DNA from: Nitrospirales bacterium
GTDB taxonomy: Bacteria; Nitrospirota; Nitrospiria; Nitrospirales; UBA8639
Direction of reading: 5' to 3'
DNA: 64,000 nucleotides
Assembly: GCA_965223275.1 (NCBI GenBank)
Contig: OZ244992.1
Coordinates: 2,993,134 to 3,057,133, forward strand
A program made the position numbers and the translations under genes. This document shows positions 1 through 64,000 of this stretch, one piece after another. Numbering within the stretch: the stretch's first letter is position 1; each line of letters starts with the position of its first letter. The notes under the pieces are model-generated. The model searched no databases, had not been told where the DNA came from, and worked only from the letters and a program-made list of their open reading frames with translations.

Positions 1-19528: not shown

Positions 19529-19948
19529 CTAATGAGGACCGTTGGCCGTCTTTTCTCGTATTTGATCAATGGCCAAGGATAACCTGGGAAGGGGAGTGGT
19601 TCCAGGACGTTTGTCAGTGACCTGACGCACTGCCGTCTCATAAGGCACATGTTTCTGGCAACAGAGATAGGCGATGACGAGTGAAGCGGAGCGTCCCAAC
19701 CCTTGTCGACAGGCGACCAACACCTGCTGGGAAGGCAAATGTTTGGTAAGCCAATCGATGCCATTTTCCAAGTCAATGAGGTCAGGTTGAGTGAATTCCT
19801 TCATGGGTAGTCGTCCGAAAAGGCAGTGTTGGGGAGGCGAGATCGTGGTTTCCAGTGCCGTCCATAATATTGCCGTGATGAATGGAGGAGGAGCTTGGGC
19901 GTCCCATTGGTCTCCGATGAACAATTGGCTGTCAATACATGTGATCAC
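19529..19948 (-). CDS. Dual-specificity protein phosphatase-like protein
   Basis: P-loop VLVACRQGLGRSASLVIAYL (CX5R). Confidence 0.85.
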   Translation of the reverse strand: MITCIDSQLFIGDQWDAQAPPPFITAILWTALETTISPPQHCLFGRLPMKEFTQPDLIDLENGIDWLTKHLPSQQVLVACRQGLGRSASLVIAYLCCQKHVPYETAVRQVTDKRPGTTPLPRLSLAIDQIREKTANGPH

Positions 19949-20137
19949 TCCTATCTTGTCGGCAAATGGTTAAAGAGACAAAAGGGGGGCCTGATTTTGG
20001 GGAGGTAAGAGGTTCCTATCGGATAGGATTCGGTTTTTTCGTCTTGCGAAAGGCTTCAGCCGTGGCCATCAGTTGCGTGAGTTCAAGGAAGAGGCCTATA
20101 CTGAATATGGCCTTCATTTCTGGAGGGTAGGGAGCTT

Positions 20138-20500
20138 TTGATGGTTGAATTGAGTGTTAGGCAAGTTGAAGGACGTCTGAGCCAGGTAAAGTGTGCCGTA
20201 TGTAAAGGCAATCGGTTTGGGATTGACTCCAGGACAGTCAAAGAGGATGGGGATTGGAAGGCCATTTGTCGAGATTGTTTTTATAACTTCTCCGTGTATA
20301 CGGATATGGAGTTTTATCTTCGAACGCAACCTGATGTTCCGTACCGGCTGCAAGAAATGACCTGCCCTTCCTGCCGGCACAGGGGCGTAATCCTTAATTT
20401 TCGAGCGGTGATTTCTGTTCGAGAGTCGGTGTATTTTCTGACCTGCCCATCCTGCCATACTCAATACACGGAAAAATCGTTTCTTGAAGTATTTGAATAA
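20138..20500 (+). CDS. Hypothetical protein with four CxxC pairs
   Basis: CAVC, CRDC, CPSC, CPSC; GGAG RBS upstream. Confidence 0.8.
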   Translation: MMVELSVRQVEGRLSQVKCAVCKGNRFGIDSRTVKEDGDWKAICRDCFYNFSVYTDMEFYLRTQPDVPYRLQEMTCPSCRHRGVILNFRAVISVRESVYFLTCPSCHTQYTEKSFLEVFE

Positions 20501-20522
20501 ATCTGTCAATAAGGATTTCTCC

Positions 20523-20735
20523 ATGAGCGATGCGGAAAAAACTCCCCCTTCTTCAAAAAAAACCCCAGAAGAAGAAACCGTGGCCCCAAAAGATGTGTCA
20601 CCTAAGCCTCGGAAAGAACTTCATGTGGTTTCCATCCCTCAGGAAGATGAATTGATGGCCGAGGAGATGGCCGAACTTTTTGACGAAGATCGAGTGACCC
20701 ATCGTCATGGAAATTCTGAACCTGAAAAAGACTAG
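20523..20735 (+). CDS. Small acidic hypothetical protein
   Basis: ATG 20523 inside ORF 20484-20735; follows the previous gene. Confidence 0.6.
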   Translation: MSDAEKTPPSSKKTPEEETVAPKDVSPKPRKELHVVSIPQEDELMAEEMAELFDEDRVTHRHGNSEPEKD

Positions 20736-21242
20736 TCTTTTCAGCTAGACCATTGGTTTAGGCCGTTTTTTTCTCGCCTCTAGGCCTATTCTTTCTTTTC
20801 GAAAACTCTTCCAAAAAAAATCCACTTTTTCTCAACTCACACCTAGTATTGGTGTGTCCACTAATTCGTATCTTAAGGGAAATTGAAAGTATTATGTAAG
20901 TTGTTGAAATAATTTATATTTTTGTGCTTATTTTTATGTAGTACTTAAGTGGAATTGAAGTATTATTGTATTTATGTGATTATTGTCTTGCATTTAATAG
21001 GCTAAAATTAGAATAAATTTTCCTTAAAATCATTATTTAAAAGTTTGGTCTTACGCTTCATATCCTAAGTGACTTCACTACGTAGGTTTATCCCTATGTG
21101 TCATTATTGTAGATGTGTCTTTCAGGTGAACACAAAGCGTTGAACCCTAGAAAACACCACTTGCACCATGGAGGATGGAGCAATCTATTCAAAGTCATGG
21201 TTCATGGAGGTATTTGACCATTTTTTCATTGGAGAAAAAATC

Positions 21243-21875
21243 ATGAGTCCAGTTGAACCCTCGAAACGGTCAAAAAAACTCAGTTACCAAGTCACTCATG
21301 CATCGGATGGGTCCCCTTTAATTGAGACCCATGACCATCCTCCCTTCGAACCGGTCGGAGAAAATGGAAGTTTAGATACGGTTCGAGACATTCTCTTCGG
21401 CGCACAAAGTCGGGAATTTGAAAAACGATGTGACCTTCTGGAGCAACAGATGCTTCAAGATCATGCCAATCTTCGAGATGAATTGACTCAAACCCTAGAT
21501 GACCTCAAAGGGCAAATTCAGAAAGAAATGCTCCAACTTTCCCAACAACTACAAGAAGAAAAAAAGACCCGCGTTGATACGTTCGTAGATTTGAAGAAGG
21601 TTGTACAAAGTTTTGAAACCAATTTGACGCAGGGATTTGCCAGGATGGATCAGGAAACCGCCTTGCAGGTTGAGGCGTTACAGCAAAGCTTAGTCGCGCA
21701 GCGAAAGGAATTAGATTTGCAAAGCCAGGAAGCCATGGACAAATTGGAAGCACATTTTCGTCAAGCGGTGCAGAATCTGATGGTCCAGAAGACGGATCGT
21801 GAAGTCTTGGCAGAAATGCTTGTGGATGTGGGCGTGCGTCTGAAAAATGGTCAGTCAGAATCGAAGGGTACCTAG
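21243..21875 (+). CDS. Coiled-coil hypothetical protein (first gene of GTPase cluster)
   Basis: LDTVRDILFGAQ motif then long heptad-rich helix; start uncertain (21168 or 21243). Confidence 0.8.
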   Translation: MSPVEPSKRSKKLSYQVTHASDGSPLIETHDHPPFEPVGENGSLDTVRDILFGAQSREFEKRCDLLEQQMLQDHANLRDELTQTLDDLKGQIQKEMLQLSQQLQEEKKTRVDTFVDLKKVVQSFETNLTQGFARMDQETALQVEALQQSLVAQRKELDLQSQEAMDKLEAHFRQAVQNLMVQKTDREVLAEMLVDVGVRLKNGQSESKGT

Positions 21876-21947
21876 TGTGATGGACGGTGCTGGGTCAAAT
21901 CCCATCTTTCAAAAAAATCTTTGGTTATAGGGTCAAAGCCAATTCCT

Positions 21948-23738
21948 ATGACTGCCTCCTCATCCTCACAATCCTGCCGCCCCTCGATTGAACCGTCCAC
22001 TCAAGAATCTCGAGGATTTTCACAACTTCGGGAGGTGTTACTGGGTCCGGAACAAACCCAATTACGCCATCTTCAAAAACAGCTTGATGATTTTACCTTA
22101 CAGCCTGATGCGGTGAGCCGGGTCTTGCCCGATGCTATTCGTTTGAGAGCCCAACGAGACCAACGACTTCTGGCCTCAATGATTCCCATTACTCAAGAGG
22201 CCCTGTCGGTGTCGATCAAGCAGTCGCCTCATCTGATCGTCGATACTCTCGCCCCAATCCTGGGTCCTGTGATCCGAAAGGCGACGCTTGATGCGATGCG
22301 TGGCATGTTGCAGTCTTTTAATCAAACGTTGGAATACAGTATGTCCTGGAACGGTCTCCAATGGAGATGGGAGGCGTGGAAGACCGGCCGGCCCTTTGCT
22401 GAAGTCGTGCTCCTGCATACCCTGCACTTTCGGGTGGAGCAGGTGTTCCTCATTCATAAACAGACAGGGCTGCTTTTGAACCACGTCGTAGCCGAGGGAA
22501 TCCAGGCACAGGGGGAAGAAGTGATTTCCGGAATGTTAACGGCGATTCAGGATTTCGTACGTGATTCTTTCGGGAGTTCCAAGGAAGAAGCATTGGAATC
22601 TCTCCGAATCGGAGAGCTCACCGTATGGGTCGAACAAGGTTCTCAAGCTATTCTCGCGGGTGTAATTCGAGGGACTCCTCCCGTTGAGCTCAGAAGAGTC
22701 TTCCGGGAAACCCTCGAGGTTGTTCAGTCCCAATTCTCTGGTCTGATTCAGCAATTTCAGGGAGACATCACTCCATTTTATGACACTCGCCTCTTTTTGG
22801 AAAACTGCTTGCAAGCTCAGTTTGTTCCGAAACCATCTCGAATCTCATGGGGGGTTTGGATGCTCCTATTGATGTTGTGTGGTGTTGGAGGGGTGTGGGC
22901 TGCTCGGACTTGGAACGAACATCAACAATGGAGTCGGTTTTATGAGGCCGTGGGAAAAGAAGACGGATTGGTGATTACCTCCACAAAAGAACAGATGGGA
23001 AAGACGGTGTTGTATGGATTGCGTGATCCGTTGGCTCGAGATCCTCAGGCACTTTTGGACAAGATGGGACAGACGGGTCACAATGTCTCCTTTCATTTCC
23101 AGCCGTATTTAGACTTGACCCCTAAATTTGTGGGCCAACGGGCAGAATCTCTGTTAGCCCCTCCTCAAGGTGTTTCAGTTCATGTAGAAGGATCTAAGTT
23201 GATTTTGCGTGGGGAGGCCTCTCACTCTTGGGTGAAACGTGCCCTTGCCTTCGCACCATTTTTACCTGGGGTCACAGCAGTCGACCACCAAGGGTTGGTC
23301 GATAAAAATTGGGCACGCTTTCACCGTCACCGTCAGGTTCTGGAAGGGCAAAAGATATTCTTTGAGATAGAAGAGTCACGAATTTCTGATGAAGAAAATT
23401 TCACGCTGTCTTCCATCCGCAAGAATATTCAAAGTTTGGAGCAACAGGCCAAAATCCTCGGTGTTCAACCTATCGTCGAAATTCAGGGCTTTTCCAGTCC
23501 CGATGGGTTGGAAAAGCTGAATTGGGAGTTGAGCCAACATCGTGCTCAAACTGTGAAACAAGCCCTTTCCACAGGGCCATGGAAACATATTCGCTTAGTT
23601 GCCATTGGAAAAGGGCCTGAGGAGGCAATCCTTTCAAAACAGAATGGTCTCGCCCGTCTTTCTCACGCGAGACGGGTTTCTTTCAACGTGAGAATTCCTT
23701 TACCAGCATCCGATACCGGTGGGCAGAGTACGTTTTGA
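21948..23738 (+). CDS. Membrane protein: cytoplasmic helical plus longin/roadblock-like region, one TM helix, periplasmic BON-like and OmpA-like domains
   Basis: TM WGVWMLLLMLCGVGGVWAA; OmpA-like VEIQGFSS.DG....N.ELSQHRA.TV...RRVSF; start uncertain (21921 or 21948). Confidence 0.8.
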   Translation: MTASSSSQSCRPSIEPSTQESRGFSQLREVLLGPEQTQLRHLQKQLDDFTLQPDAVSRVLPDAIRLRAQRDQRLLASMIPITQEALSVSIKQSPHLIVDTLAPILGPVIRKATLDAMRGMLQSFNQTLEYSMSWNGLQWRWEAWKTGRPFAEVVLLHTLHFRVEQVFLIHKQTGLLLNHVVAEGIQAQGEEVISGMLTAIQDFVRDSFGSSKEEALESLRIGELTVWVEQGSQAILAGVIRGTPPVELRRVFRETLEVVQSQFSGLIQQFQGDITPFYDTRLFLENCLQAQFVPKPSRISWGVWMLLLMLCGVGGVWAARTWNEHQQWSRFYEAVGKEDGLVITSTKEQMGKTVLYGLRDPLARDPQALLDKMGQTGHNVSFHFQPYLDLTPKFVGQRAESLLAPPQGVSVHVEGSKLILRGEASHSWVKRALAFAPFLPGVTAVDHQGLVDKNWARFHRHRQVLEGQKIFFEIEESRISDEENFTLSSIRKNIQSLEQQAKILGVQPIVEIQGFSSPDGLEKLNWELSQHRAQTVKQALSTGPWKHIRLVAIGKGPEEAILSKQNGLARLSHARRVSFNVRIPLPASDTGGQSTF

Positions 23739-24244
23739 ACCCCATCCAGAAAAAGATTTGTATGTTGGGAGGGTTTGGGGTAGGAAAAACTAGCCTGGTT
23801 AAGCGATTTGTCACAGGGCTGTTTTCGGAAAATTACCATACGACAATTGGGGTGAAGATCGATCAGAAACTCGTGACTCTCAATCACACGCAAGTGCTGC
23901 TCGTGCTATGGGATCTATACGGCGAGGATGATTTTCAAAAAATTCGCGCCTCCTATCTGCGAGGCACGTCAGGGTATGTCCTGGTTGTTGACGGAACTCG
24001 GAAAGAAACTGTGTCGACCGCGGTTCACTTGCATGAGTTTGCCAGAAATGTCATCGGTGAGGTGCCCTTTGCCTTGATGGTCAATAAGCACGATTTAACC
24101 CAAGAATGGGTGTACGAAGCGTCTATGCTGGATTCGTTAGCCCGAGAGGCATTGATGATAATAGAAACGAGTGCCAAAACGGGGCAAGGAGTGGAGCAGA
24201 CCTTCCTGGAACTTACCCGTCGTATGATTGAATCACCCCCATGA
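23735..24244 (+). CDS. Rab/Ras-like small GTPase
   Basis: G1 GGFGVGKTS, G2 TIGV, G3 WDLYGE, G4 NKHD, G5 TSAKTG; TTGA start/stop overlap with the upstream gene. Confidence 0.93.
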   Translation: MNPIQKKICMLGGFGVGKTSLVKRFVTGLFSENYHTTIGVKIDQKLVTLNHTQVLLVLWDLYGEDDFQKIRASYLRGTSGYVLVVDGTRKETVSTAVHLHEFARNVIGEVPFALMVNKHDLTQEWVYEASMLDSLAREALMIIETSAKTGQGVEQTFLELTRRMIESPP

Positions 24245-24253
24245 AACAGATGT

Positions 24254-24269
24254 GTCCGATATCTCGGAC
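24254..24269. promoter_or_regulatory. Palindromic operator candidate upstream of the sigma-54 activator
   Basis: GTCCGA-TATC-TCGGAC perfect 6-bp inverted repeat. Confidence 0.35.
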
Positions 24270-24402
24270 CATCTTTTGACCAATATCCCGGTCTTGCCAC
24301 CTACAAACTGACGATTCAGCTCTCTTGAAGGTTTGGGGGGAATTGATAGCTCCGACCTTGTGAATCCATAGGGTGAGATCTGATTACGAGAGTGTGGTGA
24401 TT

Positions 24403-26166
24403 ATGGCGAAGTGGTTTGATGCGTTGGTTGTTCAACGGGTGTCCAGTCATGTCTTTGAGCTACATGATCCCATACCTGACTGGTACCCTAGGAGTCCTGC
24501 GTCGACCGAATTTTTTCTTGCACCCCTGGATCTACTTCAGCAATCACATTTTCTTCAATCCTTTTTAGAAGAGGCTGAGAAATTTTGGCTATCAAGCGAA
24601 GAGGGGTATTTGCGATCCGGGCTATGGAGTGAACCTGAGTATTTTGGGCAGGACATTTTTTTGGAGGCCACGGCTGTCGTGGAAGAAGGGCGTCACCAGC
24701 TTGTTGTTCAGCAGGTGACATCTGACATCCATCCCTTGAAATCCGTGTTACAAAAAGCCCGTGAGGCCTATCTTCTGCACGACCGGGATCGCCAAGAATG
24801 GGAGCATGCCAAATCCGTCTTGACCAAACGGCTGCAACAGCACGAGCAAGTCAATGAAGACCTGACGACGATGCTGGACCGACTGCCTATGGGAAGTCTT
24901 TTGGTTGATCGGACGGGTCGAATACTCTATGCCAACCATCACGCGATTGAGTTGCTTGGTCCTCAGGCCTTGCCTCCAAAAGGGCAATGGGTGGCTGATG
25001 TTTTTGAGTTGTCGGAGGGAGAGTGGATGAATCTGAAAAGTGTGCTGGAGTTACCTCATGGAACTGGGACATCCATTGGATTTCCCGTTCCAAAAGGTTT
25101 CGGACGAAAAAGCGATCTTGAGATGGGCATTCATGATGGTCCTCAACATTCTTCCAACAAAGTGGTATTGATCAAGGAAGCGTTTCCTAGGCTGGCCACT
25201 CCCTCTTCTCCCAAAGGGTCTTTTCATTTCCATGAACTGATTGGTGCCAGTGACGAAATGCAGGGCTTATACCAAACCATTGGGGATGTCGCACGAGTAG
25301 AAGTTCCCGTATTAATCCAGGGCGAAACCGGAACAGGAAAGGAACTTGTGGCGCGAGCGATCCATCAATTAAGTGCACGAGCCAATCGAGCTTTCGTGGC
25401 CGTGAACTGTGCAGGGCTGACGGAATCCCTTTTGGGAAGCCAGTTATTCGGGCATAGGAAAGGGGCATTTACGGGAGCGATGTATGATCAGGAAGGATTT
25501 TTTGAGGCCGCGCAAGGAGGGACGTTATTCTTGGATGAAATTGGCGATATGCCACATCCTGTGCAAACGATTTTGCTGCGGGCTCTTCAGGAAAAGGAAA
25601 TTATTCGTCTGGGAGAGTCTAAGCCACGAAAAGTCGATGTGCGCGTCCTTGCAGCCTCCAATCAACATTTACAAGAGCTCGTTCGTCGCGGGCAGTTTCG
25701 AGCGGACTTGTTTTATCGCATTCGCGTCGCTCGGTTGGATTTACCTCCTTTACGGAAACGACCGGGTGACATTTCCCTTCTCTGTCAAGCCTTTTTGGAA
25801 AGAGGAAGGGGGCCGATGGGGAAACCATCTGTAGAGAGTTTCTCTGTGCACGCCAGACAACATTTACTTCACTACCCCTGGCCAGGGAATGTGCGAGAAC
25901 TAAAAAGCGCGGTTGAATATGCCCTGATCCGTTGTTCGGGGAGGATGATACAACCTGGGGATTTACCTCCAGAAGTCAGGTGTTTCATGGATGAGAGCAC
26001 TGATGCTCCCCAGGCAGAAGGAAAGGAACGAGATCATATCTTGCAAGCGCTTCGACAAACACAAGGGAAGCGGAGTCAAGCCGCGAAAGTGCTTGGTATG
26101 AGCCGTTCCACGTTGTATCGACGGCTGCGGGATTTGAATATTTCGTGGTCTCAGTTTAGGGAATAA
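24403..26166 (+). CDS. Sigma-54-dependent transcriptional activator (unknown N-terminal domain, PAS, AAA+, Fis-type HTH)
   Basis: [38 protein letters not shown]-terminal [19 protein letters not shown]. Confidence 0.95.
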
Positions 26167-26489
26167 AAAATAGGCAGGAAGGGAGTCTGTATCCGTTTCA
26201 CTTTTCCTGTGTCTGGGTGTTGCCTTCATCTCTCATTTCTTTTAACATCAGATGTTTGGCCGTAGCGGTTTGATGATTTGTTGAGAGCGGTTTTGAAGCT
26301 CCTTGACGGTCTTGAAAAATTCCCCTTTATTGCCATTGCATCCAATCTCACCCGAGTGTACCCCTCTAACGCCTTGAAGTTTCCATGACGCACTCCAGTT
26401 TTGCACTAACCGCCTGGATTATCACGTCTATCACCGTATGTTGATGCATGCTAACAGTGGTTCGATTGCTAACCAACGAAAGGATTCGT

Positions 26490-27547
26490 TGATGATTTAT
26501 TTTGTGCATGTGGTGTTGTTCCTCTTCTTTCTGCTTATCCCTTCTGTAGCCACTGCGGGTGTGTTGGGTTCCGTCGTTTTAAAAGATGGAAGTATCATTC
26601 ATGGAGATATCGTGGATATGATGGAAGGGAAACTTCAAGTGAAAGCCGCCTTTGGAGCCGATAAACCTTTTATGATCAAATGGGAAGAGGTTGCCAATAT
26701 TGCGACTAGTCAGCCCATTATTCTGGTTCTAGGGGATGATGTGCGGGTCACCGGAATCGTGGAGAAGGGCGATCCGGGGACTCTTCGACTCACGAGCAAA
26801 CCTTTATCCGAGCCGGTCCTGATTAATTTAGATACGGTTACCGCTATTAACCCTCCTCCTCAAGTCCCGGTCAAGTTTAAAATCAATTTAAATTTGGGGA
26901 CAAAATTCTCGTCTGGGAATACAGATGACGCACAAATTAATTTGTTGGGTGGATTTGTGGCGAGGAGTGAACGTCTTCGCGTCATCCTCGATGCACGGTA
27001 TTTCTATTCCGAAGAGGATGATAGGGTGACTGATCGAAATGCCTTTGGGACATTGGATCTTAACTATTTCATGACCCAACGATTCTATTGGGTGTTGGCC
27101 CTCCTGATGCAGCAAGATACCTTCGATGATTTGGATTTGCGAACCGCGGTGACGACCGGTCCCGGTTATCAGTTTCTTGAGAAAGGCGATCTTTCCAATC
27201 CCTATTTCACCAATACGACATTACAGGGGGATATCGGGATCGGTTATTTATGGGAAAATCGCAAAATTGACGAAGATAGTGACAATGCTGTCTACCGGTG
27301 GTCCTTACGCTGGGAATGGGAGCCCATAAAAAAGCTTACGATCTTTCACCAACATCAGGGTTTTCCGGAAGTGGACGATTTGTCAGCCTATGTGATCAAT
27401 TCACTTCAGGGTATTCGAATCGATGTGTGGGAAGGCATCAATATATCCGCACAGGTTCAATGGAATTATGATAATGACCCGGCCGAAGGTTCAAAGAAGG
27501 CTGATACCGTCGTATTTTTTGCCGTCGGATATAACTACGAGAATTGA
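26490..27547 (+). CDS. DUF481-like outer-membrane beta-barrel protein
   Basis: Signal peptide; alternating barrel strands; SGNTD motif; C-terminal FAVGYNYEN. Confidence 0.8.
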
Positions 27548-27918
27548 CCGTTGTGAGTTCATATATCTTTTTCGTGAGGAAACATTTAGTTGACGTTATT
27601 TTGATTATATGAGGATCTGCAGATTTTAATCCGGACCGTAAAAAGTTGGATGGGTCCACATCGTTTCTAACCGGTAGTTGTTGCAATGGTTCGTTTCTCA
27701 GTCTATTCTAGTCTGAATTCCCCCTCCTAGCTTTTCCCATTTGTTCCAAAAATGTTCTCGTGAAACACTTTGACACAGGTTTTGTGTCTTAATGAGAAAA
27801 GCTTACGCCGCTCGGTGAAAAAATTTTCTTATAAAACAATAGATTCAGCTTGGCATTATTTTTGATATATACAAACGAAACCAAGAAATTGATACGTAGA
27901 CCATTCAGAGGCTTTTGA

Positions 27919-28359
27919 TTGCAAGGGCTAATGGAAATCACATTAACGAAAAATTACTTGCAAGTCGCTATTGTCTCTGAGGATCCAATGGTTGGGGATT
28001 GCCTTCAAGGGATTTTAACGTTTCAAGGATATCACTGCTCTCAAACGATAACTTTTCATCAATTGATAGGTCACTTGTCTTTTGAGCCCGGTTATTCGGT
28101 GGTGTTTTTGGATATGGCGTACTTGATCAAGAAAGAGCAAAATGACGTTCAAGATTGCCTGGATACCCTTTTGAATTCCGGTACTTCCATCATTTTACTC
28201 GTTGATGGTGATTGGGTATTACACTGGGCCGATTTTATTCCAAAAGGGGTGAACGGTATATTGAGAAAACATTTGGACTATCAGCAGATAGAGTTGATGA
28301 TGTCTGAAGTCGTAAGGAACAAAGAAGCAAGTCTCTTAGAAGAGGTGGGATCTCTTTAA
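27919..28359 (+). CDS. Stand-alone receiver-domain protein (divergent)
   Basis: VAIVSED acidic pocket, VVFLD phosphoacceptor strand, GILRK lysine; no output domain. Confidence 0.65.
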   Translation: MQGLMEITLTKNYLQVAIVSEDPMVGDCLQGILTFQGYHCSQTITFHQLIGHLSFEPGYSVVFLDMAYLIKKEQNDVQDCLDTLLNSGTSIILLVDGDWVLHWADFIPKGVNGILRKHLDYQQIELMMSEVVRNKEASLLEEVGSL

Positions 28360-28378
28360 AAATCTCTGCAAATCACAA

Positions 28379-28497
28379 GAGTTTTGGCCCGGGCGATGAC
28401 TCGCCCCTGGTTTCTGGTTACGAATGGGGCTTTAGAGGGGGTACCCTTTCGTGGGTGGTTTCTAGGGGTGAGGAGTCGCCCCAGGCCATCAAAAACT
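28379..28497 (+). ncRNA. Putative structured RNA (long rod-like hairpin)
   Basis: 28391-28410 pairs with 28462-28481 with G-U wobbles and a tandem GA; GGCC/GGCC outer helix. Confidence 0.4.
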
Positions 28498-28856
28498 TTG
28501 GGGATAGTAATCGGCCAGTGATTTTCTTAATGAAGATCAGAGAGGGTTCGGTGTGTGAAATTATTTGAAATTTAAACGGGAATAGGCTTGAGCGTTTGTA
28601 TATTATGAATTAATCCGGATTTAACCAATTTTTTAATTGATGAGAATAGATGGCGGCTTCCTAGATTAGGAGGGCGCCATTTTTTTTGCTAGGATGACCC
28701 CTAGTGATTCAGTAACCGGATATAAAAGGTCCCTGTGTTGGAGGTGTTGTCCCCAGAAACGACTTTGCATCAATATCCCTCTCACCCTTCCAGGTTCTCG
28801 TTGTCGTAATCGATGACGGGCCCCCCTACGTGAACCTTCACCGAAAGGAGTCACCC

Positions 28857-30320
28857 ATGGACATGACAAAATTAACGGAAACTCTTCAGGAAACATTAGG
28901 TGCTACTCTGCCCAGTGTACTGGGGGCGCTTGGAATCCTTGTCGTCGGTTGGTTGGTAGCGGTGGCCATTCGAGCTGGAGTCCGTAAGGGATTGGGCCTG
29001 TTGAATCTCAATAAAAATCTGGGGGCCACCACCGGTACGGAAGTCGATGTGGAAGGGGGGACGGCAGCAGCGGCCTATTATCTCGTGTTGCTCTTAGTCT
29101 TGGTCGGGTTTTTTAATGCCCTCAATTTAGAGCTGGTGTCAGGACCGTTACGAGTGTTGGTAGATCAAGTCCTGGCCTTTATTCCCAAATTGATCGCAGG
29201 AGGAGTGTTACTCCTGATTGCGTGGGTATTGGCCACGGTGGTGCGGACACTGGTGACCAAAGGCCTTCAAGCCACTCAGTTGGATGAAAAACTGAGTGCT
29301 GGCGCCGGAATGAGCCCGATGAGTGAGAATATGGGAAACGTCTTGTTTTGGCTCATTCTTCTCCTATTTCTCCCGGGAATCCTCGGCACCCTGGAGTTGC
29401 AAGGAATATTGGAGCCTGTGCAGGATATGGTCAATACCATCGTGGGCATGATTCCTAACGTGTTTGGGGCTCTGATCATTGGGTTTGTGGGATGGTTTGT
29501 CGCCAAGATCGTGCGGGATTTATTGAGCAGTCTTTTGACAGCCAGTGGGGCCGACCAACTGGGAACGAAAACAGGTCTTCAGGGAACCCTTTCTCTTTCT
29601 AACCTGGTCGGGCTCATTGCGTATATCCTCATTTTAGTGCCCGCTCTCATAGCCGCTTTACAGGCATTGAATATCGAAGTCATCACCAAGCCTGCCACTC
29701 AAATGCTCAATTCCATGATGGGGGCCATTCCCAACATCTTCGCCGCAGGCATCATTTTGTCCGTGGCTTTTTTCTTATCTCGGCTTATCGCCCATTTGAT
29801 GAGTAATTTGCTGGGTGGTATGGGACTGGATCAACTTCCGGCAAAATTTGGGATGGATCATCTTTTCCAAGGGTTGGCGACTCCTTCTCAATTAGTTGGG
29901 AAGATCCTGATTTTTTTTATTATGCTATTTGCTACAGTCGAAGCGGCCAATCGGTTAGGCTTTGGCCAACTCTCTCACTTAGTGGAGATGTTCATCCAGT
30001 TTGGTGGGCAGATCTTGTTAGGGAGCGTCATTATCGGTATTGGTTTTTGGCTCTCGAAATTGGCAGGTGAAGCCATTCGCAGAGTGGAAGGGTCCGACGC
30101 TGGAGTGTTGGCCAATATCGCGAAATTTGCCATTCTGGGGTTAGTAGTGGCTATGGGCCTGCGAGCCATGGGATTGGCTGATGATATTGTGAACCTTGCT
30201 TTCGGGTTGACCCTCGGTGCCATAGCCGTAGCCGTAGCGCTTTCCTTTGGCCTCGGAGGCAGGGAAGCCGCTGGCAAACAAATGGAGCATTGGCTCAGCC
30301 GACTTCGTGGAGAACGATAA
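28857..30320 (+). CDS. TM-helix-repeat membrane protein (CmpX-like, often annotated mechanosensitive ion channel)
   Basis: Repeated units P.L.GAL.IL.VGW.VA..VR; C-terminal AVALSFGLGGREAA. Confidence 0.85.
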   Translation: MDMTKLTETLQETLGATLPSVLGALGILVVGWLVAVAIRAGVRKGLGLLNLNKNLGATTGTEVDVEGGTAAAAYYLVLLLVLVGFFNALNLELVSGPLRVLVDQVLAFIPKLIAGGVLLLIAWVLATVVRTLVTKGLQATQLDEKLSAGAGMSPMSENMGNVLFWLILLLFLPGILGTLELQGILEPVQDMVNTIVGMIPNVFGALIIGFVGWFVAKIVRDLLSSLLTASGADQLGTKTGLQGTLSLSNLVGLIAYILILVPALIAALQALNIEVITKPATQMLNSMMGAIPNIFAAGIILSVAFFLSRLIAHLMSNLLGGMGLDQLPAKFGMDHLFQGLATPSQLVGKILIFFIMLFATVEAANRLGFGQLSHLVEMFIQFGGQILLGSVIIGIGFWLSKLAGEAIRRVEGSDAGVLANIAKFAILGLVVAMGLRAMGLADDIVNLAFGLTLGAIAVAVALSFGLGGREAAGKQMEHWLSRLRGER

Positions 30321-30569
30321 GTTCTGATAGGGATCTCTCCTTGGTCTGGCTCAAAGCCGAGGAGAGATTCCTCTTTAAAATCTCTTAAGAAAGCTGATTG
30401 ATTTGCTTCAAACTTCCCTCTCCCGTCCTGAACGTCCCTTTCCTTTCTGTACAATCTTTTTATTTGGGAATATTTTCTCTGGCTTGGGGATAGTCAGTGG
30501 TGATTGGACGACTGGAATCCTGGTGAAAACTAATGAATACTAGAAGGTTTTTTTCTAAGGAGGTTTGTC

Positions 30570-31385
30570 ATGGAAGATTCCGTGAAAGAAGGGATTGCCC
30601 TGTTAACGACCTACGGCTTGAAGGTCATCGGTGCCATTCTCATTTTTATCGTAGGGAAAATGGCGGCAGGGTGGGTCCAGAAGTCGGTGAAAGCCTGGCT
30701 ACAACGATCAGGAAAACTGGATGAGACCCTCATTAGTTTTTTCTCCAGTTTTTCTCGGTATGTCGTCCTTATTATAACCCTCCTGGCAGTCCTTTCCCAA
30801 TTCGGAGTGGAAACGACTAGCTTAATCGCCGTATTTGGTGCGGCTGGGTTGGCCATTGGGTTAGCTTTGCAGGGTACATTAAGTAATGTGGCCGCCGGGG
30901 TTATGCTCTTGATTTTTCGGCCTTTTCAGGTCGGACAATTCGTGGAAACCGCCGGTATTTCTGGAACGGTGAAATCCTTGACTCTGTTTATTACCGAATT
31001 GGCCACTCCTGATAACGTCCAGATTTTGGTTCCCAATAGTCAGGTGTGGGGAGCGATCGTCAAAAATTACAGTCATCATGAGACCAGACGTGTGGACCTG
31101 GTCATGAGTATCGACTACACGGACGATATTGATAAAGCGATTGAGGTGGTAAAAACCCTGGTGAAAGCGGATGAACGGGTGGCAGCAGATCCAGAGCCGT
31201 TCGTGGTGGTGGGCAATTTAGGTGAAAGTTCCGTGGATTTGACCATTCGGGTCTGGTGTCAAGCGGGTGATTATTGGCCGTTGAAGTTTGATTTGACCAA
31301 ACGATTGAAGCAACAATTTGACGCAGAACAGTTGACGATTCCATTCCCACAACATGTGGTGCATATGGCAAAAGTGGAGGGATAG
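30570..31385 (+). CDS. mscS: Small-conductance mechanosensitive channel
   Basis: AAGLAIGLALQGTLSNVAAGV, RPFQVG, IPFPQ; AAGGAGG RBS. Confidence 0.93.
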   Translation: MEDSVKEGIALLTTYGLKVIGAILIFIVGKMAAGWVQKSVKAWLQRSGKLDETLISFFSSFSRYVVLIITLLAVLSQFGVETTSLIAVFGAAGLAIGLALQGTLSNVAAGVMLLIFRPFQVGQFVETAGISGTVKSLTLFITELATPDNVQILVPNSQVWGAIVKNYSHHETRRVDLVMSIDYTDDIDKAIEVVKTLVKADERVAADPEPFVVVGNLGESSVDLTIRVWCQAGDYWPLKFDLTKRLKQQFDAEQLTIPFPQHVVHMAKVEG

Positions 31386-31438
31386 GATCTGAACAAAACC
31401 TTGTGTGATTGTGGCTTTTACCTGAAAAGGAGACAAAC

Positions 31439-32074
31439 ATGGAAATTACTCGTAGTCGTGACATGTGGACGATTCTAGTCGTCTTGGGATTGTTATGGGG
31501 CGGGTGTACGACCGTGATGATTGAAACCGGGAAAAAGGCCTTTGAAGATCGAACGACAGATGACCAGGTGACGGATACTAAAATTGCTACAGGTATCTTG
31601 TCCGGTCTATCGGATAAGGATAAAGGGCTCCTTCTCGACGTCAATACTGATGTCTGGGAACAACGGGTCATGCTGACCGGAACGCTGGACGATCCGGCAG
31701 TCCGTCAGGAAGTTGTGAAGATGGCCAAGTTCGATGCGCGTGTCAAACAGGTGTATGACGAGATTCAAATCGTGACGCCGGAGGAAAAAGAGCGACGGAG
31801 AAAAGAAGCTGAAGAACACGATAAAAAAGATACCGAAGGTATGGGGCAAAGTGTGGACGATTTTTGGATCGCGACAAAAATCGAAGCGCAATTGGTGGCT
31901 GAAGAGGGAATCACCTCCGTGAATTATCGGTGGCGTTCGGTCCGCAATCAGATTTATCTGATTGGCCGTGCCGGGAGTCAAGTGGAGTTAGACAAAGTAT
32001 TGGAAATAATCCGGAAGACGGAAGGGGTGTCTTCAGTTAAACACTTCGTCGAAATTAAACCTGTTCCAAAGTGA
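31439..32074 (+). CDS. Dual BON-domain lipoprotein (OsmY/DolP-like)
   Basis: Lipobox WGG-C; two BON units (D..I.TKI, VMLTG; VDD.WIATKI, IYLIG). Confidence 0.88.
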   Translation: MEITRSRDMWTILVVLGLLWGGCTTVMIETGKKAFEDRTTDDQVTDTKIATGILSGLSDKDKGLLLDVNTDVWEQRVMLTGTLDDPAVRQEVVKMAKFDARVKQVYDEIQIVTPEEKERRRKEAEEHDKKDTEGMGQSVDDFWIATKIEAQLVAEEGITSVNYRWRSVRNQIYLIGRAGSQVELDKVLEIIRKTEGVSSVKHFVEIKPVPK

Positions 32075-32142
32075 AATTGGCTGTGAAAGAGGGAAGACGG
32101 TACACGCAACGAAGCGGGACAGTCTTCTATGAAAAGCAAATA

Positions 32143-32712
32143 TTACCAAAACCGTACAGGGCCGGTATCAAGGTGGAGGAACCCCTGGCGTGGGTAATAG
32201 CCAATGCCGCCCCATTTAATTTTATACGCGGCTCGGCGGACATGGGAGAGTTTGATGCCCGGGATGGAAAAGTCGAGGGCTTTGCCCATGGTGTGTAGGC
32301 TGTTCGGAGCAGCTCCCCGGCCGAGCCTCACCAGCAATCTATTGTAAGAAGGAGAGCGATAGGCGGAATAGATGCGGATTTCTTTGCCTTCTCCCACTAA
32401 TTTCTCGACCAGATTAACGTATTCCAATAAACGCAGGTCCATGGGGTGAACTTGGTGAGAATGAGAACATCGAAAAAAGACATTCAGATCCTCCAGGGCC
32501 TGTTGATCATACCTCCCGCTGTGATTTCGATAGGTTACTTTTAACCGTTCTTTGGTGTTCATGTTAAACAGGCGAAGCCGGCCTTGATGTTTCAAGCTGG
32601 CCTGGCTGGTGCTTGGGAAGCCTATTTGGCTCCCGAAGAGTCCGAGGGTCATGAGTGAGGCTTGAAGAAACGAACGCCTGGACCAATGAGCATGGACCTC
32701 TACAGGGTTCAT
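32143..32712 (-). CDS. YcbK/DUF882 (peptidase M15) protein with Tat signal
   Basis: SRRSFL twin arginine; SAYRSP.YN, SLH.MGKALD, FLHLDTG. Confidence 0.9.
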   Translation of the reverse strand: MNPVEVHAHWSRRSFLQASLMTLGLFGSQIGFPSTSQASLKHQGRLRLFNMNTKERLKVTYRNHSGRYDQQALEDLNVFFRCSHSHQVHPMDLRLLEYVNLVEKLVGEGKEIRIYSAYRSPSYNRLLVRLGRGAAPNSLHTMGKALDFSIPGIKLSHVRRAAYKIKWGGIGYYPRQGFLHLDTGPVRFW

Positions 32713-32877
32713 GGGGGGGACCTCCGAAGTTTTGGTTGGAAACGAATTGAAGAGATAACTGATAGGATCGCGCGGTTTTTACCAAAACCACACACTCAGG
32801 TCAACAGCTATCACCAGGCAACAAGAATTTTTTTGAGTGTGTAGAGAAGCTCGTTGAAGTTCTCGTTCTGAAAAAAG

Positions 32878-34167
32878 TCATGACGGTTCATTCATTTTTC
32901 GTAATTCCCACGTTGCCATGATGGCCATGGTCAGATACATCGTGATCACGGGGATAGCGTATGAAATGGCAGCGCCGGTAGCTCCATACCAAAAACCGAG
33001 AGGGATACACAGAACAATGTGGGCGAGAACCGTCAAGGTTGTCGCCACTACGACAAATTGTTGTCTCTGGACGTATTTGAGATACGACGGGGCTAAAGAA
33101 GACATGGTCCAGACCACGGTCGCGAACGCGGTGATACACAAGGCTGCGTACCCATCCACGAATTCGGGGCCAAATAGTCCGAGAATCTGTTTTCCAAAAA
33201 TAACTATGACGAGTAAGAACGTGGCACAGAGGGATCCGAGCCAGGCCCAGCGGTCCCAGCGACCCTGTGTGAGTCCGGATTGGTCTTTTTGCTCAAGCAT
33301 GGTGGAGACGGTTGGCAAATAGAGTTTGTCAGTGGACTTGGCCACGATGTAGATGAAGGTTCCCGTTTCGGCGGCAGCGGAATACACGGCCACGGTCGCT
33401 TCTTGTGGCGCCACAAATTCCAGGATAATGACTCCTATTTTTGCGAGTACACTGATTAGTAGTGCGAAATACAAAAACGGCCAAATGCTGACTAACCATT
33501 CCCGTGTTCGATGTTCCGTCGGGGCTATGTATATCTCTTCTCTCGTCGTTTGCTTCAGGAACACGAAGACGGCAATCAGCCCTGCCATCCATCCGGTGCC
33601 ATAGCACAGGACCCCTTGGGAGGCAGTTAGGTCCCAGGGGGAAGCGACCCATATGATAGCGAAAATCAGGGTCGCCCCAGGAACGAGTAATCGTGTGATG
33701 AATGCGGATTGGATCGCCGCGCGATTGGCCGTGAGAAGCTCGCTTCCGGCTCCCACCCAAGCCATGATGGGCAAGAAAAGAAGCACAAACCCCAAGGCAT
33801 AGTTGCCAAACTGCCCATCCTTGAAATATTCCCACGCGGTTCCGGCGATGGCCAGGAGACTGCTCGTCACTAAGATCAGTCCCGCGCTAAAACGGATATA
33901 TCCATGGGCGGCCGACCAATCACGTCGTTCACTGTAGGCAGGAATAATTCGAAGGGCATATTTGCCCGTACCCATTTCGGCTAATGTGGAAAGAATAACC
34001 GCTGACGAGATGGCCACGGCATAGTCATCGTATCCATTGGCACCAAGGGCACGGGCAAACACGATAGCGGTGCCATAGGAAAGGGCGAAGGAACCGAGGG
34101 AGAATGCCAAGAGAAAAACGGTTTCTTTTTTTTGAATCTTTCCAGTCATCGGTGTTCTTTTAAGCAC
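32878..34167 (-). CDS. MOP-superfamily flippase (Wzx-like)
   Basis: ARALGANGYDDY, about 12 TM helices, C-terminal YGATGAAISY. Confidence 0.8.
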   Translation of the reverse strand: MLKRTPMTGKIQKKETVFLLAFSLGSFALSYGTAIVFARALGANGYDDYAVAISSAVILSTLAEMGTGKYALRIIPAYSERRDWSAAHGYIRFSAGLILVTSSLLAIAGTAWEYFKDGQFGNYALGFVLLFLPIMAWVGAGSELLTANRAAIQSAFITRLLVPGATLIFAIIWVASPWDLTASQGVLCYGTGWMAGLIAVFVFLKQTTREEIYIAPTEHRTREWLVSIWPFLYFALLISVLAKIGVIILEFVAPQEATVAVYSAAAETGTFIYIVAKSTDKLYLPTVSTMLEQKDQSGLTQGRWDRWAWLGSLCATFLLVIVIFGKQILGLFGPEFVDGYAALCITAFATVVWTMSSLAPSYLKYVQRQQFVVVATTLTVLAHIVLCIPLGFWYGATGAAISYAIPVITMYLTMAIMATWELRKMNEPS

Positions 34168-34554
34168 TCATCATGTCATGTTGTGATTGTCTGGAAGAAA
34201 TGTTGTGTATTGTTGGGGCCATCGGGTTGGCTCTTTCCGCTACTCATGAAATAGGCCAAGGCGGCAATAACTAACGTCCTGTCTTCTCCTTTTCTCCTGC
34301 GATGTCAAAATGTGTTCGTTTTTCAGATCTGGTATGGAGAAAAAAGCCCCTGGTGTTGTTGGGATGTTTCCCGACTCACTAGAAAAAGAGTCGGGCCTTG
34401 ATCTGGCCAATGGTGATGACATCATCATTGGAGTTGAATGTCGGCTCAAAGATGACCTGCACCCCTGGGTTACCCAAAGAATGGGGAGGACCAGGAGTTT
34501 CCAGTAGGCTTCTAAACCATACTGACTGTCGAGGGTATCATTTTCAGGATGAGC

Positions 34555-34967
34555 CTACGAACCCCCCAAGCCTAATTCACCCCACGGATTTAAGCCACCG
34601 GCTTCGTCGAACTATTTCACCAGGTAGGCTGGTGAGAGGATAAATACGGAGAAGAGGGCGTGTGCGGCTGCCAGGAAAAATCTCATCAGGCCACAGTATT
34701 TGATGACGACTAGTCTCAGGGCTGGGTCATCGTAGCGCCAATGGATGCTCTTGTTGATGAGGTAGGAACAGACACGAATATCACAGCCGCCAGTGAGGTG
34801 GCTTTGTTGGGAATAAACGGAGGAAAGTGACGCCATTCGACATCACCCGCGATATGGTAGCGAAGGATTGCGTATCCTACCAAACCACCAAATACTACGA
34901 AAAACCACTTGGCGGAAGTTGGTTGCCAGAGTCGATCTGGTGGTAGGCTCGATTCCTTGTCCTTCAT
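34555..34967 (-). pseudogene. Degraded ferric-reductase-like (STEAP/MsrQ-type) membrane protein
   Basis: Frame 1 GYAILRYHI...FP.FI.NKA.SLAA; frameshift near 34770 into KYCGLMRFFLAAAHALFSVFILSPAY; in-frame TAG stops at 34612 and 34555; left boundary approximate. Confidence 0.55.
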
Positions 34968-35085
34968 AAATGAAGGCTTTTGGTTGGATAATAAAGCAAT
35001 TTTTCCTATGAAACCTTAAAAAACTACGAGAAAAATTCACAAAGCAAAAAGTGGACCAGAGTGGAAAAATGTATTCCCCAAATTT

Positions 35086-35372
35086 TGTGGATAACCTGGT
35101 GTTTATTGGCTACTGAAGTTCAGTTTTCCAAGGATTCATGAACCAATGAGCAAATTGCCCATTAATTATGCATTGTATGAAAATAAATTTTTTCTACCAA
35201 ATGTAGTGGTGTAAAAAAAATGGCGTAGCCGTAAAAGTAGAAAAACTTTTTTCTTGACTTTTTTATTTTAGACTTGAGAAAGGAGTTTTCTTTTTAATGA
35301 GAAAAATGGTGCTTATCCACAGAAAGGCGGGATGTTTGTTGATAAAGGCTTTTGTTCACAGGCCGTGAATAG
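35086..35372. promoter_or_regulatory. Cluster of DnaA boxes in AT-rich non-coding DNA
   Basis: Perfect TGTGGATAA (35086-94) and TTATCCACA (35313-21); near matches TGTTGATAA (35337), TTGTTCACA (35352), CGTGAATAG (35364). Confidence 0.6.
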
Positions 35373-35565
35373 CCATTGAGCAGTCCTGCTCTGGCCAATG
35401 TTAAGCCTATGTAACGCTTTGAATACAGGGGTTTACGCTTCTTCTAAGGAGGCTTATACCCTCATGAACCAAAATCTGGTCTTTGAATTACACCATTCCT
35501 CGGAGGGAATAAACATTATTAGTAAATGGGATCTAGGCTACTGGGGCTGTTCGTGTTGAATGGGG

Positions 35566-35814
35566 TCATCCCCGAATTTTTCGGTAGCCAAACAAGAGGA
35601 GGCAGGCCCCAACGATAGCAAGCCCCATACTTCGAAGGTCAAATCCTTCCACATCACCCCATCCTAGTGTTGTTCCAATAAACCCTCCGATCACTCCTCC
35701 GGCTAATCCAATGAGGGCCGTAACGATCAGTCCACCTGGATCTTTGCCTGGCATGATGAACTTGGCAAGGAAACCTGCGGCGAGCCCGAATACAATCCAA
35801 GAAATGACTCCCAT
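35566..35814 (-). CDS. GlsB/YeaQ/YmgE-family stress-response membrane protein
   Basis: ISWIVFGLAAGFLAKFIMPGKDPGG...IVGACLLL; AAGGAGG RBS. Confidence 0.92.
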   Translation of the reverse strand: MGVISWIVFGLAAGFLAKFIMPGKDPGGLIVTALIGLAGGVIGGFIGTTLGWGDVEGFDLRSMGLAIVGACLLLFGYRKIRG

Positions 35815-35913
35815 AAGTACCTCCTTCTACACCTCAGGTAACCCAAAAGGTGTCATACCGTTGGTTTCCCTGCGTGCGGATATGGGTGAGGAGGGGGGTA
35901 TGAACACTGGGGG

Positions 35914-36636
35914 TTACGCTTGATCCTTGGACATGGAGGTAATGAAAGAATCCGCTTCTTTAATCGAAGCTTCCATTTCTTTTATCAACGCTTGAATATT
36001 GCTCTCTACGGCTCCAAGTTCACTTTTCAGGGAGGCGATGGCTTGTGCGTTCAGGTTATGTTTCAGGAAGAGGACTTGGTCTTTAAATTTGGCTAAGACC
36101 GGATCCATTTTTGATTCGGCGCGTTTCATGGCTTTGATGAGGTGAGCATATTGTTTCCGCGTTTGTGTCAGCTTGGCTTGACTGCTTTTTCGTAAATTGG
36201 CACTCGAATACTCCTGGAGTTCGGCTTGCCATTCCTGAAACAAGGCTTCCGAGACCGATTCCACGGAAGCAATGCGATCTCGGACCGCTTGTGCCCTCGC
36301 CTCACTCGTCTCGTATTCGGCATTCAGGGTATTGTATTTATCCTGAAGTTTTCCACCTTTAAAATTCAGGACGGTGGTAAATTGTTCCAGCGCAGATTTG
36401 AATTGTTCTTTTGCCTCTTGCTGGGCATCACGGGCTTTCTCCACATCGCTCACTAACAGGTCTCGTTTGTGATAGCCCAATTGTTCCAGGGCATCGTAAT
36501 ACACCTGACTGCATCCGAAGGAGAGGATGGTTACGCTGACAAGTATCGGCCAAAGTACGAGCCGGCCTTGCTGTCCGGTTGGCTCAAAAGAATAACCAAT
36601 CATCATGGGAGAATCCTTTTTCCGAAATGACCACAA
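35914..36636 (-). CDS. DUF2959-family coiled-coil lipoprotein
   Basis: Lipobox SFG-C; YYDALEQLGYHKRD, QVLFLKHNLNAQAI. Confidence 0.82.
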   Translation of the reverse strand: MWSFRKKDSPMMIGYSFEPTGQQGRLVLWPILVSVTILSFGCSQVYYDALEQLGYHKRDLLVSDVEKARDAQQEAKEQFKSALEQFTTVLNFKGGKLQDKYNTLNAEYETSEARAQAVRDRIASVESVSEALFQEWQAELQEYSSANLRKSSQAKLTQTRKQYAHLIKAMKRAESKMDPVLAKFKDQVLFLKHNLNAQAIASLKSELGAVESNIQALIKEMEASIKEADSFITSMSKDQA

Positions 36637-36810
36637 AACGTTTACGCTATTTGAGCTGATGAATCATGAAGAGGGATGGTTCTGCATCTCACGGAGAGGG
36701 GATACGTACGGCACGAGGGCCAGCATACGGGATTCGAGGAAGGAAAAGAAAGGGGGAGGGTGAATTGAATTGACCCGAAGGGCAAAAAAAGATAATCAGG
36801 CTCATGGCAT

Positions 36811-39252
36811 TTATTGCCAAGCCGAAGTCCGTTGCCCCTCAGAATCTTCCCAGTACGGTACCCACCCTAACCCAACGACTTGGGGTGAGATATTGGATTT
36901 TTTGGGGCGGATTTTGATGGCCTCTAGGCTTTCTTTCTGAGCATCATATTGAAGGGCGATGTTCTCGATTTCTTCATTCAGCTCACTCTCTAATTCGCGT
37001 AATTGTTCTTGGAGGGCATCGACGTTTTCTTCCGCGCGTTGAATGTCCTGGCTTTCTTTTCGTGAACGGCTTATTCCTCGAATGGCCGAAGTCGCCTTGC
37101 CCATGGACGAACGGCTCACGGCTTTCCGCCCTAACACCGCAGAGAGGATCGTGGCTCCGATGGAAATTGCCGTCTGGAATTTTTGTTGCGTAGCTTGTTC
37201 TTCTTCCCGTTCAACGGCTTGTTGGGCTCGACGGATGCGGTCCTCTAGCCGGGTCGCCTTGGTTGCATATTTTTTCCGGAGTTTTTCGGTTGCCTCATCC
37301 CGCTTTTCCCTGGCTAGTTGTTGGAGTCGTAATCGAAAATCCCGTTCACTCTCTCCAGCTTGAGATATGGTTTTAAAGGTGGGACTCTTCCAGAGTTCGA
37401 GGGTATGGTGACGATATACCCAAGTGATGAATTCTTTTTGCCAGGTTTTATAATGCTTGGCTTGGTTGGCAACGGTTGGGAGGGTGGAAAAGGTCGCATC
37501 TTCCTCTGGCTCTGTTTCAAGGTCATCGGGTGCAAGGTCACAGGAAATGGGTTCTTCCCAGTCAATAGAGGTGGGACCATCGGAGATGGAGGCAAAAAGT
37601 GAAAGTTCTCGAGATTCATCGAGCTTTCTCCGCCCATCGATAAAATGGACCGATGCGGTGCACAAAAGCATCGGCATATACACTAAGGTCGCACCTTCCG
37701 GTCGGGTTATTCGAATGGGAATGTAATATTGAAAAATATTCGGAGAAAGAATAGGTGGGGAGGTTTGGGCCGAGGAAGAAATGTTTCCCAAATTTTTAGG
37801 AGAAGGTGTCGGCCCTCCTTCAGGCGACTTTTGTTGTTCTTTAAAAGGATCCATCAAAGTCTTAATCTGATTGCGGGTCAGGGGGCCTCGGAGATAGGAC
37901 ATGACCCATCGCGTCTCAAACACTTCAGGACCATCTTCGTGGACGTTATTCAACAAAAACTTGCGGCTTCCCAGCCCCGAGAGGATAGATTCTATCGTTC
38001 GCCGGTCATAGCCCCCTTTTGACTGGGCCGCAGCCCCTTCCAGCCCATCCAGTACCCGGGTCATATCTCGCTCCGTTTGAAGCCTTCCGATAAACCAGGT
38101 CCCCGTGTTTCCGAGCCCCTTATAATCCAAATCCACAGGGTTCTGGGTCGCCAGTACGACTCCCAGTCCGAAGGCTCTTGCCTGCTTCAAGAGCGATAAC
38201 ATAGGAGCCTTCGAAGGAGGGTTTTTGACCGGAGGGAAGAACCCGAATACCTCATCCATGTACAACAAGGCTCTTAGGCTCGTCGTGCCGGATTGGGTTC
38301 GCATCCAACTCACGGTTTGATTGAGCAACAAACTGACAAAAAACATGCGTTCGGCATCGCTGAGGTGGGCGATAGAGAAGATCGCCATTCGTGGTTTGCC
38401 GGAGGGGGTGTACAGAATCTGATTCAAGTCCAAAGGCTGGCCTTCCAACCACACGGAAAAGCCCGGTGCTCCCAACAAATTATTGAATCGCATGGCTAAT
38501 GCGAATCGGTCTTTTGCGGGAAAGACCGATTCCAGATCCATGACGCCCAATTTGGTGAATGGCGGCTTCTGGATGTGCTGGATTAATTTCGGGAGGGACA
38601 AGTCTTTCCCGGCCTTCCAGGCTGATTCCAATACGTTGGCCAAGAGGATATGTTCCTGGCTTTGAAGCGGATCTGCCTCGATGCCGACCAAATTCAACAA
38701 GCTCGTGGCCATCGTGCTGACCCGTTCGCTGAGGAGTTCCGGGTCATCGATTAGGGCTTGTGGAGGCGCAGAAAACGATTGGAGAATGGACACGGGTAAA
38801 CCCGCTGTGCTTCCGGGGGTGTAGACCAGGCATTCCGCCGAGTCTCGAAGTCGGGCAATGCGTTTTCCGTCCTGTTCCCAAGATGCCAAACCCGATTTCC
38901 ACTTCTCGGCCTCCCGATCGGCATAGGCCTCAGGAGTCATCTCCTTTTTGGCAGCTTCTTCCGTGTTAATCCAGGGTAAAAAGTCCTTTCCCCGTAATTC
39001 AGGAAAGGTGAGGAGGAGGTTCGCGATATCTCCCTTAGGGTCGATGATAATGGCCGGAACAGAATCGATGGCGGCTTCTTCCAGCAATCCGATGCAGAGG
39101 CCGGTTTTTCCGCTCCCCGTCATGCCCACGCAGACCGCGTGGGTCACCAAATCTTTGGAATCATACAGCAAGAGGCCCGGTTTGGAAGATTTCTTGGCCA
39201 AATCGTAGGGCCGGCCCAAATAGAATTCCCCGAGTTTTTCAAAGTCCGCCAT
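36811..39252 (-). CDS. HerA/FtsK-like P-loop ATPase with C-terminal coiled coil
   Basis: Walker A GMTGSGKT; Walker B LLYMDE; RAFGLGVVLATQNP. Confidence 0.85.
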   Translation of the reverse strand: MADFEKLGEFYLGRPYDLAKKSSKPGLLLYDSKDLVTHAVCVGMTGSGKTGLCIGLLEEAAIDSVPAIIIDPKGDIANLLLTFPELRGKDFLPWINTEEAAKKEMTPEAYADREAEKWKSGLASWEQDGKRIARLRDSAECLVYTPGSTAGLPVSILQSFSAPPQALIDDPELLSERVSTMATSLLNLVGIEADPLQSQEHILLANVLESAWKAGKDLSLPKLIQHIQKPPFTKLGVMDLESVFPAKDRFALAMRFNNLLGAPGFSVWLEGQPLDLNQILYTPSGKPRMAIFSIAHLSDAERMFFVSLLLNQTVSWMRTQSGTTSLRALLYMDEVFGFFPPVKNPPSKAPMLSLLKQARAFGLGVVLATQNPVDLDYKGLGNTGTWFIGRLQTERDMTRVLDGLEGAAAQSKGGYDRRTIESILSGLGSRKFLLNNVHEDGPEVFETRWVMSYLRGPLTRNQIKTLMDPFKEQQKSPEGGPTPSPKNLGNISSSAQTSPPILSPNIFQYYIPIRITRPEGATLVYMPMLLCTASVHFIDGRRKLDESRELSLFASISDGPTSIDWEEPISCDLAPDDLETEPEEDATFSTLPTVANQAKHYKTWQKEFITWVYRHHTLELWKSPTFKTISQAGESERDFRLRLQQLAREKRDEATEKLRKKYATKATRLEDRIRRAQQAVEREEEQATQQKFQTAISIGATILSAVLGRKAVSRSSMGKATSAIRGISRSRKESQDIQRAEENVDALQEQLRELESELNEEIENIALQYDAQKESLEAIKIRPKKSNISPQVVGLGWVPYWEDSEGQRTSAWQ

Positions 39253-39383
39253 TGTGTGCCGCTCCTTAAAAGTTTCCTGAGGAAATGGAGCCTAGACGAT
39301 ACCAAATACGTCTGGAACGTTGCATCATCAGGACCGGGAAATGGAGTGAGGGAAATGTGTAGGCTGGAAGAAATGGTGCAGGG

Positions 39384-40157
39384 ATGGGTATGATTGAAGG
39401 CAACACGCCTAATGAAAACAGGCAATTGCTAAATCCTATGGTCCAAATTCACATTATGATAATGCTCACAGTAGTTGCAGGAATATTTACTGAAGGGCAA
39501 GCTGCCGGACCTCCTTCAAGTGATCGCTCTCGCGCGGCTATTCAGCGGGTTCAACCTTCTTTGGAACAGGCTTTTCAGGCAAGCGGCCTCACATGGGGAG
39601 CTCCTATTTTTATCCGGATTTTTAAGGAATCCGCGGAGCTCGAAGTCTGGGTGGAACATGAGGGGCGATTCAGGCTGTTTAAGACGTATCCGATTTGTAC
39701 GTTCTCGGGGGAGTTAGGTCCTAAACTCCAACAGGGTGACGAGCAAAGCCCCGAAGGGTTTTACTTTGTGACTCCGGGTCGAATGAATCCCTATAGCCAA
39801 TTTCACCTTTCGTTTAATCTTGGGTATCCGAATGCGTTTGATCGTTATCACGGTCGAACGGGAAATTTTTTGATGGTTCACGGAGATTGTGTGTCCATCG
39901 GATGTTATGCCATGACTGATGCTGGAATTGAAGAAATTTACACCCTGGCCGATGCGGCCCTTCGTCAAGGCCAACCATACTTTCGTGTACATGTGTTTCC
40001 GTTCAGGATGTCCTCCGAAAATATGGCACAGCACGCTGATTCACCTTGGCAGGAATTTTGGCGAAATCTCAAAGAGGGCTATGACTTTTTTGAAGAATCC
40101 GGGAGTCCGCCTAACGTAGAAGTGCAGAGTGGTCAATACGTGTTTGAATCATCATAA
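39384..40157 (+). CDS. YafK/DpaA-like L,D-transpeptidase family protein
   Basis: GPK..QGD.QSPEGFY, FHLSFNLGYPN, LMVHGDCVSIGCYAMTD. Confidence 0.9.
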   Translation: MGMIEGNTPNENRQLLNPMVQIHIMIMLTVVAGIFTEGQAAGPPSSDRSRAAIQRVQPSLEQAFQASGLTWGAPIFIRIFKESAELEVWVEHEGRFRLFKTYPICTFSGELGPKLQQGDEQSPEGFYFVTPGRMNPYSQFHLSFNLGYPNAFDRYHGRTGNFLMVHGDCVSIGCYAMTDAGIEEIYTLADAALRQGQPYFRVHVFPFRMSSENMAQHADSPWQEFWRNLKEGYDFFEESGSPPNVEVQSGQYVFESS

Positions 40158-40405
40158 ATGAGCATTTCTACCTAGTACATCATGTCAGATTCAATTTCCT
40201 ATGCAATAAACAAGAAGATTCTGCTCTCTGTATTTACGCTCCGTAGTTTCAAGTACCTTATCCAGGTTCAAACGAAAGTCTCAGAAAACTTTTTTGGAAC
40301 TCATGAGAAAAGCGGAATCCTGTAGATTGGTTTGCTTCCCCGTCATGATGAAAAATGCTACGAACCAAATCAGGTCCCATGAAGATATTCCTGTTTGTGA
40401 AAGCG

Positions 40406-40447
40406 AAATTCTGTATCCAATCGGATAAATTCTGTATCCAATCGGAT
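40406..40447. repeat. Perfect tandem 21-bp repeat with internal dyad
   Basis: AAATTCTGTATCCAATCGGAT x2. Confidence 0.9.
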
Positions 40448-41261
40448 AATGTTTTTTTGTTTAGGAATGATTTTGGAATGTGAGGTATGTCACATTCTGT
40501 TGGCAGCCATTTGACCTTTATTGGATAAGAAGCAAAATTTTCAAGCGCAAAGTATCAGTATTTCCATGACTTCTGAAGGGAGATTGATTTACTCGGGTTG
40601 AGTAATGTGTGATATTTGTCGCAATTTTTACACTTAGCATTTTTTTTGCTTCCAATTTTGGAAGTACTGTTCTATTAACCGGCCTTTACCGCTTGTGGCT
40701 GAATGAAAGTCACTCCCCTCTAGAAGGTTTAGGCCTCCGGTTAAGACCAACCCCCTCCTTATTTCATTTCCCAGCGATGCTCGGTCAAGGTCTGTTCTGA
40801 CTACGACCCTCCAACGTCAAAATAATTAAACATTTCGGCTGACCGGAATGGGGAAGCAGAGACCGCCTCAATAGGCGTGTTTGGGTCTACTTTACCAAAC
40901 AGAAAGGAGGGAACCGTCCAATCGTGCGCTGGCGGTTGTCCCAATAGGGAGGCTTGTAGGTTCCGTTCTATTGAATGCTCAACCGTGGTTTCCCCGAAGG
41001 GAGCTTTGTGTCCATGGAAGGACCATCAGTGAAGAGAGACAAGGTCCAAAAGAAGGTGCGGAGGTACGAGAAAAGAAGTGTTTGATAAAACCCCCTTCCA
41101 TAAAAATTTTGAGAATCATGTCTCATCCCCCTTTTTGCCTCGTGGCTTTTTTACTTCATAACGTTGTTGATTCATCCAAGGTACTCTCCCAAGTTTCTAA
41201 TTTGGAAATCGTAGGAGAAACAGAAACATGGATGAGTACTAAAGGGAAGGAGAAAGGTACT

Positions 41262-42905
41262 ATGCATTCTTTATGTAAACAAATAGCAATCAGCGCAGCC
41301 TTTTGGGGTTGTATTGGATTTGTTGGAAGTGGGTCAGTGTTTGCGGGTGTGGACACCAATGGCTTATTTGAATTAGAGGGCAATGCGATTGAAGAGGCAG
41401 CTCCCGGAGATGATTGGGAAGTATTGGCTAGTGGAGGAGGGACCTCTTCTGCCTTTACCGGTATTCTAAACGATGCAGGCTTGCTGAGCATTTTTGATGG
41501 AGGGAAAAAAGATACTCAAGATATTGACCGGTGGTCTTGGCGTGCAGGTGGAGGTGGTGGTTTCCCAGATAAGAATGATATTACCAATTCATATTCCGCC
41601 TCTTATACGGATGCCAATGGTGATCTAATCATCTATTTTGGTGCTGACCGATTTACCAACGAAGGAAGCGCCGAATTAGGGTTTTGGTTCTTTGAAGGAA
41701 ACGTGGCTAGTCAGCCTGACGGTTCATTCACTGGTGTACATTCAGAAAACGACATTCTTATTTTGGCGAACTTTGGGGGAAATGGAACTCTCGAGTCCAT
41801 AGCTGCTTACCAATGGGATCCTTCACAAAAAGATAACCTTCGACTCTTATCGGGGAATGCAGGGCAATGTGGTGATGGTGGAGGAGACTATGATGTATGC
41901 GCTGTCTCGAATCTGGCTGAAAGTGAATCCCCTTGGGAATATGTGGGAAAAGGAGAAGTGGGAGATGGGCCATTTCCAATTGTGACCTTCTTCGAAGGTG
42001 GTATTAATGTTAGTAAACTTCTGGGTTCTGCCCCAGGCGAAACCCCCTGTTTTACAAGTTTCATGGCTACAACCCGTTCCTCCGATTCCTTGTCAGCCAC
42101 TTTGAAAGATTTTGTTGATGGTGAATTGGATGTCTGTTCGATAGATGGAGCTATTTCCTGTTTGACAGGAAGTATTACTTCTGATGAATCTGCATTTGAG
42201 TTTACCTATGACTTTGACATAGTGAATGATGGGGCGGGAACACTTTACGATGTCACTTATACAGTGTATGAGGTAAATGGAAATCCAGACGGTACAGATA
42301 AGGTGATTCTGACTGGTACCCTACCCAGTCCATTGCCGGGGAATACAACTGAAATGGTTGGGCCAGAATCCTTTGAAAGTTCGATGAGTCAACCGACAAT
42401 TCGGCTGGAAGTAGAAGCCGCTCCGAATACGGGGGAACCGAAAACCATCACTGCTGGATTCGATATTCCTCTTACCAGCCAGTGTCCGCCCCCTCCGGTT
42501 AATCCAGGATTGACGGTGAGTAAGCAATGCAGTACCAGCATCGTGATCGATCAATTCGGAACGCCAAATGATCCAAGTGATGATCGGGTCGTGGTGAAAG
42601 TTGACTTTGGCGGCCAAGTCTGTAACACCGGCGACATAGGATTGACAAATGTCACAGTAGTAGATGACAAAGCCGGTATTGTTGCTTCGGGTTTGGAACT
42701 GGCAAAAGACCCAGATGGGGCGGGATCCGAAATGGGGGAATGTATGGCCTATTCAGGGTCTTATTTCCCCGCTACCGTGAATGCCACGAATCCAACGCAG
42801 GCTTCATTTACCGACACGGTTGATGCGACTGGTATTGCCAATGTTACTGGCCAAACTGTAGAGGCTGAAATGCCAGCTTCTGCAACATGCTACCTATGTC
42901 AGTAA
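41262..42905 (+). CDS. Secreted acidic, beta-rich, Cys-containing protein (putative surface or matrix protein)
   Basis: GGAG RBS, signal peptide ending VFA-G, Asp/Gly/Thr-rich body, Ig-like C-terminal modules. Confidence 0.8.
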   Translation: MHSLCKQIAISAAFWGCIGFVGSGSVFAGVDTNGLFELEGNAIEEAAPGDDWEVLASGGGTSSAFTGILNDAGLLSIFDGGKKDTQDIDRWSWRAGGGGGFPDKNDITNSYSASYTDANGDLIIYFGADRFTNEGSAELGFWFFEGNVASQPDGSFTGVHSENDILILANFGGNGTLESIAAYQWDPSQKDNLRLLSGNAGQCGDGGGDYDVCAVSNLAESESPWEYVGKGEVGDGPFPIVTFFEGGINVSKLLGSAPGETPCFTSFMATTRSSDSLSATLKDFVDGELDVCSIDGAISCLTGSITSDESAFEFTYDFDIVNDGAGTLYDVTYTVYEVNGNPDGTDKVILTGTLPSPLPGNTTEMVGPESFESSMSQPTIRLEVEAAPNTGEPKTITAGFDIPLTSQCPPPPVNPGLTVSKQCSTSIVIDQFGTPNDPSDDRVVVKVDFGGQVCNTGDIGLTNVTVVDDKAGIVASGLELAKDPDGAGSEMGECMAYSGSYFPATVNATNPTQASFTDTVDATGIANVTGQTVEAEMPASATCYLCQ

Positions 42906-43022
42906 CAAGGTCTGTATTCCAACGCTGATATATGCTTGGATGGAGATGGGAATGGGCAGAAGCCCATTCCCATCTTTTTCGAAGTTTAGGTAGTTCAAGG
43001 GGTTCATTTTGAAAAAAAGACA

Positions 43023-45422
43023 TCATTTTTGTGGTTTTCCACCGCCTTTGCTACCACCGCCCTCAGAATCGCCTTTTGAAAATTTAACGGTCACGGTTCC
43101 AGTCGAAAGATATTCCCCATCGGTCACGGTGTAGTTGAATTTATCGCTCCGCTTTGCATCTGTATTAGCTAGAAAGGTTATTGTTCCATCGCTATTGATT
43201 GTGACTGTGCCTTGTTTCCCCTGAGTTGCAGTTACGATCTGCAATGTGCCGCCATCTGGATCACTATCATTGGCTAGTACATCCACCGTAACCGAATTCC
43301 CTGGCGAGACGTTCGCGGTGTCGTTGATAACCGATGGCGGAGAATTTTCCCCATCATCTGATATGACATAGGTAGCCACAGTGCTTCCTTCTTGACTTGG
43401 TGCCGCCTGGTTGAAGCCAGATACCGTAATATCGTAAAAGCCTTCTGGCTCGGAGGAAGGAGATGTGATGGAAAGTTGGATTGTCGTGGATTCGCCAGAA
43501 TTGAGTGTGACAGAAGTAGGTTGTAGACTAATAGTCCACTCTTCTAATTTTGTTGTGGAAAAAGAAAATCCTGTTAAGCCGCATTCGGCTTGATCCGTGT
43601 TAGTGACTGTGACCTGATAGGATACTGTACTTCCAGCCGTAACCCATTGTGATGTACTCGGATCTATAGATAACTCCGGTGCTGTTCGTGTGCAGGTTGG
43701 TGGAATGGCTTGAATTTCTATTTCAGCCTGCTCAGGAGTTATCGAATTAACGTGGATCGAGATCCCTTCTCGAGAATCGATAAATGTGGCTTCATTGTTC
43801 AGTATTGGGTCTCGCCAGTCAGGGAAGCCAAAGATACTAGTATATTCTGACTGCGGTTTCATATGGAGCAGTAGCGGGCTTAGCTTGCCTTCCCTTTTGA
43901 GAAGCACTTCAATTCCGTTGGTCACATCTTCCCGATATAAGCGATACGACCGATCAGACAAAAACGCATCAAGGCCTAGGGCTTGGCGGAATTCAAGGTA
44001 ATACCAAAGAGGATTACTTGAAATAGGATCGTAGCCCTTGAAAAGTCTAAGGGCTTTGGTTTCTGTGTTTGGAGTCTCGTATGGAGCAATGGAATATACT
44101 CCACCTTGTGTGGCTTCCTGAATTGTGGGGGATTGTCCAAAATTAAGCCATCCTAAGCGTTCTTTTTGAATTGCATTATAATGGCCAGCCTTGTCACCGC
44201 CCATCGTATCTACTGTGTCCTGGTACTCAATTTCAGTGCAAGAATCTCCCAATGTTTCTCCATGACAATCAAGAGCATTTGAATGATATAGCCCTAAGTT
44301 GTGTCCCATTTCGTGGGCGATGATTTCAAGCTTATACGTACCATCAAGGTAAGACCGGCTAGGAGTTCCTTCTACGGTGCCCATTCCTGCAGTATTGCAA
44401 GCGGAGGCCGTAGCAAAGAAATAGACAATTCGATCGTACGCGTTAACATCTATCCCGTCTGCAAGAGTAGCTTGATCGGTAGCTAAGCCTGCGTTGTAAA
44501 AGTTGCAGACATCTTTCGAAATTGGAATGGTATACCAACCATATGTGTCACCAGCCAGCCAGGTCTGCTGATAGGAATTTTCCATGAAAAAGGCGCTAAC
44601 GGTGTCGAACATTAAATCATGGACTTCTTCTCGTGTTTTTGGGATCGGGTTGGTGTCGTCGTAATATTGAGCTAGTAATACCAATGTTTTCTGTTCGCCA
44701 AAGGTATTTGGCAAGGGGGTCGAGTTGGTTTCGGCCGACCCCTGAGTCGTTTCCTCTCCTCCAGCGGCAAGTAGCAGTATATCTTGGTCTCCAGAATCGA
44801 TAGCTATCGCGCCGTCAGTCTTGCCGAGCATGCTTTGCCGTTGGCCTTTGATGGTCAATCCAGAGACTTTGACTTTCGTGCCCGTTAATAAATCTGGTGG
44901 ATTCTTTTTGAAATGTAGGCTCAACCGGTCTGTGGCCGTTTGAAGAAAGTATTTGGTCGGGCTCCCCTGTTCATCATGGATGCAGATGACTTCGACTGTT
45001 CCGGTTTGATCCTTAGTCAATTCCAATCGGGATAGGACAGAGTCTGAAATAATGGTGCGGGCCTTGTCTGGCAGTGACACTCTTAGGACGCCCTCCGGGT
45101 CTTCCTGAACCATATCTAACAGAAGTTGTCGGCGCTCGTCTGCGATAGCGAGGAGTGTTTGCAGGCGTTCCGCCCTGACGCGTGATGAGGAATTTTCCAT
45201 CGCACGACTGAGTCGAACGAGCTGGTGGGTCAATTGCTCTGCCCTTGCTTGCCACTGGGTATGAGACGATGGCGATGGTTGGGAATGAGCAAAGGTATTT
45301 GTGGTGAAAAGGATCATGATTGAAAAAAACATCCATCCTGACAGCTTTGGGTTAATTTTAGTCAAGAAACTTTGCCCTTTGGAACACAGGTAAATTGATG
45401 AACGTGTATCAGCCCTGTTCAT
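43023..45422 (-). CDS. Secreted zinc metallopeptidase (M11/M6-like) with C-terminal Ig-like and cadherin-like domains
   Basis: HEMGHNLGLYH with Met-turn DTMG; NSPPSVINDTA...DVLANDSDPDG...FNYTVTDG. Confidence 0.85.
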   Translation of the reverse strand: MNRADTRSSIYLCSKGQSFLTKINPKLSGWMFFSIMILFTTNTFAHSQPSPSSHTQWQARAEQLTHQLVRLSRAMENSSSRVRAERLQTLLAIADERRQLLLDMVQEDPEGVLRVSLPDKARTIISDSVLSRLELTKDQTGTVEVICIHDEQGSPTKYFLQTATDRLSLHFKKNPPDLLTGTKVKVSGLTIKGQRQSMLGKTDGAIAIDSGDQDILLLAAGGEETTQGSAETNSTPLPNTFGEQKTLVLLAQYYDDTNPIPKTREEVHDLMFDTVSAFFMENSYQQTWLAGDTYGWYTIPISKDVCNFYNAGLATDQATLADGIDVNAYDRIVYFFATASACNTAGMGTVEGTPSRSYLDGTYKLEIIAHEMGHNLGLYHSNALDCHGETLGDSCTEIEYQDTVDTMGGDKAGHYNAIQKERLGWLNFGQSPTIQEATQGGVYSIAPYETPNTETKALRLFKGYDPISSNPLWYYLEFRQALGLDAFLSDRSYRLYREDVTNGIEVLLKREGKLSPLLLHMKPQSEYTSIFGFPDWRDPILNNEATFIDSREGISIHVNSITPEQAEIEIQAIPPTCTRTAPELSIDPSTSQWVTAGSTVSYQVTVTNTDQAECGLTGFSFSTTKLEEWTISLQPTSVTLNSGESTTIQLSITSPSSEPEGFYDITVSGFNQAAPSQEGSTVATYVISDDGENSPPSVINDTANVSPGNSVTVDVLANDSDPDGGTLQIVTATQGKQGTVTINSDGTITFLANTDAKRSDKFNYTVTDGEYLSTGTVTVKFSKGDSEGGGSKGGGKPQK

Positions 45423-46046
45423 GAGGGATCTCCTTTTATTGGCTATTTTCGGAACGAAAGGTGAGAGGGGTTTGGATTAGCGATTCTTTGGCACCCCATT
45501 GCGATCTCCATGGGTTGGCAAAGAATGATGAAGTTCCGAATCGTGGCTAGAATTGTTCTGTGTTGTCTCTTCGGCGAGTTTTCTCGATTATTGAATGGAC
45601 GAATTCATCGAAACGTAACTGGGTGAAATCGGGGGAAACACAAAAAAAGAAACAAAGAGATTTGGGTGAAACTTTGTGAATATTTGGTGGGCAAGGAGGG
45701 AGAGGGGTCTCCGGTGCTTTTCAGAATGACACCAAATTAGCCAAATGCCGTCAGAGAAGGTTCTAAGGAGTGGATTGAAGGGAGAAAAAGGGGAGGGCCT
45801 CAATAATTATCTATCACCGATCCGTGTCGTATTACCTTCTGGATATAGTTGAAACAAGGAGGAGGGGAGTGCCTTCAGCCTGGAGTACTTCAACAGGAAT
45901 TCCGGCATCACTTGGACAGTATCAAAACCTTTTAAGTAAATAGTTTATTTGTCCTACTTATGGTACAAAAAACATATTTTTTGGAAAAATATGTTTCGGC
46001 CAAAATGGGGGATGGCTCAATTTTTGTCAAAAACGGGAGTGGAGAT

Positions 46047-46621
46047 TTAAAATCTAAATTGGAAGCCTCCCCCTAAAGAAAAATAGTTGATGTCCTTTAC
46101 GTCACCCGTGGGGCGAACGTAGGAAACTTCCAAATTAATCAACCAGTTTTCCGTAACATAGGTATCCAATCCGCCCCCAAATCGCATGGCAAAATCAGTA
46201 TCTTTGGCAATCTCAAACCCCAATATTTCGGCTTTGGCTCTCATAAATCCTGCTCCAAGCAGACCATAGGGTTGAAATCGGTCGGTGAGCGCAAAGAATT
46301 TTCCGTTTATCGTCCCCGTCCAGGTATTGATTTCCACGCCCGAAAATCCTTCCAGGTCGAACGCATCGACACGCTCTCCCATGGCTTCAATGGCGATATG
46401 CGGGATTATCCGATAGCCTAGCCGAAAGTTAAAACCTGGACCATTCTCCCAATCTAAGCCTTCCGTGTTGTCGAATGCTTCGATGGCATAAAGTCCGCCA
46501 ACTCCGAGATAAATCCCTGGTCTCGCAAGGTTGTCCCTCGTTGGGTTGGGTTCTTGAGCAAACGTTAATCCAATAGCACAAAGGCTGATTCCACAGGCCA
46601 GTAAAAAAAGGGTTTAGTCAT
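46047..46621 (-). pseudogene. Outer-membrane beta-barrel (OmpA-TM/porin-like) gene frameshifted in an A7 tract
   Basis: C-terminal LGGGFQFRF barrel signature; adding one base at 46603-46609 joins ATG 46621 and signal peptide MTKPFFLLACGISLCAIGLTFA to the barrel (191 aa). Confidence 0.8.
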
Positions 46622-46724
46622 TTTATGCCCCATAATTTTTTTTAGTTATATCATGCATTTTGGCCTCATCAATTGAGGTGTTGGATAGAGCAGGAACTTG
46701 GATTAAATTCCCGGTCCTAAATTT

Positions 46725-47660
46725 TTAAAATACTTTTCGTGATTTTATTTCTAGTGCTTGTCTCACTAAATTTTGAGCTTCTTGGTGGGGAGGCAAAAAG
46801 GTGTAAATCATTTTGGAAATAGCAGTAAACATACTATCGAGAGCCTGTAACGTGGCCGATTCACAAGCAGAAGCCAAGGCTTTTCGGGCTTGTATGCCAG
46901 CAACATGTAACTGGTTACCCAAATGGAATTGAGTTTTAGCTTCGCAACTGGTATTGATGGGCTCTACAGAGAGATTTTTTATCCAGAGCTTTTCCTTTGA
47001 TTGAGGCTCAATTAAAACAAGATCAGCGGATAGTGAGATCATTAAACGGGAATGGCAGTCCCAATGACCAGGAAAAATTATGAAAAAGGCTCTCTTAGAT
47101 GTGCAGTTTGGGCGTTGATCTATATTTAAGAGCACTTCTGGAATAGCAACATAATGGATGGTTTTTTTATCCTCGTAGGTCATGTGCTCCAGAGATTGAA
47201 AAGTGGTTTTCACTCCTATTCCCTTTTCTAGCATGAGACGTTCGGTTTCATTTAAAAGTTTTTTTTGGAATATAGAAAATGGAGTGTGGAAATCAGGAAC
47301 AATGTTTGTAGGGTTGTTCTGGAAGGGTAGGCCTTTAAGCCCTCCAGATTGATCCGTTGGCGGTTTGGGAGAGTTGAGTTCTCCAATGGGGCTGATTGCG
47401 GCGGTGATTGCTGATGATTTGGTCGTTTTTTGGGACGTACCCTCATAGCCTTTAAACCGGGGAGCATACCCCTGCTCGGGAGAAATATGGATGAGGGCGC
47501 TAGAACAACCGAAAAAAGAGAAACTAAAAATGAATAGGGAGCAAGTTAAAAAATTTAATTTTTTTCTTGCCCAGGAATTTTCATTTGATTCAGAAGGTAC
47601 ATGTTGCTGTTCAAATTTAAGAGTAAAAGGGATTTTTGTCATTAACCATATTCCTTTCAA
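46725..47660 (-). CDS. Hypothetical lipoprotein
   Basis: Hydrophobic stretch ending in lipobox FFG-C; start uncertain. Confidence 0.7.
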   Translation of the reverse strand: MKGIWLMTKIPFTLKFEQQHVPSESNENSWARKKLNFLTCSLFIFSFSFFGCSSALIHISPEQGYAPRFKGYEGTSQKTTKSSAITAAISPIGELNSPKPPTDQSGGLKGLPFQNNPTNIVPDFHTPFSIFQKKLLNETERLMLEKGIGVKTTFQSLEHMTYEDKKTIHYVAIPEVLLNIDQRPNCTSKRAFFIIFPGHWDCHSRLMISLSADLVLIEPQSKEKLWIKNLSVEPINTSCEAKTQFHLGNQLHVAGIQARKALASACESATLQALDSMFTAISKMIYTFLPPHQEAQNLVRQALEIKSRKVF

Positions 47661-47786
47661 ATTTTAAAAGGTGGTTATGAAATTCAATAAGTCGATATTC
47701 GGAGAATGATTTTATATGTACTAAGAATATTCTGAGTGCTCCCCACAAATGCCCCAAAAATTTATCATGGCCTGAGTAATTTAATG

Positions 47787-47812
47787 CCTGTCCCTGGACA
47801 GGTCTTTTTTTT
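47787..47812 (+). terminator. Intrinsic terminator-like hairpin
   Basis: CCTGTC-CCTG-GACAGG followed by TC and T8. Confidence 0.5.
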
Positions 47813-47945
47813 GCCCCTGATGCGGGGCTCTAAGAGATTCGTTTGATTTCGGGGGCAATCTACAGGGAAAGAGAAAAAGGAATACCTTCCGCGACCGGAA
47901 AAGTTTCAGGTCTTCGTTGGTGTCGAGATTCTTGCCAAAAAAGAA

Positions 47946-48602
47946 TTAATTAGGAGGAAAAGGATCTTTTCCTAGAAAGATCGGGGCCAAAATTCGAAGA
48001 CACTCTCGCGTGCGTAGGCCGAGTTTCCGGCATAGGTTGAGTTGGTGAAACTTCAGGGTTCGTTCGGAAATCTTAAATTGTGTGGTGATGGAAGTGTCGG
48101 GCAGGCCCATGCCCATCGCAAGAATTATCCGTTGTTCTCCAAAGGTTAGAGGGTGCCTTGAAAGGGCTTTGGGATGGTGGATTGCCGAATTCATGGTTTC
48201 CCAACTATCAAACGAAAGAGCAGGAAAGTCGTTTGCCAATGCCCAAACGTGGTGGGAAAGAGGAAACAGTCTGAGTAGCACGTGGAAATGACGGCCATTT
48301 TTACGGCTCAAAGGAATAACGAGATATTGTGGCCCTCCACAGTGTAATACCTGCTGTATGGTCCCGAGTACTTGTTCGCCGATGGTTTTTGGTAAAACTT
48401 GGGTCACGCTTTTCCCCTGTAAGCTGTGCAGATCGTATAGGTGTCCATAAATGGGGTTGGGGTATTCCACATCCCTATAGGTCCCAAGGTTATCCCATAG
48501 AAATATCTTGTGGGGAAGAAACAGTTCGAGAGAACTCCATGGATCCAAGGGGTTTTTACGATAATTCTTTATTGGAGATAATGGGAGAGGAGTCTTGTGC
48601 AT
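47946..48602 (-). CDS. PAS-like plus LuxR-type HTH regulator
   Basis: LQGKSVTQVLP PAS-like segment; LTFGEQRII..M.MG.....I..QF.ISERTLKFH..NL.RKLG. Confidence 0.75.
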   Translation of the reverse strand: MHKTPLPLSPIKNYRKNPLDPWSSLELFLPHKIFLWDNLGTYRDVEYPNPIYGHLYDLHSLQGKSVTQVLPKTIGEQVLGTIQQVLHCGGPQYLVIPLSRKNGRHFHVLLRLFPLSHHVWALANDFPALSFDSWETMNSAIHHPKALSRHPLTFGEQRIILAMGMGLPDTSITTQFKISERTLKFHQLNLCRKLGLRTRECLRILAPIFLGKDPFPPN

Positions 48603-48820
48603 ATTCTTAAGGGTTTTTGGTTTGGGCGTGGGTCATTTCTCACAAAACTCCAAGCTATTTTAAGAAGAATTCTGTGAGGGGGTATGATGGGAGGGCTAGA
48701 GAAGGTTTGCAGGAGAGGGGAATAAAGTCAATGGTCGGGTGGGTTAGGCGAGGGCAGACAGGACCTATGGATCTTTTATGAATTGATACCTGGTTGCTTT
48801 CAAGTGGGGGAAGGACGGAA

Positions 48821-51652
48821 TTAGGGTCGTTTGCCGAGAAAAGGCTTAAGATATTTTCCGGTCACGGATTCTGTAGAACTCGCAATGTCCTCAGGGGTCC
48901 CTTCTGCGACGATGTGCCCTCCAGCTTCCCCGCCGCCCGGCCCTAAGTCGATGACCCAATCAGCAAATGCGATGACGTCCAAATGATGTTCGACGAGTAA
49001 AACGGTGTGGCCTTCATCGACTAACCGCTCTAAGACGGATAACAGTCGATTGACATCTTCCAGGTGTAAGCCACGTGTGGGTTCGTCCAATACGTAAAGC
49101 AGTCCCTTCTGTGGATTCTTTTTTTTGTTATTGGGAAAGGAATAACTGAGTTCTCGTGCGATCTTCAGGCGTTGGGTTTCCCCTCCGGAGAGAGTCGTGG
49201 CTGGTTGCCCTAGTCGTAAATAGCCTAAGCCGAGTGTTTGCAGAATAGAAAGGCTTCTTTTGAGGGATGGGCAATCGTTTCCAAATTTGGTGAGGGCTTG
49301 GTCCACGGTCAGGTTGAGGACTTCATGGATGGTGTACCCATTCACATGAATCCGTAAGATTTTTTCTTTGAACCGTTTGCCGTCGCAATCGGCACAGGGA
49401 ACATACAGGTCGGCAATAAAGTACATATCCAGTTTTTCGTATCCGTTTCCCTGGCATCGCGGGCAACGACCCTTCCCGGTGTTAAAGGAGAAATGCGCAG
49501 GCGTGAGGCGGGCTTTTCGGGCCTCAGGCGAAGAGGCAAACAGCGCACGAAGGTCTTGGTAGGCTTTCAGGTAGGTGATAGGGTTCGATCGTGGGGTCTT
49601 TCCGATAGGTTCTTGGTCGATGAGACTCACGGATTGTATGTACTCGATCCCCGTGAGGGACTCGAATGCTCCAGGCGGGGGAACGTTGACTTTGAAGGCC
49701 CGAGCGATACTGCGGTAGATGGTTTCTTCCACCAGGGTACTTTTTCCAGACCCGGAAGGACCGGTGATACAAATTAATTTTCCCAGAGGAATTCGTACGG
49801 AGAGATCCTTGAGATTGTGTTCTCGGACACCTGTCCATTCTAGGTATTTCCCGGTTCCCGATCTTCGGGAAGGTGGGGGGGGTAGCCTACGATCGCCACG
49901 CAAATATTGTGCAGTCAGTGCCGTGGGGTGTTGTAAAAATTGATCAAAGGATGCCGCGCAAATGACTTCCCCTCCTTGCGATCCTGATTGGGGACCCATT
50001 TCCACGATATAGTCCGCTTGTCGAATGATATACGGATCGTGTTCCACGACGATGACCGTGTTGCCTCGATGCGCCAAATCGCCAAGGATATTGGACATGG
50101 CTTCAGTATCCTGTGGGTGGAGACCAATCGTCGGTTCATCGAGAACATATTGGGTGCCCACGAGCCGGGCTCCGAGCTGGTTGGCCAAATGGATGCGTTG
50201 GGCTTCACCGCCCGAAAGCGTCCGCATTTCGCGATTGAGGGTCAAATAGGACAAGCCAACAGAGGTGAGGAATGAGAGTTTCTCTTCGAGGGTTTTCCGC
50301 AGGTCCTGGCTGAGTGATCGGTCAAAGGTGCTAAGCGGCAGGTGCTGGATCCATTCCAAGAGCGTATCAATGGGCCATTCCCCGATTTCGTGAATATTTC
50401 GTTCAGCAATTGTGACCCACAACGCCTCGGGTCGAAGGCGGCTTCCTCCGCATGCCTGGCAGGGAAGAGGGCTACGATACCGACTTAAGAATACCCGAAC
50501 GTGAAATTTGTAACGTTTGCTTTCGAGGTAATCGAAAAAATCATTGATTCCCTCAACTTTTCCCGCTCCTTCCCAAATCAAGTCGCGTTCTTCCTGGGTC
50601 AGTCGCCGGTACGGTTTCTGGGCATCAAATTTTTTCCGGCTAAACGCTTTGAGCATGTGTTCCTGCCACCAGGCGTTCGAAGGTTTGGTCCAGGGTTCGA
50701 TAGCCCCTTCCTTCAACGACTTGGCGGGATCAGGAACGATCAGGTGTTCGTCATAGCGTAGGATGTTGCCGAAGCCCTTACATTCTGGGCAGGCCCCTAA
50801 GGGGTGGTTGAAGGAAAAGGTGAGGGGGCGGGGGGGCTGGAAGGTTCTGCCGCATCCAGGGCATTGAAGGTGAGCGCTATAGGCGTATTCTTGTGTCTTG
50901 GCCACAATGATACGGGCTTGACCATCGCTTTCACGATAGGCGGTTTCAATCCCTTCGACTAATCGACTGCGAGATTCACTCTTCAGCGTCAGGCGGTCCA
51001 CGACTACCAGCCACTGTTCAGGTGGGGCAGCAGGCAGGGGATCATTTTGCAGATTGATGAGATGGCCATCTGCGAGGATCCTGATGAATCCTTGCTTGAG
51101 CAGATCCTTCTTCAAGGATTCCATCGAGTCGTGGCCTAAAGGAGTTTGAGGAAAACAAATCAAGGCTTGTTGGCCGGAAAATTTTGTCAATAATTCCTGA
51201 GCGAGTGCCGTGGGGTGATGAGAAATGGCTTTTTGCTTGCAGTCAGGGCAAATGGGTGTTCCGATCTTGGCGAATAACAGGCGTAAATAATCGGAGATTT
51301 CACTCGCCGTCCCGACCGTGGAACGGGAGGAGCGGATGGGATTCTTCTGCTCAAGGGCAATGGAAGGGCGAATGTGAGCCAAATGATCAACATCCGGACG
51401 TTTCACCCGATCCAAAAACATCCTCGTATACGCTGAAAGTGATTCGACGTACCGCCATTGGCCTTCCGCGAAGAGGGTGTCGAAAGCTAGAGAAGATTTT
51501 CCAGATCCGGAAACTCCGGTGACGACTGTGACGGCGTTATGGGGAATTCGAAGGGAGATATTTTTCAGGTTGTTTTGCCGCGCTCCTTCGATGATGAGTT
51601 CTGGATGAATCGAGGAAGCTTGTGTGGAAGATGGTTGAGTGCGAGGTGGCAT
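48821..51652 (-). CDS. uvrA: Excinuclease ABC subunit A
   Basis: GARQNNLKN, two GxSGSGKS Walker A motifs, two LSGGE.QR signatures, Zn-binding CxxC pairs. Confidence 0.95.
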   Translation of the reverse strand: MPPRTQPSSTQASSIHPELIIEGARQNNLKNISLRIPHNAVTVVTGVSGSGKSSLAFDTLFAEGQWRYVESLSAYTRMFLDRVKRPDVDHLAHIRPSIALEQKNPIRSSRSTVGTASEISDYLRLLFAKIGTPICPDCKQKAISHHPTALAQELLTKFSGQQALICFPQTPLGHDSMESLKKDLLKQGFIRILADGHLINLQNDPLPAAPPEQWLVVVDRLTLKSESRSRLVEGIETAYRESDGQARIIVAKTQEYAYSAHLQCPGCGRTFQPPRPLTFSFNHPLGACPECKGFGNILRYDEHLIVPDPAKSLKEGAIEPWTKPSNAWWQEHMLKAFSRKKFDAQKPYRRLTQEERDLIWEGAGKVEGINDFFDYLESKRYKFHVRVFLSRYRSPLPCQACGGSRLRPEALWVTIAERNIHEIGEWPIDTLLEWIQHLPLSTFDRSLSQDLRKTLEEKLSFLTSVGLSYLTLNREMRTLSGGEAQRIHLANQLGARLVGTQYVLDEPTIGLHPQDTEAMSNILGDLAHRGNTVIVVEHDPYIIRQADYIVEMGPQSGSQGGEVICAASFDQFLQHPTALTAQYLRGDRRLPPPPSRRSGTGKYLEWTGVREHNLKDLSVRIPLGKLICITGPSGSGKSTLVEETIYRSIARAFKVNVPPPGAFESLTGIEYIQSVSLIDQEPIGKTPRSNPITYLKAYQDLRALFASSPEARKARLTPAHFSFNTGKGRCPRCQGNGYEKLDMYFIADLYVPCADCDGKRFKEKILRIHVNGYTIHEVLNLTVDQALTKFGNDCPSLKRSLSILQTLGLGYLRLGQPATTLSGGETQRLKIARELSYSFPNNKKKNPQKGLLYVLDEPTRGLHLEDVNRLLSVLERLVDEGHTVLLVEHHLDVIAFADWVIDLGPGGGEAGGHIVAEGTPEDIASSTESVTGKYLKPFLGKRP

Positions 51653-51784
51653 GGAGGGAAGACGTAATGCTGAGAAAGTCAAGGATTCGTGATTCGCAGG
51701 ATCGAGACCTCCAGGGTGCAATGATAGTTGTACCCTGTTTGGAAGACTCTCGCCAAGTAGGAATGGGGACGAGAAGGGAAGGGA

Positions 51785-52174
51785 TTACAAGCGTCCGAGG
51801 GAATCCCCGGCCCAAACAGCCACTAGGCCCAGGATAATATGGAGCAGGATGTTGGCGAACGATTTCACGACTTCGCCGTCTTTCAATAATGCGAGCGATT
51901 CAAAGCCGAACGTCGAATAAGTCGTAAATCCCCCTAAAACCCCGATAAAGAGAAAAATACGGGTGTCGGGTCCAAGCAAATTTCGGGTTTCGGTTAATCC
52001 GTGAAGATACCCGATCGCCAAACATCCCACGATATTGACGGTGAGGGTTCCGATTGGGAAGAGGGGGAGGGGACTTAGGCGATTGGCGAATCCTGCGACC
52101 ACGAAACGCCCAACCGAGCCCAGGAATCCTCCTAGTCCAACCCATAAGAGTTGTGGCAAACCATATGGACTCAT
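51785..52174 (-). CDS. crcB: Fluoride efflux channel CrcB/Fluc
   Basis: GGFLGSVGRF, GTL.VN, GVLGGFTTYSTF. Confidence 0.95.
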   Translation of the reverse strand: MSPYGLPQLLWVGLGGFLGSVGRFVVAGFANRLSPLPLFPIGTLTVNIVGCLAIGYLHGLTETRNLLGPDTRIFLFIGVLGGFTTYSTFGFESLALLKDGEVVKSFANILLHIILGLVAVWAGDSLGRL

Positions 52175-52304
52175 AAGAAATCGCTTCTCAGGCGACTGTG
52201 CAGGTGTTCACGACTTTTTTCAATGAGGAATTTCTCTGCTATGGATAAGGCGGTGTTCTTTATGGGGCATCTTATTGTTTCGCGCGCGTTCTTCAGAAAA
52301 CGTG

Positions 52305-53090
52305 TTAGCGTCGCGATGAGGGTTTGCCATTCTTGCCTACGACGGGAAGGTGTTCGGTATGGTGGGTCCAAAGTGCGATTCCTCCCAGCAATCCTGCGAC
52401 ATTCGGGATGATGCTCACATGAGGGGGCAACGCAATGTCGACTTTTTTTCCGTTCCCTCCTCCAATATGGAGATGATCAAAGTTGATTACCCGATCCAAA
52501 ATCTCAATCGCTTTCTCCAGAGTTTGATTCCACTTTTTTTTCCCATCTCTCTTTAAGGCGACTGCTCCCAATTCTTCTTCATAGGTTTTGCCTTTTCGGA
52601 AGGGGTGATGAGCGATTTCCATGTTGGGAACCAGGTGGCCATTGACGAAGAGGGCGGTGCCAAATCCTGTGCCGAGGGTGACGACAAGTTCGACCCCCTG
52701 GCCTTTAATGGCTCCAAATCCCTGAACATCGGCATCGTTGGCGGCTCGGACTGGTTTTTTCAGGCGACGCTCTAAATCGCCGACGAGATATGTTCCTGGC
52801 CAAGAAGGATCGAGGTTCGGCGCAGTCTTGACCCGTCCCCGTTGAATAACCCCTGGAAAGCCCACTGACACTCGATGGAATGACTTTAATCCTTTGGCTT
52901 TGGCGATTTCTGCTATGGTGGACAGGACAGCTTTTGGGGTCGAGGGTTGGGGTGTGGGGATCCGAATTCGTTCGGTCACAGGTTCTCCACCGGGGTTTAA
53001 CAGTAATCCTTTCGTGCCTGAGCCTCCAATATCAATGGCTAAGGTAACCGCCGATTTAGGGAATTTGGGAGTTTTGCGAGTCGTCGCCAT
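52305..53090 (-). CDS. ppgK: ROK-family kinase, polyphosphate glucokinase-like
   Basis: IDIGGSGTK, GFPGV, ANDADVQG, TLGTGFGTALF, NMEIAH, HIGGGN, AGLLGG. Confidence 0.75.
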   Translation of the reverse strand: MATTRKTPKFPKSAVTLAIDIGGSGTKGLLLNPGGEPVTERIRIPTPQPSTPKAVLSTIAEIAKAKGLKSFHRVSVGFPGVIQRGRVKTAPNLDPSWPGTYLVGDLERRLKKPVRAANDADVQGFGAIKGQGVELVVTLGTGFGTALFVNGHLVPNMEIAHHPFRKGKTYEEELGAVALKRDGKKKWNQTLEKAIEILDRVINFDHLHIGGGNGKKVDIALPPHVSIIPNVAGLLGGIALWTHHTEHLPVVGKNGKPSSRR

Positions 53091-53109
53091 GTTGTCTCTC
53101 CTCAATGAG

Positions 53110-53718
53110 CTAATCCTGTGATGATGCTATGGTATTGATCTTTGCCCGGCCGTTATAGATTGTGCCTCCCTGTCGAACATAGTCGTGCAATACGTTGACG
53201 GCCTGGGTTCTTCCAATATCGATCTTAACGGAAATTCCCCGTGTTTCAAGTTCGCTGATCCAATCGCCCGGTTTTGGCCCTTCATCAAAACCTATGGCTT
53301 CGGCATCCTGACCTCTGGCCCCACACGTCATGTGCCGAATGCCTGACCAGATCACTGCCCCCAGACACATCGTGCACGGTTCACAACTCGTCACTAATTC
53401 GTATGGGGGCAATCCTTTTTCCCCAAGGTTATGCGTGTGCAGGATATGTTGGGCTACCAGAATAGCCATGATTTCGGCATGAAAAATGGAACAGTGCTTC
53501 GTTTGAACCAAGTTGATTCCTGGGGCGACTAGTTGATACGTGTCTAATCGAAACACTCCAGCCGCAAAGGGGCCACCGGTTTTTTCTGTAATATTGCGAT
53601 TGGCTAAATTGGTGACCCATTGCATTCGATCTTCCGGCGTGGGGAATGAGCCGGGAGGCTGTTGAAGGGAGTCTTTCAACCAACCAGGGAACTCAAGGGC
53701 AATCTCTGGGAGAATCAA
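53110..53718 (-). CDS. Zinc-dependent nucleoside/nucleobase deaminase
   Basis: GGPFAA, HAEI, SCEPCTMCLGA. Confidence 0.9.
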   Translation of the reverse strand: MILPEIALEFPGWLKDSLQQPPGSFPTPEDRMQWVTNLANRNITEKTGGPFAAGVFRLDTYQLVAPGINLVQTKHCSIFHAEIMAILVAQHILHTHNLGEKGLPPYELVTSCEPCTMCLGAVIWSGIRHMTCGARGQDAEAIGFDEGPKPGDWISELETRGISVKIDIGRTQAVNVLHDYVRQGGTIYNGRAKINTIASSQD

Positions 53719-54294
53719 GCCGACTCCTATTATCTGGGATGAGGGAATTCACACTTGAGGGAATTGCGGGTTTGAGCCCGTGTATTCAGGAGAAGGAAGG
53801 ATTGATGAAATTCGAGGGGCAAAGAGATCAGTCCTCCTGCCCCTCGAACTTCGTGGAATCTTCCACACGAGATGATCCTCTTTTTCATGAAACCCAACTG
53901 TGGTTTGTCGACGAGTGCTTCGTTCAAGAATCGGCCGTATCGTTCATTGGTGGAGAGTGACCCAACTGTCCACTTCTCTCGAGAAAAGCTGGAGGTTACT
54001 CGCGTAGGGTTTTGCCACCCTCAAGGCTGCTTTGATTGAGAGTTTAGAACGTAATCGGCGAAAACGATAGGACCCGTCTGGACGGTGAGGATTCTCTCGC
54101 CACAGAAGGGCCAATGGAGCCTGGTGGAGATACGTCATCCATGAGAGACCTCCTTTGCTCGTCATGGGAGAAAGGAGACTGGCACCATCAGCCTGCCTTT
54201 CACTTTCCTCTTCTTTTATCGGTGCATTCCCCATGCTACGCTTGTTGGAAAACGGTGTCAATATCGGCATTTTTCTTAAGGGGAGATCGGCACA

Positions 54295-55104
54295 TTGGAT
54301 CAATTCTTCAAGAAAGTCATCATCATTACTGGGGCATCTGCCGGAATCGGGCGGGCCTTGGCTTGTCGGCTTGCTACGGAACGACCGAAATTAGTCTTGG
54401 CTGCCCGAGACGACACGCGACTTCACGCAGTAGCCGAAGTCTGTCAGGGGTTGGGTGCAGAAACTACCGTGGTTCCGACGGATGTTGCAAGCCCGCAGGA
54501 CTGCAACAATCTCATTCAAAAGACGATGTCTCATTTCGGTGCTATAGATGTGTTGGTGAATAATGCGGGTTTTTCCATGTGGGCTGAAGTTGAAGCCGTT
54601 CAATCGGTCGATCTATTTGAACGACTGATTCATGTGAATTACTTGGGGAGCGTGTATTGCACGAAATTTGCCCTGCCGTATCTCAAAAATTCACACGGAC
54701 GGATTATTGCCAATTCCAGCGTGGCAGGGTTGACTGGTGTGCCGGCTCATTCAGGGTATTGTGCGACGAAACATGCCATGATGGGGTTTTTCGACTCTCT
54801 TCGAATAGAACTACGAGGCACAGGAGTGACCGTCACGGTTGTCGCCCCGGACTTTGTGCAGTCCGAGATTCATGCTCGGAGTTTGGGCGGGAGCGGCCAG
54901 CCTTCAGGTCGAGTGCTACAGAAGCCTGACTCATTCTTATCGGCCGAAGATTGTGCCGACAGAATTGTGGATGGTATGGCCCAGCGAAAGCGGATGGTGT
55001 TTACCTCCTGGCGGGGCAAATGGGGCCGTTGGCTCAAGTTGATGTCTCCATCCCTTGTGGACTGGATGGCCCGAAAAGGTGTGGAGGATGCCTATGGAAG
55101 GTGA
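54295..55104 (+). CDS. SDR-family oxidoreductase
   Basis: TGASAGIG, VNNAG, YCATK. Confidence 0.95.
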   Translation: MDQFFKKVIIITGASAGIGRALACRLATERPKLVLAARDDTRLHAVAEVCQGLGAETTVVPTDVASPQDCNNLIQKTMSHFGAIDVLVNNAGFSMWAEVEAVQSVDLFERLIHVNYLGSVYCTKFALPYLKNSHGRIIANSSVAGLTGVPAHSGYCATKHAMMGFFDSLRIELRGTGVTVTVVAPDFVQSEIHARSLGGSGQPSGRVLQKPDSFLSAEDCADRIVDGMAQRKRMVFTSWRGKWGRWLKLMSPSLVDWMARKGVEDAYGR

Positions 55105-56067
55105 TTAGGGTCGTGCGAAGGAGACCCGTTCGAGTGTGTACCCCTTTTGCGATAAGAGATTCAGGATGCCATCTTCTCCCGGAAGGTGGGCAACTCCCAC
55201 GATAATAAAATAATTTTCCGAATCTTTTAAGAATTTTTCTATTTTTGGGATCCATTTGTGATTGCGTTTGACTAAAAGCGTATCATAGAAAATGGGGTTG
55301 GTTTTGTAACGGTCAACGAGTTTTTCCAGTTCATCTAAGCGTCCCTGATGCCAGCTCGTGGTCATGTGAATAAATTCTTCCTCTCCCGAATTTTTGTCTT
55401 GAATCTGCTTTTGCAAAGCTTTTCGTAATAACGTGTCCTGATCCTTGTAAGACAGTTTGTTGAACACACCGAAGTGTTCCTTCATGGATTCGAGCCCTCC
55501 GGTCGTTTTCCCTGCGTCCTTCGCCATTTGATAGAAGTGATTTTCTACTCCCAACATCGTACTGAAGTCTTTTGCGGCCTCGGATCGTTTGCCGCTCGCG
55601 GTCAAGTAGACTTTCCAGGGTTTAAAATTTTTCAGGAGTCCGATGTCAAGGTCCATTGACTTCAAATGTTTTTTCAGAAGCGAATAGGTTTTGGGGGTCA
55701 GAGCCTTTTTAAGAGTCATCTTATTCTGAAATGTGCTGATTTTCTCGATGTACTTGCGGCCTTTAGAAGAGTAGAGCTTTTTGGGGTCGACCTCCATGAT
55801 GATGTGTTGTGAGTCATAATAGGCATAAGAAAAGGCACGAGTGAATGGGTAGAAATCTTCTGCGAGCGCATGCAGGGAGCCTAAGATGTACACCGTATTC
55901 GTGTCGGATCGTATCTTATAGATTAAGCTGTTGTTATATCCTTTGCCGACCACTTGGCTCAGGGCGGAGGGAGGCATGAAGATCAGCAAAAGCATTCCCA
56001 GCATCAGGCCAATTTGTCGTGTTCTGTCCGTGAGTTGTCGAAGGTTGATCATTAGCTCTCTCCTCAA
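55105..56067 (-). CDS. TraB/GumN-family protein
   Basis: YILGSLH, GVE..F, GGLE, RNHKW, VGVAHLPG. Confidence 0.88.
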   Translation of the reverse strand: MRRELMINLRQLTDRTRQIGLMLGMLLLIFMPPSALSQVVGKGYNNSLIYKIRSDTNTVYILGSLHALAEDFYPFTRAFSYAYYDSQHIIMEVDPKKLYSSKGRKYIEKISTFQNKMTLKKALTPKTYSLLKKHLKSMDLDIGLLKNFKPWKVYLTASGKRSEAAKDFSTMLGVENHFYQMAKDAGKTTGGLESMKEHFGVFNKLSYKDQDTLLRKALQKQIQDKNSGEEEFIHMTTSWHQGRLDELEKLVDRYKTNPIFYDTLLVKRNHKWIPKIEKFLKDSENYFIIVGVAHLPGEDGILNLLSQKGYTLERVSFARP

Positions 56068-56362
56068 GAATTCAATATGGTGATGTTGAAGCGCTTATGC
56101 CGACTCATGAATCCCTTTGCCTTAAATGGATCGGCAATAAACGTGAGAAGATGAATCCTGCGTCGTCTTTGTGCAGATGAGGTTACGTCAGATTTCTGGA
56201 AATTGTTGAAAGATGTCAGATCCTGCAAGCCATTAGTCTTTTGTTCTCAACGGCATTTTAGGAGAAAAGTTTGTTGAACAGGACACATGCGGGATTGAGC
56301 CAGGAAGGCCTTGATGATTCATCAGGGGTGAGGCCCTCGAGTTGAATGTTGATCGTCAGCGA

Positions 56363-56788
56363 TTAATTGGCTGTTTGAGGAGGTGGAGGGGTTTCTTGTT
56401 GGATAACCTGGAAGTCTTTTTGGGTGATGAAATTTCCATCGGCGTATAGGCGGAACTCGTATCGGCCAGGGCCTGGAAAAACCAGGTAGGGAATGTTAAC
56501 TCCAAAGTCATGGGTGGCCAATCGGTTTTTTATCTCAATCGGTGGCAGGGACCCTTTGCCCACCATTTTGTCTTGGTCCAAATACACGAGCTGGATTTCA
56601 AACGCATATTTTCCTTCTGCATCTGTGAGTGAAAAATAGACGCCGACTTGTGGATGTTGACAGGGAAAAGATTTTGCCCAAAGATGGGTAAATGCTCCGA
56701 TGATACTTTTCTTCCCCGTTAGGCTGTCGATGATGATCGTATCACAGACGAGAAAGGCATGAATGATCGGTTTGATGAATTCAGTCAT
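56363..56788 (-). CDS. Conserved hypothetical protein (DUF6941-like beta-sandwich)
   Basis: AFLVCD.II.D..TGKKSIIGAF...FPGPGRYEF.LY. Confidence 0.75.
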   Translation of the reverse strand: MTEFIKPIIHAFLVCDTIIIDSLTGKKSIIGAFTHLWAKSFPCQHPQVGVYFSLTDAEGKYAFEIQLVYLDQDKMVGKGSLPPIEIKNRLATHDFGVNIPYLVFPGPGRYEFRLYADGNFITQKDFQVIQQETPPPPQTAN

Positions 56789-56800
56789 GAGTGTTTTCCT

Positions 56801-57142
56801 TTATGAGGAGACGATAAGTCGTGTTATAGCCACCCCGCCCATGTAGAGGCCCATGGCCATTCCGTAGGCCCACCAAAATCCTAATTTTGGAACTGCCACG
56901 ATCATCGTCCCGACATACAAAAACCATGGGGGTGAAAGCCAGATTAAATTTTTGGCGAAGGAGACGGTTGGGGCGGTTCCCGCATTCACATAGACGAGGA
57001 TAAAGGTGAGGCCGCTAATGACCGGGAGTGTGCTGGCTAAGGCAGCCCAAAATCCCTTGCCATGGCTTCCCAAGTATGTTGAGACGCTGACGAGCAGGCC
57101 GCCCAAGAAAAAATACAATGCATAGCGGGTCATTTCCGACAT
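56801..57142 (-). CDS. Four-TM small membrane protein (DUF3147-like)
   Basis: Four hydrophobic helices; A.ASTLP..S motif. Confidence 0.7.
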   Translation of the reverse strand: MSEMTRYALYFFLGGLLVSVSTYLGSHGKGFWAALASTLPVISGLTFILVYVNAGTAPTVSFAKNLIWLSPPWFLYVGTMIVAVPKLGFWWAYGMAMGLYMGGVAITRLIVSS

Positions 57143-57168
57143 AATTCCCCCATCTTCAGTAAGTCCTC

Positions 57169-58188
57169 TTAATTGAGTTGGCCGTTCGAGAATGCGTGCA
57201 TGGCTTCTTCGGTCAACTGATCTCCCTGGCCAGTATACCGGGGAGAAAAATGAAACACGTGTAATTGGCGAACCCCAGCTTTTTTGCCGAGAATGCCCGC
57301 CTGTTTGGCGGTGAGATGGAATCGATTGGCGGCTTTTTCTCCGTCTCGATCTAAAAATGGGGCCTCACAATACAGGGTTGAAATGTTCTTGCACAATTCA
57401 ACGATCTTTCGCTCATTGTCTTGGTCAAAGAGACAATCCACAACATAGCCAATTTGTTGTCCCGGGGTCATGGTGACAAACTGGCGTTTTATCTCGCCCA
57501 GTTGAAACGTTTGTTGTTCTTCTCGATGTTCAAAATACAGGGTCGCGCGAAAGGTGTGAGAATCAGGTTGGTTTTCCCATATCATCTGTTTGACGTCTTT
57601 TAACCAAGATCCGACCGGGAGCCCGGCCTCGTGTAGCCGAACTTTATTGATATTGATATGAAAGGGTTCTTCGACTTTGAAGGCGAACGAAGGGATGCGA
57701 TGATTGAGTGCCACCCCTTTGACGCTTAGACCAGGCTCCTCCAGCAATGTGAAGACTCCTGAGTGATCGGCCGGGAGGGGAGGGTGAAGGCGACGGGTGA
57801 AGGCATCCTGGGCATGAAACTCGGCAATCTGTAAGTAAGATGGATGAAATTCTTTTACGATGATGGTTAAGGGATATCCATCTACCAGGTTCCAAGTATA
57901 GCCCTGAAGTTTGCCCTGAATGTTTCCAATGAGTCCTGGAGGACCATAGAATCGGAGCTGTTTGCCACGCCCCAATGCGACCCGTAAGAGGCGGTCGAAC
58001 CCGATAAAATGGTCCATGTGCGTGTGTGAGATGAAAATATCCTGGGTCCGGAGCAGCTGTGCGGAATTCAACGAGCTGTTGTCCCCTAGGTCGAACAACA
58101 GGGCCCGACGACTCCATCGGATTCCAATGAATAGGCCGGGATCTCCGAATACGTCATTAACCAAAAAGGGAGAAAACGTGGGGGTCAT
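57169..58188 (-). CDS. MBL-fold RNase Z-like hydrolase
   Basis: LLFDLG, SHTHMDHFIG, LYCEA, HLTA.QAG, FHFSPRY; ATGA overlap with the upstream gene. Confidence 0.88.
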   Translation of the reverse strand: MTPTFSPFLVNDVFGDPGLFIGIRWSRRALLFDLGDNSSLNSAQLLRTQDIFISHTHMDHFIGFDRLLRVALGRGKQLRFYGPPGLIGNIQGKLQGYTWNLVDGYPLTIIVKEFHPSYLQIAEFHAQDAFTRRLHPPLPADHSGVFTLLEEPGLSVKGVALNHRIPSFAFKVEEPFHININKVRLHEAGLPVGSWLKDVKQMIWENQPDSHTFRATLYFEHREEQQTFQLGEIKRQFVTMTPGQQIGYVVDCLFDQDNERKIVELCKNISTLYCEAPFLDRDGEKAANRFHLTAKQAGILGKKAGVRQLHVFHFSPRYTGQGDQLTEEAMHAFSNGQLN

Positions 58189-58922
58189 GAGAAGGCAGCC
58201 CTCATGCAGAGATACAGAATGAGTACCTCTAGTGCGTGCGCAATAATCACGGCATACAGATTTTTGAGGCGAATCATCAGCCATCCCCAAATCACACCAT
58301 CCCAGAGGGCGATCCAATGTAAATGCTGGAAGGTACTGACCATAAAGGGATCAAAGGCAAAGGTCGCAGCCGAGAGGCCGAGGGGGACGTACAGTCGTCG
58401 ATCGGTCTCTGACTGAACACGGATGGAACCCCGTGAATGGAGCTTACCAAAAACATGGATCAGTCTGCCTAGCAAAAACCCCCGAAAATTCAATTCGACC
58501 AACATGGCAATGCCCACGATAAACCAGGGGACCATCAACCAAAATGGCACATGGGCATGAGGCGTATCGAGAAGGAAATCAATGTCCTCGCCTAATGCCG
58601 GTACGAGCTTCAGGATGACCATGGTATTGAATATTCCAAGGAGACATCCGGTGAACATTCCATATTGAACACCTTGAGAAATTCGATCGCGTGTCAATCC
58701 CAACTTGAGGGGAATCTCTCGGTTACGCAATACCCAAACCCCCAGACAAACGAGTGCCATGCCTTGAGGAAAAAATTGAAGAAACAGGGAGGATTGCCAA
58801 TGGATCGGGAGAAGGTGAAACCCTACGGTGGAAAGAATGGGCAGAAATGCTAATTCCGCCCATCTTTCGTCTTGAGGGTTCCCGGAAGGGAGTTGTCTGG
58901 GGGATTGTGGAAAATGAGCCAA
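58185..58922 (-). CDS. CPBP/Abi-family intramembrane protein
   Basis: VELNFRG and IIAHALE motifs within a multi-TM protein. Confidence 0.75.
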   Translation of the reverse strand: MAHFPQSPRQLPSGNPQDERWAELAFLPILSTVGFHLLPIHWQSSLFLQFFPQGMALVCLGVWVLRNREIPLKLGLTRDRISQGVQYGMFTGCLLGIFNTMVILKLVPALGEDIDFLLDTPHAHVPFWLMVPWFIVGIAMLVELNFRGFLLGRLIHVFGKLHSRGSIRVQSETDRRLYVPLGLSAATFAFDPFMVSTFQHLHWIALWDGVIWGWLMIRLKNLYAVIIAHALEVLILYLCMRAAFS

Positions 58923-58934
58923 GGAGTTGAGAGT

Positions 58935-60155
58935 CTATTGGTAGCGTAGGGCTTCGGCTGGGTCTAATTTTGAAGCTTTGACAGCAGGGAATAAGCCAAA
59001 TCCGATTCCCACTCCCACCGCAAAGGTGAAGGCGATGAGAATCGCGGAAGGCTCGATGACCGCTCCCCAGTCTCCACCTCCCGGCATCGATTGAGCGACG
59101 AAATTGCCAAAGCCATAGGCGGCGAAAATTCCTAGGATGATCCCAACGCATCCGCCGAGAATGCTAATAGTCGTGGATTCGATCAGAAATTGAAGCAGGA
59201 TATCTTTGCGTTTGGCCCCAATGGCCTTTCGCAGTCCAATCTCGCGGGTTCGTTCGGTGACCGTCACGAGCATGATGTTCATGATGCCAATGCCTCCCAC
59301 GAGTAAGGCGACGATAGCAATCCCCCCGAGCACGATTCGGAACGTCCAAATGGTTCTGTCTATGGCTCCTAAAAAATCTCCTTGGTTTCTCACTCGGATA
59401 TCGTCAACGCCATCATGGCGTTGAACGAGAAACTGATGGAGTTTTTGGCTGACTTCATCCATATGCTCACGGTTGGGGACATGGATGATCATCGATCGAA
59501 TTTTATCATTCCCTCTATAGAATCGCTGAGTGGTGGTGATGGGAATAAAAATCATTTCGTCATAGTCTTTTCCGTGAATTTCTCCTTTGGGCTCCATGAC
59601 CCCTATGACCGTAAATCGATACTCTCCGATTTTGACCTGTTGCCCGATGGCGGCTTCTGAGCCAAACAACACTTCCGCGATCGTTTTGCCCAAGACGACC
59701 GATCGGTTCCAGGTCTGAATGTCGGTTGTTTGGAGAAACCGACCGGTGGCGGGATGGAAATTTCGAATAGGACTGAATTCTGGAGAGGTGCCGGTAATCC
59801 GTCCGCTGTAATCGCGTTCTCCCGCTTTCACCTGTCCGTCAATTTCCAGGATGGGAGCCACCATAAGATCGGGAAAACGCTCTCGAATTGCCAGGGCATC
59901 ACCATATCGGAGCTTAATATGTCGGCCTGCAAACATCCTACGTTCTTCAATCGTTAATCGTTTTTTCCAGACGAAAAGGAGGTTGGTGCCTAACTTTTCG
60001 ATGGAGTTGACTAACCAGATTTGGCCGCCTTCTACAATCGCCATCATGGCAATCACGGATGCCACTCCGATGATAACGCCTAGCATGGTCAATCCCGATC
60101 GGAGGGGATTGCCCGAGAGATTTTTAAGCGCATCACGAAAAATGGCCGCCAGCAT
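58935..60155 (-). CDS. MacB/FtsX-family ABC permease
   Basis: RSGLTMLGVIIGVASVI, GGIGIMNIMLV.V.ERTREIGLRKAIGA, LDPAEALR. Confidence 0.95.
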   Translation of the reverse strand: MLAAIFRDALKNLSGNPLRSGLTMLGVIIGVASVIAMMAIVEGGQIWLVNSIEKLGTNLLFVWKKRLTIEERRMFAGRHIKLRYGDALAIRERFPDLMVAPILEIDGQVKAGERDYSGRITGTSPEFSPIRNFHPATGRFLQTTDIQTWNRSVVLGKTIAEVLFGSEAAIGQQVKIGEYRFTVIGVMEPKGEIHGKDYDEMIFIPITTTQRFYRGNDKIRSMIIHVPNREHMDEVSQKLHQFLVQRHDGVDDIRVRNQGDFLGAIDRTIWTFRIVLGGIAIVALLVGGIGIMNIMLVTVTERTREIGLRKAIGAKRKDILLQFLIESTTISILGGCVGIILGIFAAYGFGNFVAQSMPGGGDWGAVIEPSAILIAFTFAVGVGIGFGLFPAVKASKLDPAEALRYQ

Positions 60156-60164
60156 GATGCCCTT

Positions 60165-60875
60165 TTATATTTCTTGAAGAATTTCCTGAGCCTGGTGCTG
60201 GCCGGTTTCATCACCGACGAGGCAACCATCCTTTAACGTAATACGGCGTTGGGCTTGTTGAGCAATCATGAGATCATGGGTAATCATCACAATGGTTTGG
60301 CCCTCGGTATGGAGTCGTTCAAAAATGGAGAGGATTTCCTGGCCCGATTGGCTATCTAAATTCCCCGTGGGTTCATCAGCCAGGAGCAAAGACGGTCGGT
60401 TGGCTAAGGCTCGGGCAATGGCGACCCGTTGCTGCTGTCCTCCCGAGAGTTGGTTGCTATGATGATGTACGCGGTCGGCCAGCCCAACCATGGTCAGCAA
60501 TTGTTGGGCTCGTTCTTGCTGCTGTTTCCGGGAGACTCCGGCATACATGAGGGGAAGTTGGACGTTCTCTAAGGCGGATTTCCTGGGAAGGAGATGAAAG
60601 GTTTGGAAGATAAACCCGATCTGTTGATTCCGGATCGTCGTGAGATCCGAATCCGGGAGTTGGTTCACGTGCCAATCTTTTAACCAATAATCTCCGCTGG
60701 TCGGATGATTGAGGCATCCTAAAATATCCAGGAGCGTAGTTTTCCCGCTCCCGGATTGGCCGATGATGGCGACGAATTCGCCCTCTGCGATTTGGAGGGA
60801 CAGGTTTTGGAGTGCTGGGACGTTGACTTCACCCGCTCGATAGATTTTGCAGATGTTGTGGAGTCTGATAAGCAT
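60165..60875 (-). CDS. ABC transporter ATP-binding protein (LolD/MacB-like)
   Basis: [27 protein letters not shown]. Confidence 0.96.
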
Positions 60876-60888
60876 GGTGATAGAGTGG

Positions 60889-62025
60889 CTAACGGTCCTC
60901 AGCCGATATGGTATACTCGGGGATCACTACTTGGTCATGCTCCTGTAGCCCCTTGGTAATCACGGCTTCGGTATCGGTGCGAAATGCAACCCGGACCTTC
61001 CGTGTCTGGGTTTTTCCCTCTGAAAACACATCCACGACATCGTCCCCGTTTTTGACTTTCAAGACCTCTAAGGGAATCGTCAAGACGTTTTCCAATCGTT
61101 GGGTCACAATATCCACATTGGCTGTCAACATCGGTTTGAGGGCGAGGTTAGAGTCCTGGATGGCGATGGTCACGTCGTAGGTCACGATATTGTCTTCTTT
61201 GATTCCTTGGGCGGCGATGGAAGTCACGCGACCCGTAAATTGTTGACCGGGAAGAGCGTCTAAGCGAATTTCGACTTCTTGATTGACGGTGACTCGTGGA
61301 ATATTCACTTCGTTAATTTTGGCTTTCACGACCATCCGGGAAAGATCAGCCAGCTTCATCAGGACCGTTCCCCCGCCAAATGTGGCGGTTCCGGAGGTAA
61401 TGATTTCGCCGGCATTGACGAGAATTTCTAGGACTGTTCCCTCAGTGGGAGAACGAACCTGAAATTCTTCGGGACGGGTACTCTGTGAGGAGCTTTCTTG
61501 ATAACGTTTGAAGAGTTCCTTATTTCCTCCCAAGGCTAAAAGAAGCTGGCGCTCGGCTAATTCCAGACGAACCAGAGTTTTTTGGTAATCGCGCTCCGCT
61601 AATTCTAATTCCTGTTGTGCGATAAACCCTTTTTTGAACAGGGATTGTGAGCGGATCCATTCCCGCCTGGCGGTGTTCACGTTTAACCGTTCCTCTTGAA
61701 TGCCCGCACGAAGTTGGGCAACTTGTCGCGCCTGACTTGATTCTTGACGGATAATGGCCAGCAACTCCCCCTTTCCAACGGATTGCCCACTGCGGACGAA
61801 TAATTGGGCCACTTCACCTGAAAATTGGGATTTGATTTCTATGGTTTTAGAGGGTTGAATCGTGCCGGTTTCCGACACTCGTGTCTGTAGGGTACTGCGG
61901 GCGACTTTGACTGTGGATACCGGTTCAGATTCTTGGGTCTCTGGTTGCCACATGGGGTAAGAAATGTACAATCCCGCCCCGATCAGCAAACAGACAGAGA
62001 AGAACATGAAAAGACGTTTGCCCAT
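60889..62025 (-). CDS. MacA-like periplasmic adaptor subunit
   Basis: N-terminal anchor, IKSQFSG lipoyl half, alpha-hairpin, SP.EGTV, A.INE.NI. Confidence 0.92.
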   Translation of the reverse strand: MGKRLFMFFSVCLLIGAGLYISYPMWQPETQESEPVSTVKVARSTLQTRVSETGTIQPSKTIEIKSQFSGEVAQLFVRSGQSVGKGELLAIIRQESSQARQVAQLRAGIQEERLNVNTARREWIRSQSLFKKGFIAQQELELAERDYQKTLVRLELAERQLLLALGGNKELFKRYQESSSQSTRPEEFQVRSPTEGTVLEILVNAGEIITSGTATFGGGTVLMKLADLSRMVVKAKINEVNIPRVTVNQEVEIRLDALPGQQFTGRVTSIAAQGIKEDNIVTYDVTIAIQDSNLALKPMLTANVDIVTQRLENVLTIPLEVLKVKNGDDVVDVFSEGKTQTRKVRVAFRTDTEAVITKGLQEHDQVVIPEYTISAEDR

Positions 62026-62133
62026 GGATTTTCTCTTCCATTACGGAATTGGACCGTGTTCTCCCCGCAAATATGGTTTCGAGAAGGAACAGGAGAAAAA
62101 GGAAGGGGACATGGTTTTGCGTCGGTACATCGT

Positions 62134-63744
62134 TTATTTCACGGTAATGTTGTAATGCTCAGGGGCGGAGGCCGTGACCAACCGTAACCGAGCCAGGGAT
62201 TTGTTGAAGTCCAAGATGGCCCGGAGTTCCCTTCCCTGAGCGATGCGGAGATCCCGTTGAAACTCAATGACTCGTCGGGTGGTACTCAGGCCAAGTTGTA
62301 GGCGTTCTTCCTCGGCTTTGAGCTGTTTATCCGCGAGTTCACGGCTCGTTCGGTTCGTGCGGATACGCTTGAAATTTGTGTCGACCTGACGCAGAGCTTC
62401 CTTCACATCCACGATGATTTGTTGCCGAATCCGAGCGAGTGAGGCCCGAGTCTGATTCCCTTCTAGCATTCGGCGTTGATGCTGGCTTTTGGCCGAACGG
62501 TTTCCGATCGGATAGCTCAAAATTAACCCACCTGACATATTATAAAAATCGGTGCTCCCCATGCGATCGAGACTATCACCCGGGTCCTCTCCCAGGCCGA
62601 CGAGTCCGAACCCTCCTTGAAAGGAGAGGTCTGGGAGTAATTGGTTTTTCGCAAATTTCGTGTTCACGTCAGCGGTCTCGACATTTTTCTTGGCCTGCAG
62701 TACCTCTGGGCGTTGATCGAGAGCAAGTTGGAGATGCCCCTGAAGTGTGGTATCCGGCCGTGTACGGTTCGGAGGGTCCAGAGGGATGAGAGGAGTGGTT
62801 TGCGTCAATCGATACTCTGATTTGTTCAATAAACGACGGAGTTGATCTTCTTGGTCATGGACGGTTTTTTGTGCCAGTAAAATTTGTTCCACGCGGCTGG
62901 CGACTCCGGCCTGGGCTTGCAGCACTTCCACCTCCGCCATGACTCCAGCTTGGACCTTACTCTTATTACTGTTTAATAATTCTTCGGCTGCTCGTAACGA
63001 CGCCCGGGTAATTTTTAAATTGTCTCGGGCAAAAACCAATTCCCAATAGGTCTCCTCGACTTGGGCGATGACGATCATCAATTGTTGGATGAAGGCCAGG
63101 TCTTCCACGTAAGCCGAATTTTTCGCGATCGTAATCTGAGTAGAATTGACAGAAGGCCCAAAGTTGCGAAGGAGAGGATGAGTCAGGTTCAGGGAAAGGG
63201 TACTCGCATATCCCGGATTAAAGAGGAAGCCGGTCCTTCCGGCTACTGAATTTCGATTGTTGTCAAAATCAAGGTTGTAGGTGCCTCCGGTGATGAGCTT
63301 CTGTTCCAGTCCCAAATTCAGACGGGTATCATTTTGATCAAACACATCCGGATCATCCCCGATCATTGCCCCCCCAAACCCGAAAACTGGTCGATTCAGT
63401 GGACGAATGTCTCGTTCGTACAGTCCTTCCAGGCTGACTGTGGGGTCGAATACTGCTTCTTGAAACATGATATCGGTAATTTGAACGTCTCGGTTGTATC
63501 GACTGATTTGAATATCTAGGTTATTTTCAATGGCTTGGAGGACGGCTTCTTGCAATGTGAGGGTGATCACCGACTCAGAGGGTAAAAGGTCCTTCAGGGT
63601 AGAATCCTCATTTTCTGTAGAAAGTCTCTGAGTGGGCTGGCCCAAGATCGGGGCGATGGGACTTACGAGGGAGAGGGCGAGGAACCAGGCCAGGATGTGA
63701 CCCGGTTTTGAAAAACAGGGATACGTAGATTTACCTTTTTTCAT
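62134..63744 (-). CDS. TolC-family outer-membrane efflux protein
   Basis: LTLQEAV..AIENN, V.ETYW, RPE, NQLLPDLS, LGLST. Confidence 0.93.
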   Translation of the reverse strand: MKKGKSTYPCFSKPGHILAWFLALSLVSPIAPILGQPTQRLSTENEDSTLKDLLPSESVITLTLQEAVLQAIENNLDIQISRYNRDVQITDIMFQEAVFDPTVSLEGLYERDIRPLNRPVFGFGGAMIGDDPDVFDQNDTRLNLGLEQKLITGGTYNLDFDNNRNSVAGRTGFLFNPGYASTLSLNLTHPLLRNFGPSVNSTQITIAKNSAYVEDLAFIQQLMIVIAQVEETYWELVFARDNLKITRASLRAAEELLNSNKSKVQAGVMAEVEVLQAQAGVASRVEQILLAQKTVHDQEDQLRRLLNKSEYRLTQTTPLIPLDPPNRTRPDTTLQGHLQLALDQRPEVLQAKKNVETADVNTKFAKNQLLPDLSFQGGFGLVGLGEDPGDSLDRMGSTDFYNMSGGLILSYPIGNRSAKSQHQRRMLEGNQTRASLARIRQQIIVDVKEALRQVDTNFKRIRTNRTSRELADKQLKAEEERLQLGLSTTRRVIEFQRDLRIAQGRELRAILDFNKSLARLRLVTASAPEHYNITVK

Positions 63745-64000
63745 GTTCTAGATGCCCTTTTCCGGCCTCTTACCTTTTCACGCTACCAAACGGTTGCTGG
63801 ACAGGGCAATTCTCATTTGGAAGGGGTCGAAGCTTTTTCCTATTTTTCGCTCTAAACCGAGATTGCAAAAAATGGAAAGTCGGGGTAATCGCGCTGGGAA
63901 ATGGGGCCTTTGCATTCGATAATTTTCGAGCAATGGAATGATGAACCCGTCGGCCCTTATCGCAGCCAGCAGCGTATTAAGCTGATGAGACAAGGCGGTT

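Follow-up and report, generated by a model that had tools for sequence, protein, structure and literature searches.

A conserved Rab-like GTPase gene cassette with a sigma-54 activator as its probable output protein in a Nitrospirales bacterium

Four neighboring genes at nt 21243–26166 of the window (the whole stretch of 64,000 nucleotides analyzed from the genome of a Nitrospirales bacterium) encode a coiled-coil protein, a membrane protein with an OmpA-like domain, a Ras/Rab-like small GTPase and a sigma-54 activator. Whether these proteins form one signaling system, and which way a signal would travel through it, is the question raised by this locus. An earlier note, made from the sequence alone, described four co-oriented genes here, and all four open reading frames are indeed found on the plus strand.

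Composition and conservation of the cassette

The first gene (nt 21243–21875) is preceded by a GGAG ribosome-binding site and encodes a cytoplasmic protein of 210 residues, the counterpart of DUFY in the Group 1 Rup system. Its only Pfam matches are weak ones to helical-repeat families (Apolipoprotein, E = 0.004), which fit the coiled coil claimed for it, and its homologues align starting at residue 1. The membrane protein gene (nt 21948–23738) encodes 596 residues with the architecture DUFX:OmpA. The gene for the Rup GTPase (nt 23735–24244, 169 residues) starts with a TTG that overlaps the stop codon of the membrane protein gene, forming the TTGA described in the earlier note. The database gene call begins at the ATG at nt 23762, which would cut strand β1; homologues cover 96–98% of the longer form starting at nt 23735. 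The GTPase gene is single copy in the genome. The activator gene (nt 24403–26166, 587 residues) lies 159 nt further downstream. This gap contains a stable hairpin followed by UUUU (nt 24248–24274, –19.8 kcal/mol, z = –4.6), located directly 3′ of the GTPase stop codon and resembling a terminator or attenuator. Given the hairpin, the four genes need not form one transcript.

The linkage was examined in 80 loci from other species of several phyla, anchored on homologues of the membrane protein, which occur in at least 545 species. All four genes are in the canonical order in 64 of the 80 loci, an arrangement far beyond chance. The coiled-coil gene lies upstream of the membrane protein gene in 74 loci, and the GTPase gene lies downstream of it, also in 74. 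Coiled-coil protein, membrane protein and Rab-like GTPase are a near-invariant gene trio. The gene after the trio almost always begins with one of two related N-domains, type A and type B, which have no Pfam match. A gene for such an N-domain protein is found within 1.7 kb downstream of the GTPase gene in 68 of the 80 loci, and somewhere in the locus in 74, in several phyla and with any output. In a sample of 151 Nitrospirota genomes, all 13 stand-alone GTPase homologues adjoin the membrane partner. Co-occurrence of the GTPase gene with the OmpA and coiled-coil partners and a signaling output is clear. Comparison of genomes ties the four proteins strongly together, and the cassette is a genuine bacterial signaling module around a Ras/Rab-like GTPase, with wide conservation.

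The module has been described before. The Group 1 Rup system is a cassette predicted from genomes in 2014 (Wuichet & Søgaard-Andersen, Genome Biol Evol 2015;7:57; PMC4316618), and Candidatus Nitrospira defluvii NIDE0273 is among the members in Table S2 of that paper. The present locus has the same components in identical order: a coiled-coil DUFY, a DUFX-TM-OmpA protein, a Ras-like GTPase without the G3 Gln, and an output protein with an invariant Gln in its N-terminal region. The same hypothetical interaction model was also published. Of the signaling interpretation of the earlier note, the linkage of the four proteins stands, supported also by an N-domain that travels with the GTPase, but the implied novelty of the system does not. 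Typical Group 1 Rup outputs in the paper are GGDEF/EAL proteins and histidine kinases, and sigma-54 is mentioned in neither its text nor its supplement. The present output protein, in contrast, is a sigma-54 activator of PAS/AAA+/HTH architecture, and there is a candidate promoter for it to act on. The sigma-54 output is the sole element of the module absent from the paper, and this form of the cassette is a minority version. In the literature searched we found no description of a sigma-54 output of a Rup cassette and no experimental study of any Group 1 Rup member.

The membrane protein and its cytoplasmic domain

The membrane protein has one hydrophobic segment, residues 299–319 (nt 22842–22904), in agreement with the single transmembrane pass proposed for it. 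In the AlphaFold2 model (pLDDT 72 overall, about 90 in the periplasmic part), cytoplasmic helices (residues ~20–158) are followed by a conserved α/β domain (residues 163–268, nt 22434–22751). Two small α/β units (residues 341–438) and an OmpA-like peptidoglycan-binding domain (residues 471–564, nt 23358–23639) lie on the periplasmic side. The OmpA domain matches PF00691 with 34.9 bits against a cut-off of 27.2, as expected from the earlier reading, and carries the peptidoglycan-binding motif NxxLSxxRAxxV at residues 525–536. Foldseek matches this domain to structures of OmpA/Pal C-terminal domains (E = 3e-6, TM-scores 0.66–0.76). YfiB structures are also among the matches, and so are peptidoglycan-binding domains of envelope machines, among them TssL/TagL of the type VI secretion system, PorE of the type IX system and the outer-membrane core of the type IV system. 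The BON-like domain of the earlier note is borne out in part: the two small units are present in the model, but there is no Pfam match to a BON domain. A Foldseek match to Rv0899 spans 268 columns with a low TM-score. The PDB entry of Rv0899 describes two separated domains, which we take to be one of BON and one of OmpA-like type. The chain 9ddt_B is among the Foldseek matches of the membrane protein as well and is not attributable to one region.

The cytoplasmic α/β domain is modeled, in a part with a pLDDT of only 50–80, with the order β-β-α-β-β-β-α, the one expected of the five-stranded sheet of a Roadblock or longin fold. By sequence, the domain is unrelated to Roadblock/MglB and longin regulators. 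The domain has no Pfam match to Roadblock/LC7 (PF03259), a profile search against the PDB gave a chance match only, and hhalign with six genuine Roadblock proteins gave a probability of 0.1%. Matches to OmpA domains predominate in the Foldseek results, and the fold of the cytoplasmic domain does not stand out among them.

Stand-alone small GTPases wired to two-component-type proteins in conserved operons are also found in the actinobacterial conservon (CvnA-D) and in MglA/MglB. The GTPases of those systems belong to the MglA family and have a Roadblock/LC7 partner, whereas the present one is Rab/Ras-like, with the DxxG aspartate and an OmpA-anchored partner. MglA lacks the conserved G3 aspartate. 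Membership of the MglA family was rejected for the GTPase of this locus, whose G3 motif is the canonical DxxG with Asp; neither the genome nor 20 relatives gave a match to PF03259, the MglB family.

Genes of the MscS family adjoin the module in three different arrangements, a linkage confined to Nitrospirota and two Desulfobacterales loci. Together with the motif in the OmpA domain, these neighbors suggest an envelope theme, in keeping with the signaling route favored below. An OmpA-like peptidoglycan-binding protein is likewise part of the signaling chain in the YfiB-YfiR-YfiN (TpbB) envelope-stress pathway. That pathway, however, includes neither a GTPase nor a coiled-coil partner, its OmpA-like protein lacks a cytoplasmic domain, and it ends in a diguanylate cyclase.

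The GTPase, the activator N-domain and the path of the signal

The GTPase has all five motifs G1–G5, as the earlier note had it, and matches Pfam Ras (4e-31). GxxxxGKT, the switch I Thr, DxxG, NKxD and SAK are conserved among 80 homologues. Phe14 takes the position of Ras Gly12, where 77 of the 80 homologues have an aromatic residue. Glu64, in the sequence DLYGE, takes that of Ras Gln61; among 79 family members this residue is E in 52, D in 10, A in 8 and Q in 1. Aligned with Ras, the GTPase lacks the catalytic Gln of the G3 motif. Because equivalents of both Gly12 and Gln61 are missing, GTP hydrolysis probably requires a partner.

The activator consists of a type A N-domain (residues 1 to ~125, nt 24403–24777), a PAS domain (residues ~153–260), an AAA+ domain (residues 279–445) and HTH_8 (residues 542–576, 1.7e-13). 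NCBIfam and Pfam support its assignment as a sigma-54 enhancer-binding protein, the latter with matches to PAS, Sigma54_activat (PF00158, 5e-67) and HTH_8. Walker A (GETGTGK, 307–313), GAFTGA (354–359) and Walker B (DEIG, 378–381) are intact, and the AlphaFold2 model has a pLDDT of 88.6. The protein resembles the NtrC family (NorR, DctD/NtrC1, PspF-PspA) in its central AAA+ domain with GAFTGA, in its C-terminal Fis-type HTH and in having an N-terminal module that presumably gates assembly. It differs in that this regulatory module is the Rup-associated N-domain followed by PAS, and not a receiver, GAF or V4R domain.

The N-domain, about 125 residues without a Pfam match, is modeled as a confident α/β core of β-β-α-α-β-β-β topology, compatible with PAS, and a long helix. 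Gln117 (nt 24751–24753) is at the start of this helix, accompanied by the near-invariant Arg120. W27, Q117 and L124 are invariant in the alignment, and at least 90% of the sequences have R120. Gln117 is found in all 47 aligned N-domains and in 97% of 141 representatives. Foldseek gave no significant match for the N-domain (best E = 0.03, TM-scores 0.3–0.5).

Eukaryotic GAPs for Rab and Rap supply catalytic residues in trans, the TBC RabGAPs through dual Arg and Gln fingers and RapGAP through an Asn thumb. The situation here is similar in that a GTPase without a usable cis-Gln, its Gly12 position blocked, is accompanied by a partner domain with an invariant Gln and a near-invariant Arg. Gln117 and Arg120 are candidates for the partner role in GTP hydrolysis; that the partner N-domain aids hydrolysis was proposed in 2014. 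The N-domain, however, resembles neither TBC nor RapGAP domains in sequence or fold, and its predicted catalytic role is without support from a comparison of partner types. Where the N-domain partner is missing, the GTPase has Leu, not a regained Gln, at the Gln61 position, and one GTPase with a type A partner carries Gln there, so the idea of a Gln supplied in trans gains no direct support. The residue at the Gln61 position does track the N-domain type.

The type A N-domain matches 536 representative clusters at E ≤ 1e-3. It is fused to histidine kinases, hybrid kinases, HD-GYP-type proteins, GGDEF/EAL proteins and sigma-54 AAA+ domains, and stand-alone forms also exist. Most fusions elsewhere are to histidine kinases; those to sigma-54 activators account for 4 of 114 representatives. 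In the kinase versions the helix of the N-domain continues directly into the phospho-acceptor (DHp) helix, and thus the N-domain occupies the usual place of a sensor or input domain. It travels with the GTPase irrespective of the output and appears to be dedicated to it, as would be expected if the GTPase talks to the activator.

We consider it likely, with ample room for doubt, that the locus is a Group 1 Rup small-GTPase signaling cassette, in the version with a sigma-54 enhancer-binding protein as output, that works as follows. The OmpA domain would hold the membrane protein to the cell wall, and the membrane protein would signal a state of the envelope, perhaps tension or an osmotic change, to its own cytoplasmic domain. 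This domain and the coiled-coil protein would control either the nucleotide state of the GTPase or where it is located. The GTP-bound GTPase would then bind the N-domain of the activator, and a signal passing through the helix and the PAS domain would release the AAA+ domain for assembly. The coupling among the proteins is suggested by gene neighborhood and domain position; the direction of signaling, the envelope signal and any GEF or GAP roles are inferred.

The flow might be the reverse. The output protein, containing PAS, would be the sensor, and its N-domain would be a GAP or GEF for the GTPase. The effector of the GTPase would be the OmpA protein with the coiled-coil protein, so that the system adjusts wall anchoring or envelope architecture rather than reporting on it, and transcription by the activator would be set by PAS, independently or in parallel. 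In nearly every case the output protein has its own PAS or GAF sensor domains, the conserved Gln and Arg fit a GAP-like role towards a GTPase without Gln61, and the resemblance of the OmpA domain to the peptidoglycan-binding domains of envelope machines is in line with such an effector. However, the extreme N-terminal position of the N-domain and its continuity with the phospho-acceptor helix in the kinase versions are those of an input domain, and stand-alone N-domain proteins without a sensor domain also adjoin the GTPase. We regard this reverse flow as unlikely.

It seems equally improbable that the GTPase, like MglA in cell polarity, serves mainly to bring its partners to a site on the membrane that is anchored to the wall. 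One nucleotide state would tether the activator to the membrane and so keep it off the DNA, the other would free it, and there would be no allosteric activation through the N-domain. A membrane protein fixed to peptidoglycan and a coiled-coil partner as constant as this one would suit a scaffold. To our knowledge, the bacterial small GTPases characterized so far (MglA, SofG) act by localization. On MglA, PMC4316618 describes an interaction network only. That the N-domain helix runs on into the DHp helix of the kinases points instead to conformational signaling; moreover, placement of this kind is a variant of the preferred envelope-to-activator route and shares most of its predictions.

That the activator is merely a neighboring, separately transcribed regulator, with an ordinary small-molecule sensor common beside these operons as its N-domain, is very improbable: the hairpin in the 159-nt gap and the weak fold matches of the N-domain, mostly to PAS sensor domains, would suit it, but the N-domain gene accompanies the GTPase in 74 of 80 loci whatever the output, stays inside the locus even where it has moved (L045, L059 and L080), and covaries in type with the Gln61-position residue.

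Downstream genes and a candidate target promoter

The last step of the favored route would take place 1.6 kb downstream of the activator gene, where the activator would bind the palindrome GACACA-N5-TGTGTC (nt 27772–27788, plus strand), a candidate upstream activator sequence, and open a candidate sigma-54 promoter, TGGCAT-N5-TTGAT (nt 27851–27866, plus strand), to drive a receiver-like gene. The palindrome is 79 nt upstream of the –24 element. Its pattern has only two copies in the 4.1-Mb chromosome, and its pairing with a –24/–12 element is unique in the genome and keeps its position in relatives. L005 has the same palindrome at –79, and related GAGACA/TGTCTC copies are present in L010, L013, L016, L024 and L057. 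The position of the promoter downstream of the activator gene is conserved in L005, L010, L011, L012, L013 and L024. Its –12 element is TTGA, where the consensus is TTGC. Such –24/–12 sites number 51 genome-wide, 32 of them intergenic, and TTGA is found in 14 of these 32. The genome has rpoN and encodes about 20 sigma-54 activators. Both the non-consensus –12 element and the number of activators weigh against assigning nt 27772–27866 to this particular activator, and adjacency and co-conservation are what make it a candidate target.

Between the activator gene and the palindrome lies a gene on the plus strand for a DUF481 protein (nt 26438–27547; Pfam DUF481, 4e-38). In most Nitrospirota loci this gene comes after that for the activator, it is syntenic with the module in Nitrospirales relatives, and its product is at most a putative part of the system.

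The gene downstream of the candidate promoter (nt 27931–28359, plus strand) encodes a small receiver-like protein. The protein has no Pfam match and aligns with receiver-like proteins at the same position in relatives; in L024, a genuine receiver that aligns with it occupies this position. An intrinsic terminator on the plus strand (nt 28643–28687), with a hairpin and U8 (–24.4 kcal/mol, z = –4.95), may close the candidate sigma-54 transcription unit.

Four genes and their products

The earlier note described four co-oriented genes, and all four open reading frames are present on the forward strand. The first, at 21243–21875, encodes a coiled-coil protein; it is preceded by a ribosome-binding site, and its Pfam matches are weak and of the helical-repeat type. 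The second, at 21948–23738, encodes a membrane protein with a single hydrophobic segment (residues 299–319). Its C-terminus carries an OmpA domain that exceeds the Pfam cut-off and contains the NxxLSxxRAxxV motif. The AlphaFold2 model of this protein has a mean pLDDT of 72, with about 90 for the periplasmic part, and displays from N- to C-terminus long helices, a β-β-α-β-β-β-α unit (163–268), the transmembrane helix, two small α/β units and the OmpA-like domain. OmpA-domain matches dominate the Foldseek list for the full-length model, with OmpA, Pal and YfiB structures at E≈3e-6. Foldseek also pairs the protein with Rv0899 over 268 columns, a PDB entry described as 'two separated domains'. The OmpA domain proposed earlier is borne out by Pfam, motif and Foldseek, and the 'BON-like' label has only partial support, through the match to Rv0899 with its two separated domains.

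The GTPase gene (23735–24244) begins with a TTG codon that overlaps the preceding stop codon as TTGA, as had been noted, and its product belongs to the Ras family (4e-31). The stop codon is directly followed by a stable hairpin with a U-run, so the activator gene behind it may have its own transcription. That gene, at 24403–26166, encodes a sigma-54 activator of PAS/AAA+/HTH composition, with the GAFTGA and Walker motifs intact.

An AT-rich non-coding stretch of 500 bp lies ahead of the coiled-coil gene at 20740–21240; it yielded no convincing promoter. Immediately 5′ of the module, at 20138–20735, are a 120-aa zinc-ribbon-like frame and an 83-aa frame, both kept in position in close relatives with 65–75% and 54–69% identity, respectively.

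Conservation, neighbours and relation to Group 1 Rup

The genome, of 4.16 Mb and 99% complete, contains one copy of the GTPase. Homologues are named as Nitrospirota, most of them as Nitrospirales. At least 545 species in the reference collection have relatives of the membrane protein, among them Nitrospirota, Acidobacteriota, Nostocales cyanobacteria, Desulfobacterota, Verrucomicrobiota and Binatia. Neighbourhoods were counted at the 80 best loci with the membrane protein as anchor. The coiled-coil gene is directly 5′ of the membrane-protein gene in 74 of the 80, the GTPase gene is directly 3′ of it in 74 of the 80, and all four components stand in canonical order in 64. The reverse survey, anchored on the GTPase, covered 151 evenly sampled Nitrospirota genomes. 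Each of the 13 stand-alone homologues at E≤3e-25 is immediately downstream of a membrane-protein homologue; five weaker matches sit within open frames of 800–1150 aa and look like another family. The co-occurrence of GTPase and partners, for which the earlier note had called for a neighbourhood survey, is upheld by the 13/13 GTPases and the 64/80 loci.

Two Nitrospirales genomes, G053 (C29 and C2) and G161 (C7 and C15), hold a second, more divergent membrane-protein/GTPase pair. Five Desulfobacterales-type loci (L026, L031, L042, L050 and L068) encode a more distant GTPase, with 37–44% identity and Leu or Ala at the position of Ras Gln61, in a gene that runs divergently to those for the coiled-coil and membrane proteins. 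In L026, L031 and L042 the next match after the GTPase is a sigma-54 AAA+ domain, and an N-domain of either type described below is not detectable in these three.

MscS-family mechanosensitive-channel genes adjoin the module in three arrangements in different lineages: 5′ of the coiled-coil gene in L014, L016, L018, L019, L021, L025, L033 and L051, and in further arrangements in L026, L042 and the window (28830–31385). These neighbours hint at an envelope-tension theme in certain lineages only. The gene observations of the earlier note, the four reading frames and their domains, hold; its interpretation, in which the membrane protein senses the envelope and sets a GTPase that controls the activator, is supported in part, and we infer the direction of signalling, the GEF/GAP roles and the signal itself.

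The module is of a known, computationally defined kind, the Group 1 Rup system of Wuichet & Søgaard-Andersen (PMC4316618). That system comprises a coiled-coil protein, a second protein that combines an unknown domain with a transmembrane segment and OmpA, a GTPase without the G3 Gln, and an output protein that has an invariant Gln in its N-terminal part; the authors speculated that this Gln might act in trans (PMC4316618). Their Table S2 includes NIDE0273 of Nitrospira defluvii, and their 2014 analysis placed Group 1 Rup nearest to eukaryotic Rab/Ras/Rho among prokaryotic GTPases (PMC4316618). The typical output is a GGDEF/EAL protein or a histidine kinase (PMC4316618), whereas that of the present module is a sigma-54 activator. 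Sigma-54 is not mentioned in the text or supplement of that paper, no later paper or experimental study on Group 1 Rup GTPases was found in the literature searched, and a sigma-54 output is not described there.

The N-domain of the output and the GTPase active site

Activator residues 1 to about 125 (the N-domain, here type A) match the gene after the GTPase even when the remainder of that gene is unrelated. The genes that carry it there encode histidine kinases, hybrid kinases, a GAF-kinase, HD-GYP-type proteins and sigma-54 activators. When the N-domain alone was searched against 1.84 billion representative proteins, 536 clusters matched at E≤1e-3, and Pfam on 114 of their representatives found HATPase_c in 62, Sigma54_activat in 4, HD_5 in 4, GGDEF in 3 and EAL in 1. 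Sigma-54 fusions are in the minority.

Residues W27, Q117 and L124 are invariant, and P25, A58, W62, S72, G73, A89, A91 and R120 nearly so. In the kinase versions the helix bearing Q117 and R120 runs on into the H-box, which puts the N-domain at the position of an input domain. Its AlphaFold2 model is confident (pLDDT 88.6) and shows a β-β-α-α-β-β-β arrangement followed by a long helix. Foldseek returned no significant match for it; PAS domains make up most of the weak ones, alongside a few longin-type GEF subunits. For the membrane protein's cytoplasmic domain, no sequence relationship to Roadblock/MglB is detectable; its comparison with genuine Roadblock proteins brought out none, and its comparison with the N-domain likewise showed no relationship. 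Profile searches of both domains against PDB sequences gave nothing real.

A second class, type B, is found after the GTPase in other lineages on cyclases, on 292-aa PAS-only proteins and on short proteins of 170 aa. BLASTP of the activator against the post-GTPase cyclases of Planctomycetes-type loci, which bear the type B domain, was not significant. The two types resemble each other at a borderline level (hhalign E=0.002, probability 12%), and in the alignment the conserved Gln of type B falls on Q117. A gene of type A or B is within the locus in 74 of 80 cases, 68 of them at most 1.7 kb downstream of the GTPase. Both types occur in tandem at 19 of the 80 loci: cyanobacterial L027, L029, L036, L046, L049, L054, L058, L060, L063, L064, L067, L071, L073, L075, L079, L081 and L082, one Nitrospirales locus (L013) and one Desulfobacter locus (L069). 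The order after the GTPase is type B first, stand-alone or on a cyclase, and then a type A kinase or activator.

Across the 80 GTPase homologues G1, the switch I Thr, NKxD and SAK are kept. The Ras Gly12 position (Phe14 here) is Phe or Tyr in 77, and the Gln61 position (Glu64 here) is mostly E, D or A and Gln once. The single Gln is that of L056 (WDIYGQDD), where the partner is a 191-aa type A protein. Type A partners go with E or D at this position and type B alone mostly with A, T or S. The partner-less Desulfobacterales set has Leu, and GTPases without an N-domain partner have not regained the Gln. Phylogeny confounds the covariation of residue and partner, which lends the trans-Gln idea no direct support. 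We regard as rather improbable a scheme in which the N-domain is effector and GAP at once, reading the GTP state and, for a GTPase without Gly12 and Gln61, supplying Gln117 (with Arg120) in trans. The activator would then be on for a timed interval, the length of which is set by its own GAP activity. If true, the effector-GAP and dual-finger logic of eukaryotes would gain a bacterial counterpart in the prokaryotic lineage placed nearest to Ras/Rab/Rho.

A candidate sigma-54 target

Sigma-54 is encoded in the genome, together with about 20 activators. A canonical promoter near the module was rejected, as the 21 matches to TGGCAC-N5-TTGCW do not exceed the 26.6 expected by chance. In relatives, GG-N10-GC sites 700–900 bp 5′ of the coiled-coil gene lie within a conserved zinc-ribbon frame or an MscS gene, and are therefore dismissed as coding conservation.

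With TTGA accepted at −12, the pattern TGGCA[CT]-N5-TTG[CA] has 51 sites genome-wide, 32 of which are intergenic. One of these 32, the candidate promoter TGGCATTATTTTTGAT at 27851, is 1.6 kb 3′ of the activator gene and precedes a small receiver-like gene with a probable ATG at 27931. This element is also at the matching relative position in L005, L010, L011, L012, L013 and L024, followed by a receiver-like gene in L005, L010–L012 and L024; no reading frame was found downstream of the L013 site. The palindrome GACACA-N5-TGTGTC, a pattern with two occurrences on the whole chromosome, is located 79 nt 5′ of the candidate promoter; it is also at −79 in L005, and other relatives have GAGACA/TGTCTC copies. 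A strong terminator at about 28643–28687 ends the candidate unit. Promoter and palindrome together are a candidate target of the activator.

The sigma-54 version, with seemingly one dedicated candidate promoter, would offer a simple reporter read-out for the system, whereas the commoner kinase and cyclic-nucleotide versions lack one. Such a read-out would address which partner loads or unloads the GTPase, whether the conserved Gln and Arg of the output protein affect GTP hydrolysis, and which envelope condition the wall-anchored partner would report. If only the published prediction holds, the module still adds a well-annotated case to a cassette already catalogued.

Within the candidate unit, a long structured RNA region lies between the receiver-like gene and the terminator (28379–28497); an Rfam search of 27600–28900 gave no match at E≤1. 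Outside the window, at G000:C1:3908507-3909006, a sigma-54 activator AAA+ domain spreads over two overlapping frames with an internal TGA, and may represent an activator gene that is frameshifted or broken.

Follow-up and report, generated by a model that had tools for sequence, protein, structure and literature searches.

A predicted longin/roadblock-like domain in the membrane protein of a Group 1 Rup small-GTPase cassette from a Nitrospirales bacterium

The cytoplasmic domain of an OmpA-family membrane protein encoded in the window analyzed here (64,000 nt of contig OZ244992.1 from a Nitrospirales bacterium) is predicted by structure modeling to have a longin/roadblock (LD/RD) fold, which serves to dock and regulate small GTPases in organisms ranging from bacteria to humans. 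The gene is part of the Group 1 Rup (Rup1) system, a four-gene cassette known since 2014 from comparative genomics (Wuichet and Søgaard-Andersen, Genome Biol Evol 7:57; PMC4316618), in which the domain of the "Unc-TM-OmpA" membrane component was left as one of unknown function. Because the predicted LD/RD fold is found in a protein whose gene overlaps that of the GTPase, this protein is probably the membrane platform of the Rup1 GTPase.

The membrane protein and the predicted fold of its cytoplasmic domain

The membrane protein gene lies at positions 21948 to 23738 of the forward strand, as do all of the features described below. The open reading frame spans 21921 to 23738 and specifies 605 amino acids (aa) when counted from a TTG codon; the database copy of the protein uses the ATG at 21948 instead, giving 596 aa. 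The protein is composed of a cytoplasmic helical region, the longin/roadblock-like domain, one transmembrane (TM) helix, a periplasmic linker, and an OmpA-like domain. The conserved N-terminal cytoplasmic region (residues 30 to 140; 22008 to 22340) is predicted, with low confidence, to be helical (AlphaFold2 [AF2] pLDDT of <50) and keeps the motifs LRxLLxxPEQ, VSRVLPDAI, GPAIRKA, and SLNQTLE. It is followed by two helices (residues 143 to 155 and 159 to 167; 22341 to 22427) that bear an invariant WR...RTG..FAEVV motif and may be the counterpart of the roadblock N-terminal helix, and then by the β1-β2-α1-β3-β4-β5-α2-α3 core (residues 170 to 299; 22428 to 22817), which is the segment singled out by the first-pass annotation. 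About 10 residues past α3, directly after the domain, a hydropathy scan places the TM helix (residues 308 to 330; 22842 to 22910). This is the sole hydrophobic segment of the protein, and a single such segment is also found in 74 of 79 homologues. The positive-inside rule was nondiscriminating (K+R counts of 3.15 versus 2.84 on the two sides of the TM helix); therefore, the topology was assigned from the lack of a signal peptide and from the fact that OmpA domains are periplasmic by nature. The family is large, with 4,451 database matches in 3,874 clusters at 50% identity, and relatives as long as 800 to 1,300 aa still terminate in OmpA, some of them carrying BON domains. An apparent fusion of the membrane protein with the GTPase in one locus (L062) was rejected, as an in-frame stop separates the two genes.

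The segment at 22431 to 22823 is in frame, codes for residues 171 to 301 (RVEQVFLIHKQTGLLLNHV...VISGMLTAIQDFVRDSF...LESLRIGELTVWVEQGSQAILAGVIRG...), and lies N-terminal to the TM helix, with its letters exactly as first quoted. A β-hairpin, a helix, three strands, and a helix had been foreseen there from the sequence, and the same pattern was reproduced by AF2, which placed β1 at residues 170 to 179, β2 at 185 to 190, α1 at 199 to 217, β3 at 227 to 230, β4 at 233 to 239, β5 at 243 to 251, α2 at 256 to 277, and α3 at 284 to 298. In the numbering of the domain model, the two preceding helices are H3-15 and H19-27, and the remaining elements are E30-39, E45-50, H59-77, E87-90, E93-99, E103-111, H116-137, and H144-158. 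Two models with different boundaries agreed on α-α-β-β-α-β-β-β-α-α, and both have the LD/RD element order, (α)ββαβββα(α), as defined in PMC3747258 for a two-layer α/β sandwich in which one face of a five-stranded antiparallel sheet carries a single helix.

When both models were compared with the PDB using Foldseek, all of the 50 best matches were longin or roadblock domains, including AP σ-adaptins, Mon1-Ccz1, TRAPP, Sec22b, LAMTOR, RagA/C, dynein LC7, and MglB. The best E value was 8.5e-5 with a probability of 1.00, and TM scores reached 0.60 when normalized to the query and 0.71 when normalized to the target, the E values as a whole being modest (in the 1e-4 to 1e-2 range). The top example was AP-1 σ3 (9ddt_B; E 8.5e-5, target-normalized TM score of 0.71). 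Others were σ1 (4p6z_S; root mean square deviation of 2.7 Å over 128 columns), Mon1-Ccz1 (5ldd_B; query-normalized TM score of 0.60 over 158 of 159 columns), TRAPP (2j3t_C), the RagA C-terminal domain, and MglB (3t12_B, E 2e-3 and 21% identity; 1j3w_A, query-normalized TM score of 0.51). AlphaFold and Foldseek had been named at the outset as the check on the fold. They returned a longin/roadblock-like structure, and the four families mentioned by the first-pass annotation (MglB, Ragulator, TRAPP, and Mon1-Ccz1) were all among the matches, so that its longin/roadblock interpretation is supported at the level of the models. Since there are two extra N-terminal helices, the LD/RD assignment covers the longin and roadblock permutations alike.

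It might be argued that this assignment is an artifact of structure prediction from a shallow alignment. The AF2 input comprised only 79 sequences of 45 to 77% identity, mean pLDDT was 61 in the first model, and the Foldseek E value was at best 1e-4. However, the two AF2 runs agreed on every secondary structure element in spite of their different boundaries, the domain-only model reached a pLDDT of 80.1 and a pTM of 0.71, the Foldseek lists were homogeneous, and the same element pattern had been foreseen from sequence alone. We regard an artifact as most improbable.

Sequence-level searches gave a different picture. Neither Pfam nor NCBIfam has a family that covers the domain in this protein, and a PDB search with an HMM profile of the cytoplasmic region retrieved no LD/RD protein; the matches that it did return (a phage tail protein at E 0.036, ATP synthase δ, and Rv1264) were treated as noise. 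The Robl_LC7 profile (PF03259) did not match the protein at E values up to 1 and gave a subthreshold match in only 2 of 79 relatives (E 0.016). Likewise, the protein had no match to the Pfam longin families (Fuz_longin_1 [PF19036], Longin, and Sedlin), and a subthreshold Fuz_longin_1 match was found in only 2 of 86 representatives (E 0.078). In hhalign, the domain profiles were not significantly similar to an MglB profile built from Myxococcus xanthus MglB (identical to 6h5b_B), Thermus thermophilus MglB, and 12 database homologues (E 0.036 to 0.6, probability of <2%), and when local alignment was run permissively, 94 columns aligned colinearly, at E 0.24. Because diversity is low in both profiles, this negative result carries little weight. 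As no sequence model recognizes the domain, the claim made here is one of fold and not of family membership.

That sequence methods place the domain in no family could also be expected if it were a PAS- or GAF-like sensor of a cytoplasmic small molecule, with only an incidental resemblance to longin and roadblock domains. Such a sensor would be a related two-layer α/β sandwich, and the β-β-α-β-β-β core of PAS and GAF domains is similar to that of LD/RD domains, which counts in its favor. However, no PAS or GAF domain was among the 50 best Foldseek matches in either search, even though far more of these than of LD/RD domains are in the PDB, and no Pfam PAS or GAF family matched the domain even at an E value of 10. 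A sensor of this type is thus very unlikely.

The Rup1 cassette and conservation of the domain

The cassette begins with a coiled-coil cytoplasmic protein (21243 to 21875; conserved Met at 21243, with the frame open from 21168), which belongs to no Pfam family, has the motifs LDxIRDILFG and KTDRxxLA, and matches the "coiled-coil cytoplasmic protein" of PMC4316618. A motif in common between this protein (IRDILFGxQ) and the membrane protein (LRxLLxGPEQ) was considered and rejected (hhalign E 0.065, probability of 0.85%). The third gene, at 23735 to 24244, encodes the 169-aa Rup1 small GTPase (PF00071 [Ras], E 4e-31), and its TTG start overlaps the TGA stop of the membrane protein gene by 4 nt. 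Its motifs are GGFGVGKT (G1), DLYGE (G3, without the catalytic Gln), NKHD (G4), and SAK (G5). These Ras-like G1 to G5 motifs, with DxxG-E and NKxD, are not those of the MglA family and fit Rup as defined in PMC4316618. The fourth gene (24404 to 26166) encodes the output protein, in which an N-terminal Rup-associated domain of ∼130 aa (24404 to 24800) is followed by the Pfam domains PAS, σ54-type AAA+, and Fis helix-turn-helix. A search of the window for the σ54 promoter consensus TGGCAC-N5-TTGCW with up to one mismatch gave no matches.

The same arrangement is conserved in 79 of the 80 loci compared, which represent about six phyla (Nitrospirota, Acidobacteriota, Cyanobacteria, Desulfobacterota, Verrucomicrobiota, and Binatota). 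In these 79, a Rup-type GTPase gene adjoins the membrane protein gene, the one exception ending at a contig edge, and a homologue of the coiled-coil gene is immediately upstream in 74 of the 80. The 4-nt overlap of the GTPase start with the membrane protein stop is found in 28 loci, and in nearly all of the others, the two are ≤36 nt apart. The fourth gene always has the same N-terminal domain but varied outputs; for instance, in other phyla, this domain is found at the same position on histidine kinases, hybrid kinases, a GAF kinase, and an HD-GYP protein.

Conservation across 86 cluster representatives of the membrane protein showed several trends. First, the mean top-residue frequencies of β1 (0.92), α1 (0.83), and β5 (0.80) were the highest in the protein, compared to 0.49 for α2, 0.54 for α3, 0.48 for the OmpA domain, and 0.36 for the periplasmic linker. 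The segment is therefore far from a chance pattern, being the most conserved part of a family of 3,874 clusters. Second, successive residues of α1 are conserved on every side of the helix, whereas the β3 edge strand had a top-residue frequency of only 0.52. In the LD/RD complexes solved to date, the GTPase-binding surface is the single-helix face (Levine et al. 2013, PMC3747258). Third, judged by mean sequence distance, the LD domain (0.62) and the GTPase (0.66) change at comparably slow rates, with larger values for the coiled-coil protein (1.26) and the periplasmic part (1.45). Finally, in distance-matrix (mirror-tree) and partial correlations among the cassette components, the LD-GTPase pair did not stand out, the partial r with the GTPase being 0.22 for the LD domain versus 0.43 for the N-terminal helical region.

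This last result would agree with a model in which the LD/RD domain made no contact with the GTPase and served instead as a dimerization or assembly module for the membrane and coiled-coil proteins, with regulation of the GTPase left to another part, e.g., the N-terminal helical region or the output protein. LD/RD domains are general dimerization modules, examples being dynein LC7 and the adaptor σ subunits that head the match list, and the cassette retains the coiled-coil gene just as consistently. On the other hand, the conservation falls on the single-helix face that binds GTPases rather than on the β3 edge strand, through which dimers form, and the translational coupling is specifically with the GTPase gene. 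We consider a pure assembly role of this kind, with the GTPase regulated elsewhere, rather unlikely.

A candidate membrane platform for Rup1

Given these data, there is about an even chance that the LD/RD domain (residues ∼141 to 299) is both a membrane docking platform and a receptor-like input for Rup1, driving the σ54 output. In the arrangement that we propose, the domain would sit within ∼10 residues of the inner face of the cytoplasmic membrane, anchored by the one TM helix and the periplasmic OmpA-like module, and would probably dimerize as other LD/RD domains do, through β3/α1. Rup1 would dock on the face that bears the single, almost invariant helix SGMLTAIQDFVRDSF. The periplasmic part would sense changes in the envelope or cell wall and the platform would hold or load the GTPase differently in response, its likeliest role being exchange factor-like or recruiting. 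Once GTP bound, Rup1 would contact the conserved N-terminal domain of the downstream-encoded σ54 activator and thereby switch transcription. The analysis itself provides the fold prediction, the coupling of the genes, the conservation pattern, and the GTPase motifs; dimerization, direct binding and its stoichiometry, the direction of regulation, and periplasmic sensing are all inferred here, and GTPase binding and a GEF or GAP activity of the domain are suggested by context alone.

The GTPase itself needs partners, because it lacks the catalytic Gln and has Phe at the position of Ras G12. Among 68 orthologues, Phe occupies the latter position in 62, and the position of Ras Q61 is held by E in 49, D in 10, A in 7, and T in 2, and never by Q. 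Since that Gln is absent, either the N-terminal domain of the output protein or the platform would have to supply the hydrolysis function. Alternatively, the LD/RD domain might bind Rup1 in the manner of MglB, as a GAP platform that turns the GTPase off at the envelope and leaves the output protein a pure effector. MglB, whose GTPase complex is solved, is indeed a platform of the GAP type and donates no catalytic residue of its own (PMC3747258, PMC4316618), and MglB chains were among the Foldseek matches of highest sequence identity (19 to 23%). Binding might then act by repositioning the GTPase's own residues, e.g., the conserved Glu/Asp at the Q61 position (an acidic residue in 59 of the 68 orthologues). 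However, the best structural matches were GEF-type or adaptor longins and not MglB, the hhalign comparison with MglB was not significant, the partner GTPase is not of the MglA type, and a putative Gln acting in trans was placed in the N-terminal domain of the output protein (PMC4316618). We therefore find a GAP platform that acts in this way unlikely. In the 2014 survey, Rup GTPases were defined as lacking MglB coupling, and none of 121 was coupled to MglB/roadblock homologues (Table 1 in PMC4316618). The preference for an exchange factor-like or recruiting platform is itself weakened by the fact that the only bacterial LD/RD precedents that we know of, MglB and the CvnB/MfpD-type proteins, are of the GAP type. 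It is quite improbable that the domain is a true longin-type (ββαβββαα) exchange factor platform for Rup1.

The periplasmic end of the proposed receptor has a peculiarity of its own. As the first-pass annotation had said of standard annotation, only OmpA is found: the Pfam OmpA domain (PF00691; residues 480 to 573, E 2e-8, 34.9 bits versus a cutoff of 27.2; periplasmic domain at 23358 to 23690) is the sole Pfam match. In OmpA/Pal structures, the conserved Asp and Arg of the G-H-T-D...R-A motif contact the peptidoglycan stem peptide. Here, the motif reads G523-F-S-S526...R541-A, so that, as previously noted, GFSS stands in place of GHTD, with Ser at the Asp position (Ser526, 23496 to 23498), and the Arg is retained (Arg541, 23541 to 23543). 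All 72 orthologues examined have the Arg; at the Asp position, 53 have D, 13 have S, and 6 have N, Ser occurring in the marine Nitrospirales clade and a few cyanobacteria. As far as the alignment goes, the Asp-to-Ser change is real and lineage specific. Because the canonical Asp is lost, binding to the cell wall, and hence the proposed sensing, is uncertain in this lineage.

Neither PMC4316618 nor the literature searched includes an experimental study of any Group 1 Rup system member. Small GTPases sit on longin/roadblock platforms (PMC3747258), and eukaryotic Rab/Ras/Rho/Ran cluster with one group of bacterial GTPases, Rup1. If the conserved domain encoded next to every Rup1 gene does have the LD/RD fold, this platform rule would extend to the bacterial group closest to those GTPases, and an unannotated domain would become a testable candidate for the missing Rup1 regulator. 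The system would also represent a new kind of bacterial receptor, a peptidoglycan-linked membrane protein whose signal reaches kinases, c-di-GMP enzymes, or, as here, a σ54 activator by way of a small GTPase. A domain assignment would also be gained for ∼3,900 protein clusters that are at present annotated only as "OmpA family" or "hypothetical." If the domain were a true longin-type platform, the consequences would go further, as prokaryotes were described as being without longin domains (Levine et al. 2013, PMC3747258). A bacterial longin and a Rab-like GTPase would then form a membrane-anchored, cell wall-coupled receptor system that could be the ancestor of eukaryotic Rab-GEF platforms or their source by horizontal transfer.

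Comparison with known systems

The closest known counterpart is the Rup1 system of PMC4316618. The membrane protein has the conserved unknown domain, inner membrane helix, and C-terminal OmpA domain of "Unc-TM-OmpA," and its neighborhood likewise consists of a coiled-coil protein, a GTPase whose G3 motif lacks Gln, and an output protein that begins with a conserved domain. Three differences stand out. First, the domain is here assigned a predicted LD/RD fold. Second, the outputs in that description were DGC/PDE proteins and histidine kinases, whereas the Nitrospirota output is a σ54 AAA+ activator. Third, the OmpA Asp is replaced by Ser in the present lineage.

MglB (Roadblock/LC7, PF03259; the GAP platform of MglA) and the CvnB/MfpD-type roadblock proteins of actinobacterial conservons resemble the domain at the level of the fold only, and they share with it a gene location beside a small Ras superfamily GTPase in a multigene signaling cassette. 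MglB is a soluble, single-domain protein whose partner is of the MglA family. In contrast, the present domain has extra C-terminal helices, is joined to a TM helix and a periplasmic OmpA domain, and is paired with Rup1.

The best structural matches are eukaryotic longin platforms, namely, Mon1-Ccz1 (the Rab7 GEF), Bet5/Trs23 of TRAPP (the Rab1 GEF), the σ/ζ subunits of AP/COPI, and Sec22b. The order of elements in the model, β-β-α-β-β-β-α-α, is identical to theirs, whereas sequence identity is 12 to 15% and there is no profile match. As with Mon1-Ccz1 or Ragulator, the predicted site is the membrane surface beside a Rab/Ras-like GTPase; unlike these platforms, the protein is bacterial, has its own TM anchor, and carries two additional N-terminal helices.

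Predicted fold of the cytoplasmic domain

The membrane-protein gene (21921-23738, forward strand) encodes 605 amino acids from a TTG codon; the database copy, from the ATG at 21948, has 596. The only Pfam match, above the gathering score, is an OmpA domain (residues 480-573, E = 2e-8); the NCBIfam matches are weak, C-terminal, and of the OmpA/MotB/TssL type. The first 310 residues have no match in either database. This is what the first-pass annotation had anticipated when it stated that standard annotation would see only an "OmpA family" protein. We infer an N-in, C-out topology from the lack of an N-terminal signal sequence, the single hydrophobic segment (residues 308-330), and the periplasmic location of OmpA domains; the positive-inside count around the transmembrane helix was uninformative. 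In frame, 22431-22823 encodes residues 171-301, and the translation matches the segment that had been quoted as longin/roadblock (LD/RD)-like.

Two constructs were modeled with AF2 using alignments of 79 sequences, drawn from the window and fetched loci. The longer model, of the entire cytoplasmic region (residues 30-312), had a mean pLDDT of 61; its first 110 residues formed low-confidence helices, and the chain was well ordered from about 159 on. The domain-only construct (residues 141-299) reached a pLDDT of 80.1 and a pTM of 0.71 with identical secondary structure. Both models contain two helices followed by β1-β2-α1-β3-β4-β5-α2-α3, reproducing the pattern read by eye, with strands at residues 170-179, 185-190, 227-230, 233-239, and 243-251 and helices at 199-217, 256-277, and 284-298. 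This order agrees with the published definitions of longin (ββαβββαα) and roadblock (αββαβββα) domains (PMC3747258).

In Foldseek searches against the PDB, the best 50 matches of both models were all longin or roadblock proteins. These were the N-terminal domains of the AP-1/2/3/4 σ and μ subunits (9ddt_B, E = 8.5e-5, TMt 0.71; 4p6z_S, rmsd 2.7 Å), Mon1-Ccz1 (5ldd_B, TMq 0.60, 158 of 159 columns), COPI ζ, TRAPP Bet5/Trs23, Sec22b, FLCN/FNIP, GATOR1, CPLANE, LAMTOR/Ego, the RagA/C C-terminal domains, dynein LC7, and MglB (3t12_B, E = 2e-3, 21% identity; 1j3w_A, TMq 0.51). PAS and GAF domains, related sandwiches that are far commoner in the PDB, were absent from the best 50 of either model. Given such uniform lists, the predicted LD/RD fold is well supported and very probably correct. 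The segment and its pattern are confirmed, and their longin/roadblock interpretation is supported at the level of the modeled fold. The top-scoring matches are longin-type proteins; since helices flank the domain at both ends, it could be of either the longin or the roadblock permutation.

Sequence methods do not see this fold. A profile search of PDB sequences with the cytoplasmic region found no relevant match, and Pfam, scanned with 79 and 86 relatives, yielded just two matches to Robl_LC7 (E = 0.016) and two to Fuz_longin_1 (E = 0.078), all below threshold. With hhalign, the domain showed no significant similarity to an MglB profile built from Myxococcus xanthus MglB (checked to be identical to 6h5b_B), Thermus thermophilus MglB, and database homologues. 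In the most permissive run, β1-β2, α1, and β3-β5 were colinear with the corresponding MglB elements, but the E value was 0.24. Because these methods miss the relationship, the domain falls, by sequence, outside PF03259 and every longin Pfam family; it probably has the fold of the LD/RD families and is likely to work similarly.

Other parts of the protein also show conserved features. Residues 30-140 (22008-22340) are conserved and cytoplasmic, with the motifs LRxLLxxPEQ, VSRVLPDAIxLR, GPAIRKAI, and SLNQTLE; they may fold only together with a partner, which could be the coiled-coil protein or the GTPase. An LExCLQAQ motif (residues ∼293-299, 22797-22817), with a near-invariant Cys and Leu pair, ends α3 about 10 residues ahead of the transmembrane helix. 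The OmpA motif reads G523-F-S-S526-P-D-G...N...L-S-Q-H-R541-A, so that GFSS with a retained Arg had been read correctly: Ser526 (23496-23498) occupies the position of the canonical peptidoglycan-binding Asp, and Arg541 is present. Among 72 orthologues with a recognizable motif, this position is Asp in 53, Ser in 13, and Asn in 6, and the Arg is kept in all 72. Ser is found throughout the window's own marine Nitrospirales clade (fetched loci L001-L010) and in a few cyanobacteria; some cyanobacteria have Ser or Asn there. As judged from these alignments, the Asp-to-Ser change is lineage specific rather than a family property.

A four-gene cassette with a Ras-family GTPase

The membrane-protein gene lies between a coiled-coil protein gene (21243-21875) and a Ras-family GTPase gene (23735-24244; 169 amino acids; PF00071, E = 4e-31), whose TTG start overlaps the TGA stop of the membrane-protein gene. 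A σ54-type AAA+ activator gene (24404-26166) follows; all are on the forward strand. A word-indexed search with the cytoplasmic region found 4,451 relatives, the closest in Nitrospirota, which places the window in a marine Nitrospirales genome, and an exhaustive HMMER search with the domain alone found 3,874 clusters at 50% identity, nearly all with the domain at ∼145-295 of a ∼590-amino-acid protein. Relatives of 800 to 1,300 amino acids keep the terminal OmpA domain, and the periplasmic linker of some contains BON domains. Eighty loci were fetched from Nitrospirota, Acidobacteriota, Cyanobacteria, Desulfobacterota, Verrucomicrobiota, Binatota, and others. A homologous GTPase gene adjoins the membrane-protein gene in 79, the remaining locus stopping at a contig edge, and the coiled-coil gene lies directly upstream in 74. 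The membrane-protein and GTPase genes share a 4-nt stop-start overlap in 28 loci, and in nearly all others the GTPase start is no more than 36 nt away from the upstream stop. The two genes are obligately associated and translationally coupled.

The GTPase motifs are GGFGVGKT (G1), DLYGE (G3), NKHD (G4), and SAK (G5). At the Ras Q61 position, 68 orthologues have Glu (49), Asp (10), Ala (7), or Thr (2) and never Gln, and the Ras G12 position is Phe in 62 of them. On these motifs, the protein fits the description of a Group 1 Rup GTPase (Rup1) and lacks both the usual catalytic Gln and a Gly12 equivalent.

In the fetched loci, the fourth gene always begins with a region homologous to the N-terminal ∼130 residues that precede the recognized domains of the window's σ54 activator. 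The remainder varies by phylum (histidine kinases, REC and Hpt hybrid kinases, a GAF kinase, or an HD-GYP phosphodiesterase) and is a σ54 AAA+ activator in Nitrospira. The N-terminal domain travels with the cassette and the catalytic part varies. This region (24404-24800) has no Pfam family, and its motifs PFLxxFLxxAxxFW, SGxWxE, LEAxA, and QKARE are conserved. It is presumably the GTPase-reading or GAP domain of a 2014 comparative study, in which an invariant Gln was speculated to supply the one absent from the GTPase (PMC4316618).

Several neighboring features were also seen. In four Desulfobacterales loci (L026, L032, L044, and L054), the same cassette is divergently arranged: upstream of its coiled-coil and membrane-protein genes, the opposite strand carries the GTPase (37 to 41% identical) and a σ54-type AAA+ gene. 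A 369-amino-acid outer-membrane-like protein (26438-27547) downstream of the activator is a candidate regulon member because its position is kept in most Nitrospira loci; no σ54 promoter consensus with one mismatch or fewer occurs in the 64-kb window. Conservation of a Cys-rich zinc-ribbon ORF (20138-20500) and a small acidic ORF (20484-20735) upstream is restricted to the marine Nitrospirales loci (L001-L010). The perfect palindrome GTCCGATATCTCGGAC (24254-24269) lies 10 nt past the GTPase stop, with a T-rich stretch behind it. It may act as a weak terminator or attenuator ahead of the activator gene, or as a protein-binding site; terminator-like sites in its region do not exceed the count expected by chance.

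Constraint on the domain and its possible role

Conservation was scored column by column as the frequency of the commonest residue among 86 cluster representatives from many phyla, and averaged over each element. The values were 0.92 for β1 (VEQVFLIH), 0.83 for α1 (SGMLTAIQDFVRDSF), 0.80 for β5 and for helix α0 ahead of β1, 0.54 for α3, 0.52 for β3, 0.49 for α2, 0.48 for the OmpA domain, and 0.36 for the periplasmic linker. In α1, consecutive conserved residues cover every side of the helix and not just one buried stripe. The GTPase in solved LD/RD complexes sits on the single-helix face, and β3 and α1 are used for dimerization (PMC3747258). Constraint is strongest on the canonical GTPase-binding face. 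The domain and the GTPase are also the two slowest-evolving components (mean pairwise distances: 0.62 for the domain and 0.66 for the GTPase, compared to 1.26 for the coiled-coil protein and 1.45 for the periplasmic part). These slow rates fit an interface conserved between the domain and some conserved partner protein, without pointing to any one protein, and a mirror-tree comparison of the cassette components was no more discriminating. The distance matrix of residues 30-140 follows that of the GTPase more closely than the matrix of the LD/RD domain does (partial r of 0.43 versus 0.22).

The predicted fold lies about 10 residues from the membrane. The LD/RD domain may dimerize and dock Rup1 at the inner membrane, where the periplasmic BON-like/OmpA part would report the state of the wall or envelope and the platform would control GTPase loading or retention. 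Rup1-GTP would then target the σ54 activator's N-terminal domain. The main alternative is that the domain is a GAP platform for Rup1 like MglB, the characterized bacterial precedent. However, the nearest structural matches are GEF platforms, and the literature already has a GAP candidate in the N-terminal domain of the output protein. For these reasons, and because receptor-like inputs normally activate their G protein, a recruiting or exchange-type role is favored.

Comparison with the described Group 1 Rup system

Wuichet and Søgaard-Andersen described in 2014 a Group 1 Rup GTPase neighborhood with three further genes, those for a coiled-coil protein, a membrane protein that joins a conserved "unknown" domain to an inner-membrane helix and a terminal OmpA domain, and a signaling output protein (PMC4316618). 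The cassette itself is a known, uncharacterized system; no later characterization of it, or fold for its "unknown" domain, was found in a search that covered few subscription journals. Three points go beyond the published description. First, a σ54 activator is the output in Nitrospirota. Second, the OmpA Asp is lost in the marine Nitrospirales clade. Third, the "unknown" domain has a predicted LD/RD fold. The Rup GTPases were defined by absent coupling to MglB/roadblock genes (0 of 121; Table 1 of PMC4316618); if the fold assignment is true, Rup1 GTPases would have an LD/RD-type partner after all.
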